Made by a program: the position numbers and the translations under genes. A DNA stretch of 63,814 nucleotides, the filler included, from Folioceros fuciformis (lineage: Eukaryota), in the NCBI GenBank assembly GCA_049999805.1. It is 6 parts of 6 records of this genome, joined end to end, with 100 filler letters (N's around TTAATTAATTAA, not from the genome) between each part and the next. Parts side by side here need not be neighbours in the genome. Positions count along the whole stretch, not along the records: positions 43,205 to 49,380 come from JBNGIO010002033.1; 5 more parts are not named here. One strand, 5' to 3'. A model generated the notes under the pieces. That model made no database searches. It was given only the letters and a program-made list of their open reading frames with translations, and was not told where the DNA came from. Numbering within the stretch: position 1 is the first letter of the stretch; every line of letters begins with the position of its first letter. Positions 1 through 63,814 of the stretch are shown here, piece by piece.

Positions 1-283
1 GCTCTGGTGGTCCCCGCCACCCAACAAAAACAAACACGAAAAAAAACGAAAAGGAAAGGGGGGGAAAAAGAAAAGTGAAATGCCCGGTCCATGGTCATGA
101 CTGCGTTCCTTGTCCATGGACTTGGTGGGGTGGGTAGAGGTAGATATGGAGTGGAGTGAGGGACACGGGAAAGGGCATTTGGCTTTTAACGACCCACGAG
201 CCTATGGGCCCAGGGAAGGAGGCAGGCAGGCAGGCAGGGTGGCGCCATGGGACCAGGCGGCCCGTCGCCCCCCGCGCTCCTGC

Positions 284-3200
284 TCCTCCTCCTCCTCCTC
301 CTCCTCCTCCTTGGAACGCCAGAGCGTCGTCGTCATGCGGATAGAGTTCCAACCATCTGGAGCAGATACAGACGCAGACGCGCAGACCCGTAGACCCGCA
401 CACTGGACTCACCCTCGTTATTATGGAAAGGAAGGACCAAAGGAAGCAGCAAAGCAAGTGAGGGCGCACGCCGGGACAGCGCCATTGCACCGCCACCGCT
501 TCGGATAAGCTGCACCTGCACCTGCACCTGCACCTCCACCTGCACCTGCAGCCCAGCATCGCTTACCGCCTAGTGTTGATGGGATGGGGGGCGGGCCGCG
601 AGCTGCGGCCACGGGCCGCGGGCCCATGCCCGTAGATTCGCAACTGGGCAACCAAATGCGGGCACAAAGGGAGAAGCAACAAAAAAGAACCCATAAACTA
701 TTTCGCGCAGATTCCACCCCACCTCCTGCCCGGATGGCCACTTTCTGGACAGGAATGCGAATGCGAATGGGAATGGGAATGGGAATGGGAATGGGAATGG
801 GAATGGAATAGGAAGGGGAATGAGGCCACCATGCTCAAGTGGGGCTCAACATGGATGAAGAAGCTGCGACAGTCTTGTATCCACATGCAGGCGGGCGGGC
901 GAGCAGGCGGGCGGGCGGGCGGGAGTTACATGGCTACATATTTTTGTTGTTGTTGTTGCTGCTTTCCCGCAGAACTTGTACCAGTCCAGCACAGAGGACC
1001 CGCCTTGGCCCCTCCCTCCCGTGCCCCTTACGAATCCTCAAAGGTGGAAGGAAAGATTTCTCCCCCACCCCCCGCTTCCTCCGCGTGTGGGATGTAGAGC
1101 ACCCGGTGAGACGAGGCGGCCCGATTCGGGCCGTGGCGTTCGTGCGGGAAGGGGAATATTAAGTGACAAGTGCTGCAAGTCCCAGCAGAGCAGAAGGCAC
1201 CCGAATCCCGATTCGGGTCGGGTCGGGGGAGTCAGTGGAATGTCGCTGGATGAGGGGCCGGCGGTTGACGCTGTCAGGCACCACCAGCCTCGCCTTACCC
1301 GGCTGGCTTGTCTGCCGGTCCGGGTCCGGGTCCGGGTTCGGGTTCCGGTCCCGGTCCCGGTCCCGGTCCCGGTTCGGGTTCCGGTCCCGGTCCCGGTCCG
1401 GGGACCTCACCTGTCCCGTCGCGCTACACGGCGCTCTGGGGTAAGCGGTGGACACGTACCCGGGGACGAGGACGGGGATGGCTATGGCTATGGCTATGGC
1501 TATGGCTATGGCTCCATCCCGACTGTGCTCCTCGTCTCCCTGCCCAGCCCGGTGGCCAGGTGTGGCCCGGCCAGGGCCCACGCCGCTGTCGAGCTAATCA
1601 CTTACCCAATAATAAGACAAGACGCGGACTGTTTGAGAAGTGGCAGTGTGTCAGTGGCTTGACTCGGTTAGTCGTGACCTGACCTGACCTGACCTGACCT
1701 GACCTGACCTGACCTGACTCTCAGGCTGCCGGATCTTGGGACACAGGCCAACGCCAATTATTACCCGCCACCAGCCCGCATCGGGCCGCTCCGGTAGCCC
1801 GGCCCAAAGCGGCAGCGGCCCACACATACAGATATGTGTAGGCTCCACACCGTCTCGTTTAATTCCTTGTCTCTTACTGGGGATACGCTTTCGCACAGTG
1901 CAGGATAAGCGGTACCCCTCCCGCACGCTGCCCCTTTCCTTTCCTAGTAACTTTACCCATTCCTCCTCCCGAGAATACATCGCCGGGACCGGGACCTTGA
2001 CCGGGCGAGGGCCCTATCTGACCCGGGGTCCTTACACCTCGTCTCCTTCTTATCTTGTTCATAAATTATCATACATTCAGGTAGCCAGCCCTAGAATGTA
2101 TATGACCAGGTAGGTACACCCAGCCTTGGCGTTTCCAAAACTGCTGATCAGATCCAAAAGAGGAATTACATGGGTGGTATTGTTCAGTAGCACCCACATC
2201 TCCGGGTAGGCCACGGCAGGTCAAGGCAAGCCAAGGTGGATTTATCCAACATAGAGTATCACTTCATGCGTCGGTACTGCACTTTGAACTGCAACTCAGC
2301 TCTACCCACAGCTGCCCTTGTCCCGCCTTGCCCTTGGAGTATGTACATAAAGCTGCGTACTTGGCATGTCTTTCTACATCACAAACAACGCACAGCTCAC
2401 CCCGCCTGCAGATAGTCACGTTCAAACTTTGGTGCAACTTGGCGCCCATGTCAGAATATGCGGGTTTGGTATGACGGGTCAATGTCATATATATGTAGCA
2501 ATCGAGAAAGTTGTGCTAGGATAGGGTGTTGCAATGCAAGTGCATTTATTTGAACCAACTTTCGAATTGGGATAGTACAAAGAAGCAAAGGACACATGTC
2601 ACAGTTGTCATCCTGGTTCTTTGCTTCTTGTCCTTCGTGTGTACTGGCATCCATCGTACCAAAGCTCACCTTTCACTACGCGGCATGAAAGAAAGAGGGA
2701 GTGCAAGCCTAAGGGAGGGAAGTACGTACTTACGCAATGCAATCAAAGCCCATGACAATGTACTGCTATCTGGAGAGGCAGACCCATGACACAGTACTAG
2801 TACTCCAACTTGAAGAGGCAAAAGAATGACAAAGTCCTGCTATTGGTATAACGACGCAGGCAAGCAGGCAGGCAGGCAAAGGCACCTTCAGTGCAATCAT
2901 AAGGCATAAGCAATGCAATTGAAAGGGTACTGGAATTGTTGCGCAGATTTCTCTTTGAATCATGTGATTCTCGAGTAGGCGTTAGACAACATGATGCACT
3001 ACATCTTCTGGTGTGCTGCTTCATCCGTAGCACACAATCTCACATGTGAGAGGCCGTAGGATACGCATATAATCTCACATGTAAGAGGCTGTAGGATACA
3101 TGTCACATGTGATATGTGCAGTACATCCCCACAGATGTAGCCAAATTGCTCCTCGTGAATTTCCTTCCGCAAGGAATGAGTGAACGAGTCAGAAGTGTAC

Positions 3201-6200
3201 CCACTCTTCTATCTATATTGGACATGGACAAGGACAAGGACAAGGACATGTGATTGCAAACTAGGCTTGGAATTTGTTCATTCCTTCAACTTGCAACAAG
3301 TTGGCACCCTTTACACTGAATTGTGAGACAATGATGTAGACTTGTACTAATTTATTTCTCCTTCATGTATAGGTCACGCTCATATATGAAGATGACAAAG
3401 ATGTTTTTGCATTCAAAGCAAAGTGCACAACCCAGGTTGATGGTGACGTGTGTGTTTAAAGTGATGATTAAGAATATGAGATATTTTTGGAATTATTAAG
3501 AAGCAGTTATGACTATGAAGTGAGCGGGAGAAGGTACATGTATGATTCCAGGTTAATTGTGCCGCTCCATCCAGGAAGATGCCTAATCATCTTTGAGGTT
3601 TCGTGTGGGCAACACTTTGTATGATAATAAAGATACCTGCCTATCCTTTTGGTTGGGGAGCTAATTCCTTGCAGCACATAATATCCAATTACTGTATGCT
3701 GATATTAAATATTATAGTGAGTAATTGGTGGATGAGCTTGAACATGAGTCGATTAACATGTACAGACCGAATAGCATGGTGATATTAAATTTGGATGGGT
3801 GTCATTCATACGTGGGCAGTGAACGTATCATCTAGATAAGTGTGAAAAACACGTTGTATCCAAGGCTACATAGCATAATGAAAAGGAGCAAGAGTGGGAG
3901 AGAGACAAAGAAGAGCAGCTCCCAATGTTGATATTTGATACATGGGAAGGGAAGGAGGGCATCGGAAGACGAAGCTGGAAATGAGAATGTGCGTGGAGGG
4001 AAGGAAAAAAGAGGAAATGGGCGGGGCGGTGGCGATGTTGGGAGGCAGGAAAAGGGGAAAAAGGAAAGCGAATATTGTGGGCGGGGCCGGGGCTGGGCAG
4101 GGAAGACTTCAGGAGGAGTGTTAATAAGAGGTGCAGGTTGAGGTTCAGGTTCAGGTCTAGGTGCAGGTGCAGATGCAGGTGCAGGTCCAGCTGGGCGAGG
4201 TCCAGGCAGATACAACAATTTTGTGGCGTTTGCTGAGCGGAGTGGAGGGGATCTGTTGAAGGAAGTGGAGCCAGGCGATCGAGGGGAAAAGGGCAGGAAG
4301 GAGTCAGCGTAGGCTGCCTAGGTAGTATAAAGCCTGGAAATACAAGAATGGAGGGAAGGCAAATGGCAAACGGGGGCCCCGGCCCCGGCCCCGGTCCAGG
4401 CCATGGCCGTGCGTGGGCCTCCCCTTACAGGCACTTGGCACCTCGCACCTCGCTCTTTGGCCATTGGAGCCCCCTGATATTTGGCTCTCCACGTCATGTG
4501 GATAGGCCCTGGGTCCCCGTCTCGGCTCAGCCGCCTAGACAAGAGAGGAGAAGAGCAGGGAAGAGACGAGGCAGGCAGTCTCACGGATTCCAGCATCGTG
4601 GCTGGCCTGCCCCACCCATTCATTGCTGCCCTCAATTTCATACAATAATGTGGGCAGGGGAAGAGGGGGAGGAAACACCCAACACCTGGGACCCCTGCAA
4701 GGACCCAGGACCCAGGCTACAGCGACTTTGGCATACGCATGTAGGAGTATGGGAGACGAGACTAGACTGTGACGAGACGAGGCAAGACAAGACGAGACGA
4801 GTCGAGACAAGACGAGACGAAGCGAGACAAGACAAAAACCTCTGAGGGTGGTGGGGGTGGTGGAATCTGGGATTCATCCATCCCTCCTTCCTTAACTTGA
4901 ACTTTGTGATCGGTCATCGGTAAATTAAGAGCTTATGCGGAGTAGGTGATGAGGATAGGTGAGTAAGGAGGGAGGCGTGCAGGATAAGCAAGGGCAGGGT
5001 AGGGCAGGGCAGAATAGCGCAGGACAGGCCTGATCCTGTTATATCGCTCTCCACTGGGCTGAGCTTTGAAACTTGGCCCTGGTGCCGGACTGTGGAGTGT
5101 GGCCAGCAAAGGACATGACGCAAGTGGACATGGCCATGGTGGGTCGGGAAACGAAGCGTCTAGAAGACGGGAAACTTGAGCCCGGGAGGGCCAGGGCCAG
5201 GGCCAGGGCCATGGCCAGGGCCAGGGAAGGCAAGGGATGGCGACATTCAACTACCCTCGACCCCAGCCAGTCGAGGACAGGACAGAGTGAGGCGGGGCCA
5301 GGCCGGGCCGGGACTGGAATGGGCTGGACTGGACGGAGCATAATTAAAGTGAAGTGGGGCTGGGGGGAGCGGGGGGGAGTCGTGGTCGTGGTCTCTGAAA
5401 CACCCCTCTGCTCGGCTCTGCTAGGCTCTGTCTCTGTGCGGCCAGAGCCAGTGGATGGCAGACACGCAAGAAGGACCTCGCGCGCATCTTCAATCTTTGA
5501 TCGCCGATGCGATACGGTGCGGTGCGATGCCCATGCGATGCCATGCTTCACGTGGTGCGTGATGTGACGCTTACGAGTCCCGTCCCCATACGGCCCGCCA
5601 TTTCTTTCCCCTCCTCTTTACGCTCTCTTTTCATTGGAGCCGCACTCTGCCTTCCCCTCTGCTTCCACTAAATGTAATTCAAAGCAGGCCGCAGGGCTCC
5701 GGATAGCACAGTAGGGCAGGGCAGGGCGGGGCAGGGCAGTGGGCTGCCCACCTCTGCAAGCTCCCTGTATGTACCCTAATCGTGTGGGGCCCGCCGTCAC
5801 GTCTAGACGCCGTCAACGCTGGTCAAGCCTGAGGCCTGGCCCGGCCCTGGCCCCGGCCCCGGCCCCGGCCCCGGCCCCGGGCCCGGGCCCGTGCCCATGC
5901 CCGGGCCTGGGCCTGCGGTAATCTGCACTCTGCCACACACGACTGCGACTTGCCCACAACCACGTCAGTACGACTCCACTCCACTCCACGCGACTGGACT
6001 GGACTCGACTCCGGACTGCCGACTGCCGACTCCGCCAGTCCACGGAACGGGCTCCGACCTCTTCGGCAGGAACACGCACGGCACGGCACGGCACACTGGA
6101 CACGCCCCACATGCTGCAAACAGCACGCGGACACGCCCCCCGTTATATACAGCAAGATATTAGCCCTGGCCGCCCGCCCTGACCGGCCGGACTGGCGGAC

Positions 6201-7646
6201 CGCCTACCTCTTAACCAGGCAATTAACAGCTCACGGGGCTGGAGTTAGGGCTGCGTTTAACGTCTCCTTGCCCTCGAGATTTATCAAGCTACGCTAGTGG
6301 GGTTGGGGCTTCTTCCCCGGCTTCCTGCCCGGCCCCTAGTTACCACTCCGCTCCACTGAGGGAATGGGGCATAGCCAGCGGATCGGCTGCTCCTGCCCTG
6401 TCCTTCCCGTCTAGTGCTAACAGGAATCTTGTAATGTTGTTGGACTTTCAACCACCTGCGGCTTCGGCTTGCTAGGGGCTTCGAAGGGCTTTCTTTGGCT
6501 TCAACTTCGGATTCCACTTATACCTCACCCGATTGAAGCCAGGGGGAGGGAGAGAGCGAGGGAGGGAGACTCCGAAGCTTCCCAAGCTTTTGTATATTAT
6601 TGTCAAAGTGGTTGGTTGCATGAAATGGAACTGGAGGGAAGAAGCGGCCATGCATGCATGCTTCATACCCCCACACTGCACATTCACAACACTAGCTGAG
6701 GAGGACAGCACCGCCCCGAACCACACCTTTCACCTCCACAACCATTCTGCTTTCATGCGCCTTGCGTTGTCTACTCCTTACCACTCCTTTGCCCTCCATG
6801 TAAATTGTGCTGCCTTACATGTTCAAGGCACACACAACACACACGCGCGCACACAATGTTTTAGTGTTGCACCATTTTTGGTACCATCGCCCACGCGGGG
6901 ATGGTCCCACGCTGCTCCTCGGTGGCTACCTCTGCTTGGTGCTACAGCAAGCAGCCTGCCCAGCCCCGCCCTACCCTGCCCTGCCCTGCCCTGCCCTGCC
7001 ACGCTACACGCCCGAGCTCGAAATCTGCGCCATGTTTATGCGCATAAGTCTTTGTTTCATTTCACAGTTCTCTTCCTTCCACTGTCGTACACTCAGTCGG
7101 AGCGGGAGCAGCAGCAGCCAAATAGGTGACATGCATGCTTGGCTTTTCTCTGAGCTGGTAAGCGAACCACAAGACTACCGCCAAGTCGCGCACCGAGCCC
7201 AGCACATGCCCATTCCCATTCCCAATCTCAACCCAAACCCCAACCCCAACCCCAGTAGCAGGAAGCGGCACATGCATGCGCCGCACGGCACCGCGCCGCT
7301 CCGCACCGTCGCGAGCTCCCTCGCTCGCAACCAGCAATCTGTTCGTCACCGATTTGACGATCAGTTAGGGTTACCAGGCCGAGACACATGGCGGACGCGT
7401 GTCGCCACCCTAATTCTCCTGACATTGATTCCCTTGGTTCGCCCCAAACTCGAGGGCGTGCCGCTGCCGGACTCGTTCGCCTTTCTCTTTTTCTTGCTCC
7501 ACACCTACATATGTGATGTAAGCAATTCCATGCAATTCCCTTGTACGGGGAACGCCTACGCCTGGTTTTACTTACTTACATAATGAAGTGGCGCATCATT
7601 ACACCTACACGCGCCGGCCCAGCGTCCTCCTCCTCCTCCTCCTCCT
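284..7646. repeat. Microsatellite-dense, GC-rich region with no convincing coding sequence
   Basis: Many short tandem arrays: (TCC)n 284-310 and 7625-7646, (TGCACC)n 511-550, (GAATGG)n ~752-808, (CCGGGT/CCGGTC)n ~1316-1400, (GGCTAT)n ~1480-1512, (GACCT)n 1676-1716, (GAGAC/AGACG)n ~4755-4833, (GGCCCC)n ~5838-5890, (GCCCT)n ~6963-6999. ORFs here are low-complexity translations of the repeats. Confidence 0.85.
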
Positions 7647-10379
7647 CGGGAATGATGGAGGGGAGTGGCCACCAGGCGCACAGCCTCCAGCAGCAACCAG
7701 GTCAGGCGGCAGGGACAGGGAAGCACCCAGGAAGCAGGTGCCACACTCTCCTCACTGGCCACCTGCTGCAACCGGTTACCCGCTTCCTCCTCTTCCTTCT
7801 CCTCCAGGAGAAGGCGCACAGGCGCAAAGACACAGGCCAGTCTCAGGCGCAGGAATAATAAGTCCTCAAATGGGGAGAGGGAGGACAGGGAATAGATACA
7901 TACTACTAGGCAAGGAGCCGGATCACGGCAGATCTGGCAGGGGGCCAGTTGCCAGTGCAACAGACGGAAGGAAGGAACGAGAGAAAGGGAGGTAGGCAGC
8001 CAGGGAGCGCCAGATACCTTATTGCGCGTCACGATCCGATTTTCGTCTGCCACAAGCCGGATATATACTTACATATTATGTACATTTCTTTTGATTGCGG
8101 GTGTCAGGGAGGAGGAGATCGAGACCAGCAGGTAACCATGACTCCGTCTTTTGTACCTTCCCGACTCCGACTTGTCATGTCCCAATTTTCTGACATCGTC
8201 AAGCCTCTCGCTTACAGACAGGCGTGCATGTACCTTTCTGCTACACCTGCTTTCCTACCCTTCCCAGCGAGAGGTCAATCGGGGACGGAGAGAAGATACT
8301 TACACACAACCTTCACCCAAGTGTCCACCACCCACCATCGAGAGATGCCTGTCACCAGTTGGGCAATCATCAGGCACGGGACATGATCCAGCCTCAGGGA
8401 CGATACCAGACGACACCAAAGCAGAGTAGAGGATATTCTTCTCCTGGACCCTTGTCATCTTCGTCGCTGTGACGTCCCACAGTGGGAAACGGATCCAGGC
8501 GCAGCAGCGGGCCAACACAACCTGGATTCCCCACGCTTACAACCTCTAGGTAAAGGCGTATGTGTGTGTGTAGGTAACTAGTACGTACATAAGGGTGGGA
8601 GTCGGGACACACCTACCCTCTCCTCTTTGGATCCCTTTACTCCCTCCGCACTTACCTGCGTCGAATCCCAGGCGCTCGCTTTGAGGCACACTCGAGATGG
8701 CCTCTTCCAGGACCCCACTTCGCCCTAGTGCTGCACAAGCACCAGCACAAGGAGCATCAGCAGTACCCATCAGCGATAGCAGGAGCGGTATTGGCAACGC
8801 CTCTCCATTTCCTTTCCACCCACGGGAGATGAGATCACTCTGGGCCCAGCTTGTCTACATCTCTGCCTCTGCATCCGGCTCCTTGCAGCCCATCGCTTAC
8901 TCATCTCCTCCTCAATGACAATATATATTTACATATATCTGCAACATCGCAACAGGTAACCACCACTCCGTCCTCAAGGCTTTTCCTTCAACTACATGAC
9001 GTGCAGACCTCACTCACTTCACCCATCCTCGCTCTGCTCGTGCCTGCCGAATCTGAATCATACCAACTCCTCTGCAACTTCATGTCCATGTCCAAAACTG
9101 CCAGCCCTCTTCCTCTTGCGCTGGAGCAGGCTTTGAAAACGACGCTCATCCCCGATTCGCATGCAGGAGAGCGAGCTGAAACCTGGTCCACTGCTCACTT
9201 CCGGGGGTCCTTCTCCCGCACCGTCGGGGACTTACCAACTCCTTCGTGCTCCCCGTGTGCCACACATGACGGCCAACCTAGGGATGGAGCTTTGTAGAAG
9301 AAGCCCTGCTCTGCCCTGCCCTGTCCTGCCCTACCCGGCCATGCTTTCTCACGAACATGCTTAAAACATGGACGTAGACAATTCGCGAGACCTGAGACAC
9401 ATATTGGCACACTCATCACCACCTTTCTTTATGCCACCCCTACATCTCCTCTCACATCCAGTCCCAGTTCTCACCCTCACAATTATCAACGACAAGCAGG
9501 TAGCTAGCAGGACACAAACCGATCCGCCCCCACCCTCAATGCTTCTGCAACCCTGCCCGCCTTCCATACACGGATCACTCACGTCCCCTCAAGCCTTCTT
9601 TTGTTCAACGGAGCGATGCATCCTAGCTACGTCCATCATTCAGGGCCTCACTATCATTTCTGCAGGTATCTTGTCAACTACCTTCTCATCAACGCTTCTG
9701 GCCCCACACGACGCGTCTCTTCTACACCTTGACATATTTCCTTCTACAGCCAAATCTAGTCTGCCATAACCGTTCTGAGCTCATGAGCACAACAGACCAC
9801 GCCATATCCCCCCTTGCCCCTTCTTGGCAGCAAGGCCATAACTGGAAGAGCACCACTGCAAATCAAGACTAAAACTCCCGCACACCACAACAAGGAAAGG
9901 TTATCAGAAAGCAACAACAACCAACACTGCTGCCAAGGAGCCCCCTTCATATACAAACAACATACAGCTACTCCAACTGGTGCCAAGTAGGGGTGCAAAG
10001 TAGGGGAAGCACACTCACATACCTCAGCCGTGCGCTCCATGTTCAGCGACCTGAGCGCTCCAATTCAGTACAGTGGTTCAGTTCCTCGTTTTAGGTCACC
10101 GGCACAATTCACATACGTGCATTTACAGCTGGATCAGCCCGACGTCCAACGCGGCAAGCTGCCGAGATGTGGGAATCTGGAAAAGGTAGTGAGCTAAGGG
10201 TTTGATTTTGTGGCGCCGAAGCACTGGAGATTGTGGGTCTCACTTTTCCTCTGCGGCCACTGCTGCAGCTCGACTTGACTGCTCACGGCGGCGGTTACGA
10301 GCACAGGACTGGTCGTAGGGCCATGAACTTGGACACGGTCAGCCCGGCCCGATGCTGCTTCCGTCTCAGACTCGGCGGC

Positions 10380-12110
10380 CATGGAGTTGGACCGGAGGAC
10401 CCTGTACAGCCCGGATCAAGCGTTTGCTTCGGCATCTGGAATTTGCGGATATCTGGGAGGTGTATATCATGGATGAGCAGAAGAACCGCAAGTGGGAGGT
10501 GATGCAGTCGCAGGAGGAAGAGGAGGTGAAGTGAATCCAATCAGTGACTGGTGACACACGTCAACTCAGCGAGATGGTGGACCAAGGCAACGCTATACTT
10601 TGCTCCTCTAGTGGCTCCAATTATCGCTTTTGCATCCTGATTGTCATCAACAAGGACCGGCTTGTGTGGAAGTTTTGGGATTCATACGAGAGCCATGTTG
10701 AGGGGCATGGGCAAGGCTGTTCTGAGCGTAAGATTCGTGGATGTGACACCCAAAAGCAAGATGGTCGAGGGCAGCGGAACTTGCGTGCCACTTGCCCTCG
10801 AGGTACTTTTGACTCGACGATGCATGAATCCCAATGTCATGTGTGCGGTATGCTGCAACTTGTATTCCATCCTGAATGTGAGAGCGAGAGTTGGAATTTG
10901 AGTCATTGTGGAAGTTTTTGGGATTAATACGAAAGCCATTGGAGGGGTATGGGCTGGGCTGTTCTAAGCATAAGACTGGTGGGTGTGATACACAAAACCA
11001 AGGAATTCGAGAAGGAAGTGGAATCGCCTCTCATGAGTTAGCCATAGCAAAACTGATCTATCACGGTGTGTACTCTTGTGTGGACCACCACGAGCCACTG
11101 AAACACCATGCTAGCAAAAGCATTATTCGACCTCACCATTTATCCATGTGGGGGGGGGCTGAGTGTCTAGGAGTAACTGGGTGACTTTGGCATGTCTTCT
11201 CATAAGTTTCAAAATTCTAGTATGAGGGACATTGAATTGATGCAACCTACCTACTTAATTCTGTTTCAGTGATGGGGAAGAAGCTTCTTGGACGTCGTAG
11301 GAGCTATGGATGGTACGCGATGTGTTCAGACTGGCGAGGAAAATTGCTGCAGCAATTATCTACATCGAGGAAATCGGTGCCATACTACTAGCACGGTTTG
11401 GTGCTCAAACTGGACAACGCAACGGATATTGGTGGAGCTTCTGAGCCCTGTCTGTCCTTTCTGTGTGAAGCTTGCTGAGCCGGATTCTCCTTGTTCACTT
11501 TTCGTGAGGTGAACTTAACTCTGTGGCACATGCTTTTGCAGATAGACTGGTTCTAACGGAAGGTGATGATCGCAACAAACAGAGTAAACACGCCCAATCT
11601 AGCTTTGCTTCAGTCGGGCCGTTCTGACAGGAAACTCGAATTCTCTTTGCGGACCTGAGACCGAAAGGTTTTAACGTGTCTGGTCCATGCTGCCATGCTC
11701 TCTCTGGCTTTGCGCCATCGATGAACGTTCCGATCGAGACGTCGCTAATTTGTGGTTTCCAATTTACACATCCAGGTTTGGTCAGCGAAGATAAAGCTGG
11801 GTATGCCGTCCCTCTCTGCAATTGGGCATTGGTGGACATACGGAACAGGATCGTGATTATCTATGATATCTTACAAGCATGTCCAGGTTTGCACAGCAAA
11901 ATATGAACCTTAGAAATGAAGGGTGCCGACAACAACAGCATTAGGGTGTGGTTGTCAACAGTTGTTAGCATCCAACACAGTTGCCGGAGCGCTTGGTTTT
12001 TGGGTGCTAACAATGGCATCGCTGGGTCTCAGGTAGCAGCCACATGTCGAGAAGAAGGGATTCATGCACTGAGGCAGAACGCAATGTCATTCACCGAAAT
12101 ACTTCTAGAA
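10380..12110 (+). pseudogene. RPT3: 26S proteasome AAA-ATPase RPT3 pseudogene
   Basis: Collinear degenerate blocks: RIKRLLRHLEFADIWEVYIMDEQKN..EEVK*IQSV..EMVDQGNAILCSSSGSNY (~10410-10660); [43 protein letters not shown] (~11310-11445); VMIATNRVNTPNLALLQSGRSDRKLEF (~11563-11645); SQVAATCREEGIHALRQN (~12026-12080). These match recalled RPT3 motifs but carry stops, frameshifts and a broken Walker B and arginine finger. Confidence 0.8.
10665..11011. repeat. Diverged ~100-bp direct repeat pair interrupting the RPT3 pseudogene
   Basis: tgtggaagttttgggattcatacgagagccatg...gtgacacccaaaagcaag at 10665 and tgtggaagtttttgggattaatacgaaagccatt...gtgatacacaaaaccaag at 10907. Confidence 0.7.
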
Positions 12111-12300
12111 CGTGTGACGATCGAACACGGGGCAGTGCGGTACACAAGTTTCTCCTCCCACACATGTAGCATATGTCATAAGTCCTGCAGCAACGTCAAT
12201 AAGGTTATTGACTATGACATAACAGAGAGAGCCAGCGAACACCGGACAGAAAGAGAAAGGGATCGTGCACCATGGCTAAACCTGTGATGAAGACGAATTT

Positions 12301-12936
12301 TCATGGGAACGTCTTGGATAGCCGGTCTTCGGAACCGTCAGAGTTGGTGAGGTCTTCGACAAGAACGTGACGTTTACAGGCTTGAATGCAAGACGGACAC
12401 GATGATCGTCTCCGGAGCCATGGGTCTATACAGGTCAAGTGAAATGTGTGCGTACAAGGTAGACGACGGACTATGTCTCCGTCTTTAAGTTTTTCATAAC
12501 ATACGACACAGATCTGTTCTTCGACTCCATCAACCCCGCCATCTTCGTTGGGCAGCTGTCGGACTGTATCTTGAGTAACACCCGGCCCGACATCTATCCG
12601 CGGGCCACCGCAACTGCTGGCCGCTTGGCTATAAATTTGCACGACAGAGGCATCCGGCAACGAGACCGCAGGGCTTGGCACTAGACTGTTGGGAGGCAAC
12701 AAGACCTCAGGGCTTGGCAATGCGCTGTTGGGAGTCAACGAGTCCTCAGGGATTCGCGCTAGGCTGTAGGGAGGCAACGGGACCCCAGGGCTTGGCACTG
12801 GACTGTTGGGAGGCAACGGGACCCCAGGGCTTGGAACTGGCCCGTTGGGAGCCAACGCAGCATCGCCGTTGCTTGCTACTTCCCTCGCCCTCCAGCATTT
12901 GCATCGCTGCACCAGACAACATCTGTTCCCCATCAT
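12301..12936 (-). CDS. RING-H2 E3 ubiquitin ligase with Pro-rich 13-aa repeats and an N-terminal MGNRCC motif
   Basis: Intronless ORF with CVVC...LPCTHTFHLTCIDPWL...SCPSC (C3H2C3). Five 39-nt repeats (PNSPVPSPGVPLP-like) lie at ~12660-12850. Start is ATG 12936 or 12933. Confidence 0.8.
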   Translation of the reverse strand: MMGNRCCLVQRCKCWRAREVASNGDAALAPNGPVPSPGVPLPPNSPVPSPGVPLPPYSLARIPEDSLTPNSALPSPEVLLPPNSLVPSPAVSLPDASVVQIYSQAASSCGGPRIDVGPGVTQDTVRQLPNEDGGVDGVEEQICVVCYEKLKDGDIVRRLPCTHTFHLTCIDPWLRRRSSCPSCIQACKRHVLVEDLTNSDGSEDRLSKTFP

Positions 12937-13294
12937 GCACAGCCGCAACAAACGAGCACCAAGTCACGAATGCGATCAGGTTGGATCGAAACTCTTGCCT
13001 ATAACGCCAGCCACAGATGCGGAAGTCGGTCGGCCTTCCAGAAACTCTTGCACCAGAACGGAGCCCTTTCGCCTTCCCGTCTCACGACCCGGGTGTCTCA
13101 TGGGACCTGCCCGCGGCTTCCCACATAACTCATGTGCAGGGGGGCAACGTAAGCGCTGCCCAAGCAGATGCGCCATGGCCGAGACAATCTTCGTCTTCCG
13201 GTGACACCTGTACCTAAAAAGGTGGTGGTGCAACTGCGATGGAATATGCAGAGCAGGGCCTGTTTCACACTTGGCGGACCTCAAGTCTCACCCA

Positions 13295-13300
13295 TATAAA
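13295..13300 (+). promoter_or_regulatory. Probable TATA box of the lectin gene
   Basis: TATAAA about 40 nt upstream of ATG 13338. Confidence 0.45.
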
Positions 13301-13337
13301 GCGGAGGCCGAGCTTCATACCCGGTCCCGGAGAAATC

Positions 13338-13775
13338 ATGCAGGCCAGATGCGCAGCTGCCGCCTTGGTGGCCATAGCCGTGGCCGCCGGGGTGTGTTGC
13401 GTCGACCCGCCGAGGTCGGTATTGGAGCAAGGGGCCAGTCTTGGGAGCGGCCAGGTCCTCACCGATGGCACCACCATGTTGTACATGCAGAGTGACTGTA
13501 ATCTGGTGCTCTTCGCCAACACCATCGCTCTCTGGATGTCGGGCACAGCAGACTTGGGTTACGACTGCGTGCTGAAGCTGAACAGAAACGGCGACCTGGT
13601 GATCAGCGACAGCCACGGCGTTCCTAAATGGTACACCGTCAACAGAGCAATTCCGTCCGACGGCCCCTTCCAGCTCCAAGTGGTCTCCCAGACTGCCTTC
13701 ATCGTGGGCAAATTCGAAACCCAACCGCCCGACTCTCGAAAACGTATTATCATCTGGAGCACGAACATGTTCTAG
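13338..13775 (+). CDS. Secreted bulb-type (GNA-like) lectin
   Basis: Signal peptide MQARCAAAALVAIAVAAGVCC; B-lectin motifs LYMQSDCNLVLF..ALWMSGT, LKLNRNGDLVI and IIWSTN; single exon. Confidence 0.8.
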   Translation: MQARCAAAALVAIAVAAGVCCVDPPRSVLEQGASLGSGQVLTDGTTMLYMQSDCNLVLFANTIALWMSGTADLGYDCVLKLNRNGDLVISDSHGVPKWYTVNRAIPSDGPFQLQVVSQTAFIVGKFETQPPDSRKRIIIWSTNMF

Positions 13776-14966
13776 GGTTGCGAGTCATGCGTCAGTCTGG
13801 CATCGTCGTTGTCGTTTTTCTAGGCCACTGCCATTTTATTTATTCACCTAGTTGTACATACAGTATGTACTGTACTAGGGCTAGGGCTCCGGGCTTGCAT
13901 CACGCCCCTTGTCTCGCGTGACTGACCACGCACCAACTTGCCTCACACACAGGCCGGCTATGCATTGTATGTATGCTTATCCATTTAATTCATCTCGTGC
14001 CCTGCTTCCGTACTCTGTTGTTGCCCTGGCTTTGGCTCTGGCTCTCGAAGAAAAGTGTGTCCTCTCTCGTCACAACATCTACTCCACTCCCTGCGGACCA
14101 AGGAAGAATGATTCAGTTCTGGAATCTATTTTACTGTGCCTTGAAGTAGTGAAGGCATCGAACATGAGCGGTAATGGAATAATCCAGTCTTGCAGTGGGG
14201 CGCCACAAGGACATGGAGATGAGAGCAGAATGCGCACAGAAAAACTGACCACGGCCAGATTGGGGCGGGATATGGAGGGATAGGACTGTCCCAGCAAACA
14301 AGTACACTGGACGTGACCCAAGGTCTTTGCTCGCCTGGTCCTCGTGATGTGAGGTACATAACGACTAGCTAAACAGGGTCCCACCTCCTGCAAATGCGTT
14401 GCATCCCACATTGAATGCAGTAGTGAAAGTGGACGCGCACCTCTGGTGTTTGATAATTTTGGTACCTGTCGTGGTAAGGGATGAGCTGTGCCCAGGAGGG
14501 AGCTGAATCGGCCCTGCCTGGACTGTCAGATTCCTTGCCCCAACCACGTGCCTGGAAGCTGCAGATAATGCTGCCTGCCAGCAAGGGATGGAGGGGTTCC
14601 CACTGCGACCCACCCGAGTGTGAACAGGAGTGAATCCGGAGCACCCGCACGCGGGGAGGGGCAAATCGCAAGCCGGTAATTCAGCTCATGTGTCGCACAG
14701 CTTATTAGAGCCCACGATCCGTCAGTCTAATGCCGCGGGTAAGTCGGTGCAATCTTGACTGTCACCGGCGCGCTTCGCCTGGGTCGAATCCAGATCTGGA
14801 CCTTGGCGCAAAGTCTTCTGGACGTGCGGCCATTGGAGGAGGCAGAGTCGCCGAGGTTGGGTCAAGGCTCTGCGACCTGACTCGGAGCTCATTTGGTAGA
14901 TTGGTCCTTGTGCGGTGTGAAAGCTGATTGCGAGGGGCACGAGGTGGAGGAGCTAGAGTGGGGGCC

Positions 14967-16328
14967 ATGGCTGCCGATTCCGCGCCTCTTCTGCCCAAGG
15001 ATAGGCGCGGGCTGCATGGATACCCGCTGTCGTCCGTCTGGAAGACGTTCGGGAACTTGGTGATCTCGGTGGTGGGCGCCGGAGTGCTGGGCCTGCCTTA
15101 CACGTACAAGGTCACCGGATGGCTGGCCGGGACCATCGTCCTGGCCATCATCGCTGCCGCCGTCTTCTACGCCATGCTCCTCCTTGTGGCCAGCAGGAAA
15201 CGGATCGAGCGGGATCAGCGAAACGACCAGGTCGAGACGTACAGCGACCTAGGCTACCACGTGTTCGGCAATGGCGGGAAGACCGTCGTGGACGCCCTGG
15301 TGCTGCTCAGCCAGGGAGGATTCTGCGTCGCCTACCTCATCTTCATCGGCGAGAATCTGGCCACCGTTTTCACCGAGTCCGTCACCCCGTCCAACTCCAG
15401 CCTCCAGGCTGCGCTCTTCTCAGGTCCCGTCTCTTGCATTGATTGCTGCCATGCCGGTCCTGTCCCATGATTTGTGCGAGTGAAGAATCGGGTCTGAGAG
15501 ACGTAATGTGGGTCTCGATCAGGGATCAACTGGAGGACCAAGGCCGTGTACATCTGGATCATTTTCCCGCTGCAGGTGGCGCTGGCCTCGGTGCGGTCTC
15601 TCACTACTTTGGCTCCCTTCAGCATCTTCGCGGACGTGGTGAACGCGCTGGCCATTCTAGTGGTGCTGAAGGCGGATGTGAAGGAGATCGCGTTCGGAGA
15701 TGCCACGGTGAACGCCTTCAACGGCTTCCACACCCTGCCCTTCGCAATCGGGGTGGCCATCTATGCCTTCGAGGGCTTCAGCCTCGTGCTTCCTCTGGAG
15801 TCCGGGATGCATGATCGGAAGAAGTTCCCCAAAGTGCTGGGAGCTGCTCTAGCTGTCGTCACTGCGGTCTACATTATTTTCGGGCTCTTCGGCTACCTAG
15901 CCTTCGGGGAACACACGGCGGACATCATCACGCTCAATCTGGGCCACGGCATTGAGACTCTGGTGGTGAAGATTTTCCTCTCCATTGCTCTCTTCTTCAC
16001 CTTCCCCGTCATGATGTACCCTGTGTACGAGGTCGTGGAGAGGCGATCGACTGAGGGCAGGCCCACCATCATCGTCAGGGCCTGCATTGTGCTCTTCGTG
16101 GTTTGGTTGGCCATCGCTGTACCCAAGTTTGGGGTCTTCCTGGCCCTCGTAGGGAGTAGTGTCTGCTGCTTTCTCTCCTTCGTTCTGCCCGCAATCTTCC
16201 ACCTGCATGTGTTTGGTAAGGATCTGAGCTGGTTGCAGTTGGGTGCCGACTATATTTTCATCATCTTTGGAATTGGGTTTGGGATTGGCGGCACCATCTC
16301 CTCTGCCCTGGACTTGATCAGTAAGTGA
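14967..16328 (+). CDS. Amino acid transporter, AAAP family (ANT1/AVT3-like)
   Basis: Exons 14967-15423 and 15523-16328, joined in frame by a GT-AG intron. Motifs KTFGNLVISVVGAGVLGLPY..GW, GVAIYAFEG, FGLFGYLAFG and FFTFPVMMYPVYEVVE; many TM helices. Confidence 0.92.
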
Positions 16329-16789
16329 GTGAGGATTTGAGTCCATAACCTACAGGTAATTGCAAGCTGGCCGAGGTTCGGTACCCTGTTGCAAAGGGGG
16401 AGCATTGAACCAGGACTATTGAACAGCTTTGAAGTCAGGAGGCCAAGGTAGATTAGATTAATTGAGTGGGGTGTTCTTTTGGAGGCGTTTGTATCCTAGA
16501 GTGGATGATTCGAGTATCGTATTCTGTCACCGTACATTCAACATTCTTACCTGTCACCGTACATCCGACATTCTACACCCAACTCCTTTGGTCCCCAAAC
16601 CCTGACAACATGAATGTTTGTGAAATCGATACTCTGCCCAGGACGGCACACTTTCTATAGGGTTGATTGAGTATGGTCAAATTCTTCTGTTCATTTCACA
16701 GCTGCCATGCCAATTCTCGAGGGAAGCGGTTGATTCATTCCATAACAGTAAAACGTTACATGCACTCCGGCACCGCGAAACTCTTCTGT

Positions 16790-18153
16790 TCATTCGTCAT
16801 CATCCCTTTTGTATGCTACTAGCGCGTCCACTTTGTGCACCTGCTAGACCCCATGGTACGCGATTCATCAGGTACTACCCTTATACTTCGGATGCTATAA
16901 TCGCTTGATTTACAAGCAAGGATTGTACCTTAGTGTCGAATGCACGCAACTTCACCACCTGAGGATTGTCGATGAGCCGAGCATCAGATTCACCCCATGT
17001 CGTCGGCACCTCGGACTCGATCGACGTGTAGGCAAGCAGGTCAAAAGTGCCTGAGAAGATGGAAACACGATCCTGGTAAGTATATGCTCTTCATGGGTTT
17101 CGTCATACCTGTTGCACATGGCTAGTCCAGGAAACAATGACTACAAAAGCCTTATTGTGAAGTAGGAAGGAAAACTTACATGTCTCCTCCAGAATGGGGA
17201 GGAAGGTGACGCTAGAGGTTATTTGGCGCATAATCGCTTGTATTTCTGCCATTATCTCCCTGTCTGACTTTTCCTTCTGGGAACTGCTCCAAGGAAAGAT
17301 AAGACAACCAAAAATTAGAGTCCTTGTGTCCGTCTCCTCGTCCTGGAATCAGCACACAAACAATCACGGACAAAAAAGCATTCGTACATCCTGGACTGAC
17401 ATTCTTTTTTGACTTTTCCTTGAACAGGGGAGCGCTTACAGGGAGCCCGAAACGACAAGCATCATGGATAACAAGTAAAGGATACGTGTGAGATGGGAAT
17501 GGAGCTACGGCTTGTTCACCCATTACTGGAGGCCTCCTTCTCTGTCTCGATGTTAAAATTCCATCTTTCCAAAACCTCTGAGGTCGACATGCTTTGGACA
17601 ACCAGTACAACTCGCTGCAACGCACCTGTTCCTAGCCAATCTACAAAACAGGCACACACAGATCAGAGACGACTACCAAGGACTGATGAGAGGAAAACAG
17701 GTTCCACAGTCCTTCACCTTACCAGAGAGCTGGGAAACAACTGAGTTGATGTAAGCTTTCACCTGCTCCACCTTACACTGAAGCAAAGTGAGCCCGTATT
17801 TTTTCACTCTCACAAATTCTTCCATGGGATAAAGCCCTCGCTGGTACAAGATGCTAGAGTGGAATGGAGGTCTAGGTCAGTGACCAGAAACCCTTCAAGA
17901 GTGCAAAGCTGTTCACCCTGAACCGCATCTTCCGTAACAACTCACCTGTTCACAGCATAGCCTGCAAGAGAAAATCTTACCAACCGCTCATCCGCATTCA
18001 CATTCATCACTGCCTAGTCCTCAGCAAGCGCAAACACAGGCCAATGCGCCCTAATGCACACTCGTTCAGGGCAAAACCGGATACGGAGCTCCTGGGACAG
18101 AGTAGCAAATAAACGGCATGGAGACAGCTTGCGAAAAACTCACATAGGAACTC
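16790..18153 (-). CDS. MAD2: Mitotic spindle checkpoint protein MAD2 (5' end lost in the gap)
   Basis: Exons >18153-18144, 17961-17946, 17853-17723, 17640-17520, 17283-17180, 17050-16929 and 16840-16790, all GT-AG. Translation: [33 protein letters not shown]...EVLERWNF...EIQAIMRQITSSVTFLP...FDTKVHKVDALVAYKRDDDE* (HORMA domain). Confidence 0.95.
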
Positions 18154-18253
18154 NNNNNNNNNNNNNNNNNNNNNNNNNNNNNNNNNNNNNNNNNNNNTTA
18201 ATTAATTAANNNNNNNNNNNNNNNNNNNNNNNNNNNNNNNNNNNNNNNNNNNN
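18154..18253. other. Artificial contig linker
   Basis: N44-TTAATTAATTAA-N44, giving stops in all six frames; identical at five positions. Confidence 0.97.
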
Positions 18254-18321
18254 GGAAATGGGAGTGCACTTGTTGCCGCGTCTCAGCTTAGGGTTGTGGG
18301 GGTGGTGGTGTTTGCTTGCAG

Positions 18322-19721
18322 ATCCTGATCGGCCCAAGAACGACAAGGCGACCATTCTGGGAGATAGCGTGCAGACGGTGAGGGAATTGCGGGCAGAAGT
18401 GAAGCGGCTCAAGGCGGAGCACGACGCGCTATTGGACGAGTCCAGGGATGTAAGTGAGGGAGTGCAGCAGTGGGTGTTACGGCTGGTGGCATTGCAGGAG
18501 CCTGGGCTGCATTTGATGGATGATGGGGTGTGTGCAGCTGACGCAGGAGAAATCAGAGTTGCGGGAGGAGAAGTCGAGCCTACAGACGGACACTGACAGC
18601 CTGCAAGCGCAGCTGCAGCAGAGGTTGCAACTCATCATGCCCTGGGTGGGCATGGACGTGTCGGCCATGATGGGAGGCTCTCCTTACCCTTATCCTTCCG
18701 TGCCCATGGCCCCTGCTGCTGTTCGGCCACAAGGTGGTGTTGCTGCTTCAGGCGCTGCTGCTGCAGCGGCTGCTCCTCCTCCTGGCCAATCTCAGCAGCA
18801 ACAGCAGCACGCTCTTCCCTACGTGCCTGCTCCCGGGGCCGGAGCGGGCTTCCCCATACACCCTCCTCCCCTGCAGGCGTTTGCCATGTTCGGGAGCAGG
18901 CACGGGGATGGAGCTGTGCCTCCCTACATGCACTACCCGCATTACCCTCCTCCCCCGTCCCACTCCCATGTGGAGAGGCCGTATGCACAGTACCCATCTG
19001 CCATGCAGCCTCCTCCTGGCTACCTTATGCAGATGCAGGCTCAGGTGTCGGGTGCTCCAGGGCCCCCCTTCTACCGACCTTACGGGGCCCCTGGCATGCC
19101 GTCATCGCAGCCTCCTCCCCCACCACCACCTCCTCCTCCAGCCCACGAGATCTCCCAGAGCGGGCCTGAAGGAGAGCAGTCCACCTCGTCCCACCAGCCT
19201 CCTTCCTCGCACGACCACACTGATGTGCAGACTGTGTTGCAGCTCAAGACAGGAGGCAACTCGTCAGCATCAGGACGGGTCCCTCAGTCCACTCAAGGAG
19301 CAGGAGCAGCATCAGCATCTGGAGGGAAAGCACAGCAGGTGGTACCATTGCTTCTTTGCCCTCTTCCTCTTCCTCACCTTCACCATAACACTCAAGTAAT
19401 GCCATGCAAGCTTGTACGTGACATGACACTAACTGTGTGGCCCATTCCCAGCCTGCTAGCACTGTTTCTGCATCCTCCAGCCTGCACAAGGAGTCGGTGA
19501 AGAGGGAAGACAGCTCAGGAGCCCCGCAGGCAAGTGATGCGTCCACACCCCTCGATCTCAGTCTGAGAACCACTTCAGCGGCACCCACAGCTTCCAGTCA
19601 GAGTGCCTCGTCCGCTGGTAGTGACGTTGAAGGTGCCAGAGGAGATGGAGACATACGACACAATCAGGAGGCTCGGGAGCAAAGACGGTCTCCGGACCCA
19701 GAAAACCCAACAACCCCCTAA
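18322..19721 (+). CDS. bHLH transcription factor, clade IV (bHLH121/bHLH11-like), 5' truncated by the gap
   Basis: Exons 18322-18449, 18538-19338 and 19452-19721. DPDRPKNDKATILGDSVQTVRELRAEV..LTQEKSELREEKSSL (helix 2 plus leucine zipper), a Pro-rich middle, VQTVLQLKT and a C-terminal LDLSL. Confidence 0.85.
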
Positions 19722-20837
19722 CACTGCCTTCCCATCCAATTTTGTGAGTTGTATTTATGTATGTGACATCACATCCACCAACAGGCTCTCTCACATTCAT
19801 GGGGCCCGGCACATCTTCTCTGTCGGATCAATTGGATCCGCCTCCTCTACGATAAATCTTCTCCTATTTCGGGATTCTGTTTTGTTCCTGGTCTCTAACG
19901 CAGCATCCAGGACACCATATTACACCAACTGGTATCACATCCCCCTCTAAGTAGCACCTCCACCGCTAAGTAGCACTTCGCTCTGTACATCAGCTTGTAC
20001 TGAAAGCGATATAAAATGTTAACCTCTGGAGTTTATAGTACTTTCTTCCCTCTGCACATGTGCTGCGCTGCAGCGCATGTCAGGGAAAAAATCTTGTACC
20101 AACGGGTGAATTGAATGCAACAACTCCCAAGCGGTCCGAGTATAATTTGGACTGGCTTGCTTCCAATTGTGCTACATAGCCTATCAAGTATGCCATGGCC
20201 CCTGGACGCTCCTTGTACATGATGCACGCACCTCGAGATAGCGACTTTGGTTGGTAGCGACTTTGGTTGAATACAACGATCTGTCAGTCACCCCTGCATC
20301 ACGTTCGCCAGACAGAACTCTGGTGTCCATCTTGCTACTGCTAGGCCTAGGCGTATTATCTCGTGTCTCCTTCATGGCCCCAGGTGGAAAACATTTAAGG
20401 CTTCTTTACTTCAAACGCACGCACTTCGTGCTTTTGCTTTACTACCTTTCCCTTCAGTCTCTCCTCCTTTTTCTCTTCGCCTCCATCATTTTGCGCAACA
20501 ACATCCTCATTGCTCTTTTCATGTTCTCCTTGCTTTCGCCTCCATCACCTTTTCATGTTCTCCTTGCTTTCTTGGCTCTACTTCTTGTAGCTGAAGTGTT
20601 TTCAATTCAGACCTTCTACTCTCTTGGATTGTTTGATCACCTGCTTATTTTTCAAATCCTTTCTCTCCACACGCCCCTCCAACCATCTTATCTAAGGTAC
20701 CATTTCGAATGACGATCGTGCACATCAAGGCGTCGAAAACGTTTTACCTTGCAGCACGGAAGTACCACATCGATTGACGATTGCCCACATAGTGCCCCAC
20801 ATCTGGTCGTCGAAAGTGGCTGATGAAGCCCAGCTAG

Positions 20838-20910
20838 TGGAGAAGACGGGCATCGATCCCGTTACCTCCCGTATGCGAAACGGGCGCTCTACCATTTGAG
20901 CTACTCCCCC
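20838..20910 (-). tRNA. tRNA-Ala(CGC)
   Basis: 73-nt cloverleaf GGGGGAGTAGCTCAAATGGTAGAGCGCCCGTTTCGCATACGGGAGGTAACGGGATCGATGCCCGTCTTCTCCA; anticodon CGC; G3:U70 Ala identity pair. Confidence 0.93.
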
Positions 20911-21283
20911 ATAGGCACGACTAGTGTCTATACATATTTTTTGATTTTTCTGTGTTACGTCCCACGTTGATGAAACAGGAAGACTGCTGTCAGACAACTT
21001 ATGTATTTGGGCAACCCTTGTCCTGATGCTTACATGGAAACGATCGCTGTGTGGCCCGTGTACTTGAAGTTAACAGGAAGTAGCAGCTTTTTCTTCTTTC
21101 TCACTGGAGCTGTTGCGCTGCGAGTGCAATTGTTACAGAGTAGGGCGCGTTTCAGGTGCTGATCTGCGGCGGATCTGAGGCGGATCAGGCCATGCCCGGA
21201 GCGAGGGAGTGAGGCAGCGGGTGTGAAGAATTCGGGAGAGAAGGACACGATCAGGGACGCTCAGCACCAGTAGCCGGGCAGTC

Positions 21284-23834
21284 ATGGCTGCGGAGGAGCA
21301 GCTGGATCGAGATACACTTTTCAGAAAGATGAAATCCAAGGCTGAGAATAAGGTGGGAGCCTAGCTATTTTGCTGTCAAGGGATTGGATTCGTTATGAAT
21401 ACACGCAAATGAATTGAATCTACGGAACCTCTGTCGTGGTTTGTGGTTGCGTGGTTGGTTATGGCTGGGACTGGACTCCTAGTTATCGTAGTTGTTTGTT
21501 TTGTGTGACCGACCGTTGTGGGCAAGACTCGGGTCGTGTTGGGTATTCCCATCAAATGACGGAACTACTGTGACTATGATCTGCAGATGTGTTTTGACTG
21601 CAACGCGAAAAACCCGACGTGGTGCTCAGTTACTTATGGCGTGTTCATCTGCCTAGACTGCTCTGCACTTCACCGTAGCCTTGGTGTTCATATCAGTTTT
21701 GTGAGGTGCGCAGTATTAGGGGTTGCCTTGCCCGGCTTACGTACTCTCTTATTCTGGCTGTTTTCACCTGACATAGGTCTGTTTTTTCGTCTGTAGGTCT
21801 ACGACTTTGGACAGCTGGAGCCAAGAACAGTTGAAGCTGATGAGTTTTGGCGGCAACGCTCGAGCTTTGACCTTCTTCAAGCAGCATGGTTGGACTGACG
21901 GTGGGAAGATTGAATCTAAATACACTTCTCGGGCAGCAGAGCTGTACAAGCAGCTACTTGTGAAGGAAGTTGCAAAGAGTGCTGCCACAGCCATTGCTCT
22001 GAACTCGCCCCCCTCAAAGACACCATCTGTATCAAACGGATTTTCGGACCAGAAAAGTGATCACGATTTTTTCGATGCCAAATATGTCAACAATGCACCT
22101 GCCCCTGCTCCCTCATTACCTGCCGCCCAAACCGCTGCTCCTGCGGCTTCTGCCTCCCGGCCGGCATTAGGCAGTGGTATAAAGAAGGTGCCCACTCTTG
22201 GGGCTAAGAAGATTGTGGGAGGTAAAGCTGGAGGGCTCGGTGTGAAGAAATTGACCACAAAGGTAGGTGTTAGACTCTAGTCTCCACTTTTGGCTTTGAG
22301 AGTCCATAATACTATGCCCTGATTGATTTTCTTGCAGCTGGAGCTTTCAGTTGGTGATTTCTTTTGATTCCTGAACGAATATTGATGGCTTGGGAGGATA
22401 TCGATATGGTGCACTTTGTAAGGTGACTGGCAAGATCGGTTGATTTGGTTACTAACTGGTTCTTTGTTGCCAGCCTAGTGAAGGGTTGTATGATCAGAAG
22501 CCAGTTGATCCACCTCCAGAGCCTCTAGTTGCGATAACAACCTCAGCAACAGTGTCTGCACCCCACTCTTCTCGGTTCATGTACACGGATGATCAGCTGA
22601 CAACCAGTTCAAATGGTGGAGGTTCCCACTCATCTGTACACGTATCTGCACCAACCGCAGGAGGAGACTTTTTCGCCGAGTTTGGAGCCGGCTCTGGCAA
22701 TCGAAAACCATTGTCTTCCAGCCGCTCAAAAATTCAGGTACATTGAGCTTCCCAAGAGGCTGCAGTTTCCAGCCAGATTACGTCGAATAGTTATGTTCAA
22801 ATCTGTCACCAACAGGTTGAGGAGAGCAGTGAAGCACAACGGAAGTTTGCAAATGCAAAATCCATATCTTCTGCACAGTTTTTTGGAGATGCCAGTAAAG
22901 CTGTGGACACGGAGAATACAGTCAGACTTCAGAAGTTTGCCGTGAGTAAAGCTGTGACAAGTCCTCAATATGAGGCTGTTTGTGTGGTGGATTTATATTC
23001 TGCTTTGGCAATCTGAGAGTGTGAGTATGCATTCACGTGTGGTAACTGACTGGACTTCCCAATGTGCTCTTGAAAACCGCAGAATTCGTCATCTATTTCA
23101 AGTGCAGACTTTTTTGACCGTGATGAGGGCAGCAGCAGTGCCTCACCTATGGATCTTACTGCCTCAGAGTTTATGACAAAGCTGTCGATGCAGGTATGTG
23201 GCTGCTTGTGGCTGGCCTTCAACTTAGACTTTCTATGGCTGGTGCTGAACTGTAACTCCATGTTGCTGGTGTTGAATTGCATCTGCTTGTGTCTGGTTTT
23301 TAACTTCAACTCCTTGTGGCTGGTCATTAACTGCAATTGGGGATGAGTATATATGATTCGCTTCCAACCTGGCTCTGTGAGCGCTAATGGTACCTCGTGT
23401 TGGCTATCGCTGGTGTGGGTCAAATCTTCTTGCGTACCTTTTTGACTTGTCCCGGTTTGGTCTCTTGAAAGAAATCAAGAGTAGGCAGTTTACTAACTTC
23501 GCTTCCAAAATAGAAAAATGATGGAAGGGGGGTATTTTTAGATCCTCCTTTTCTTCAGGCCTAATATGTCCAGGTTGTCCTCGATGCATTATGATGCACA
23601 GGGTGAAGCCCCTTTCCAAGCAGATGCTTTTTCATTCCCTGGCTAAAGTGATTTGTAGTTTGGACAAACCCAGGTTTAATTCACGGTAGCTTGGACCCAG
23701 GGCTAATGGATCTTCATGCTTTTCAGGCCTCCCAGGATATGACAACGTTGAAAAATATAGCTGGAGATACTGGGAAGATGCTCTCATCCATGGCATCCAA
23801 TTTCATTAGAGACCTCAATTACAACAACTTCTAG
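21284..23834 (+). CDS. ADP-ribosylation factor GTPase-activating protein (AGD8/9/10, Glo3-type)
   Basis: Exons 21284-21352, 21587-21705, 21797-22262, 22474-22737, 22816-22941, 23083-23193 and 23727-23834. [41 protein letters not shown] zinc finger; [23 protein letters not shown]. Confidence 0.93.
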
Positions 23835-24676
23835 AGAGTATGTGCAAGCACACAGCCTGAGCGTGGTGACCTCTAATGGACCCATCGCTAGGAGGTTGCC
23901 CCTCTTTAGGAGATGATTGTCTTCTGCATTTTGGGAACTGTTGTGTATTTTCAAGCATTTGGCTCTGCGTGCTAAGGGGACTGGTGCTGCTGCAGCAGTG
24001 ACATCTCTTACTTACCCTTCATGTTCTCATCCTCGCATTTATGCAGATCTGAGTTTCACACTGCGTAATGTTTTTGTGGTCTGCATGGGCTGGAGAAGCA
24101 TAATGATATGGTACAACAGATAGGGAGATTGGTTTTGAAGGAACATTCTGGTGTCTGAGGCGGAGTGTGATTGCACCTTCGTAGTCCGTCTGAAATTGGA
24201 TGTCCTGGCGCCGGAGTGTACCCTTCTCTTTCCTCAGGATTTTGGAAGTTGTGTTGCAGATTGGCGACCTGAGGTTCTTGAAGTGATGAAGCTAGCCTGC
24301 AGAGTGATGGAAGATAATCGACGGAAATGCCCGTGTAGAAGTATGCTTCTCTACACGGGCCCTGGTGGCCCAGTAGCTACGAAGCACGCAATTGCGCATG
24401 GCGAACTGGCTCATCGACCTTATTCTGTGGTTCTTGCACCTTCGCCCCTCGTTCTCTTGTGACGGGCATCCATAGAAGAGTATTTTTTTTCATATTTTTG
24501 GAACCTGGTTCTTTTCAACTCCCGACTGAGGAAGGTGGCACTTAATGCCATACAGCACAGACGTCATCTCTGGCGCAGGCCATCCCCAGACTCCCGAGTT
24601 TATTCGACGTTACTGTATCAGTTTTAGAGACGAGGCTTGTACTTTAGGTAAGGATACAAATAATTGCGAAAAATGT

Positions 24677-27436
24677 TTAACAATCCCAAAAGGAGGCGGC
24701 AAAGAGCGGGCGCTCCTTCCACCTCAAAATCAAGCACTCCTGCTGTTGCGCGACCTGGAAGCCGTTACCGGGATACTGGTTGAGAAACCTCTCCACCTGC
24801 GTACTGCACCGGTGAGGAACAGCCTTGGGCTTGAATCCCGCCTTCAAGAAACGAGCTCGCCACTGGTGCGGCGTTTCGTAACGCTCAACCCTCTCCTCCC
24901 CCTCGCAGGCTACGATGTTGATGATTTCCCGGCCGAACCACAGCTGCTCGATCTGAGCTCTCTCCGGACTGTCCTGCTCCAGAGCCGCGGCCAAAGAGTC
25001 GAAGATGGCCGAATAGAAATGCAGCGCCTCCAGAAAGCGGGCCAGGAAATGAGAGCCGTTATGGTTGGCATCCGGCTCCAAGACGCATACCACCCTGGGC
25101 TGCAGGCTCCGCAGCACAGCCAGGAAGTTGGCTATGGTCCGCCCGCTCTCGTCGTGCAACAGCTTGTGCAACACGCCGGAACAGCTCACCGCCAGGCAAG
25201 ATCGCGTCTCCGCCGCCGCTCCCAGCATCCACGGCTGTAGGCTGGCCGCCGCCTCCACCATTGTGGCGGTGAATTCGAAGGCCACGCCCAGGGAGTTGGC
25301 GTAGCTGGCGATTTGCTGCCCCGCCTCGTGCACATCGTCCAGCGAGCAGGGCGGGTGGAAGTTCTTGTGGCTCAGTACCGCGGCCGTGAGGCGTATTCGA
25401 GCAGGGGGACCCCCGGCCCGAGAATTGAGATCCTGCAGCAGCGAGATCCACTGCCAGCTCTTCACCAGGGACAAGTCCAGCACATGCACATCCTCTTCTC
25501 CCTCAAAGGCCTCCAGGATGGCCCGGTTGGCCGCCATCCCGCAGAATTTGGGAATGGGACACACGTCGTGCAGGTACTGGCAGGCCTGCAGCACCGCCTC
25601 CTCCGTGGGCTCCTTGCACCCCAACGCCTTGTACAGCCCCGGTCCGCTACCGATGCCCGCCATCCGGGCCACTAACCCGTACGTGAAGTAGGAGGCCACG
25701 CGCTGCATGGAATCTCCGTATGGCGACAGCATCGCGCTCAGCTCTGACAATATGGAATTCGCATGTGCGAAGTTGCAGCTGCCAATTGCGTCTGCGCAGC
25801 TGATTACCAGGTTCACCAGATGCACTCCCGGGGAAACCTCCTCTTCCGGATCCGCCAGGTCATGGTGGGAACACGAACGGATGGGGTCAGGTGGGGGTAC
25901 CAGTGTCGGTGCGGGAAAGCCAGTGGAGCGAGCCATGACCATCTGCCTCACGGTGGTGGGATCCGGCACACCTGCTTGCATAACTTGACTGTATCCCGAC
26001 TCCTGCAACACACTGCCCACTGGGAAGTGCTCCTCCTGCCAGCTTCTCTCCATCGGCAGGCATTGCGTGCTAGAAGGAAGCGGGTTGTACTCCTCCCACG
26101 GGACCGTTGGGTGGTAGTTAAACGTGACATCACCGCAGACTGCTGCTGCTGCTGCTGCTTCTGCGTCTTGGGTCATGGGTGTACCAGCCACTACGCCATC
26201 TCCTTCCGGGGATGCGAATGATGCGGACGACAAGGGGTAGTCAAATACAAGTGATGGCAGAGGAGGGTCATTGAATATCGATTGAAAATTGAAGTCCCGA
26301 GGCGATTGGAATCTGCATGTCGGTTCTGACATTCTCACATCGTCGTACGTCAAAATCTCCGATGACCTCGACGATGTGAGAGTGCCTATTTCTGAAACAG
26401 AATGCCCGCCATACGTCTGTCTCTCCTCAGGCACCACAAGTGTCACACAATCCTCCAGGCCATGACACCCAGCTTTTTCACCTACTACCGCGCTCTTCAC
26501 ACTACCTGCAAAATTACCTGCTCCACTGCAGCCTTGTGCGGGGTTTGTGCAGCTGTAAGGATCTTCAGAATCAAGTGCAGCTAGAGGTTCAATAGCATCA
26601 ACTTCAACTGTTGTGGGCAACCTAAGTCCATGATGCTTACTACTACCAGCAGGGACATGGAAATCAGGGACTGACCTCTGCTGCATTGGCATATGGTTAT
26701 ACGGCACACTGGCCAGGTGCACGTTGAAGGGCACTGCGGTGCTGGAGTCACCTGAATCGCTGCCGTTACTCTTTTTTGTCTTCGGGGAGCTGGAGTCCGC
26801 GTGATCTGCAATGCTTCGCTGGCTGTGACAGCTATTGGAGGAATTGCAGGCCGTGGACGATGATGTCGGGGAGGGCTCTGGTTGTTGCGGTAATGCTGTA
26901 ACAACACCTAGTTGGCCACCATCTGTCCTCAGCACGCTCTCTAGGTCGGCCACGATATTGTGCACATCCTTGTTCCTCAATTCCGCATCTTCCTGCATAT
27001 GCCTCATCTCTTGTGCAGCTTGGTGAAAGATATGCGCCAGATTGAACTGCCTTGAAGAATGCAAATGCAAATAGCCCTCCACCCTCTCTTCACTTCCGCA
27101 GCAGCTACCTTGCATGTCAGCAAGCGCACCATGCGCGGGACTCGGCACAGTTACATGTCCTGATGCATCAAGGCATGAAACTACACCGTCTCGCAGCGCT
27201 GGCCCGTCCACCTTGCTCACTTCTTGCCTCGCCTGCATTCCAGATTGCGACACAGCCGTGGAAAGTTGCATGCTCGCGTTGTTACTGCTAATTGTGGAGA
27301 TCAAAACACCGCGACCGGTTCCCGCACCGCCAATTCTCAATGCAAGGGCTTGTACTTCGTCCTCCGTTCCAGAATTACAGTTATATGAAGCGGGTGATTC
27401 AGAGAGATGGGAAAGCCGTGTGGATCTGGACATCAT
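24677..27436 (-). CDS. GRAS family transcriptional regulator with a very long N-terminus (919 aa)
   Basis: Intronless ORF with LHRI (LVNLVISCADAI..GDSMQRVASYF), VHVLD, PFYRE (FLARFLEALHFYSAIFDSL) and SAW (ERVER..W..AASFW). No DELLA motif. Confidence 0.92.
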   Translation of the reverse strand: MMSRSTRLSHLSESPASYNCNSGTEDEVQALALRIGGAGTGRGVLISTISSNNASMQLSTAVSQSGMQARQEVSKVDGPALRDGVVSCLDASGHVTVPSPAHGALADMQGSCCGSEERVEGYLHLHSSRQFNLAHIFHQAAQEMRHMQEDAELRNKDVHNIVADLESVLRTDGGQLGVVTALPQQPEPSPTSSSTACNSSNSCHSQRSIADHADSSSPKTKKSNGSDSGDSSTAVPFNVHLASVPYNHMPMQQRSVPDFHVPAGSSKHHGLRLPTTVEVDAIEPLAALDSEDPYSCTNPAQGCSGAGNFAGSVKSAVVGEKAGCHGLEDCVTLVVPEERQTYGGHSVSEIGTLTSSRSSEILTYDDVRMSEPTCRFQSPRDFNFQSIFNDPPLPSLVFDYPLSSASFASPEGDGVVAGTPMTQDAEAAAAAAVCGDVTFNYHPTVPWEEYNPLPSSTQCLPMERSWQEEHFPVGSVLQESGYSQVMQAGVPDPTTVRQMVMARSTGFPAPTLVPPPDPIRSCSHHDLADPEEEVSPGVHLVNLVISCADAIGSCNFAHANSILSELSAMLSPYGDSMQRVASYFTYGLVARMAGIGSGPGLYKALGCKEPTEEAVLQACQYLHDVCPIPKFCGMAANRAILEAFEGEEDVHVLDLSLVKSWQWISLLQDLNSRAGGPPARIRLTAAVLSHKNFHPPCSLDDVHEAGQQIASYANSLGVAFEFTATMVEAAASLQPWMLGAAAETRSCLAVSCSGVLHKLLHDESGRTIANFLAVLRSLQPRVVCVLEPDANHNGSHFLARFLEALHFYSAIFDSLAAALEQDSPERAQIEQLWFGREIINIVACEGEERVERYETPHQWRARFLKAGFKPKAVPHRCSTQVERFLNQYPGNGFQVAQQQECLILRWKERPLFAASFWDC

Positions 27437-28302
27437 TGGCAGCCTGCCAACATAGAATTCTCTTCAAACGCATGCTCCATCTCTTGATAAATCCAATTCG
27501 CTTCCTCAATTCCGCGATGGACAAAACCCGTCAGGCCCAGAGAGCCTTTCCCATATGCAGACGGATTCACTCCTGCTCCTGCATGCCCCAATCGCGGGAA
27601 CTCTCAGTGCATGTGTCCATACCCCTGCAGCTGCTGGCCACCGGGTGTTGCTCCTTGCTCTGAGAATCCAGAGCGCGGGCCTACTTGTGATACGCAACCT
27701 AGAACCGCCTCGGTCCTTGTGTGCAATGATCCATTCCACAAAGGAGCATCGTAACAGCAACGGCAGTGCAGGAAAATGGCACACAGCAGACTACAGCAGA
27801 TGGTAGGCAGAGCGACAAGGTGGTAAAGTAGTCTAGCAAGGTAGGTAGCGGGCGATGGTCTTGTAGGCCACCAAATTCAAGGCAACCAAAACGCTCACAC
27901 TCGCCAGCCAAGAAAGCTCCGAAACCCGGCCGGGCTGCAATGGGACCCTGTCCTCATTCCTGGCCGGCGCCGGGATCCGTTCCGCGGACGCGCATTGCCA
28001 CATTACCCCATTTAATTAGAGAAAGACAAGGATAGCACACCAGCAAATCATGCTTGTCGCGGCGCGGCGCTTCGTTTGTCCCGCACTATCCTAGCTCCTC
28101 AGTTATCACGCCCGCTCATCTGAGGTTCGGCCCGAGCCTCCAGCTTGGGCGCGAAGCCTCTTCGAACTTTCTCCCGCCACTCGCGCCCCGCCGGAAGCGC
28201 GACCTTCCCACGGCTTCTGTGGGCGCTGGCCTCATGTAGACTGCACCAATCCTGAATTGTGCTTGTCGTGAATGCTAGTTGTACTGGGAAAATTCGAGTG
28301 GC

Positions 28303-30706
28303 ATGGCGGAGCTGGTGGACGGAGAAAGGCCGGATGCAGCTCAGGAAATGCCGGCCGTGGCGCAGCTGCGGGAAACTGCAGACAGCTTGTGGGGGAAAAT
28401 GCAGGAGCTGGACGGTTGCAGATCGCACTTGCGAGCAATCACGCAGCTCGCGGAAGTCCAGGCTGCGCGGTGTAGCGGCACCAGTCTGCCACACTTGGAG
28501 GTGAGTATGCATGCTTTCAGGGAAGACGGGGCCTGAGCCGGCAGCGTTTGAGTCTCAAGCTCGCCAGCGTTCTCTTCCTAGTCAGGCACAGCTCGCGGAA
28601 CTGAAGGAAGACCTTATTGAAGCCAAGATTGAAGAGATTTTACTGCAGAGCTTGGAAACTGGCCGCTTTGAGGTTGACATTCCCTTGGGAAGCCAGGAAA
28701 GAGGTTATGGTGCGGCGCTGTGTCTGTTTTCTTCTGTGGTTTTTTACCTCCTCTGGCAAAAGGCTCATTGGGAGGTCCTTTCGAGCGTACAGAGGAGTGG
28801 CCGATGCCGGATGTTGCACAACTTGCGAAAGAGATGGAAGATGCAATAGCAACAATCAGCTCTGGTGTGCTGCACATTTGTGCCCTTGGTGCCGTGTCAA
28901 TGTTTCCCTCCTTGCCTACTGTCGAAGCCCGAACTGAAGGCAGTGTGTTTAGGCTGGGAGCACTTTGAGAATGAGCAGCAACATCTGCATGGCATTTTGA
29001 GTGCCTGTGACCAGCAGGTACTTTTCGGAGGAGGGATCGGTGTGGATGGGGACTCGCTTGAATTTCTGTAACAGGAGGCTCATTGCATTCTTGGCACCTC
29101 TGCAGATAGCGAACCTTGAAGAGCTGTACGAGCAAGTGGATTTGGTGAGTACCTTTTTTCCTCTCGTCTCCTGGCCATGTCCAGACAATGAACTGTATGT
29201 GTGACAAATATTCATAATCAGTTGCCCCCGTTCCTTTAGAGCACAGGAGCACATCAGGAATATCAGTGCGCATCTCGACGCTTGGTGAGCGAAGGACTTT
29301 CACTTGCCAGGTATCTTATGTATCTGGTATGTCCCAAGTATCTGATGCCACCGTCATCAAATGTTAGGAAGAAATCCGTGCGCGATCACTGGAAATTGAC
29401 ATTGAGATTGAAGATGAGGACCGACAGATTCTTCTTGCGAAAGCCGAGGTATGTGTGTTGTTCTAGCACCTCCTTCACGCCTGCCGGTGGGTATGTGCTG
29501 ATTGCTCTTTCACCTTTGATCGATTGCAGCTGGAGGAGGGTCGCAGAGAATTGGCTGCAAAGCTACTGCATCAGCAGAAGCTTGATACAATTGCTGAGAC
29601 AGGCGAGAGGTACAAACTCTTTGGGCTAACGATTGTCTCATGCTAGTCTTCAACTATTTTTTGAGATGTCAGGTTGCCGAATGCTGTCATCTGGGAACTG
29701 CTCGTGCTTGCGCCAGGTGCACCCTGGCACTCAAGCATCGAGCTATGTATTCCGGAATCACTTTGACAGATTTCTCTGATACATGCATAAAGTTGAATGC
29801 TAAGATTCACAAAACTTCAAGCACAAAAAGCGTAGAGGAGCATACTCAAGGCACATTGTTTGTCGAGCACACCCTTGAGATCATTCTGGATCCCTTCTCC
29901 ATGGAACTTCGAGACGCGCAGGTTAGTAGCACATCAAAAGAGCAATCATCTCCCGATGACCATGTGTACGGTTGACTCTGAACATTGGCTTTTCTCGCAG
30001 ATTGTTCCTGATGATGTTTCCATAGGCGACCTGATTTCAGGAGCGAAGCAGGCATCGTACGCATACTATGACATGTTTTGTCCGGTCGGTCGAGTTGCTG
30101 GACTTCATATTTCATGTCATTACCTGAGTCATCTGGATTTGCAGAGTTCGCAGTTATCGCCTTTCTAGGCTGGGAGGAAAAAGGAACAAAACTTTGAGCC
30201 AGGTGGAATATTTGGTAAACGAGGTTTGTGAGAGGATATATTTGCACGGTATGAAAGCTGCGGCAGTGAGTAGGGCATCGGAAAGTTCCAGGTGCGATGA
30301 AAATGGAAGTTCCATTTCCTCTCCTATTATTCTCAAACCCTTTCTGTGCAGTAACCACTAATCCGTTGTGCTCCACACTCGCAGATATGACTTCAGATTA
30401 ATAGAGCACTCGTATATTTCTGCAACTATTCTTGGCAACATGGAGACTCTCCTTGAGGCTCCTCCGAACTGGCCGATGCCAGGATTTCCGCTGAGTTTGA
30501 GCTCATTGCTTCCAGACCACAATGCGGCTGATGAAATTCTGGTAATGGGGTAACAGCGAAGTCTAGGAAGCGTTTAATGATTTGCATCACTTACGTGTCA
30601 TATTGGTGTTTTGCAGGAACGGTCTAATTCGCTACCGGAGTCGCTGCGTTGTGACCTCGTTCGATTTGTTGAAGCGGTGGAGAAAATCGTTGCCAGCATG
30701 AATTGA
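28303..30706 (+). CDS. Coiled-coil plus RWD-like protein, probable plant ZWINT1-like kinetochore protein
   Basis: Multi-exon gene from ATG 28303 to TGA 30706; internal exon boundaries only partly resolved. C-terminal blocks LRDAQIVPDDVSIGDLI, LVNEVCERI, RYDFRLIEH..NWPMPGFPLSLSSL and SNSLPESLRCDLVRFVEAVEKIV resemble, from memory, the Arabidopsis At3g23910 family. Confidence 0.6.
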
Positions 30707-31959
30707 TGAAATGTTTAGGATTGTCAAAGTTTTAAAGTTGTCCGGACCGCATCCGCATGTCTCATCGAACGCTGCGCGTTCTGAGTTTGAAATCGAACTT
30801 CTTTCCTCCGCTGGCCCACCGGATGTGATACGACAATGGTTTGGCGCCAAGGCGGTTGTAACGCCGGCTTAAGGAGTATACGTTGTGTGGTAGGTGCTAT
30901 TCACGAGCCCATTTAATAATGAGTTGTAGGAAGTGGCAGCTGGTTCGTGGCGAACCGCTGATGCAGGGACTCAGCAGTTGAAGGCGTACAAATACAAGAT
31001 GTCGGGAGGGAAATGGGATTAGCGTTGCCTGTACCGGTGCAAAACTTGGAAAACAAGGAGAACGGTACGGCCCAAAGAGAGAGACTAAGTGCATGGGTGA
31101 AGAAAGCGCAGCACGGAGTGCTTGGGAGAATACAGGACAAGGAGGGAGGGAATTAGGCAATCTAGATACCCCAACTTCTATGCCTGCTCTCGATAGAACC
31201 GATGTGGGTAGATTGTGGCAACAGGCTCCTCCGCCTAAGTCATTCATCCTCGCGAGCACTGGATGGCATTTCAGCCAAGTTTCATCCACCTGCCCGACTA
31301 TGGCTTCCAAATGGGCCTTGGAGTACCCTCGTTGTAACGCCCACGATGTGATTGTGGCAGCAGGAAGCTCGTACCCGGGCCTCGGCCTCGGTGCTGGTGG
31401 TGTAGGCAACGGACGCCAGGAAGTGTTCTTTTTGTCCCCGGCGTTGGGACGTAGTACACAAGTGAGGCCAACGAGAGCGGCCCAAGGCAAAATGTAGAAC
31501 GTGGCCGGCCGCGGAGGAGAAGACATTTAGGCGCATTACAGAGGCAGAGGAGGGACAGGCCTGGGATGTGATGGAGAGGATGTACATAAGTCCACGCGTC
31601 CGTCGATTGTCGATTTCCTGGTCACCTGGCCATGTGCCTGGATATGCGTGGAATCTCCGGGCACCCCGGTGTCAACAGAAGAAAGATCCAGTCTGCCACA
31701 CACTGCCCACTTGATGCGATTTTCGGACAGTGAGTCGCTTCGGAAGCACGTACAGTACGTACATCACATTTCCTAGGTCTTCGTGACAGTGATCCATTCC
31801 TACTGCCACCCGCTTTCAGTGCTCAACCGAGCCTCCAAGCTATCAAAGTCAGCATCGCAGCAGAATCGAAGGACATGTCTCACAGCGACACCATAATTGA
31901 GACATGACTCCTAACTCTTTTGATTTTGATATGATTAAGTTGGTGTGATGTTTGCGATT

Positions 31960-33108
31960 TCACACAACACCTTCGCCCCACACATCTTCATCGTTTATGA
32001 GGTTCACCTTCAACCTTGGTTTGCCATTTGGAACCTGTGACGAAACACCTGAGCACGAATTTCCGAAAAGCGAATCTGCCAAAAGGCTAGTGAATGCAAC
32101 GATACTTACGGGGCACATGCAGCTCCTGATCAGGTCTGATCCTCTGCTGTCCGCTCGATATCCAACCTGACAAAGGGGCGGCAAGGGTCGGAGTGAGTTG
32201 AACATATGTTTGGCGAGAGTAAGGGAGTTTTTAGGAATGCTAACCCACAATTCAGTGCACCTCATGAGCGCCACCAACCACCTCCATTTCACAGTGACAG
32301 CAAGACCCCTCGAAGCAGAAATCCTGTAACACAAACAACCCACGAAAAACACACCCACGACCTGCTTACAACATCCATGAGGTCACAAAGTCTGAAAATG
32401 CAATAGGGAGGGAGACTCACGATATTCGGCATCATAACCCCACATCTTTCTGCCAGTCTAAGCAAGTTTTCACCTGACTTGGCGGTGACCACCACCTGCT
32501 CTCACATTTTCCCAAAAACAGAACACAAGCAGCTGTTAGAGCCTGTTAGTCCCAATGCCATATGCCTCAACTGGTGCTGTTTTGGTGTTCCGTGGAACTC
32601 ACGTTGTCGCAGCCACGATTGAACTCGACCACAACTTCCTCGGCGCCTTGTTCAGCACTAGAAAAACATACGACGCATTGAGTCACCAGCAAGACAGGAC
32701 AGCACATCGCTGCCCGAATGGAGGGCCAGAAAGATCCACATGAGACACACCTGTTTCCCCAGTATGTACCAGGAAGTGCAGCTTCTTTAAAACGCTCCTC
32801 ACCAACTACACCTTTTTTGGGGCTGGAAAACTTCTCCAATGCTGAATTCTTGCAAATTGGGTGGACAAAGCTAGCCTCATATTGCAGCCTGACAACGCAT
32901 ATGCCATACCAAGCCAAGAATTCACAGCCACGCAGACAAAATGCGTACCGAAGCACGTTATGGTGCATAAGTATCTCTGGGGACACCGTGATCGCGGGGG
33001 GTCACAGGAAGTTGCTCCCATCCTCGGAAGTTGCAGTATGAGCAGGTCTCTCGAACTGGGCAGCTGGACTACAGGCTGCCATCGTCCTGAAGCTGCCACC
33101 GCAGCCAT
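31960..33108 (-). CDS. Plastid-targeted 2Fe-2S ferredoxin-like protein
   Basis: 3' exons 32657-32603, 32495-32421, 32323-32261, 32166-32110 and 32034-31960 give AKSGENLLRLAERCGV..DFCFEGSCCHCEMEV..IRSCMCPVP (Cx4Cx2C..C). Transit-peptide-like N-terminus from ATG 33108; the first intron is less certain. Confidence 0.8.
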
Positions 33109-33120
33109 GGCCACCCCTAG

Positions 33121-33124
<4 letters not shown>

Positions 33125-33159
<35 letters not shown>
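33125..33159. repeat. Poly(T) tract of about 35 nt
   Basis: Homopolymer just upstream of the ferredoxin-like start codon. Confidence 0.9.
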
Positions 33160-33162
<3 letters not shown>

Positions 33163-33743
33163 TTGGTCGTTCAAAATTCTGGAATCTGCCAGAGCTTCGT
33201 CAGACGTTCACTCGTTTTTTCCCGAACAGGAGGCTAGTGAGAATTTCGCACTTTAAAATCTCGGCTTGTCTCCTAAATGCGTTAAGTACCGGAGCCTCGA
33301 AAATCTGCAGACGCTCACGCCGCTCACGTTGTGGCTTGCGCAGCACGTCAGAGACACATGGACGCCGCTGGTTGAAGTGACTGGATGGTCCATAAAGTTT
33401 TGGCACGTTGCTGTCGGGGAACAGTCCTCATACATTGGACGTCCTAGTGGCCCTTAGGAGTGGTTTGTGGAACGCGTCCTCTTGAACTTCTTTCCTCTCG
33501 ATTTCACACGGGCATTGGCTGCATCGTTCCTGACCCCCGCACATTGCACGTATGATAGCCTGGCAGAAACATTCGGTTGGTCGGTGTTGATTGCTAGATG
33601 GGAGGGAGAAAATTGCGGAGCAGACAAGCCTTCTTGCGATTGTAAGTGGCACTGGCACAGTGCCGCTCTTCACGTTTGTATGAAAGCCCTGACAGCTGAT
33701 CCAGCTCTCTGAAAAAAATTGAATGCGTTCTCCTCGTGTGCAG

Positions 33744-36700
33744 GACTTCGGAAGATGGTATGGCTATGGACATAAGAGGTTTGTTATGGCAGTCACTTTT
33801 GGAGATGCTGATCCCCGTCTATTCCGGTTCCAGCCCACAAATTCGTGGAACAGCGCTGACAAGGACAGGTCCCCCGTAGACCCAGAAGCTGTTGACAGCG
33901 GCGATGAGGAGAACCAAGAGCGAAGTTACACCTTGCCAAAGCCCACCAAAGAGTGTGGATGCCTACAGTTTGGGGGCTTATCGTTTATCAATAAGCTGCG
34001 GGAACAATCTGTTATCCAATTCTCATGGTACGGAGCGTGCCTTCCTTTCGATCATGCTGTTTCCAGTGGCACAATGGGCACTCAGGAGGTCTATGTATCT
34101 GTGACCTTCCAGGATAACGTTTGTGAAAGAGACTATCTATCACACTTTCTTCCCCCTTTCTCTTCCGCTCTTGTTTTGTTGGGAGGGTGGCGCGATCGGC
34201 CTTATCAACAGACAATTCTTTTCCCTTGGGGGACTTGGTCTTATCCAATGGTTTTTTGGTATCTGCTGTAAGTACTCTCTTTAATCCCTTGAGGCTGGAG
34301 CCTGTGCCTGTGACTCTACCTTTGTAGTTTCCTGGGAACAAACTTGAACCTTCCCTGTTTATGCTGTTGTTGGCAGTTTGCATCATGAACGTCCTGGTGG
34401 CGTTTCACTTCAATGCAGAAGTGGTGGTTGTGGATATTCTTTGGATGATGCGGAGCATGGTATGCTGCTTACTACCTGTCTTTCTAGCAACTTTTCATAG
34501 CACCTCTTTCAGAGTTCTTCGGCTTACTGACTTCTTCTTCTTAACGAAAGGTGCTTGCTACGAAGTATGGTTTCATCAGCAAATCAGAGATGAAGACCAT
34601 GAAGAAGCACGTTCTTCCGATGGAAATTCATGCTGGACGAACTGTACGAATTGACACATGACAACTTATCTTTACTGCTTCTCTATTCAAAGTCTGTCAA
34701 GGATCTGTGTGGCAAGTTTACTCCACATCGGCACCTAGATCTTGGTTTCCTAATTGCTTCTGTTTTGCAGCTGTTTTTTGCATGGATCAACCCAATACCT
34801 CTGGATGTGCTCAAGAGACAGCTGCTACTTGCTGCGATACGGAAGGATCTTATTGATTGCACATGTACTTTGCGACTTACTCCTGGAGTTGCTCAGAAAG
34901 TGGTTTGTTTGATAATGAGACAACTGTCAAATGGCTCTGGTGTAAGTGACAGCCATTGGCATCCGTTAACATGAGTAGAGCACTTATCCATTTGTAGACA
35001 AGGGATCTGCTTTCTGAGGTCTTAGTGTCTCTTAGGAATAGTTCCTGTCAAGACATGCAGACATCTTCCCCATCACAGCTGCTCCCTGCCCTTTTTCAGT
35101 AGAGCTCCAGCTGTCTCGATTAGAGGATGTTTATGTTCACAGAACCGTAATGTGCAGGAACAGTATTTTCTTTCAAAGTCAGACGACAGGCAACTAGTCC
35201 GTGTTCTGGGGGGCCGTCTCTCTGCGAAAAAAAAGTTTTGTGACTGGTGTGCAACACATGATTGCGAATCTTCTGAATTGGAAGCCAGATGGATTAAAAT
35301 TTGCATGAGCCGCATGAGGGCGGATCCGGAACATATTCTTCCGGGTGCACAGGAGCTGGATGGAGACGCAGAGAGCATGGGAACAGACTCCATGAACAGT
35401 CAGCCTGATAATAGTGGCACAGGGCAAAAATGTCCGGCCCTGGATCTGCCTGTGCTCATGTACACAGCGTACCTACTGCAACATTCTTCAGCTCTTCTTT
35501 CGTAAGTTCTCCTATATCTCATGAATCTTTTAGTCTCCAAGTGTCCTATGTTTGCCATGTCTCAGTAGCTACTGTATGTTCGATAGGAAAAAGAAGATCT
35601 TTCACCAAATTATAGGATACCCCCACAGGGTGTGGTGGACGTCATACGTTTTGGCATTGTGTCACGCAGCAATACCCTTTGCAGCCCGTGCAGTAACAGG
35701 TACCCCGTCGTTGTATTAGACATCGCTTACTGATGCTCATGAAGGATTCTCTTTTATTTGCTTTGGATGGGTGAACATTGCAGGCGATCCTCCTGTCTTT
35801 GGCAGCCACCGTTGGTATGACTACGTAATCAGTGTGACCAGCTTTATTTTGGACACTCACGCCATGTACGTACGTGATGTTGGTTCTGACTGTCCACCAA
35901 ATGGTTGCTTTGGCAGTTGATCCCATCTTCACTACTGTGCAGGGCATCAGGAATAGCTTTCATGTTAGCAGGAGCTGCCGATTTTCGGAGAAGGTATTTT
36001 GCTGCAAGGCTGCTTAATATGATCCTTAAGGGTGGACAATTTGTTGAGACTGAAGATCCCAGCACAACGACAGAAGCAGAAAAATTGTCGTTTTATCAAA
36101 TGGCTATTCAAGTGGATTTTGAGGAGCCGTCCTCCATCATCGGATGGTGGGCGATGAGAGTTTTGGTACAGGATTTTGGACGGGTCTTTTACATGAGAGT
36201 GAAGGTACGCCCATTTCTCCCATGTCTCTGTCAGCAGAAATTCCGCTCCTATGCCTAAGTTGTTGTGCTTCTGCACTCGCAGTACTATGCAACTTATTTT
36301 GCCATCTATTGCGGTCTGCTTCTTGCGTTCTTGGTGATTGAGCTGCTGTCCTCAAGTACGCGCTCATCAGCATATCTTGTGTAAGCTTCTACGTCTTTCA
36401 GTGAAATGTTTGAATTCATTGAATAGTAAATTTAGTGACGCTGGAGAGCTCATCCTCTTGGTATTCAACTTGCAGACCTCTGGTCACTTACGATCTCGTT
36501 GTATTTACCATACTGCTGGCTCTGATCGTGTTTCCTGCCGGAGAGACAAATGAGATGTACCATGAGCATGGTGCTACCCTGGCCCGAAAGAAGGTATGGG
36601 ATTTAATTTCAAACATGTCTCCCACCATTCGAGAGCCTCAGCCTTTCACCTTCTTTCCACTAACATGGCTGCCACTGCAGTTGCTGTTGAAGACCAGGTT

Positions 36701-37013
36701 AAGTAAACCATTTGATTCGTATGTTCATCGGGAGAACCTAATGTACGTTGTTGATTTCTTGCAAACTGTATCCGAAGCAGTGGAATGGGAAAACACGTCT
36801 GCAAAGGTACACCCATGTGGACCTTCGTTCTCTGCTAACCCGTTTGTCTCACCATCTGTGCACAGCCTGCTGATATCATGTGCTTGGTGGGCCTTGTAGG
36901 TTACGATCTTGGGCTTCAACACTGGTAAACAAGTCATAGGAGTGTTGATCGGTACTGCTGGAATCGCTATTGGCATAGCTGCCCAGCAGTTCACCAGCAG
37001 ACTCTCGCTATGA
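33744..37013 (+). CDS. Multi-pass membrane protein resembling PHTF-type 7TM ion channel superfamily members (start not resolved)
   Basis: Spliced blocks: FSWITFVKETIYHTFFPLSLPLLF; ILWMMRSM|VLATKYG; AFMLAGAADFRRRYFAARLL; SIIGWWAMRVLVQDFGRVFYMRVK; AGETNEMY; ENLMYVVDFLQTVSEAVEWENTSAK|VTILGF..AIGIAAQQF; stop at 37013. The gene itself is well supported; the family call is by recalled motif similarity. Confidence 0.65.
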
Positions 37014-38500
37014 ACATCCAGCCCACTAGGCAAATCCCGACCAAGAGTTCTAATTGTTCAATCCTTATTCCTCTTCTGATCCCACTCTAGGACATCTAAC
37101 CTCGACGGTCTCATAACGGACGTCCCACTCCATGCCTGGAGATCCCCCTCGGGATGAAGGGAAAATTGTCTTCCATTATTAATTAATTTTTCAACTCATT
37201 CACTTATCATCCTCGTCTTTTTCCATGTCACTTTAGTCTCTTTTCATACCACATCCTTCTCCTGCAGCGAGCCCCCTTACTTCGACGAGTACGAAGGACA
37301 CTCTCCTATCCAGCACCAGTTGTGCCAAATCCGGTAACAACTCATAGAACAAGTGTACTTAACATACGATGGTTCATAAATTAAGGCGATTTGACCAGCT
37401 TTTTTTTTTTTCCAAACCAAAGATGACACATCGTCCTTACTATTGCTTGTCCAACGAGCAAGTTGCCCGCCGCAACTCATGCCGAGCTCTTTGTGCCACT
37501 TGCGTCGGTGTCACATGACGCGGACAGGGCAACCCCACTCAACGCAGTGTTTGCTAGAAATCATGCTTGCAACCGGCCGGTGCAGCCACCAGCGATGATG
37601 GCATACCAAACAGGACGGACGGAGGAGCTCCCCCACTTTTGCATCAACGTCAACAAAGGGTCCGTTATGGTGCATCTGACTTCTTACCTCAGAAACCGAA
37701 ATACCACAAAATCCCGCACCTCTGAACTTGAGCACCGCTCAAGCCCAAAATGAAGCGTCCAAACCAAACCTCTCGTCTGCGCCGATCTCCCGCGTCTAGA
37801 ACTGGCCCCGTGCCTGGCCCAGTCTTGGACGCGGGAGGCGAGGCCGAGCCATGGAGCTCACTACTGCCCTACCGCCAGATCTTTGCCTGCTCGAGTCACA
37901 ATGGCCGCTGTGGAAAGGCCTGGGGCGGACATGCCCCGAGGCCGAGAAATGGGACTCACCGCTGCCCCAGCACCAGGCCCGTGGGTCCGCTTCAGTGACC
38001 ATGGCCGCGGTGGCAACGCCTCAGGACGCACATGCTCCCAAAGCAGCAGACATATCCCGAAGGAGCCCCGTCTGTCCTCTGTGGTCTCCAACTCGTTGCT
38101 CGACATGGAAGGAGGTTGCGTCCTGTACCCTGAGGAAGGCGAGTAGGAGAGGAATTCTTGGTCCTTCGCTGGCACCGACGAACAGTCGTTCATTATCCGG
38201 CTCTCAATATGAGGGTAAGAGCAGGTGAGGTTTGTATCGTTCATGCAATGCCATGCTTAATTGCTGCGAAAATCTTATCCGGTCCCAAAAAACTATAGAT
38301 ACGCGGCCAGATCGATCTCTAGCCCCGATAGTGCCGCTTTCGGGTGTACAATTCCCTCCACTGAAAAGAGGAAGAGGAAAAGGACCCCCAGCACCTGCAC
38401 AACACAGCAACAACTCCTCCAAAAAGATACCGACGACATGAAATTCGAGGACGGACCAAAAGCTCATCGATGAACGAGATGAGAACTGGCCCACTCCTTC

Positions 38501-38588
38501 TCCTGTCCAAGCAGATTACGCCGTGAATCATCCTGTCCAAGCAGATTACGCCCTGGATCATCCTGTCCAAGCAGATCACGCCCTGGAT
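38501..38588. repeat. 30-bp tandem repeat, about 3 copies
   Basis: Unit tcctgtccaagcagattacgccctggatca. Confidence 0.9.
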
Positions 38589-39157
38589 ATCTGCAGCTTC
38601 AGCTCGAGGATCACCTTCACCTGTCAGTGCACATGACATGTCAACTTCCCAACTCTGCCGCTAACATGCAGAGGGGTACCTGCAACCTGCAGGTACACAA
38701 CTCAACGACAAATGTAAGACTGCCTCAAGGGGACTCTCAGTTCTTTCCGGTGCACGAGCTATAACTACCCATGATTAAGTACTGTTCCTTGTTCCAGAAG
38801 CAGAGCAGCACGATGCTCCCACTTACAGCTCGCAATGCAATGCATGCCCAATTCAATAGCAGCCTAGACTGTCCACCTGCTGCATGTTGGAAAGCAGTGC
38901 ATATCATCTATAATACCTGAGACCTGCGCACATGCTCAGGCTTTAGGTCAGTAACGCAGGCAAAAGACTCCGCGATACATGAGGCATATGACCTGTGACA
39001 CTGCTGTCCATGCTGGCCTTTTCCGAGCACAAGGAAAAGACTCCAGAGCTGGTTCCATCGGCTGATTATGTGTTTGGACTACCTGTCTCCCTGGAAGCTA
39101 ATTAGCCCTAGATACCTATGAGTGACAGGAGTGAGATACAAACCACATTGCTCGAGA

Positions 39158-40596
39158 CTATTCGGAATAGGGCAAAGCCCCATTGGCATTTGATGGAATT
39201 GCTGAAGATGTCTCAGCTGCAAGTCGCTCCTCCCTCTCCCGATTCCACTGCTCTATCTTAGCTCTTCGCTCAGCGCTTCCCTCGCGGTTAGGAGACTTGT
39301 CTCTCCTTTGAGGTGGGCTACGACTTCTACTTCTATCTCTCCTGCCCCTCCGATCATCATATCGGCGGTCGTCCCTTTCCCCCCGATCCCTGTCCCTATC
39401 TTCAAATCGACGGCCAAAGCCACGACCTCTGCCCCCTCTTCCCCGGCGAGGCTCAAAGAAATCCCTGTTTACATCATCAGATCACATCATATGAATGAAC
39501 ATCGGGGCCATAGATGATTGCCTTGAGGATAGCTGTACTGGCATTTTACGTCCAACAGCATTACCTGTCCCCAAACCTACGAGGGCTTGTTGGACCTCGT
39601 GCTTCACCACGCCCATAGGGGGAGTGACTCCTACTCCTGCTCCTCCTCCTGTAGCTTCCAAACAGCTTCCTTCGAAGCTCCCTGAATGCAGCAAGTTAAG
39701 AGATCAAGGTCAATGGAAGTCTTTTGAGCAGGAGAAACGGCATCCCAGAAGCAAATATTATTACCTAGAAATCTTCTTCAAATGCATGAAGTTGCAGTAT
39801 CCTCCCCTATTACAAGTGTTTTCCTCATATTGCCTGCAAGTAGCCTCGCGAAAGTCTGTTACGGGAGAGAAGTCCACGATGATAGGACGCCCTGGACAGC
39901 ACACTCACTCCATGGTCAGCGTCTGATCGTGAGTACGAGACAAAATACGAATAGCACCCAACCCAACTAAATAAAATGAGGGAACCTGCATAGAAGCGCC
40001 CATTGAGGGCATTCAGAGCCGCCGCAGCATGTTCCTCCTCCCGAAACTTGACGTAAACATTCCCAATCTAAGAGAATCAACCAAGGTACTCAATTCACTT
40101 CCTAAAACATCTCGAAACTCCGGAACCCAGTCCACGAACAGATGGCAAGACGCACGTACCATGTGATCAGCGAGGTTATCACACACATTGAGATTTTCAA
40201 TCTCACCGTACTTGCTGAGCTCCTCGAAGATATCCTCGTAAAAATCCTGCAAACAGACGACAAAATCGCGGTGAGAACATGAACAACCCAAAGCACACAG
40301 GACCAGCCAGCCAGGGCCAACACTCCTACAGCCGCGCAGCCAAGGCTAACCTCGAAGTGCTCCTGCAGCTTGCGGGGATCAGACTGCTGGATGTTCCCGT
40401 GCTGGTCCACCCCGCCATGAAACCCTGCATCCGGAGACTGGTACATGTTGGCCAACAACAGCGTCTGGCTGGCTGTAGGCCGGTTATGCAGACGGGAGCA
40501 TCGGTCTCCGTGGCGGCAAGCACCGATCTTGAAGTAGAAAGGGCAGTTCACTCTATCCTTCTCGGTGCCAAAGATGGAGGCCAAGTGCTCAGCCAT
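39158..40596 (-). CDS. U2AF35: Splicing factor U2AF small subunit (U2AF35)
   Basis: Exons 40596-40351, 40246-40160, 40067-39986, 39891-39765, 39681-39565 and 39464-39158. [40 protein letters not shown]; second CCCH finger; RS tail with [15 protein letters not shown]. Confidence 0.96.
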
Positions 40597-41594
40597 GGCT
40601 GCTACTTGTGCTCTGCTCTGCCTCCCACTGCGTCCTCGCCACCACAGACTGCCCGACTCACGCGCAACACGGACTTGGATCACCTCATGCCCTCCAGCCT
40701 GCACGATAAGGATGTGCGCCCACTTCCCCAACTTCACAGTCCCGACAGCAAAGCGATATCTTCCGCGGCCGGACACACGCCGGCGTCTCGACACCAGGCT
40801 TTACTAGCTGCAGCACGCGAAACAAACTTGGGACGACAGGGCTTTATTAGGGCTATGGCCCCTCTCAAACTGTACTTGCTTCATCTCAAGTTGGAGAGTC
40901 AGCACAATGTTACCATTTTTAGCATTTTGGTGTCAAGTGCCTGAGTTAACAATAAAAATAAAATCTATTCTTTAGGTGTAAAGTGGGAGGGCTGGCAGCA
41001 AAAGCGCTATCATCGCCGAATAGCGTAGTCGACAAGAACATACCAGTTTTTAAGAATGTTGTAGTTAAATGCTCTATTTGCAATATGACCCGACTCCCAA
41101 AACCTAGCGAGCAATACCTTTAGTGCTTTCACTCTCTAGAGGAAGCAGACCGGACCCAAGTCCGTGATGAAATCTCTCTCTACTAAACTTAAATAAAAAA
41201 AAATTTCTTCTATCTTCTCAATATCAAGTAAAAGAATTGGTAGAAATAATTAATTTAGTCTTAATAATAATAATAATAAATCTATCATATTAGAACATAT
41301 ATAAAGAATATATTGGATTATTAATCTTTTATCTTTTTTAGAGGGAAAATCACTTGAATTAATTTTTTTAATTTCTATGGCCACATCTTGGAATAATAAT
41401 CCCCTAAAATTGGGAAGTATGTCCTTTACAGTCATGGTCTTGTAATTCCATGGGCCAATAGGATATGTTCTTCAAATCTTTTGGTTTTGGCCAGCTCTCC
41501 CTTAGAATCAAGGGAAGCATTTATCTAGCACCTATCTTAGCAAGTCTCTTAAGAATCCCCCTCCACATGTCCTAGCAAGTCTTTTTAGCTTTCC

Positions 41595-41694
41595 NNNNNN
41601 NNNNNNNNNNNNNNNNNNNNNNNNNNNNNNNNNNNNNNTTAATTAATTAANNNNNNNNNNNNNNNNNNNNNNNNNNNNNNNNNNNNNNNNNNNN
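41595..41694. other. Artificial contig linker
   Basis: N44-TTAATTAATTAA-N44. Confidence 0.97.
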
Positions 41695-42110
41695 ACACGC
41701 AGAATCAGCAAGACAATTGGCGTGGAGGAAATGCGCAAGGCTAAAGAGAATCTGGAAGTTTTAGAGGCGCAAGTAGAGCCACAAGAGGAAGAGATGGTTC
41801 TTTTCAATCTCATGACCATTCCAATAGAGACAAGGAGTGTTACTACTGTGGTAAGGTTGGTCATATCGCTAAGGACTGTTATACGCAGCAAGCAGACATG
41901 AGAGGAAAAGGAAGGCAGCATGGGAACTATGCCTCCTCTAGTAATGCTGGAAATGACCAGGATAGGTTGTTTGCCATGCAACATCTCTCTGAACAGGATG
42001 GGCAGAATGATGAGAGATGGTACATTGATTCAGGAGCATCAAACCACATGACTCCGCATGGCGAGTGGTTTAACAAGATGGATGCAGGTCCCCATGGTCA
42101 TGTGTGTACA
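41695..42110 (+). mobile_element. Ty1/copia gag-protease fragment
   Basis: Zinc knuckle CYYCGKVGHIAKDC and protease WYIDSGASNHMT, truncated by the following repeat. Confidence 0.85.
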
Positions 42111-43104
42111 TGAGATGACACACAACATGACATAAAGCACAGACAACAGGACAGGCCTCGCTGTCCAGCGGTTAGCTGCACCTCTCTCGGTGCCCACAAA
42201 CTCACTCCAGTCACTACAACGACCCTGACCTCTTAGATCTGCGACTTCCCTCACTCACTCTCTCACTCCAGCACCAACACCAGCAACTAACAATGACACC
42301 ACTACCTTCTACACTTCCATACTGACTCCTCCTACCCGGCAAGAGTCACTAGACTAACCCCAAAGAAAAGAAAGAAGGGAATACACTCCCCTCTTGGATA
42401 AGCCCCTCCCACAACCTTACCAAACGCCATGAAACATGGCCGGCCTACAGCACTTGTCCAAACAGGGAACAAGAGTGGACAGGTCGAGAGAAAGACACAT
42501 CCTTTACAATCAAGAGCTAGGGGCAAGCCCCTACACCCTGGTCATTACACCTTGTGATCCTACCAGACACTGTACAGCCGGCAACACGCTGCTTGCGATC
42601 CTACCAAACACTGTATAGCCGGCAACACGCGGCTTGCGATCCTACCAGACGTTGCACAGCCAGCATCACATTGTAGGTCCTAAACCAAGCAGGGACAGAC
42701 CACAAGAGCTCGTGAAGAGAGGACCTCCAAGAGCTCACGAAGTGACTGACTGACTCCCAAAGTGAATGACTCCCTTCTCCTACAGGCTCACCTGATCTTA
42801 TAGGAGCCTCTCTCTCTCTGACTTCACCTCTCTCTAACTTGAGAAATATTATTTTAATAAGACCACTAGCCTAGCCGGCTATTACCAGCCACTTATTTAG
42901 ACTTCTAGCACATCCTGCCACCAATGAGCCCCTGGCCCTACCACCACAAGGATCTACCACCTCTTAGACTATCCTGAGACTTCGGAGGATGTCTGATCTT
43001 CAAAGATCTGCGGATGCCGCCTCTTCCTTGCTGGATGGCCGCCCGCTAAGTCTTCCCCTGCAACTGTTCACCCTTGGTGGCTGAGCCAGCCTCCAGGGGA
43101 GGAG
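42111..43104. mobile_element. Interspersed repeat (probable LTR), copy 1, inserted in a copia fragment
   Basis: 42148-43104 aligns closely by eye with 54147-55068, carries an extra ~41-bp internal tandem unit, and runs into the gap. Confidence 0.75.
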
Positions 43105-43204
43105 NNNNNNNNNNNNNNNNNNNNNNNNNNNNNNNNNNNNNNNNNNNNTTAATTAATTAANNNNNNNNNNNNNNNNNNNNNNNNNNNNNNNNNNNNNNNN
43201 NNNN
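43105..43204. other. Artificial contig linker
   Basis: N44-TTAATTAATTAA-N44. Confidence 0.97.
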
Positions 43205-44097
43205 CCTTTTGAGTTGAACACAATCTCATTTCATGGGTCAATAATTCTAGCTATAGAAAGAAGATTTTTGGTAAGACTAGGTACAAGGCGTACATCCTTT
43301 ATAGTATCTTTGGACTCTTCACCAGGTTGTTTTACCTTCTTGACATCTTTCCCTTTGATCTCATGTGATGTGTTGTTGCCAAGTATCACCTTATGCCCTG
43401 TCGACATTTCTTTGTAGCTTGAGATCCAAGGTTGGTTATAGGTAAACTGTTGAGATGCTCCAGAGTCTAGGTATAGACTCTCGTCCTCCCTTGATGAGCG
43501 ATCTCGGACTACTTCTATTGTTGAAGCAGAAAAAAGATTTTCTTCCTGCTCACTTGCTTGATTGGCTTGTGACTGTTTTCCTTTCTTCAATTTAGTTAAT
43601 CTTGTCATACAGTCTTTTGTATAGTGGTTAGGTTTCTTATAATAATGGCAAGTACCCCATGTCTTTTTTTCTTTGCGACTTTCTCCTTCGATCCTTCACT
43701 AGAGTTGTCATGTGGGGTCTTCCCTTGTGACTTTCCTTTCCTTGAAAAAGTACTAAGTCACCTTTATGTTCATTCTTGAATGAATTCACCAGCTCCTCTT
43801 GTAGAAGCAACTCAACCACCTCTTCTATTATCGCTTGTTTATCACTTGAATGCATCGCTGCCGATGTGTTGAAAGACAACAGAAATTGCGTGTATGTAGA
43901 TGGTAAACTATTAAATAACACCATAATAATCCTTCCTTCAGAAGGTTTGATGTTTGCACCTTGCATTTGATCAACCAAGTTCTTTAACTTGTTGACGTGC
44001 TATTAAATCGTATCCCCTTCAACCATCTTGAAGTTGGACATGTGTTGCTCCAACAACATGTCACTCACCATACTTCTTTTTTCATACATATGAAAAA
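43205..44097 (-). mobile_element. Ty1/copia gag-protease remnant (minus strand)
   Basis: UBN2-type gag (FKMVEGD..HVNKLKNLVDQ..LFNSLPSTY), YLDSGASQ and VRLVPSLTKNLLSI, with stops. Confidence 0.8.
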
Positions 44098-45315
44098 GGG
44101 TATGAAGTACCAAGTCCAGAAGATGAAGAATGTAAATTGCAAAAGGCAATCTATGGCTTTAAGCAATCAGCACTTACTTGGTATGTAAGAATTGATAAGT
44201 TCTTCTTAGCAAGAGGTTTTAAGAAAACCAATGGAGATTGGGAGATCTATGTTAAAAGAGAAGGGGAGTCTATGACGATCATTGTCGTTTATGTTGATGA
44301 TCTTATTTTAATTTGCAATGATTTAGAACTCTTGAAGCATACAAAGAAGAGTGTCAATGATAGTTTTGACATGAGAGGTCTAGGAGAACTTCATTATTTT
44401 CTAGGGATAAAGGTAATGAGGAATAGGTCTAATAAGACAATCTCTTTGAGTCAAAGGACATACATTGAGAATGTCCTTAAGCGGTCTGGAATGCAAGATT
44501 GTAAACTAGTGAAGACACCAATAGTGTTAAATGAAAAGTAGTCGAAGGGAATGAGTCCTACAACTGAGAAAGACGAGGAAAAGGTAAATAAAACTCTCCA
44601 CCAATGTACATTTGGTTGCCTTACATATTTGTCTACAAGCACAAGGCCTGACATTGCAGAGGCAGTGGGAGTAGCTAGCCAATTTTTGGTCAATCTTGGT
44701 CAACGACGTTTTCATGCTGTGAAAAGGTATTTGAATGGTACAAAACAGAATTTGGTGTATCAACAAAGGTATCAAAATGAAGCTCCGTTAGTAGGACATT
44801 GTGATTCCGATTGGGCAGGAGATGTTGATAGTCGAAAGTCTACAAATTGGATATGTGTTTTTGTCGAATGCTATTTCTTGGAATAGCAAGAGACAACCTA
44901 CTGTTGCTTTGTCTTCTACTGGAGTAGAGTACATGACACTATGCTCTGCAACCATGGAAGCAATATGGTTGTGTGGTCTATTAAAAGAGTTGGCCTTCAA
45001 ACAAAGTGAGTCGACAGCAATCTTCAATGATAATCAAGGTTGATCTTTTTAACCAAGAATGCTACATTTCATGCGAGGACGAAACACATTGAGGTAAAGC
45101 ATTACTTCATTAGGAAGAAGGTGAGATCAAAAGAAATACAAGTGGAGTGTTGATCAACAGAAGACATGGCGGCAGATATCTTGACTAAAAGCTTCAGTTT
45201 AAATAAGCATGCTAAGTTTAGCAAGATGCTTGGTTTAAAGGAATAGTTTTTGAAGTATTGAATGGGATATATTGCTTGGTTTAAAGGAATAGTTTTTGAA
45301 GTATTGAGTGGGACA
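44098..45315 (+). mobile_element. Ty1/copia RT-RNase H remnant (plus strand)
   Basis: CKLQKAIYGFKQ, VYVDDLIL, STRPDIA, CDSDWAGDVDSRKST, KRQPTVALSS and RTKHIEVKHYF, with stops and frameshifts. Ends in a ~40-bp direct duplication at 45231-45315. Confidence 0.9.
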
Positions 45316-45467
45316 TAAGTATATAAGGGGTCATGGCCACGGTGAATAGAGAAACATGAGTGTTTGAGGGTTTGAGCTGATTGAGCTTTTACATGTTTTT
45401 CACCCTCCAACGTCTTATATAGTATTTCCTCAATAAAGGCTAAATCCATATATTTCGAACGAGCACC

Positions 45468-45800
45468 ATGGCGGAAATTGGACAGTACAACATGCTGCTG
45501 GGAGACTGCAAGTGCCACCACAAAGTGGGAGTAGCGACACATTTGAGTCGGCTGACGACGTGTTCAAGCTCGCCTGTTCGGAAGGCTTCGCGTTTGAGGT
45601 ATTGGACATATCTTCGCCGCCTCCCGCGTCTCCTTCACCTGGAGACATGGCCTGGCCCTTCATTGGATGCCCTGCGCATGGAGAGATGGTCGAGATCATC
45701 GGCCGCTGCCTGGCCCGTGTGATCAAAGATTTCGTGATTGAGGAACTATCCACTACGATCCAGAAGGCTTCCTCGCCGCGCTCACCGACCTGCAACAAGA
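45468..45800 (+). pseudogene. Pathogen-related protein (PRP) family pseudogene fragment
   Basis: IGQYNMLL, TFESADDVFKLACSEGFAFEVLDISSPP, an out-of-frame RVSFTWRH and GPF..GEMVEIIG-like blocks; two or more frameshifts; 5' part absent next to the copia remnant. Confidence 0.65.
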
Positions 45801-46467
45801 GCATACGATACCCAAGGATAAACAGTTCTCTCACCTCAGGCCAAGTGGCAACATCCTCACAGGGTGGCTAGACTGGCTACCTGTAGAACTACATTGACGA
45901 GACATATATAAGTTACTCGTGTAAAATATCACCTCCGTTGGGTGTTATCAATTCAAGCAACTTCACACGGAGGCCGATTTACACAACACAGCCAAATTCG
46001 ATACCTCTGTGGAAAAAGATGGCCATTGGAAAGTTAGCCCTCCTCCAGGTGCAGCTCTATTCCTCGTTCGGATGTGACGGGGAAGGAAGGTCCCAATGTC
46101 CAGCTTTTTAGTCCTCCAGTCTTAGACTCCTTCATTACAGAGTGCTGGGAAACGGATGACTGATACCTCACGCTACCGAATACATCTTGCCGATTCCAGA
46201 TCGTGAGCACTGGTTGAGGAACAGTGACTGCTGACTAGCACTACCACATGCATCGCCCTGGCTACCGCTCCAGTCCTACGCTTTCCACAGCTGTTGAGGC
46301 TCTAACAAAAAGACTAGCTCCGTCTCACCTTCACTACCCAGACTCACAGATTGAAATCGCTTCACCGCCCTCCCCTTGCACTTAAGAGAGGCTTCCACGA
46401 TTAGGTGACGACTCCTACAGCAGCAGTTGTTGACGACACACAGCCAGGGCCCAAGGGCAGCACAGAA

Positions 46468-47878
46468 CTACCAGTAGTCGTTACAGGAGCACTTTCCGTC
46501 CTTGAAATGATGGAAGCGGTTCGCATCTCTGGCGATGATCTCCCTTCCTGTAACCCTGGTCACGGCTTTGGTGAACTCATGGCAATCAATGCACACCCTG
46601 AGATTCTTGAAGATGCGGATGGTTGTGCCTGGTGGGGTTTTTAGGAGTCCGAAGGCAATGGCCAGCTTCTCGCTATGGTACTCAGCTGTGGACTCCCCCT
46701 CCTCGGATTCCTGCTCGAGAATGGCTTTCTTGTTGTGTCGTGGATACCTCCTCACATAGCCCTCGACCTTCCTGTTCCGTGGAGCAATAGTGTTTGTTGA
46801 GGTTGCGCCTTCACTCGCGGCCTCGTCTATCCCGGCTGCCTTTGCCTCTGCAGCCTTCCTTTCCTTTTCTTTTATGCGGGCCATAATATCGTCCAGTGCA
46901 TTATTCACTCTCTTGATGGCTTCAGGGCTGCTTTCCGGCGGTGTTTGGTCCCTCCTCGAGTCCAAGGACAGGTTCAAAGTTCCAGCAGAACTCTTCTCCG
47001 CATCTGTTCCTCCCTCCGCTTTCTGTTCTTCTTCAGCATCATCCCCTGCCGGTTCTGAAGAATAGTTGTGAGATCCATAACCGTGAGTAGGTCTCCTCTC
47101 CAGTTCTCTTCGCTTCGCAAGGGCCTCAAGTTCAGGCTTCACCCAAGCAGGAGTGGTCTTGTGATCAACCCATAGAGGCTCCTTCGTTCCTTTCTTCTGA
47201 AAATCAGGATCATCTGGATACCGCTGGAAACACAACCGCACGACTCGTTGTGCTTAAAAGCCACACCAACAAACAGCCAATCGAGCTGCAAAAGCGGATG
47301 CAAGTACGCAGGAGCTACAGGTCAGCAAGATATCATGAAGAGCCATACCTTCCTGTTTCTGTTGTCCCACCACTTGTTCGGGTCGGAGAAGAAGACCTTC
47401 CATAAACTTTCCGTTTTATCTGAGTGTCAGAAATCACTTCGGTCAATACCAAGACGCAACCATCCATTTACATCAAAACGTAGCAACAGCAATTGGGACA
47501 CATACCAGTAGCAGGATTCCCGCTATACGGCTCCTTAGTGAATGTCGGATATTCCACTTCTGTGAACGGAGAGACTCTGTAAGGCTCCGTCACCACTAGC
47601 TTCGACCTATCCGGTATCACGTAAGTATTCGCAGACGCTGCATCAATGCCACTTCCCGCACCACCTCCTGCCTCTCGCGAACCCGGACTCCCTGCCTCAT
47701 CTGACACCCCGGCCAATTCCTCGGTGGCAGCAGCGGAGCTGAACAACAAATGCAGTTGCCCCGGCTGGAGCCATCTGCAACCCTGGCCTTCCGACTTGCC
47801 CAAATTCCCGCCACCCGCCGACGACGACAGCAACACCTTCCGTATCAAACTGCCTGCCCTCGCCAATGCCCCTGTCAT
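46468..47878 (-). CDS. Organelle-targeted PDF-motif/DYW deaminase fusion protein without PPR repeats (399 aa)
   Basis: Exons 47878-47506, 47419-47349 and 47223-46468, GT-AG and in frame. Presequence-like N-terminus [104 protein letters not shown]. Confidence 0.85.
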
Positions 47879-49380
47879 CCTGCCTCCTGAACCCTGCCCC
47901 TCCTCTCCCGCTTTGCCTGTTGCAGAACGCACAGAATTCCCCTCGCCACCTCAGCGTTCCTCCCGGACCTGCCAATTTCGCGAGCGCATCTACCTACATT
48001 CCCTGCGTGCACTGACCTCCCGCATCAAGCCCTTGCATCATGCAGGCCGAGCTCAGGGATCCATCATCCCCCGGACTCTCGATCTCCAGCTGCCACATCC
48101 ACTCGCAAAACCCTCGGCTTGCCGTGCTTAGGGTTGGGTAATGCGAAACCTCTCAACTAGGGCTCTGGGTTTAGGGCTTTACGGTGAGTGTTGGGAATCG
48201 ATGGGAGGGTCGTGATCCATGAAACCCTGTGGATATTTCTGCGTGTTTCGCGTCTGGTCTGGGTTGCCAGGACCAGCTGCGTCAGTCAACATCGGGGCAC
48301 TTGAAAGTCTTCCAGCGCGAGAGTCGGACACGGACGCTGCGATAGAGAGAGAAAGTGAGGAGAGAGAGTTATACTGCACATAGCAAAGCAGCGTGCGATA
48401 CCTTTAGGAATAGCTGCTCTTCCTCACTCGCGTGGCCACTCCCTACGGAGTGCCGGGAATCTGGTCATCCAGGTCTCGGTTGTGTGCCGGCTCCATACCT
48501 CGCAGGACACACGCCTTAGCTTGGCAACTTATCGTCAATGAAGGAAGTGATTTCCATCAGCTGCAGCGCGGGGTTTGACTAAGTCTGGTCTGGTTTGCAT
48601 TTCATGGGATAGCAGTCGCCCAGTGTCTTTTACGGTGTGTGATTTGGTGGGTCGTGTGACGAATTGGACAAGGAGTCTGTTTAGGATCTGTGCGTGTGAT
48701 AGCCGCTGTTTGTTGCATTTGCGGAGGTGGGGAATGCGCAGCATTTGCTGTTCAGCGGCTTGGATCTGCCACTTCGTGGCTGGAAAGGATTGTGGGTACA
48801 GAGTGGTGACGATGGAATTTGGGATCCTGTCCGTGCGCCGGCAGTCCTGGTGGATGTGTAGGGGAAGCGAGGCGGACCGTGTTGAAATTCCGATCTTTTG
48901 AAGACCGCGGCACCGGTTTGAGTGGTGCAAGCTGTCGCGGCTGGCTGGGCTCATTCTAGGCTGGCTGCGGAGAGAGATTGAAGGGGTTTGTTCATCAGAG
49001 CTGAGATATGATGACTGGGATGGTGAGTGGTCTGAGACCCTGCTCTCTAACGTTGAACGCTCTGTCATGGAGTCGTGAAAGTCAGGGCTTGGCTGCTAGA
49101 GTTTGTGAATCTCTGTGCTAGGGGATGACTGGCCAGGTTCATGGGGTGTCTGGACGTTGCTCCCTCTCATTCTCGAGCTCGAAGTTTCTGTGACGCAGGA
49201 CTTCTCCAGAAGCAGGTCCAGGCGTCTGAACTTGTTTGACGGTGACACGCCTGACTTCGACGACCACCCGATGTTGTCAGGCAACCTTGACTCGTCCTTA
49301 GAGATGTCCCAAATCTGCATCGATCGTCCGTCAGAGAGAACGAGAAGGGGCGGGGTAGTTGAATACCCTGAGTCGCACGG

Positions 49381-49480
49381 NNNNNNNNNNNNNNNNNNNN
49401 NNNNNNNNNNNNNNNNNNNNNNNNTTAATTAATTAANNNNNNNNNNNNNNNNNNNNNNNNNNNNNNNNNNNNNNNNNNNN
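49381..49480. other. Artificial contig linker
   Basis: N44-TTAATTAATTAA-N44. Confidence 0.97.
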
Positions 49481-49940
49481 TGGGACCAAACCTATACCCA
49501 CTCTTATAACCAAACCAACTATTTCCTGGTCAATTAACCTAATTAGCACAAAGAAAAATAGGAAAAATGACCAGAAAATAAAGGAAAATTAGGGAAAATA
49601 AGTTGAAAAAGAAAACCAAACCATACCACTATTAACCCTTTTTCAACCAAAACAAACTACTACCCCAAACTTTGGAGGTTCACATTACCTGAACTCTATG
49701 ACTTGCAGTTTAGCTTCACGTTCTGCTGAATCCCAACTGCTTCCTCTCCTTGTAACCCTAACTTGTAGTTTTCTTAGGTTTTGTTTCACATTTTACCCCT
49801 AGCAGTTAGACAGTTATTGTGCCCCTTGGCATCTTCAGCTGATCTTTCTAAGTCTCCTGGTCAAATCCTATTGTCTCAAACTTCTTCATGTTGATTAGCT
49901 TAGTTTCCGTCTTTCCTACACATCTTGCAAACACACAGAC

Positions 49941-52900
49941 ATGACAACTCCTACCTTCACATTTGATATTAAGGACAAAGATAGGTTTAATGGCACTAGG
50001 TTTGACATATAAAGTGTTAGGATGAAGTCAACCTTACTTTCCCGCGGAGTTTGGAACGTTATTGGTGGTTCGAATCCGGATCCAGGCACTCCTTCTAATC
50101 CTATGACAACAGGTACTACTGTCACAGTTGCACAGAAGAAGAAATGGGATCAGTTGAACAACATTGATGATCCATGGGCTTGAATCCGATCTTGTTCCTG
50201 AAGTAGAGTTTCTTACCAATGCCAAAGCAAAATGGGATCAACTTACTGGAACTTACAAAGTTGAGACAATGATGAGCTTATGCGTAGTTAGGCAGCAATT
50301 CTATACCTTGCGCATGAAGGAAGGAGATTCTGTTGCAGCATTTACCAGCCGATTTAGGCATTTGCATGCCCAGATGGCTGCTCTTGGCACAACCATGCAA
50401 GAGGTGGATGCGGTGGCTCATATTCTCACCAGCCTACCTCTCAATTACGAAACATTTGTTACCACACAGAACTGTCCCATTCGAGCTACTGGCCAGAACG
50501 TCAAGCTCATAGATGTTATTGGGGCTGTTTATCAAGAGGAGATGACCCTCCAAATGTCATCAAGGGGACAACGTACTAAATCTGACAAAGTATTTTCAGT
50601 GACAAGAGATTGCTTCAACATCAGAGGTAGAGGGAGAGGTCAACCACATGCTTAGCGCAATGTTACCTACCCTACTACCTCAAAGAGACAAGGTAACTAT
50701 AACTGGTGTGGATCTCCTGGGCATTGGGCCAGAGAGTGCAGAAAGAAGAAAGTCGGGTAGCCTTAGCAGGCAACACCTCGACTGCAGCTGCACACACCAC
50801 ATCATAATCAAAAGATAAGGTTTCGAAACCTCAGCCTAGTAAGCTAGAAGTGAAAATCTTCACAGTTTGCCTACACACTCAAACAAGTGATGTAGACAGT
50901 TGGTACCTTGATAGTGGTGCCACAGCTCACATTTGTCGTGATGAATTCCTTTTCACTAGCTTGACGCTTACCACTATTTCTGACAAAGTGTATGTAGGCG
51001 ATGAATCTAGTTTCAGTAGTCTGCAGATACATGGCAAAGGAGTCTGTAAGTTTCCACTCCATGATGATACTATTTTAGTCCTCCCTCTTGGTCATTTAAC
51101 AACAGCCCAAAAGGCCAGACTTTGGCATGCCCGTCTTGGGCATGCAAATCGATCTAAACTTGTTGATCTTTCTAAGTAGGATTGTTACAGGGAACCTCTT
51201 CCTTGCTGCTTTAAGGACCTGCCCATATGTGAAGTATGTGCCTTCGCAAAATAGTGGGAGACCCCCTTCTCGATAGTTCCTGCATTTCGATCCACAGCTG
51301 TACTGGAGTTAGTACATGCCGACATCAGTGGGAGACTTGAGGAACGATCTCTTGGTGGGGCACAATATTATTTTACCCTCACTGACGATTACAAATATAC
51401 CTGGACCTATCCTATGGAGCACAAGAGTGACACCTTCCCTTTGTTTCAAGACTGGTTGCTTGTAGTTCGAAGACAAACTGGCCACAAGTTGAAGATGATC
51501 CGCATTGATAATGGTGGAGAATTCATGAGCTTTGCCTTTGAGCACTTCGTGGAGACAGAAGGCATTATCCATCAGCTTATAGTCCCATATACGCAACAGC
51601 AGAATGGTGTTGAGGAAAGAAAAAAATCAGACGCTGATGAGTATGATGAGATCCATGCTCCTATGGTCTGGATTACCTCCTCCTTACTGGGCTGAAGCTA
51701 TGGTTACTACTACCTACATATTGAATCCCTTACCTCTCATTCTGTTCCTGGTGGCACACCCTTCCAACTATTTTGGAATTGCAAATCAAGTATTCTTCAT
51801 CTGCGCATTTTTGGTTCTCGAGCCTTCTCCTATGTGCCTGCAGAGAAGAGACGTAAGCTTGACAATCGTTCCAGAGGGTTGATTTTTGTAGGCTACAGCG
51901 AAGTGACTAAAGCTTATAAGCTCCTCGACATACAAACCATGCAGCCAGCGAGTGGTAGCTCGAAGTGTTTCTTTGTGGAGAATTTGACTCCTTTATCTTC
52001 TGATGCTTCTCTTCCACCTGGTGTTGTGGAGGATCCTACCAGCCTACTGTATTCTAAGAATGACGCTGATTATCCTGATGATGTTGATGGTGAGCCTGAT
52101 GTAGGTGTTGATCTTCAACCTGATACTAATCTGGTCGTTCCTCCGGATGATCAGCCTTCGCTATTAGCCCCTACCCCACCAGCAATCCTTGATCCTCCAG
52201 TAGACGCTCCACATGATGACGGATGTACTGTAGGTCCTGTTCCAGGCCCAAACTACCATTCAGATATTTCAGAACTTGAACTTGACAATTCTTCTCAAAC
52301 TTCTGAGTCTAACGATGAGGCTAACCTTTCACCTCTCCTCAACCTGGCCCAGCAACCAATGTCCCTGAGCCTGTTCGTCGGTCTACCCATGAGCATCGTC
52401 CTCCCTCTCAGTGGACAGAGCCCCGTTATACATTCATTGACTTCTGTAAGTCAGTGGGTGTCTGCACACCCACTGTCCATCATGTTTCCCCACCTGTCTT
52501 CCCTCCTGAGCTTGTTACACTCAAGGAAGCCTTTACAGGGCCAGATAGAGATAAATGGAAACATGTTGTAGACAATGAATTTAACAGCCTCATTCAGAAT
52601 GGTACCTAGAAACTTGTTTCTCGTCCACAGGGCCGCAAACCTATAACCTGTAATTGGGTGTTCAAACATAAGTTAGATTCCAATGGCAACCTAGCACGAT
52701 ATAAAGCAAGGCTCTGTGCACATGGGTTCACATAAATACCTGGTCTGGATTTCCAAGAGACTTTTTCTCTGGTGGTACGCTCCCAATCTATCCGCCTTAT
52801 GTTTGCTTTAGCTGCTGAACGTGATTTAGAGTTGCAGCAAATGGTCATGAAGATTACATTCTTGCATGACATTCTGGAGGAAGAGCTGTATATGGAACAG

Positions 52901-53935
52901 CCCAAAGGATACGAAGACCCTGAACATCCAGAATATGTATGTCAGCCTATCAAGTGTATATATGGTCTCAAACAAAGCGCAGAGCGCTAGAATGTAAGGT
53001 TGGATATCTGTATGAAAGGCCTTGGCTTTCACCAGAGCCTTGCTGATCCTTCGGTTATATCTATGATGATGGCACCTCCTATGTTATCCTCGCTGTTTAT
53101 GTTGACGACGCAATTTTTGCTGCCAATGACACTCGTCTGTTAGCAAGAGTATAAGACATGCTACGCGCGGAATTTGACATGGCTGATGTCGGGAAATTGA
53201 AGTTTTGCCTCAGTATTCAAGTGTTGAGGATACGTACAAAGGGTATGATAATTATTCATCAGCGTAAGTGCATCTCTGAGATCCTTCAGCGTTTCAACAT
53301 GGACAAAGCACATCCTGCTAATACACTTGGTGCAATTGGAGTGAAACTTACCAAGGCGGATAGCCCTGTTTCTGACCTTGATATTGAAGATATGAGGGAT
53401 GTTCCCTATTGCCATGCAGTTGGCAATTTGCTGTTTATGAGCAACTGTACCCGACCAAATATCACATATGCTATTAACACAGCCTCCAATTTGTGGAATG
53501 TCCTGGCCGTAATCATTGGACTGCAATCAAACGAGTCTTTCGTTATCTGAAGGGAACACATCATTATCATAAGGCTTATGCTACAAGAGGATAGGAGTAG
53601 TACCTACTTTATCAACTTTCGCTGACGCTGATTGGGCATCGCAAGGAGATGCACGCAAGAGCCTATCCATGTATGTATTCTTCCTTTCATCTACAGCTGT
53701 CACATGGAATTGTAAGAAACAGAGCAGCATAGCCCTCTCCAGTACTGAAGCAGAATACAAGTGCCTTACCAATGCTGCGAACGAAGCTGAGTGGGCATGC
53801 TCCTTCTTATCTTCAGTGCACTGTGAACAAGTATCACCAACAACACTGTACAGTGACAATCAATCTGCCCTAGCTCTTGTAGATCGCCCTAGGTTTCATG
53901 CCAGGACGAAACATATTGCGATCCAGCATCATTAT
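49941..53935 (+). mobile_element. Degenerate near-full-length Ty1/copia gag-pol
   Basis: Domains in copia order: gag (UBN2), knuckle NWCGSPGHWAREC, protease WYLDSGATAH, LWHARLGH, integrase (LELVHAD, IRIDNGGEF, QQNG), RT (RYKARL, YVDD) and RNase H (DADWA, IALSSTEAEY, RTKHI). Many stops and frameshifts. Confidence 0.93.
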
Positions 53936-55444
53936 GTTAGCGATGTCAAGGTGTGGAGGCAAAACCCCGGCCACTGATTGCCGACGGGTTCCACCTTTAG
54001 TGGCCACAGTTATCCCACTGTCGTTGAGACATTGGGTTTCGTTCCCACGAAGGAGCGATGGGGTTCCTTGTTGCTGTGGATGGAGGGTCGGACTCAATCG
54101 ACTCGATGATGGATTCGAGGGCTCCCCTCTAGCTCTGATCAGGCGTAGGACAGGCCTCGTAGTCTAGCGGTCAGCTGCACCTCCCTTGGTGCCCACAAAC
54201 TTACTCCAGTCACTACAACAACCCTAACCTCTCAAATCTGCGACTTCCCTCACTCACTTCACTCACTCTCTCGCTCCAGCACCAATACTAGCAACCAACA
54301 ATGACACCACTACCTTCTACACTTCCCTACTGACTCCTCCTACTCGGCAAGAGTCACTAGACTAACCCCAAAGAAAAGAAAGAGGGGAACACACTCCCCT
54401 CTTGGATATCTCCTCCCTACAACCTTACTAGACGCCATGAAACATGGCCTGCCTACAGCACTTGTCCAAACAGGGAACAAGAGTGGATAGGTCGAGAGAA
54501 AGACACATCCTTTACAATCAAGAGCTAGGGGCAAGCCCCTTCACCCTGGTCATTACACCTTGTGGTCCTACCAGGCACTATACAACCGGCAACACGCGGC
54601 TTGCGATCCTACCAGACGTTGCACAGCCGGCAACACACCGCAGGTCCTAAACCAAGTAGGGACAGACCACAAGAGCTCGTGAAGAGAGTACCTACAAGAG
54701 CTCACGAAGTGACAGGCTGACTCCCAAAGTAAATGACTACCTCCTACAGGCTCACCTGATCTTATAAGAGCCTCTCTCTCTCCCTGACTTCATCTCTCTC
54801 TAACTTGACAAATATTATTTTAATAGGACCACTAGCCTAGCCGGCTGTCACCAGCCACTTATTTAGACTTCTAGCACATCCTGCCACCAATGAGCTAGCC
54901 CTACCACCACAAGGATCTACCACCTCTTAGACTATCCTAAGACTTCGGAGGCTGTTTGATCTTCAAAGATCTACGAACTCCGCCTCTTCCTTGCTGGATG
55001 GCCGCTCGCTAAGTCTTCCCCTGCAACTGTTCACCCTTGGTGGCTGAGCCAGCCTCCAGGGGAGGAGTATGAGCAGAGGGAAAGATAGAGAAGAGGTGGG
55101 AAGGAGTGCTATCAGCAGCCGGAACCTGGCCTGAAAACGCTAGCTTATTTAGCGGAATCAGCTTCCAGCCGAAATGGTTCCTCGGCCATGGAAGACTGAC
55201 CCTGGGGTGTTGGAATAGGCCCCGAACTAGGAGGAAAAGAAAGCAGGTGAAACAGAGTTGAATTGGAATTTTTGGAGTTAAAGCCAGAAAAATAGGGGTG
55301 AAAATAAAAAAGTGGAAATTAGGAAAATAAAAAGAAAATAAATACGGGGATATGTATACAATATATGTATCAATACATATTAAATACATATTTAAACCAT
55401 ATAAAATACAAGAAGGGGGGAGATACGTATACGGTCCTTAAAAC
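53936..55444. mobile_element. Interspersed repeat (probable LTR), copy 2, inserted in the copia RNase H region
   Basis: Copia similarity stops at HHYV and new sequence starts with TG (tgttagcg). 54147-55068 is homologous to 42148-43104; runs into the gap. Confidence 0.75.
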
Positions 55445-55544
55445 NNNNNNNNNNNNNNNNNNNNNNNNNNNNNNNNNNNNNNNNNNNNTTAATTAATTAA
55501 NNNNNNNNNNNNNNNNNNNNNNNNNNNNNNNNNNNNNNNNNNNN
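55445..55544. other. Artificial contig linker
   Basis: N44-TTAATTAATTAA-N44. Confidence 0.97.
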
Positions 55545-55754
55545 TCCTTTCAACGTTCTTTCACTCCCCTTTCAATATTCTTTCACTCTCCTTTCAATAT
55601 TCTTTCACTCTCCATTTGAAGAGTCTCTCACTCTCCTTTTGAAGAGTCTCTCACTCTCCTTTTGAAGAGTTTCTCACTCTCCTTTTGAAGAGTTTCTCAC
55701 TCTCCTTTTGAAGAGTCTCTCACTCTCCTTTTGAAGAGTCTCTCGCTCTCCTTT
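55545..55754. repeat. 22-23-bp tandem minisatellite
   Basis: Unit tctcactctccttttgaagagtc, about 6 good copies preceded by about 3 diverged ones. Confidence 0.9.
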
Positions 55755-56304
55755 GGCATATTTGTGTCACAGGCATTTATGACACCCCTATCCATATAAG
55801 ACCCCTATCCATACTTATACTTACGTTCCTACCAAGTATCAAGTGAACTTTACCCACTAATGAAGTTTCTGTATCACAATAAAAAAAACTAATGTCCGTA
55901 TCCACTTTCTCTATTCTTTTCATCTGGAAAATGAATGTAAAATTGGGTTTGACGAAGGCAAGACAGAAAATATCCAGGACACAACGGTGGCATGGCCTAC
56001 GCGTATCTGTTGTGCAGCCAGCAGAGGAGGCCGATTGCCGGGGCTGGCGTCGCTCTCCAGGGTCCACGGTAGTTCAGAATTCCCGGACACATGGGTGCAC
56101 TCCATTGGAAGTGGCGGGTGCAATTCGGGATAAACGACGGGGGTTCTATCTCTGGGGGCAGGCCGCAGTCACGCAACTGGGGAGAAAAGGGAGCCCATCT
56201 CTTGACCGGGGTCCTGTTGACCGGGAAGCTTGCGAGCTAAGCTTGGAATCCGTCTCCGTGGGCTATATCATCCCAGGGAGCATCCCCGTGCAACCACCAG
56301 AAGC

Positions 56305-56769
56305 ATGGCTTGGAGCAAGAGGAGGAGGGAAGGAGGCGGTTGGTCCATGGCTGAAGATGTGGTTGTGTTGATGCTCCTCTGTCTCCTACTCAGTTCGGCG
56401 GCCTCTGCTGGCAAACATCACCTGGCAGGGGGCAAGGAGATACTTCCGGCTCCTGGTGTTGTGGAATCTTCTATTTCCATAGCCAACCCTGTTGAGAACC
56501 ATGACCATGACGAGTTCCGGTTCCACGTGCCGAGCCGAACTGCATGTCACGTCTGTGAGCGAGGTTCAGTAAGGGGAAGCAACTACAGGGGAGTGGCTCA
56601 CGAGCTCTTGCGCAAGTTGTTGCGAGGTGAGAAGAAGACTGCTCCTTCAGTCGTGCACAGTCTTCTGCCGCTGCCTTCTAGTCTTGTCCCGCTTCCAATC
56701 CTAGGTTGTGAAGCATTGCGAGACCAGGACAGGTTTCATTTCGCAAGCAAAAAGGTGGACTCTGGATGA
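56305..56769 (+). CDS. Hypothetical small secreted protein
   Basis: ATG 56305 or 56347, signal-peptide-like VVVLMLLCLLLSSAASAG and an RKLL motif; no family recognised. Confidence 0.35.
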   Translation: MAWSKRRREGGGWSMAEDVVVLMLLCLLLSSAASAGKHHLAGGKEILPAPGVVESSISIANPVENHDHDEFRFHVPSRTACHVCERGSVRGSNYRGVAHELLRKLLRGEKKTAPSVVHSLLPLPSSLVPLPILGCEALRDQDRFHFASKKVDSG

Positions 56770-57192
56770 ACTAGCTTTTGATTTTTCTCACCAGTTATAC
56801 GTATTGATCTGGATCAGGGACTGGTGAGCAACCCACAGTGACAAAGGAGAAAACAAAAGCGTCCAAAAGACCGCTTGCGGCCGTGAGCAAAGCAGGGTCT
56901 TGGATACCAGGTTTGCCTAGGTCTCCCCCTACAGATCACGACTGATCGACGGAGGAGCTGGAGGACGTACGCCGCATACGTACCTCGTAAAGGTTTGCGA
57001 AAAAAAAGAAAAACGACGTTACCTGTCTGTAAGCCTCTCAAAATCCACATCCGCTAGCCGAGGACGCCGAGACTTTCTGCGCTTGAGTGCACTTCAACTG
57101 CCATAGCAACGATATAACATGGAGAATCACAAACGAGTGACGCAAGGCAAGGAGAAAGATAGACTAGACTAGACAAGGTGAACGTTTTCGGG

Positions 57193-57317
57193 AAGTGTAG
57201 CTAGGATGCAAGCACAAAGGCTGTACCCACAGTAGAACGCCATCCCAGACAACTCTAGGCCGGGTGAAATAGGACACACCGGATCGAAGCCAGTGTGCCC
57301 TTTGGATTGCAGGCCAC
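57193..57317 (-). ncRNA. Box H/ACA snoRNA predicted to guide 18S rRNA pseudouridylation (snoRNA B)
   Basis: Hairpin with stem gggcacactgg/ccggtgtgtcc and pocket arms AAUCCAA and AUUUCACC, complementary to conserved 18S GGUGAAAU-UC-UUGGAUU. H-like box AGAGUU 14 nt after the pocket; second hairpin closed by gggatg/catcct; ACA 3 nt from the proposed end. Confidence 0.75.
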
Positions 57318-57390
57318 GAACCTCGACACATGAAATAGAGGATAAAACAAGGAACATACTGGAACACAACGCTAGACTGCACGAGAGACT

Positions 57391-57527
57391 GACTGTAGAG
57401 GACCTACTTTGAGAGAAAAGATGGTGTAGACATCTTGCCTCGTCAAAGGGACACGAAACTTAGTTCTCGGCCTATAATGGACCAGTGTGACGACGTGAGA
57501 CAGGCACACCGGTCTTGGCAAGGCGCT
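57391..57527 (-). ncRNA. Box H/ACA snoRNA, possible 5.8S rRNA guide (snoRNA A, copy 1)
   Basis: Stem accggtgtg/cacactggt; pocket arms GCCAAGA and UCCAUU fit 5.8S AACGGA-UA-UCUUGGC with one mismatch; H-like box AGAACU; second hairpin; terminal ACA. Conserved in the duplicate. Confidence 0.6.
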
Positions 57528-57676
57528 CGCTGCTTACACCTCATCCCCCGCTAGAAAGCAACCTAAACAACATACGCCGACAGAGAGAAAGGAGACGAGA
57601 AGCTGAGAGGCGGAATGCTCTATTTCAATCAAAACCCTCCAAAACGGAGGCCAAAATTAGGGCAAGCCGACGTTGA

Positions 57677-59305
57677 TTAGGTCTCATCGGCACCGTCTTC
57701 GATTAAGACGTCCGTCGCAACTCTCAACGGCGCAAACGAACGACGATGGATATCACAGGGGCCATATTTCCTCATTGCAGCTATGTGGGCACGAGTTCCG
57801 TATCCCTTGTTTTCCTTGAACCCATACACGGGCCATTCCCTGCACATCGACACCCCTCGATTAACATTTCAGTCGGAACTTGTCTGTGAGAGATAGAGAG
57901 CATGAAGATAACCGAGTCAGGGACTGGTGTGGTATACTTGTCATATTCGACCATGAGACGATCTCTGGTGACTTTGGCCAAAATGGAAGCTGCGGCTATC
58001 ACATAACTTTCGGCATCTCCCTATGCATGTGCAGCACCAGACGGTCAGGAAATGCAGGAGGGTTAGGGGGAAACACACAGTGCACGTACATTTCTGCTTG
58101 GGAGAGACTTACTCGAACCACAGCCTGTGCTTTATCGGTGCTTAGACCATCAGGTATTCTTGGTCCATCCACAAGCACGTAGTCTGGTACAAGTGAACCG
58201 CTTTCTCCTGAGCTCAGTTGCTCCACGCATTGAGCCATAGCTTGCATTGTTGCCTGGGGACAAGCCCAAGTGACGGATGAGCTCAAGCACTTAGCACCAA
58301 ATGTGGGAGCTGCTCCTCATACCTGCAGGATATTGATGGCATCAATCGTTGCTCTGTCAACGATCTTTACCTGCCAGACGAGACACAGGGACATTACAAG
58401 AACATTACAAACAAGACAAAGGGGCAGGTGGAAGCTGGTTTGAACAGGTGCTGGCCACCTACAGCGTAGCTCACACCTGGGGCGGAGATAATTTCCGTGT
58501 ACAACTCCTCCCTCTTCTTTTGCGTAAGCTTCTTGCTGTCGTTGATGCCTGGACTGGGACACAAGCTTCCATCACCACTTCGAACTACGTGCAACTAACC
58601 GAGACAGGGGATTTGAAGTAGCTGGGGGGGAGGGGCATGAAGTGGGACGACGAAGAGAGGAACAAGACCACCTGCCTTGGATCATGACATGTGAAGGGAT
58701 GACACATGCAGCTGCAACCACGGGTCCAGCCAGCGGGCCTCGTCCTGCCTCATCCACTCCTGCCACATGCTTGAACCCTCGCTGCCACAACTCAGCCTGC
58801 ACCACATTGCGTTCTCCAACATCAGGGAAGCAGCTTCAGCTGGGCATGTCCAAGGATGTCACAAAAGCGGAGCGTAGAAGTCTTTCATCCTAAGCAACAC
58901 AATTTGCACCTCAAGCGATCTGCTAGGAAGAAGTTCCTTTTTCCGCACAACCATATCCCCAGATGCTGCCACATGCTGCTCCACTCCTTCACTCTCCTTA
59001 GGGTTCCGTCTCTTCCTTCCGGAATGTTCAGTCTGCACTTCAATTTTCTCTTCCCGGGCTTTCCTTCCCCGAGTGCCACTGGACAGGGCAGCTCGCGTGC
59101 TCTTAGCCTTCGCGACTGCTTCCAAGAGAAGGCATTCACACAGAACAAAACAGGTGTCGGAGAAACAGGAACACAACCACGAAACCGGGCAAAGAAATTC
59201 ACCCCTTCTCACTTCAAAAATTGTCTTACGCAGAAAAGGCTGGAGAGGTGAGGAAGTGGCCAGCCTCGCGGACCGCCGGACCGCAACTGCTGCAGCTGCT
59301 GCCAT
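57677..59305 (-). CDS. Bacterial-type ribonuclease HII, probably organelle-targeted
   Basis: Spliced motifs [68 protein letters not shown] and [18 protein letters not shown]; Ala/Ser/Arg-rich N-terminus. Possible GC-AG intron with donor at 58675. Confidence 0.9.
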
Positions 59306-60629
59306 TGAGTCTATGCGCCCTAGTCCTTCAATCCCACTCTGCAAATCCTGATCAGAGTTTTTCTCATTCCCGACCTCGCGTGCCCGACGAAGCTTCTTCC
59401 TCAACTTGAAGTTCGACCTTGACCAGTTTCAAATTTCAAACCGCAGTCGCCATTGAGGTTCCTCTTGGCCGAAATCATCATTCATACCTATGTGTTCCGT
59501 TCTATCCGTTCACGAAAGCGTGTACACACTGCGACGGTGGAGAAGAGATGGATGGCTGATGTGCAAGCAACACACGTACCAAACATGTAGCAGACCTCCC
59601 CACTTCTCTTGTCACCAGCTACACGTTGTTATACATCATCTTGAGACTTGTGTGCATCTGACATATCTCAGCCTTGAGATGCTAGAGTAATCGGTGGACT
59701 TTGTGCATTGTGGAAGCGAGCCAGTTGCTATCCTTGCAAGGCTGATGGACCGTATACCATAAAAGCGTGGTGATTCAAGGTGGAGTGACTCATGAGCACT
59801 TCCTAGCGGTCATGGTGATCTTTCGAGAACTCTTCTCTTGGAGAAACTAACGGCCATGGTTACTCCCCCGCACTCGGAAGGAATGAACTCCGCATAAGAA
59901 CGAATCTGCTTAAAGCATCCTTCCGAAGCTCCAACTCTGGAAAATTTTGCCTTCACTTTTTCGCTGGGCTGCATGACTTCTATCCGCATTTGCCGCCAAA
60001 CCTGGCCTCTTTTAGGATTCGCAAGTTTTTTATCAATGTATTTTTAGGGTGTGGAGCAGATGTCGTAGTTAGCCAGTAAGGGCGGCTCGTTTAAGAGTGC
60101 TAGGAGGGCTAGCGCTTTTGCTGACTTGTAGTCATGTCTCACTCCCAATCCGGCGTCTCGGACATCGGGAGATTAGAACATGAGTGCAAGAACTTACGAA
60201 ATGAACTGGTGATGGAGTTGTTCCCCTTTTTCCATGTCTAGTGTTCGACTTCTTCTGCTTCAGATGAAGGAGAGCATCCCGGTGTGTCGGAAGAGGAAGG
60301 GTTAGGGCTGAATGGAAAGTTTGCGGCTGTGGTTAGATTTGCAATTCGGCAGACATGTATGCCCGCGTCTACCCGAGGACTACCGATAGTTAGAGCAACT
60401 GAGGGGAGTACTGCAAACATACCTTGCAGAGGTTTATGAGAAAGGAGATGAATTATCTCGAAGCCTCTCAACCTGAAGATCCATTGGCCCAAAAATTGCG
60501 ATTGTGCACAGAACAACACAGAACATCTAAGATGCGTTAGACGAAGGAGAATACAAATGGCAATCACACACAGCGAGGGGAAAAAAGGCATGAGTCGGTA
60601 TGGAGGAGGATTTCGGGAGATGACCTCAG

Positions 60630-60765
60630 ATTTCGGGAAGTGAAGCCCCGATTCACGAACAAACTTTGTACCAAATGTTGAACAACATCCCAGACACCTC
60701 TGGGCGGATTGAGCACAGATTGAAATATGGCACACCGGATAGAGGCCAGTGTGCCATTTGGTGAC
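60630..60765 (-). pseudogene. Degenerate copy of snoRNA B
   Basis: Keeps the ggcacactgg/ccggtgtgcc stem and part of the pocket, but ACA has become TCA and there is an insertion before the H box. Confidence 0.5.
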
Positions 60766-60840
60766 ACTCACCAAATCAGAGCAATGAGGCACACCAGTTA
60801 ATTGCGAAAACAAAGCGCATAACAAGCCACAGAACTGTGA

Positions 60841-60974
60841 AACTGTAGAGAACCTGCTTGAGAGGAAAGATACCAGCGAAACCTTGCCTCCTCAAAGGGA
60901 CCCGAAACTTTGTTCTTGGCCTCTAATGGACCAGGGTGATGAGATGAGCATCACACCGGTCTTGGCGAGGCGCT
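60841..60974 (-). ncRNA. Box H/ACA snoRNA A, copy 2
   Basis: Homologous to 57391-57527 with the same pocket arms, a canonical H box AGAACA and terminal ACA. Confidence 0.6.
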
Positions 60975-61126
60975 CGCTATCTACACTGTCCTACCGCCAA
61001 TAGGGCACACCGACCCGCCATGCTTCAAGGGGACCTAGGCAACAAGCGCCGAGAGGACAACCCGCATAGCATGAAATGAGAAGTGGGAAGGGCTCTTCAT
61101 CAGAATCCTCCGAGAGGGAGACCATA

Positions 61127-61480
61127 CTAGGGCAAGCCGAAGCTGCTTAGGTCTCTGCCACGCCGTTGTAGGAGTCTCAACAGCATTTCGGTTCTCCACC
61201 CGCTCATTAAACGAGTCTGTTGTAAGCGAACCGTTTCACCCGAGCTGAGCTCAGCTGCTTGACTCACACATAGCTTGTATTGTTGCCTGAGACAAGCCCA
61301 GGTGACACGTGAAGGGATGGCAGATGAAGGTGCAACCACGGGTGCAGCGAGCGGGCCTCGTCCTGCCTCATCCACTCCTTCCACATGCTTGCAAGGACAG
61401 ATAATTGAACCCTTGCTACCACCGTCAGCCTTCCCCACATTGCTTTCGCCAGCAATGTCCAAACATTCGTGAATTGTTCA
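61127..61480 (-). pseudogene. Internally deleted duplicate of the RNase HII gene
   Basis: [19 protein letters not shown] is joined directly to sequence matching 58210-58275, then to the 3' flank tagggcaagccga, which matches 57658. Confidence 0.75.
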
Positions 61481-63104
61481 GTGTAGCTCGTGCATCTGGA
61501 GCTTCCAACGCTGTCCCCTTTCCTGTGGCAGGATTTGAGGCGTAGACACGGGAGGTTAGCTCACATTGCAAACGCCAAGGAAGTTTCATGCTCTCCTGAC
61601 CTGAAAGACCAAGCTCAACTGGAACGTGCAGGATGTGGTAGTCCGAGGATTCCACAAGTAGACCCACCTTCCTGCAAGCTTCGTTCCCACGAGAAGAGCT
61701 TCTTCCAACGATATGCATAATGAATGTTGGTGGAATAGCATCAGATTGCAAAGAAGAGGGGAGATGCTGCACATAGATGCATCTCTAGCAAAAACTGTAA
61801 ACTACTACGGAATGCGTGCATCTCACAGTCCTTCTTGGAGAGACGCATACACGGTTAGCAGGTTGAGAGAGAAGACTCTCTGGCGCCTACAGATGTGCTG
61901 CGCTTGCTCTGGTTTCCTATGTTACTTCAACTCTCGTTACCGACGTGCATACGTACATTTGGAGTGCGGGATCGTAGTGAGGTTCTAGTGAGCGCCTTGA
62001 CATGAATTGCCATCGTTTCCAAGGGCAAGTCTAACATGTAGTACGCATTTGTGCAGGTGTGGAGGTTTGCGGGTATGGCTAGACTTCATAGTCACGTTTC
62101 CTTCGTCAATGTCGTGTATACGGGGCTTCCCCTCGCGCCGGACACATGTCTGATCTCCAGAGGTCGGATCTGGAGTAGGATGCTGTATTAACACGAGACT
62201 GTCCAAGAGAAGGAGCAGAGGCCTCTGTGCCACACCGTGGGCGGACGTGGCTGGCCCTGGAACCCTGGATTCATCCTGATTCGTCCAGATGCTGGCAAGA
62301 GTGTACGTATCTACATGTCGGTAGGTAAGCGGGGGTTTTGTGTTGGCGAATACGACACGAACGTTTGTTTTCATACCAGGGGAATGTTGACCGATGAGCT
62401 CGGTCTTCGTGCGCTCGGTCTCGTGACACGAGACCGAGCTCCTGTTGTCCTGTACTGCTGTCACCCACACTTCGTTCATCACCTGTATGCCGTCATGTTG
62501 AGACTTTGACTGTGTCCATCCTGATAGTGCTTGCGAAATTGGTGGAATGTGTCCTCCTGGAAGCAGATTTGTCTCAAGTTGAGGAAGATTGAGAGACTTT
62601 CTCCATCCTGAAGGCGAGGAGAAGCGACAGCCGAGCGGAAGTAGAGTGTATTTCGGTTTCGAAAGCATTCCGAGAAGGACTCCGTGCACATCCTGAGCAA
62701 GCAACGTCTGTCAATAATCTCGGGAGGAAGTTGGCCTGGTCAAGTTCCCGAGAGTCCAGTCCGATTCCCGATCGGTCCACCTTTAGCGAGCCCGGTACCT
62801 GCAACCTCCTTGCACGTTTTTCGGACTGCACTGGAGAGCGACTGGCACTCGGACTGGACTGGCGGCAGGGGGGCGCACAGGGACTCTTGTCTTATCTCTC
62901 CCAGTCTCACTCGCAGTCCCGATCCACCGGAGAGGGAGGTGGCTGGCAACCCATCCGCACTGCACCCCAAAGCGGAGTGGCGGGGAGACGACCCTGCGCC
63001 TGTACAAAAGCGGAGGGAGAGGCCGTCACTCCATGGATAAACCGCGTCCACTTCTCGTGGGAAATGGGATGGCGAGCTCTCCAAGGACCCAGAGCTGGAA
63101 GAGG

Positions 63105-63814
63105 ATGAGAGCAGGTCGAGGTAGGGGGAAGGCTTGCTGCCTCCTGTCCCTGCTGCTCCAGGTCGCGCTCTGTCTGGCGGCCACGGACCCGGGCGACCTG
63201 GCGGCGCTGCAGGCGGTGAAGGCCCGCCTGACCGACCCCAACAACAAGCTTGCGAACTGGGTGGGGGACGATCCCTGCAACGCGCCGTGGGAGGGCGTCT
63301 TCTGCACCACGGACGCGGCAGGGATGTCCCGTGTCGTGGAGCTGAGGCTATTCCGGATGGGACTGCAGGGGACGCTGGCGCCGGAGATCGGCAACCTCGT
63401 GCAGCTGACGACGCTGAACGTGATGTGGAATGAGATCACGGGCGGGCTGCCCTCGAGCGTGGGCAATTTGACGAATCTCTTCCTCCTGCTGGTTAACGGG
63501 AACAAGATGTCGGGTCCCCTCCCTCCCGAGCTCGGATACCTCTCCGGCCTCAACCGCATCCAGATTGACCAGAACAACTTCTCGGGCCCGCTCCCGGCGA
63601 CCTTCAGCAACCTCCGCAGCATCCAGCACTTGCACATGAACAACAACTCCCTGGCCGGCCCGATCCCGCCCTTTCTCGGCTCCCTCCCGAACCTCGTCCA
63701 CATCCTGCTCGACAACAACCAAATCACCGGCGACATCCCCAGCGACATCGGCAACAGCCCCTCCCTCCTCATCCTCCAGCTCGACAACAACCCCCTGTCC
63801 CCGCAGCCGATCCC
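63105..63814 (+). CDS. LRR receptor-like kinase ectodomain, LRR-VIII-1-like (3' partial)
   Basis: Signal peptide; TDPGDLAALQAVK..LANWVGDDPC..WEGVFC LRR cap; repeats with LNVMWNEITG, LLLVNGNKMSG, LNRIQIDQN, HLHMNNNSL, HILLDNN and ILQLDNN. Open to the window end; kinase domain not in the window. Confidence 0.88.
   Translation, partial: MRAGRGRGKACCLLSLLLQVALCLAATDPGDLAALQAVKARLTDPNNKLANWVGDDPCNAPWEGVFCTTDAAGMSRVVELRLFRMGLQGTLAPEIGNLVQLTTLNVMWNEITGGLPSSVGNLTNLFLLLVNGNKMSGPLPPELGYLSGLNRIQIDQNNFSGPLPATFSNLRSIQHLHMNNNSLAGPIPPFLGSLPNLVHILLDNNQITGDIPSDIGNSPSLLILQLDNNPLSPQPI

Follow-up and report, generated by a model that had tools for sequence, protein, structure and literature searches.

A nuclear gene of the hornwort Folioceros fuciformis encodes a 399-aa protein in which a single OSB-type PDF motif is followed by a C-terminal DYW deaminase domain, and in which PPR repeats, E motifs and the PG box are all absent. 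The gene is transcribed and spliced, and its zinc-binding and catalytic residues are retained. We propose, with about even confidence, that the protein takes part in organellar C-to-U RNA editing as a detachable catalytic subunit, which would supply the deaminase in trans to PPR proteins that end in E2/E+. The DNA analysed here (the window) is a stretch of 63,814 nucleotides, filler included, joined from six parts of assembly GCA_049999805.1. A preliminary description of this DNA had called the architecture one not known from the literature. This holds for the literature that we searched, in which no PDF motif combined with a DYW domain outside a PPR protein was described, although the family may be among the entries of Fig. 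S12 or the tables of PMC13386178.

Gene structure and transcripts

The gene lies on the minus strand and has three coding exons between 46468 and 47878, with the ATG at 47878 and the stop codon TAG at 46468-46470. Splicing of the CDS exons by script yielded 1200 nt and a product of 399 aa with a single terminal stop, in agreement with the three-exon frame read earlier. A transcript contig of 2413 nt (X1 record 1) aligned with the window with 0 mismatches and 0 gaps in the pieces 47506-48247, 47349-47419, 46005-47223 and 45508-45888, joining all three coding exons. The stretches that it skips measure 86, 125 and 116 nt and are all GT..AG on the minus strand. Because the contig skips both coding introns, both are confirmed; it also reveals a 369-nt 5'UTR and a third intron, within the 3'UTR. 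An orthologous transcript from a related species (X2) has the same splice junctions at both coding introns. X1 and X2 were taken as RNA solely because their contigs are spliced. Transcription across both introns, with the PDF and DYW parts on one molecule, had been named in the preliminary description as something to check, and it was seen in X1 record 1 with the junctions repeated in X2. At least one expressed paralogue also carries a PDF half and a DYW end on one transcript. Run X3 gave no alignment to the window, and X4 contributed one 40-base DYW-like piece and nothing more. That the gene might be an artefact of gene prediction was considered and is excluded by the 0-mismatch spliced contig. 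The features are as follows, with the evidence for each.

47879..48247, minus strand: 5'UTR, 369 nt; X1 record 1 reaches 48247; nine upstream ATGs open short uORFs
47506..47878, minus strand: coding exon 1, aa 1-124 and base 1 of codon 125; encodes the presequence-like N-terminus and a stretch that matched no family; its end is set by the joint 47419/47506
47420..47505, minus strand: intron 1, 86 nt, GT..AG; absent from X1 record 1, and removed at the same position in the X2 orthologue
47349..47419, minus strand: coding exon 2, 71 nt, in which the PDF motif begins and which contains its WWDNR; transcript piece and PDF-profile match
47224..47348, minus strand: intron 2, 125 nt, GT..AG; absent from the X1 and X2 contigs; interrupts the PDF motif between aa 148 and 149
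47113..47223, minus strand: first part of exon 3, which completes the PDF motif (PDF tripeptide, LW, P.WV), aa 149-185; hmmsearch alignment
46897..47112, minus strand: acidic low-complexity linker, about aa 186-257, predicted to be disordered; composition and pLDDT
46867..46905, minus strand: predicted counterpart of helix alpha-1 in the DYW gating domain (NNALDD..., aa 255-267); model, and conserved in the relatives P0003 and P0004
46762..46866, minus strand: variable charged insert, 35 aa, aa 268-302; position by script, not conserved in P0003/P0004
46471..46761, minus strand: DYW deaminase core, aa 303-399, with basic RRYPRHNKK, HSE, CxxC, HHF, CSC and terminal DYW; Pfam, PDB, Foldseek and canonical profile
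46468..46470, minus strand: stop codon TAG; sequence and translation
45508..46467, minus strand: 3'UTR with a spliced 116-nt intron at 45889-46004; X1 record 1, joint 45888/46005

The N-terminus is plausibly a presequence, to judge from its composition: acidic residues are missing from aa 1-29, where R, K, S, A and G abound. Exon 1 had no Pfam match. Behind the PDF motif, the acidic linker of the preliminary description was recovered, with D and E making up 22% of aa 186-260, and pLDDT values below 50 across most of exon-3 residues 44-94 predict that it is disordered.

The DYW deaminase domain

Judged by its sequence, the protein ends in a true DYW deaminase domain. The only Pfam family matched by exon 3 was PF14432 (DYW_deaminase), which scored 120.4 bits (cut-off 24, E 2.8e-35) and aligned over positions 9-93 of its 93-position profile. 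The motifs of the protein begin at aa 141 (WWDNR), 154 (PDF), 331 (HSE), 359 (CIDC), 386 (HHF) and 393 (CSC), and DYW occupies aa 397-399, directly before the stop. These positions and the alignment support the earlier reading that HSE, CxxC and the terminal HHF/CSC/DYW zinc site are kept. The window protein, P0003, P0004 and canonical DYW domains all share H183, S184, E185, C211, C214, H238, H239, C245, C247, D249 and W251 (exon-3 numbering). The catalytic half also matched the PDB sequences 9kfx, 7w86 and 7o4e, with E values of 8.6e-35 to 6.4e-26.

Structure models were made of exon 3 and of the PDF motif separately. The best Foldseek match of the deaminase model was the crystal structure of DYW1, 7w86 (E 2.1e-9, TM on target 0.70), and OTP86 (7o4f_D) was matched with an rmsd of 0.7 A over 71 columns. 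All six matches at E <= 0.001 were DYW structures. As the available text of PMC7611903 and PMC13386178 states, hornworts perform U-to-C editing, and in a plant with both editing directions the domain might catalyze another RNA reaction, either reverse U-to-C editing or RNA cleavage. We consider this very improbable, since the catalytic residues are kept and the C-terminal 88 aa align over their full length with a synthetic PPR-DYW protein, OTP86 and DYW1. The synthetic protein, 9kfx, is presumably a C-to-U, PG-type design.

The upstream part of the domain differs from that of canonical editing factors. A canonical profile built from 94 E/PG-box/DYW sequences scored 175.9 bits against the spliced protein, and it aligned only from node 135, just before GYV, to the end; its PG-box and E nodes were unmatched, with no alignment upstream of aa 300. 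PPR families had no Pfam match at E <= 1 in exon 1 or exon 3, exon 2 consisting of 24 aa of the PDF motif. The lack of PPR/E repeats and of a PG box, noted in the preliminary description, is therefore upheld by Pfam and by the canonical profile. P0003, P0004 and P0268 have no PG box either. The PG box makes up beta strands 1 and 2 of the DYW domain, according to the accessible part of PMC13386178, and in that of PMC10482289 a P-to-A change in the PG box is described as impairing PPR56. The window protein resembles canonical PPR-DYW proteins (OTP86, PPR56 and the synthetic 9kfx) in its catalytic half and in all zinc ligands, whereas it lacks their PPR array, E1/E2 motifs and PG box, and its putative gating domain is interrupted by an insert.

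A long helix was predicted at exon-3 residues 100-129 (pLDDT about 87-91), and 35 aa separate the end of the gating-like helix (aa 267) from GYV (aa 303). This is the charged insert of about 35 aa described before, now placed at aa 268-302; its pLDDT is below 50 at exon-3 residues 138-154. The beta-finger region before HSE has diverged, being basic instead of acidic, and is weakly predicted (pLDDT 56-58). Because of this divergence and weak prediction, activity of the deaminase is not assured.

The PDF motif and its occurrence on PPR editing factors

A profile hmmsearch located the PDF motif at aa 124-185 with 70.6 bits (E 2e-20), whereas the highest-scoring of 5000 shuffled versions of the protein reached 13.3 bits. 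Among the six-frame ORFs of the window, each half of the motif scored on its own (E 4.3e-9 for the exon-2 ORF and 8.7e-9 for the exon-3 ORF). The same profile finds a protein named OSB3, with five copies of the motif, and SSB-domain proteins with two PDF copies after the SSB domain; the OSB-type matches P0305 and P0307 have PF00436 above threshold. On this profile evidence, residues 124-185 are a true OSB-type PDF motif, split across intron 2 as the preliminary description had read it.

The Pfam copy used has no model that covers the motif. PF28390, which appears in some precomputed domain lists, is absent from that copy. The AF2 model of the motif (pLDDT 75.6) consists of a helix, short strands and a helix. 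A comparison with the PDB gave 0 analogues at E <= 0.001, and the predicted fold offers no functional clue.

With the OSB proteins (AtOSB1-4) the window protein shares the same PDF motif, a plant-specific occurrence and probable organelle targeting. OSB proteins are described, in the available text of PMC13393729, as having an SSB-like OB fold followed by one to five C-terminal PDF motifs, and no deaminase. In contrast, the window protein has no SSB domain (no SSB match in exon 1), a single PDF motif in its N-terminal half, and a DYW domain.

The motif is not confined to OSB proteins. Among the 120 best PDF-motif proteins, more than 100 were PLS-class PPR proteins with an N-terminal PDF motif, from Sphagnum, Calypogeia fissa and Diphasiastrum complanatum (for example P0125, P0273 and P0275), and 37-44 of the 120 had a C-terminal DYW domain. 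The search for PDF and DYW on one protein, as suggested earlier, succeeded for the pair of domains, but within these 120 always together with PPR repeats, a PPR-less combination being absent. The shortest PDF-PPR-DYW protein seen was P0125, with 564 aa. When its motif was used in a single-sequence search, PPR proteins accounted for 26 of the 30 candidates and no OSB proteins were returned; these surfaced with the profile only. A protein-atlas search with the PDF part of P0125 gave a single irrelevant phage-family match at 0.75. Annotation chimeras as the source of the PDF-PPR fusions were also considered, and they are excluded by uninterrupted ORFs that run from the motif into the first PPR in metagenome and Logan contigs (P0355, P0366 and P0375). 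Since the motif is common on PLS-PPR and PPR-DYW proteins, it is part of the editing-factor repertoire as well as of OSB proteins. We accordingly read the gene as a PPR-less member of a wider set of PDF-tagged editing factors. No description of the PDF motif on PLS-class PPR editing factors was found in the full-text literature that we searched, and its presence there raises the question of what an ssDNA-binding motif does on RNA editing factors.

The window protein is similar to these PDF-tagged PPR proteins in having an N-terminal region followed by a PDF motif of the same subtype, which scored its 70.6 bits against their profile. Theirs, however, leads into a PPR array, E motifs and a PG box, with at least 180 aa between PDF motif and deaminase in the PPR-DYW members, whereas in the window protein it leads into a 115-aa linker free of repeats.

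These findings bear on the possibility that the protein is an autonomous deaminase, whose PDF motif would bind single-stranded organellar DNA or nascent RNA at nucleoids and whose DYW domain would deaminate there with no PPR partner. The PDF motif is of the true OSB type, all catalytic residues are kept, and there is no PPR array. Furthermore, AtOSB1 needs no more than its PDF motif to bind ssDNA, and OSB1 and OSB2 favour ssDNA over dsDNA or RNA, according to the available text of the reviews PMC6963530 and PMC4166229. Nevertheless, we regard an autonomous deaminase as unlikely: with the first two beta strands missing, the fold looks incomplete by itself; the same motif occurs on more than 100 sequence-specific PPR proteins, where it is not the specificity determinant; and an untargeted deaminase of organellar DNA or RNA would be mutagenic, a poor fit with strong conservation. 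We also know of no reported DYW activity on DNA. Similarly improbable, in our view, is a reading in which the PDF motif, as a module so far unrecognised, ties cytidine deamination to organellar nucleic acid in single-stranded form. The hornwort protein would then be brought by its PDF motif to single-stranded organellar DNA or to nascent transcripts at nucleoids, and would work there, independently of PPR proteins, on DNA or co-transcriptionally on RNA. If that were true, PDF-tagged PPR proteins would use the same anchoring.

Conservation and relatives

The X2 orthologue was compared with the window, and 40 of the 177 contig substitutions were listed. Among these listed substitutions, 14 of the 20 differences in the CDS were synonymous, as were all nine in codons 295-399, and five of the six nonsynonymous differences fell inside the 35-aa insert. 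The CDS contains one indel, an in-frame 3-nt deletion at 46936 in the linker, and the UTRs contain 11, with every gap accounted for. Exon 2 showed one differing letter in 69 aligned bases and a 2-letter stretch at the joint, where codon 125 stays synonymous by manual codon reading. Read from the listed differences, the gene is under purifying selection. The preliminary description had made its case depend on orthologues and on such selection, and both are found, in a spliced orthologue with most of its listed differences synonymous.

The nearest relatives of the window protein are P0003 and P0004, and P0268, a cluster mate of P0004, is a transcript ORF of the hornwort Nothoceros aenigmaticus. 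In a quick ML tree of 100 columns, the backbone of which is unresolved, the family formed its own clade with an SH-aLRT of 99. In the same quick tree P0180 and P0191, labelled DYW1-like from their sequences, fell into a different clade, also with an SH-aLRT of 99. Because the family stands apart from the angiosperm DYW1/DYW2-like clade, likeness to DYW1 would be convergent.

The gene could instead be a non-catalytic derivative of a PDF-PPR-DYW gene that has lost its PPR array and is no longer an active deaminase. It would then either have a regulatory or scaffolding role, such as competition for partners or RNA, or be a relic in slow decay. Possible ancestors exist in the PDF-PPR-DYW proteins, the region before HSE has diverged and contains a variable, predicted-disordered insert, and the nine upstream ATGs and the 3'UTR intron are features that often lower expression. 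However, four family members agree at every zinc and catalytic residue, every listed difference in the DYW core is synonymous (40 of 177 substitutions being listed), correctly spliced transcripts of the gene exist in two organisms, at least one paralogue is expressed, and the family clade is well supported. Hence, we consider a non-catalytic derivative quite unlikely.

A candidate deaminase donor in trans

Flowering plants are already known to have PPR-less DYW proteins that lend a deaminase in trans. DYW2 and MEF8 also provide it there, for E+/E proteins. DYW1 works in trans with CRR4 and is free of PPR motifs, as described in the available part of PMC5295000. In that of PMC7611903, DYW1 and DYW2 are described as having deviant gating-domain N-termini, perhaps complemented by E+ partners. 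The window protein resembles DYW1 (At1g47580), the DYW1-like proteins, DYW2 and MEF8 in being a DYW deaminase with no PPR motifs (as in DYW1) or few, and DYW1 provides the closest structural match of its modelled deaminase. As in the DYW1-like proteins, the N-terminal part of the domain is missing or deviant and the HxE, CxxC and DYW signatures are conserved. The window protein alone, however, has the PDF motif, the long acidic linker, the 35-aa insert and the basic RRYPRHNKK before HSE; no partial E/E+ motif was detected in it; its DYW core belongs to a separate clade in the quick tree; and its source is a non-seed plant.

The preliminary description had offered two interpretations, an organellar ssDNA or RNA deaminase with non-PPR targeting and a trans-acting DYW donor. 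Because the PG box is absent, the donor is favoured over a self-sufficient deaminase; targeting by the ssDNA-binding motif is weakened, as the motif is common on PPR proteins. For a donor in trans, we suggest the following mechanism. A PLS-class PPR protein ending in E2/E+ would recognise the RNA site and, having a PG box and no catalytic core, would contribute the N-terminal part of the deaminase that the hornwort protein lacks. The hornwort protein, with its putative presequence, one PDF motif, predicted-disordered acidic linker and DYW deaminase, would supply both zinc sites in trans, the HxE/CxxC centre and the DYW motif, probably in an organelle. The PDF motif would serve as an accessory module for binding to or anchoring on single-stranded nucleic acid, the same module as found at the N-terminus of many moss, liverwort and lycophyte PPR editing factors. 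Some published observations count against this scheme. The preference of the OSB motif for ssDNA over RNA, stated in the available text of PMC4166229, means that it could be a sign of DNA and not of RNA. Editing by PPR56 in E. coli takes place even when its N-terminus is missing, according to the accessible part of PMC10482289, and by analogy N-terminal appendages may be dispensable for catalysis.

If the PDF motif acts as such an accessory module, it may offer a small natural one for engineered PPR-DYW editors. Protocols for hornwort transformation exist, so that direct testing is possible. Truncated E+-type PPR proteins are enriched in hornworts, as reported in the available part of one recent survey, and a conserved, expressed hornwort DYW protein with no PG box is an obvious candidate for the missing catalytic partner of E+ PPR proteins.

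Structure and expression of the gene

The gene is transcribed, spliced and conserved. Both strands of the region were read, and its coding exons, spliced by script, gave 1200 nt of coding sequence, with 399 codons and no stop other than the terminal one. A 2413-nt contig from the public sequencing run X1 matched the window in four pieces, with 0 mismatches and 0 gaps.

Coding exons and pieces of the X1 contig
47506-47878, minus, coding exon 1
47349-47419, minus, coding exon 2
46468-47223, minus, coding exon 3
47506-48247, minus, contig piece
47349-47419, minus, contig piece
46005-47223, minus, contig piece
45508-45888, minus, contig piece

Between its pieces the contig skipped 86, 125 and 116 nt, and all three skipped stretches have GT..AG ends on the minus strand. 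X1 is not on record as an RNA run and was taken as RNA because this contig is spliced. The three-exon, 399-aa frame proposed in the preliminary description was thus borne out, and the transcript check across both coding introns that it had called for showed all three coding exons joined. No additional coding exon was present in the X1 contig upstream of the known ones. The 5'UTR of 369 nt (47879-48247, minus) contained nine upstream ATGs with short uORFs, and a third, spliced intron lay within the 3'UTR (45889-46004, minus), 463 nt past the stop codon; such features often accompany translational control or nonsense-mediated decay.

In the scripted translation, every motif named from the sequence was found where it had been placed: WWDNR at aa 141, PDF at aa 154, HSE at aa 331, CIDC at aa 359, HHF at aa 386, CSC at aa 393 and DYW at aa 397-399. 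Intron 2 falls between aa 148 and 149, amid WWDNR and PDF. The insert estimated at about 35 aa was counted as exactly 35, from the end of the helix (aa 267) to GYV (aa 303).

Genomic surroundings

The window also held the following features.

24680-27436, minus, GRAS gene, single-exon ORF of 919 aa with a C-terminal GRAS domain (nearest atlas clusters GRAS family, Streptophyta, score 0.96)
40102-40800, minus, U2AF35-like zinc-finger ORF (by eye, ORF list)
51696-52571, plus, copia-like retroelement fragment (by eye, ORF list)
62787-63812, plus, start of an LRR receptor-kinase-like ORF (by eye, ORF list)

Together these identify the window as nuclear streptophyte DNA, and the relatives described below suggest a hornwort. 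A 5012-nt X1 contig matched 48366-49000 and beyond on the minus strand with 0 mismatches; it begins about 120 nt upstream of the gene's 5' end and marks a close upstream neighbour in the same direction. The joins between parts (18153-18253, 41594-41694, 43104-43204, 49380-49480 and 55444-55544) each consist of two 45-N runs with 11 bases between them (440 N in all).

The PDF motif

The PDF motif of the window protein is genuine. The Pfam version searched has no model for it. Exhaustive search of the exon-3 product against 1.84 billion representatives gave 2391 matches at E <= 0.001, among which P0125 (Sphagnum compactum) and P0139 (Diphasiastrum complanatum) each matched in two stretches and carried a motif of the window type N-terminal to a PPR array and DYW domain. 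Of 30 candidates in a search with just the P0125 motif, 26 proteins matched, each of them a PLS-class PPR protein (Sphagnum, Calypogeia fissa or Diphasiastrum) or a record without an organism name. A profile of 18 motifs of the P0125 type (alignment A2) retrieved 238 proteins at E <= 10. In the best 120 of these 238 the motif was N-terminal in 115 and C-terminal in five, with a median start at aa 44 over all 120. Among the C-terminal cases, an OSB3-named protein of Quillaja carried five copies and an Arabidopsis 'Primosome PriB/single-strand DNA-binding' protein carried three; in two others a Pfam SSB domain, scoring above threshold, preceded a pair of motif copies, and the fifth was a further legume protein. 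An SSB-type domain followed by C-terminal motif copies is the OSB architecture described in the literature (PMC6963530, PMC4166229 and PMC13393729). Since proteins of this architecture are among the A2 matches, the window motif is the PDF motif, and its description as OSB-type was confirmed. The spliced window protein scored 70.6 bits against the A2 profile (E 2e-20, aa 124-185), as compared to a best score of 13.3 bits over 5000 shuffles of the same protein, and either exon half of the motif scored alone.

The DYW domain

In organellar editing, C-to-U deamination is carried out by DYW domains. The catalytic core in the window protein is genuine, with all ligands present. In the exon-3 product, DYW_deaminase was the only family that Pfam detected (120.4 bits, E 2.8e-35, profile positions 9-93 of 93); exon 1 gave no match. 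Sequence matches in the PDB, to a synthetic PPR-DYW protein (9kfx), DYW1 (7w86) and OTP86 (7o4e), were all confined to the last 87-88 residues. A profile was built on alignment A3, using its 94 canonical rows with their E motifs and PG box. Against the spliced protein it scored 175.9 bits, but the match began at node 135, immediately ahead of GYV, and ran to the end; the profile's PG-box and E nodes found no match. Pfam and this profile together uphold the reading that PPR/E repeats and PG box are absent.

When the exon-3 product was modelled with AlphaFold2 from a 98-row alignment (mean pLDDT 66.7), the catalytic core was predicted confidently (residues 181-250, pLDDT 86-96), as was a helix at residues 100-129 (about 90); pLDDT was 56-58 in the stretch preceding HSE and below 50 in the insert (residues 138-154). 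The top Foldseek match was the DYW1 crystal structure (E 2.1e-9, TM on target 0.70), OTP86 superposed at 0.7 A over 71 columns, and all six matches at E <= 0.001 were DYW structures. A non-catalytic derivative appears improbable, and use of the domain for another RNA reaction is less probable still.

Relatives and conservation

Among the relatives found, the family-specific part before HSE, an NKALDEIMARI-like helix followed by a basic RRYPRHN-type stretch, was common only to P0003 (147 aa) and P0004 (226 aa), both ORFs of assembled public reads. The cluster of P0004 also contains P0268, an ORF from a transcript of the hornwort Nothoceros aenigmaticus. A quick maximum-likelihood tree (107 rows, backbone poorly resolved) was computed on the C-terminal 100 residues; in it, the window protein, P0003, P0004 and P0268 formed one clade (SH-aLRT 99), and the DYW1/DYW2-like P0180 and P0191 fell in a separate one (SH-aLRT 99).

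A transcript from run X2, of a second, related organism, was about 90% identical to the window gene and shared both coding junctions. Its indels, with all gaps accounted for, were one in-frame 3-nt deletion in the linker and eleven in UTRs. Among the 40 of 177 differences visible, which appear complete up to position 46825, 14 of 20 CDS substitutions were synonymous. Codons 295-399 contributed nine of the 20, every one of them synonymous; of the six replacements, five fell in the 35-aa insert. Other X1 and X2 contigs were ~83% identical to the DYW end (46468-46623). A 1725-nt X2 contig that matched the DYW end and the second half of the PDF motif (47165-47211), 74 codons further apart, is probably an expressed paralogue, and may share the PDF and DYW architecture.

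Comparison with known proteins and proposed function

The feature is real. It has the PDF motif in common with OSB proteins but is without their OB fold, and both ends in common with PDF-PPR-DYW proteins but is without their middle. By analogy it would work like DYW1-type trans donors, although it lies outside their clade in the quick tree. A full-text literature search found no link of the PDF motif to PPR or DYW proteins; it did not extend to the paper that first described OSB proteins, to Gutmann et al. 2020 or to supplements, so an earlier mention is possible. The sole paper found with both 'PDF motif' and 'pentatricopeptide' was a review of DNA replication. In a 2026 OSB survey, proteins were retained only if they had an OB fold and a PDF domain, and PPR proteins are not mentioned (PMC13393729); the extra domains in a Physcomitrium PPR review are RRM, LAGLIDADG, SMR, NYN, CBS and SAP, with PDF not among them.

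DYW1, which is without PPR motifs, donates its domain in trans to CRR4 (PMC5295000), and PPR56 is impaired by PG-box mutation (PMC10482289). The gating domain is an insertion immediately ahead of HSE; in DYW1 and DYW2 the N-terminus of this domain is deviant and may be complemented by E+ partners (Takenaka et al. 2021, PMC7611903). E+ proteins, PPR proteins whose DYW domain is truncated, are described as 'exclusively enriched in hornworts' (PMC13386178). We infer, at roughly even odds, an organelle-imported deaminase acting with PPR partners that end in E2/E+. After import, the protein would dock on these partners, whose tails would complete its fold, and would deaminate the cytidine that the partner selects; the PDF motif might help hold single-stranded nucleic acid or anchor the complex. 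That the PDF motif itself aims an autonomous deaminase of ssDNA or RNA seems unlikely, if slightly less so than a non-catalytic derivative.

PDF motifs on PPR proteins

An N-terminal OSB-type PDF motif was found on more than 100 PLS-class PPR proteins (P0125, P0139, P0269-P0390), from Sphagnum species, the liverwort Calypogeia fissa, the lycophyte Diphasiastrum complanatum and metagenome ORFs. These PDF-tagged proteins are a broader by-product, worth separate study. A DYW domain was also present in 44 of the best 120 of 238 A2 matches by the Pfam column and in 37 by a stricter local profile; in all 37 the motif and the E/DYW match were at least 180 residues apart, and none was a PPR-less PDF and DYW protein. 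Two to five tandem PDF copies occurred in 23 of the best 120.
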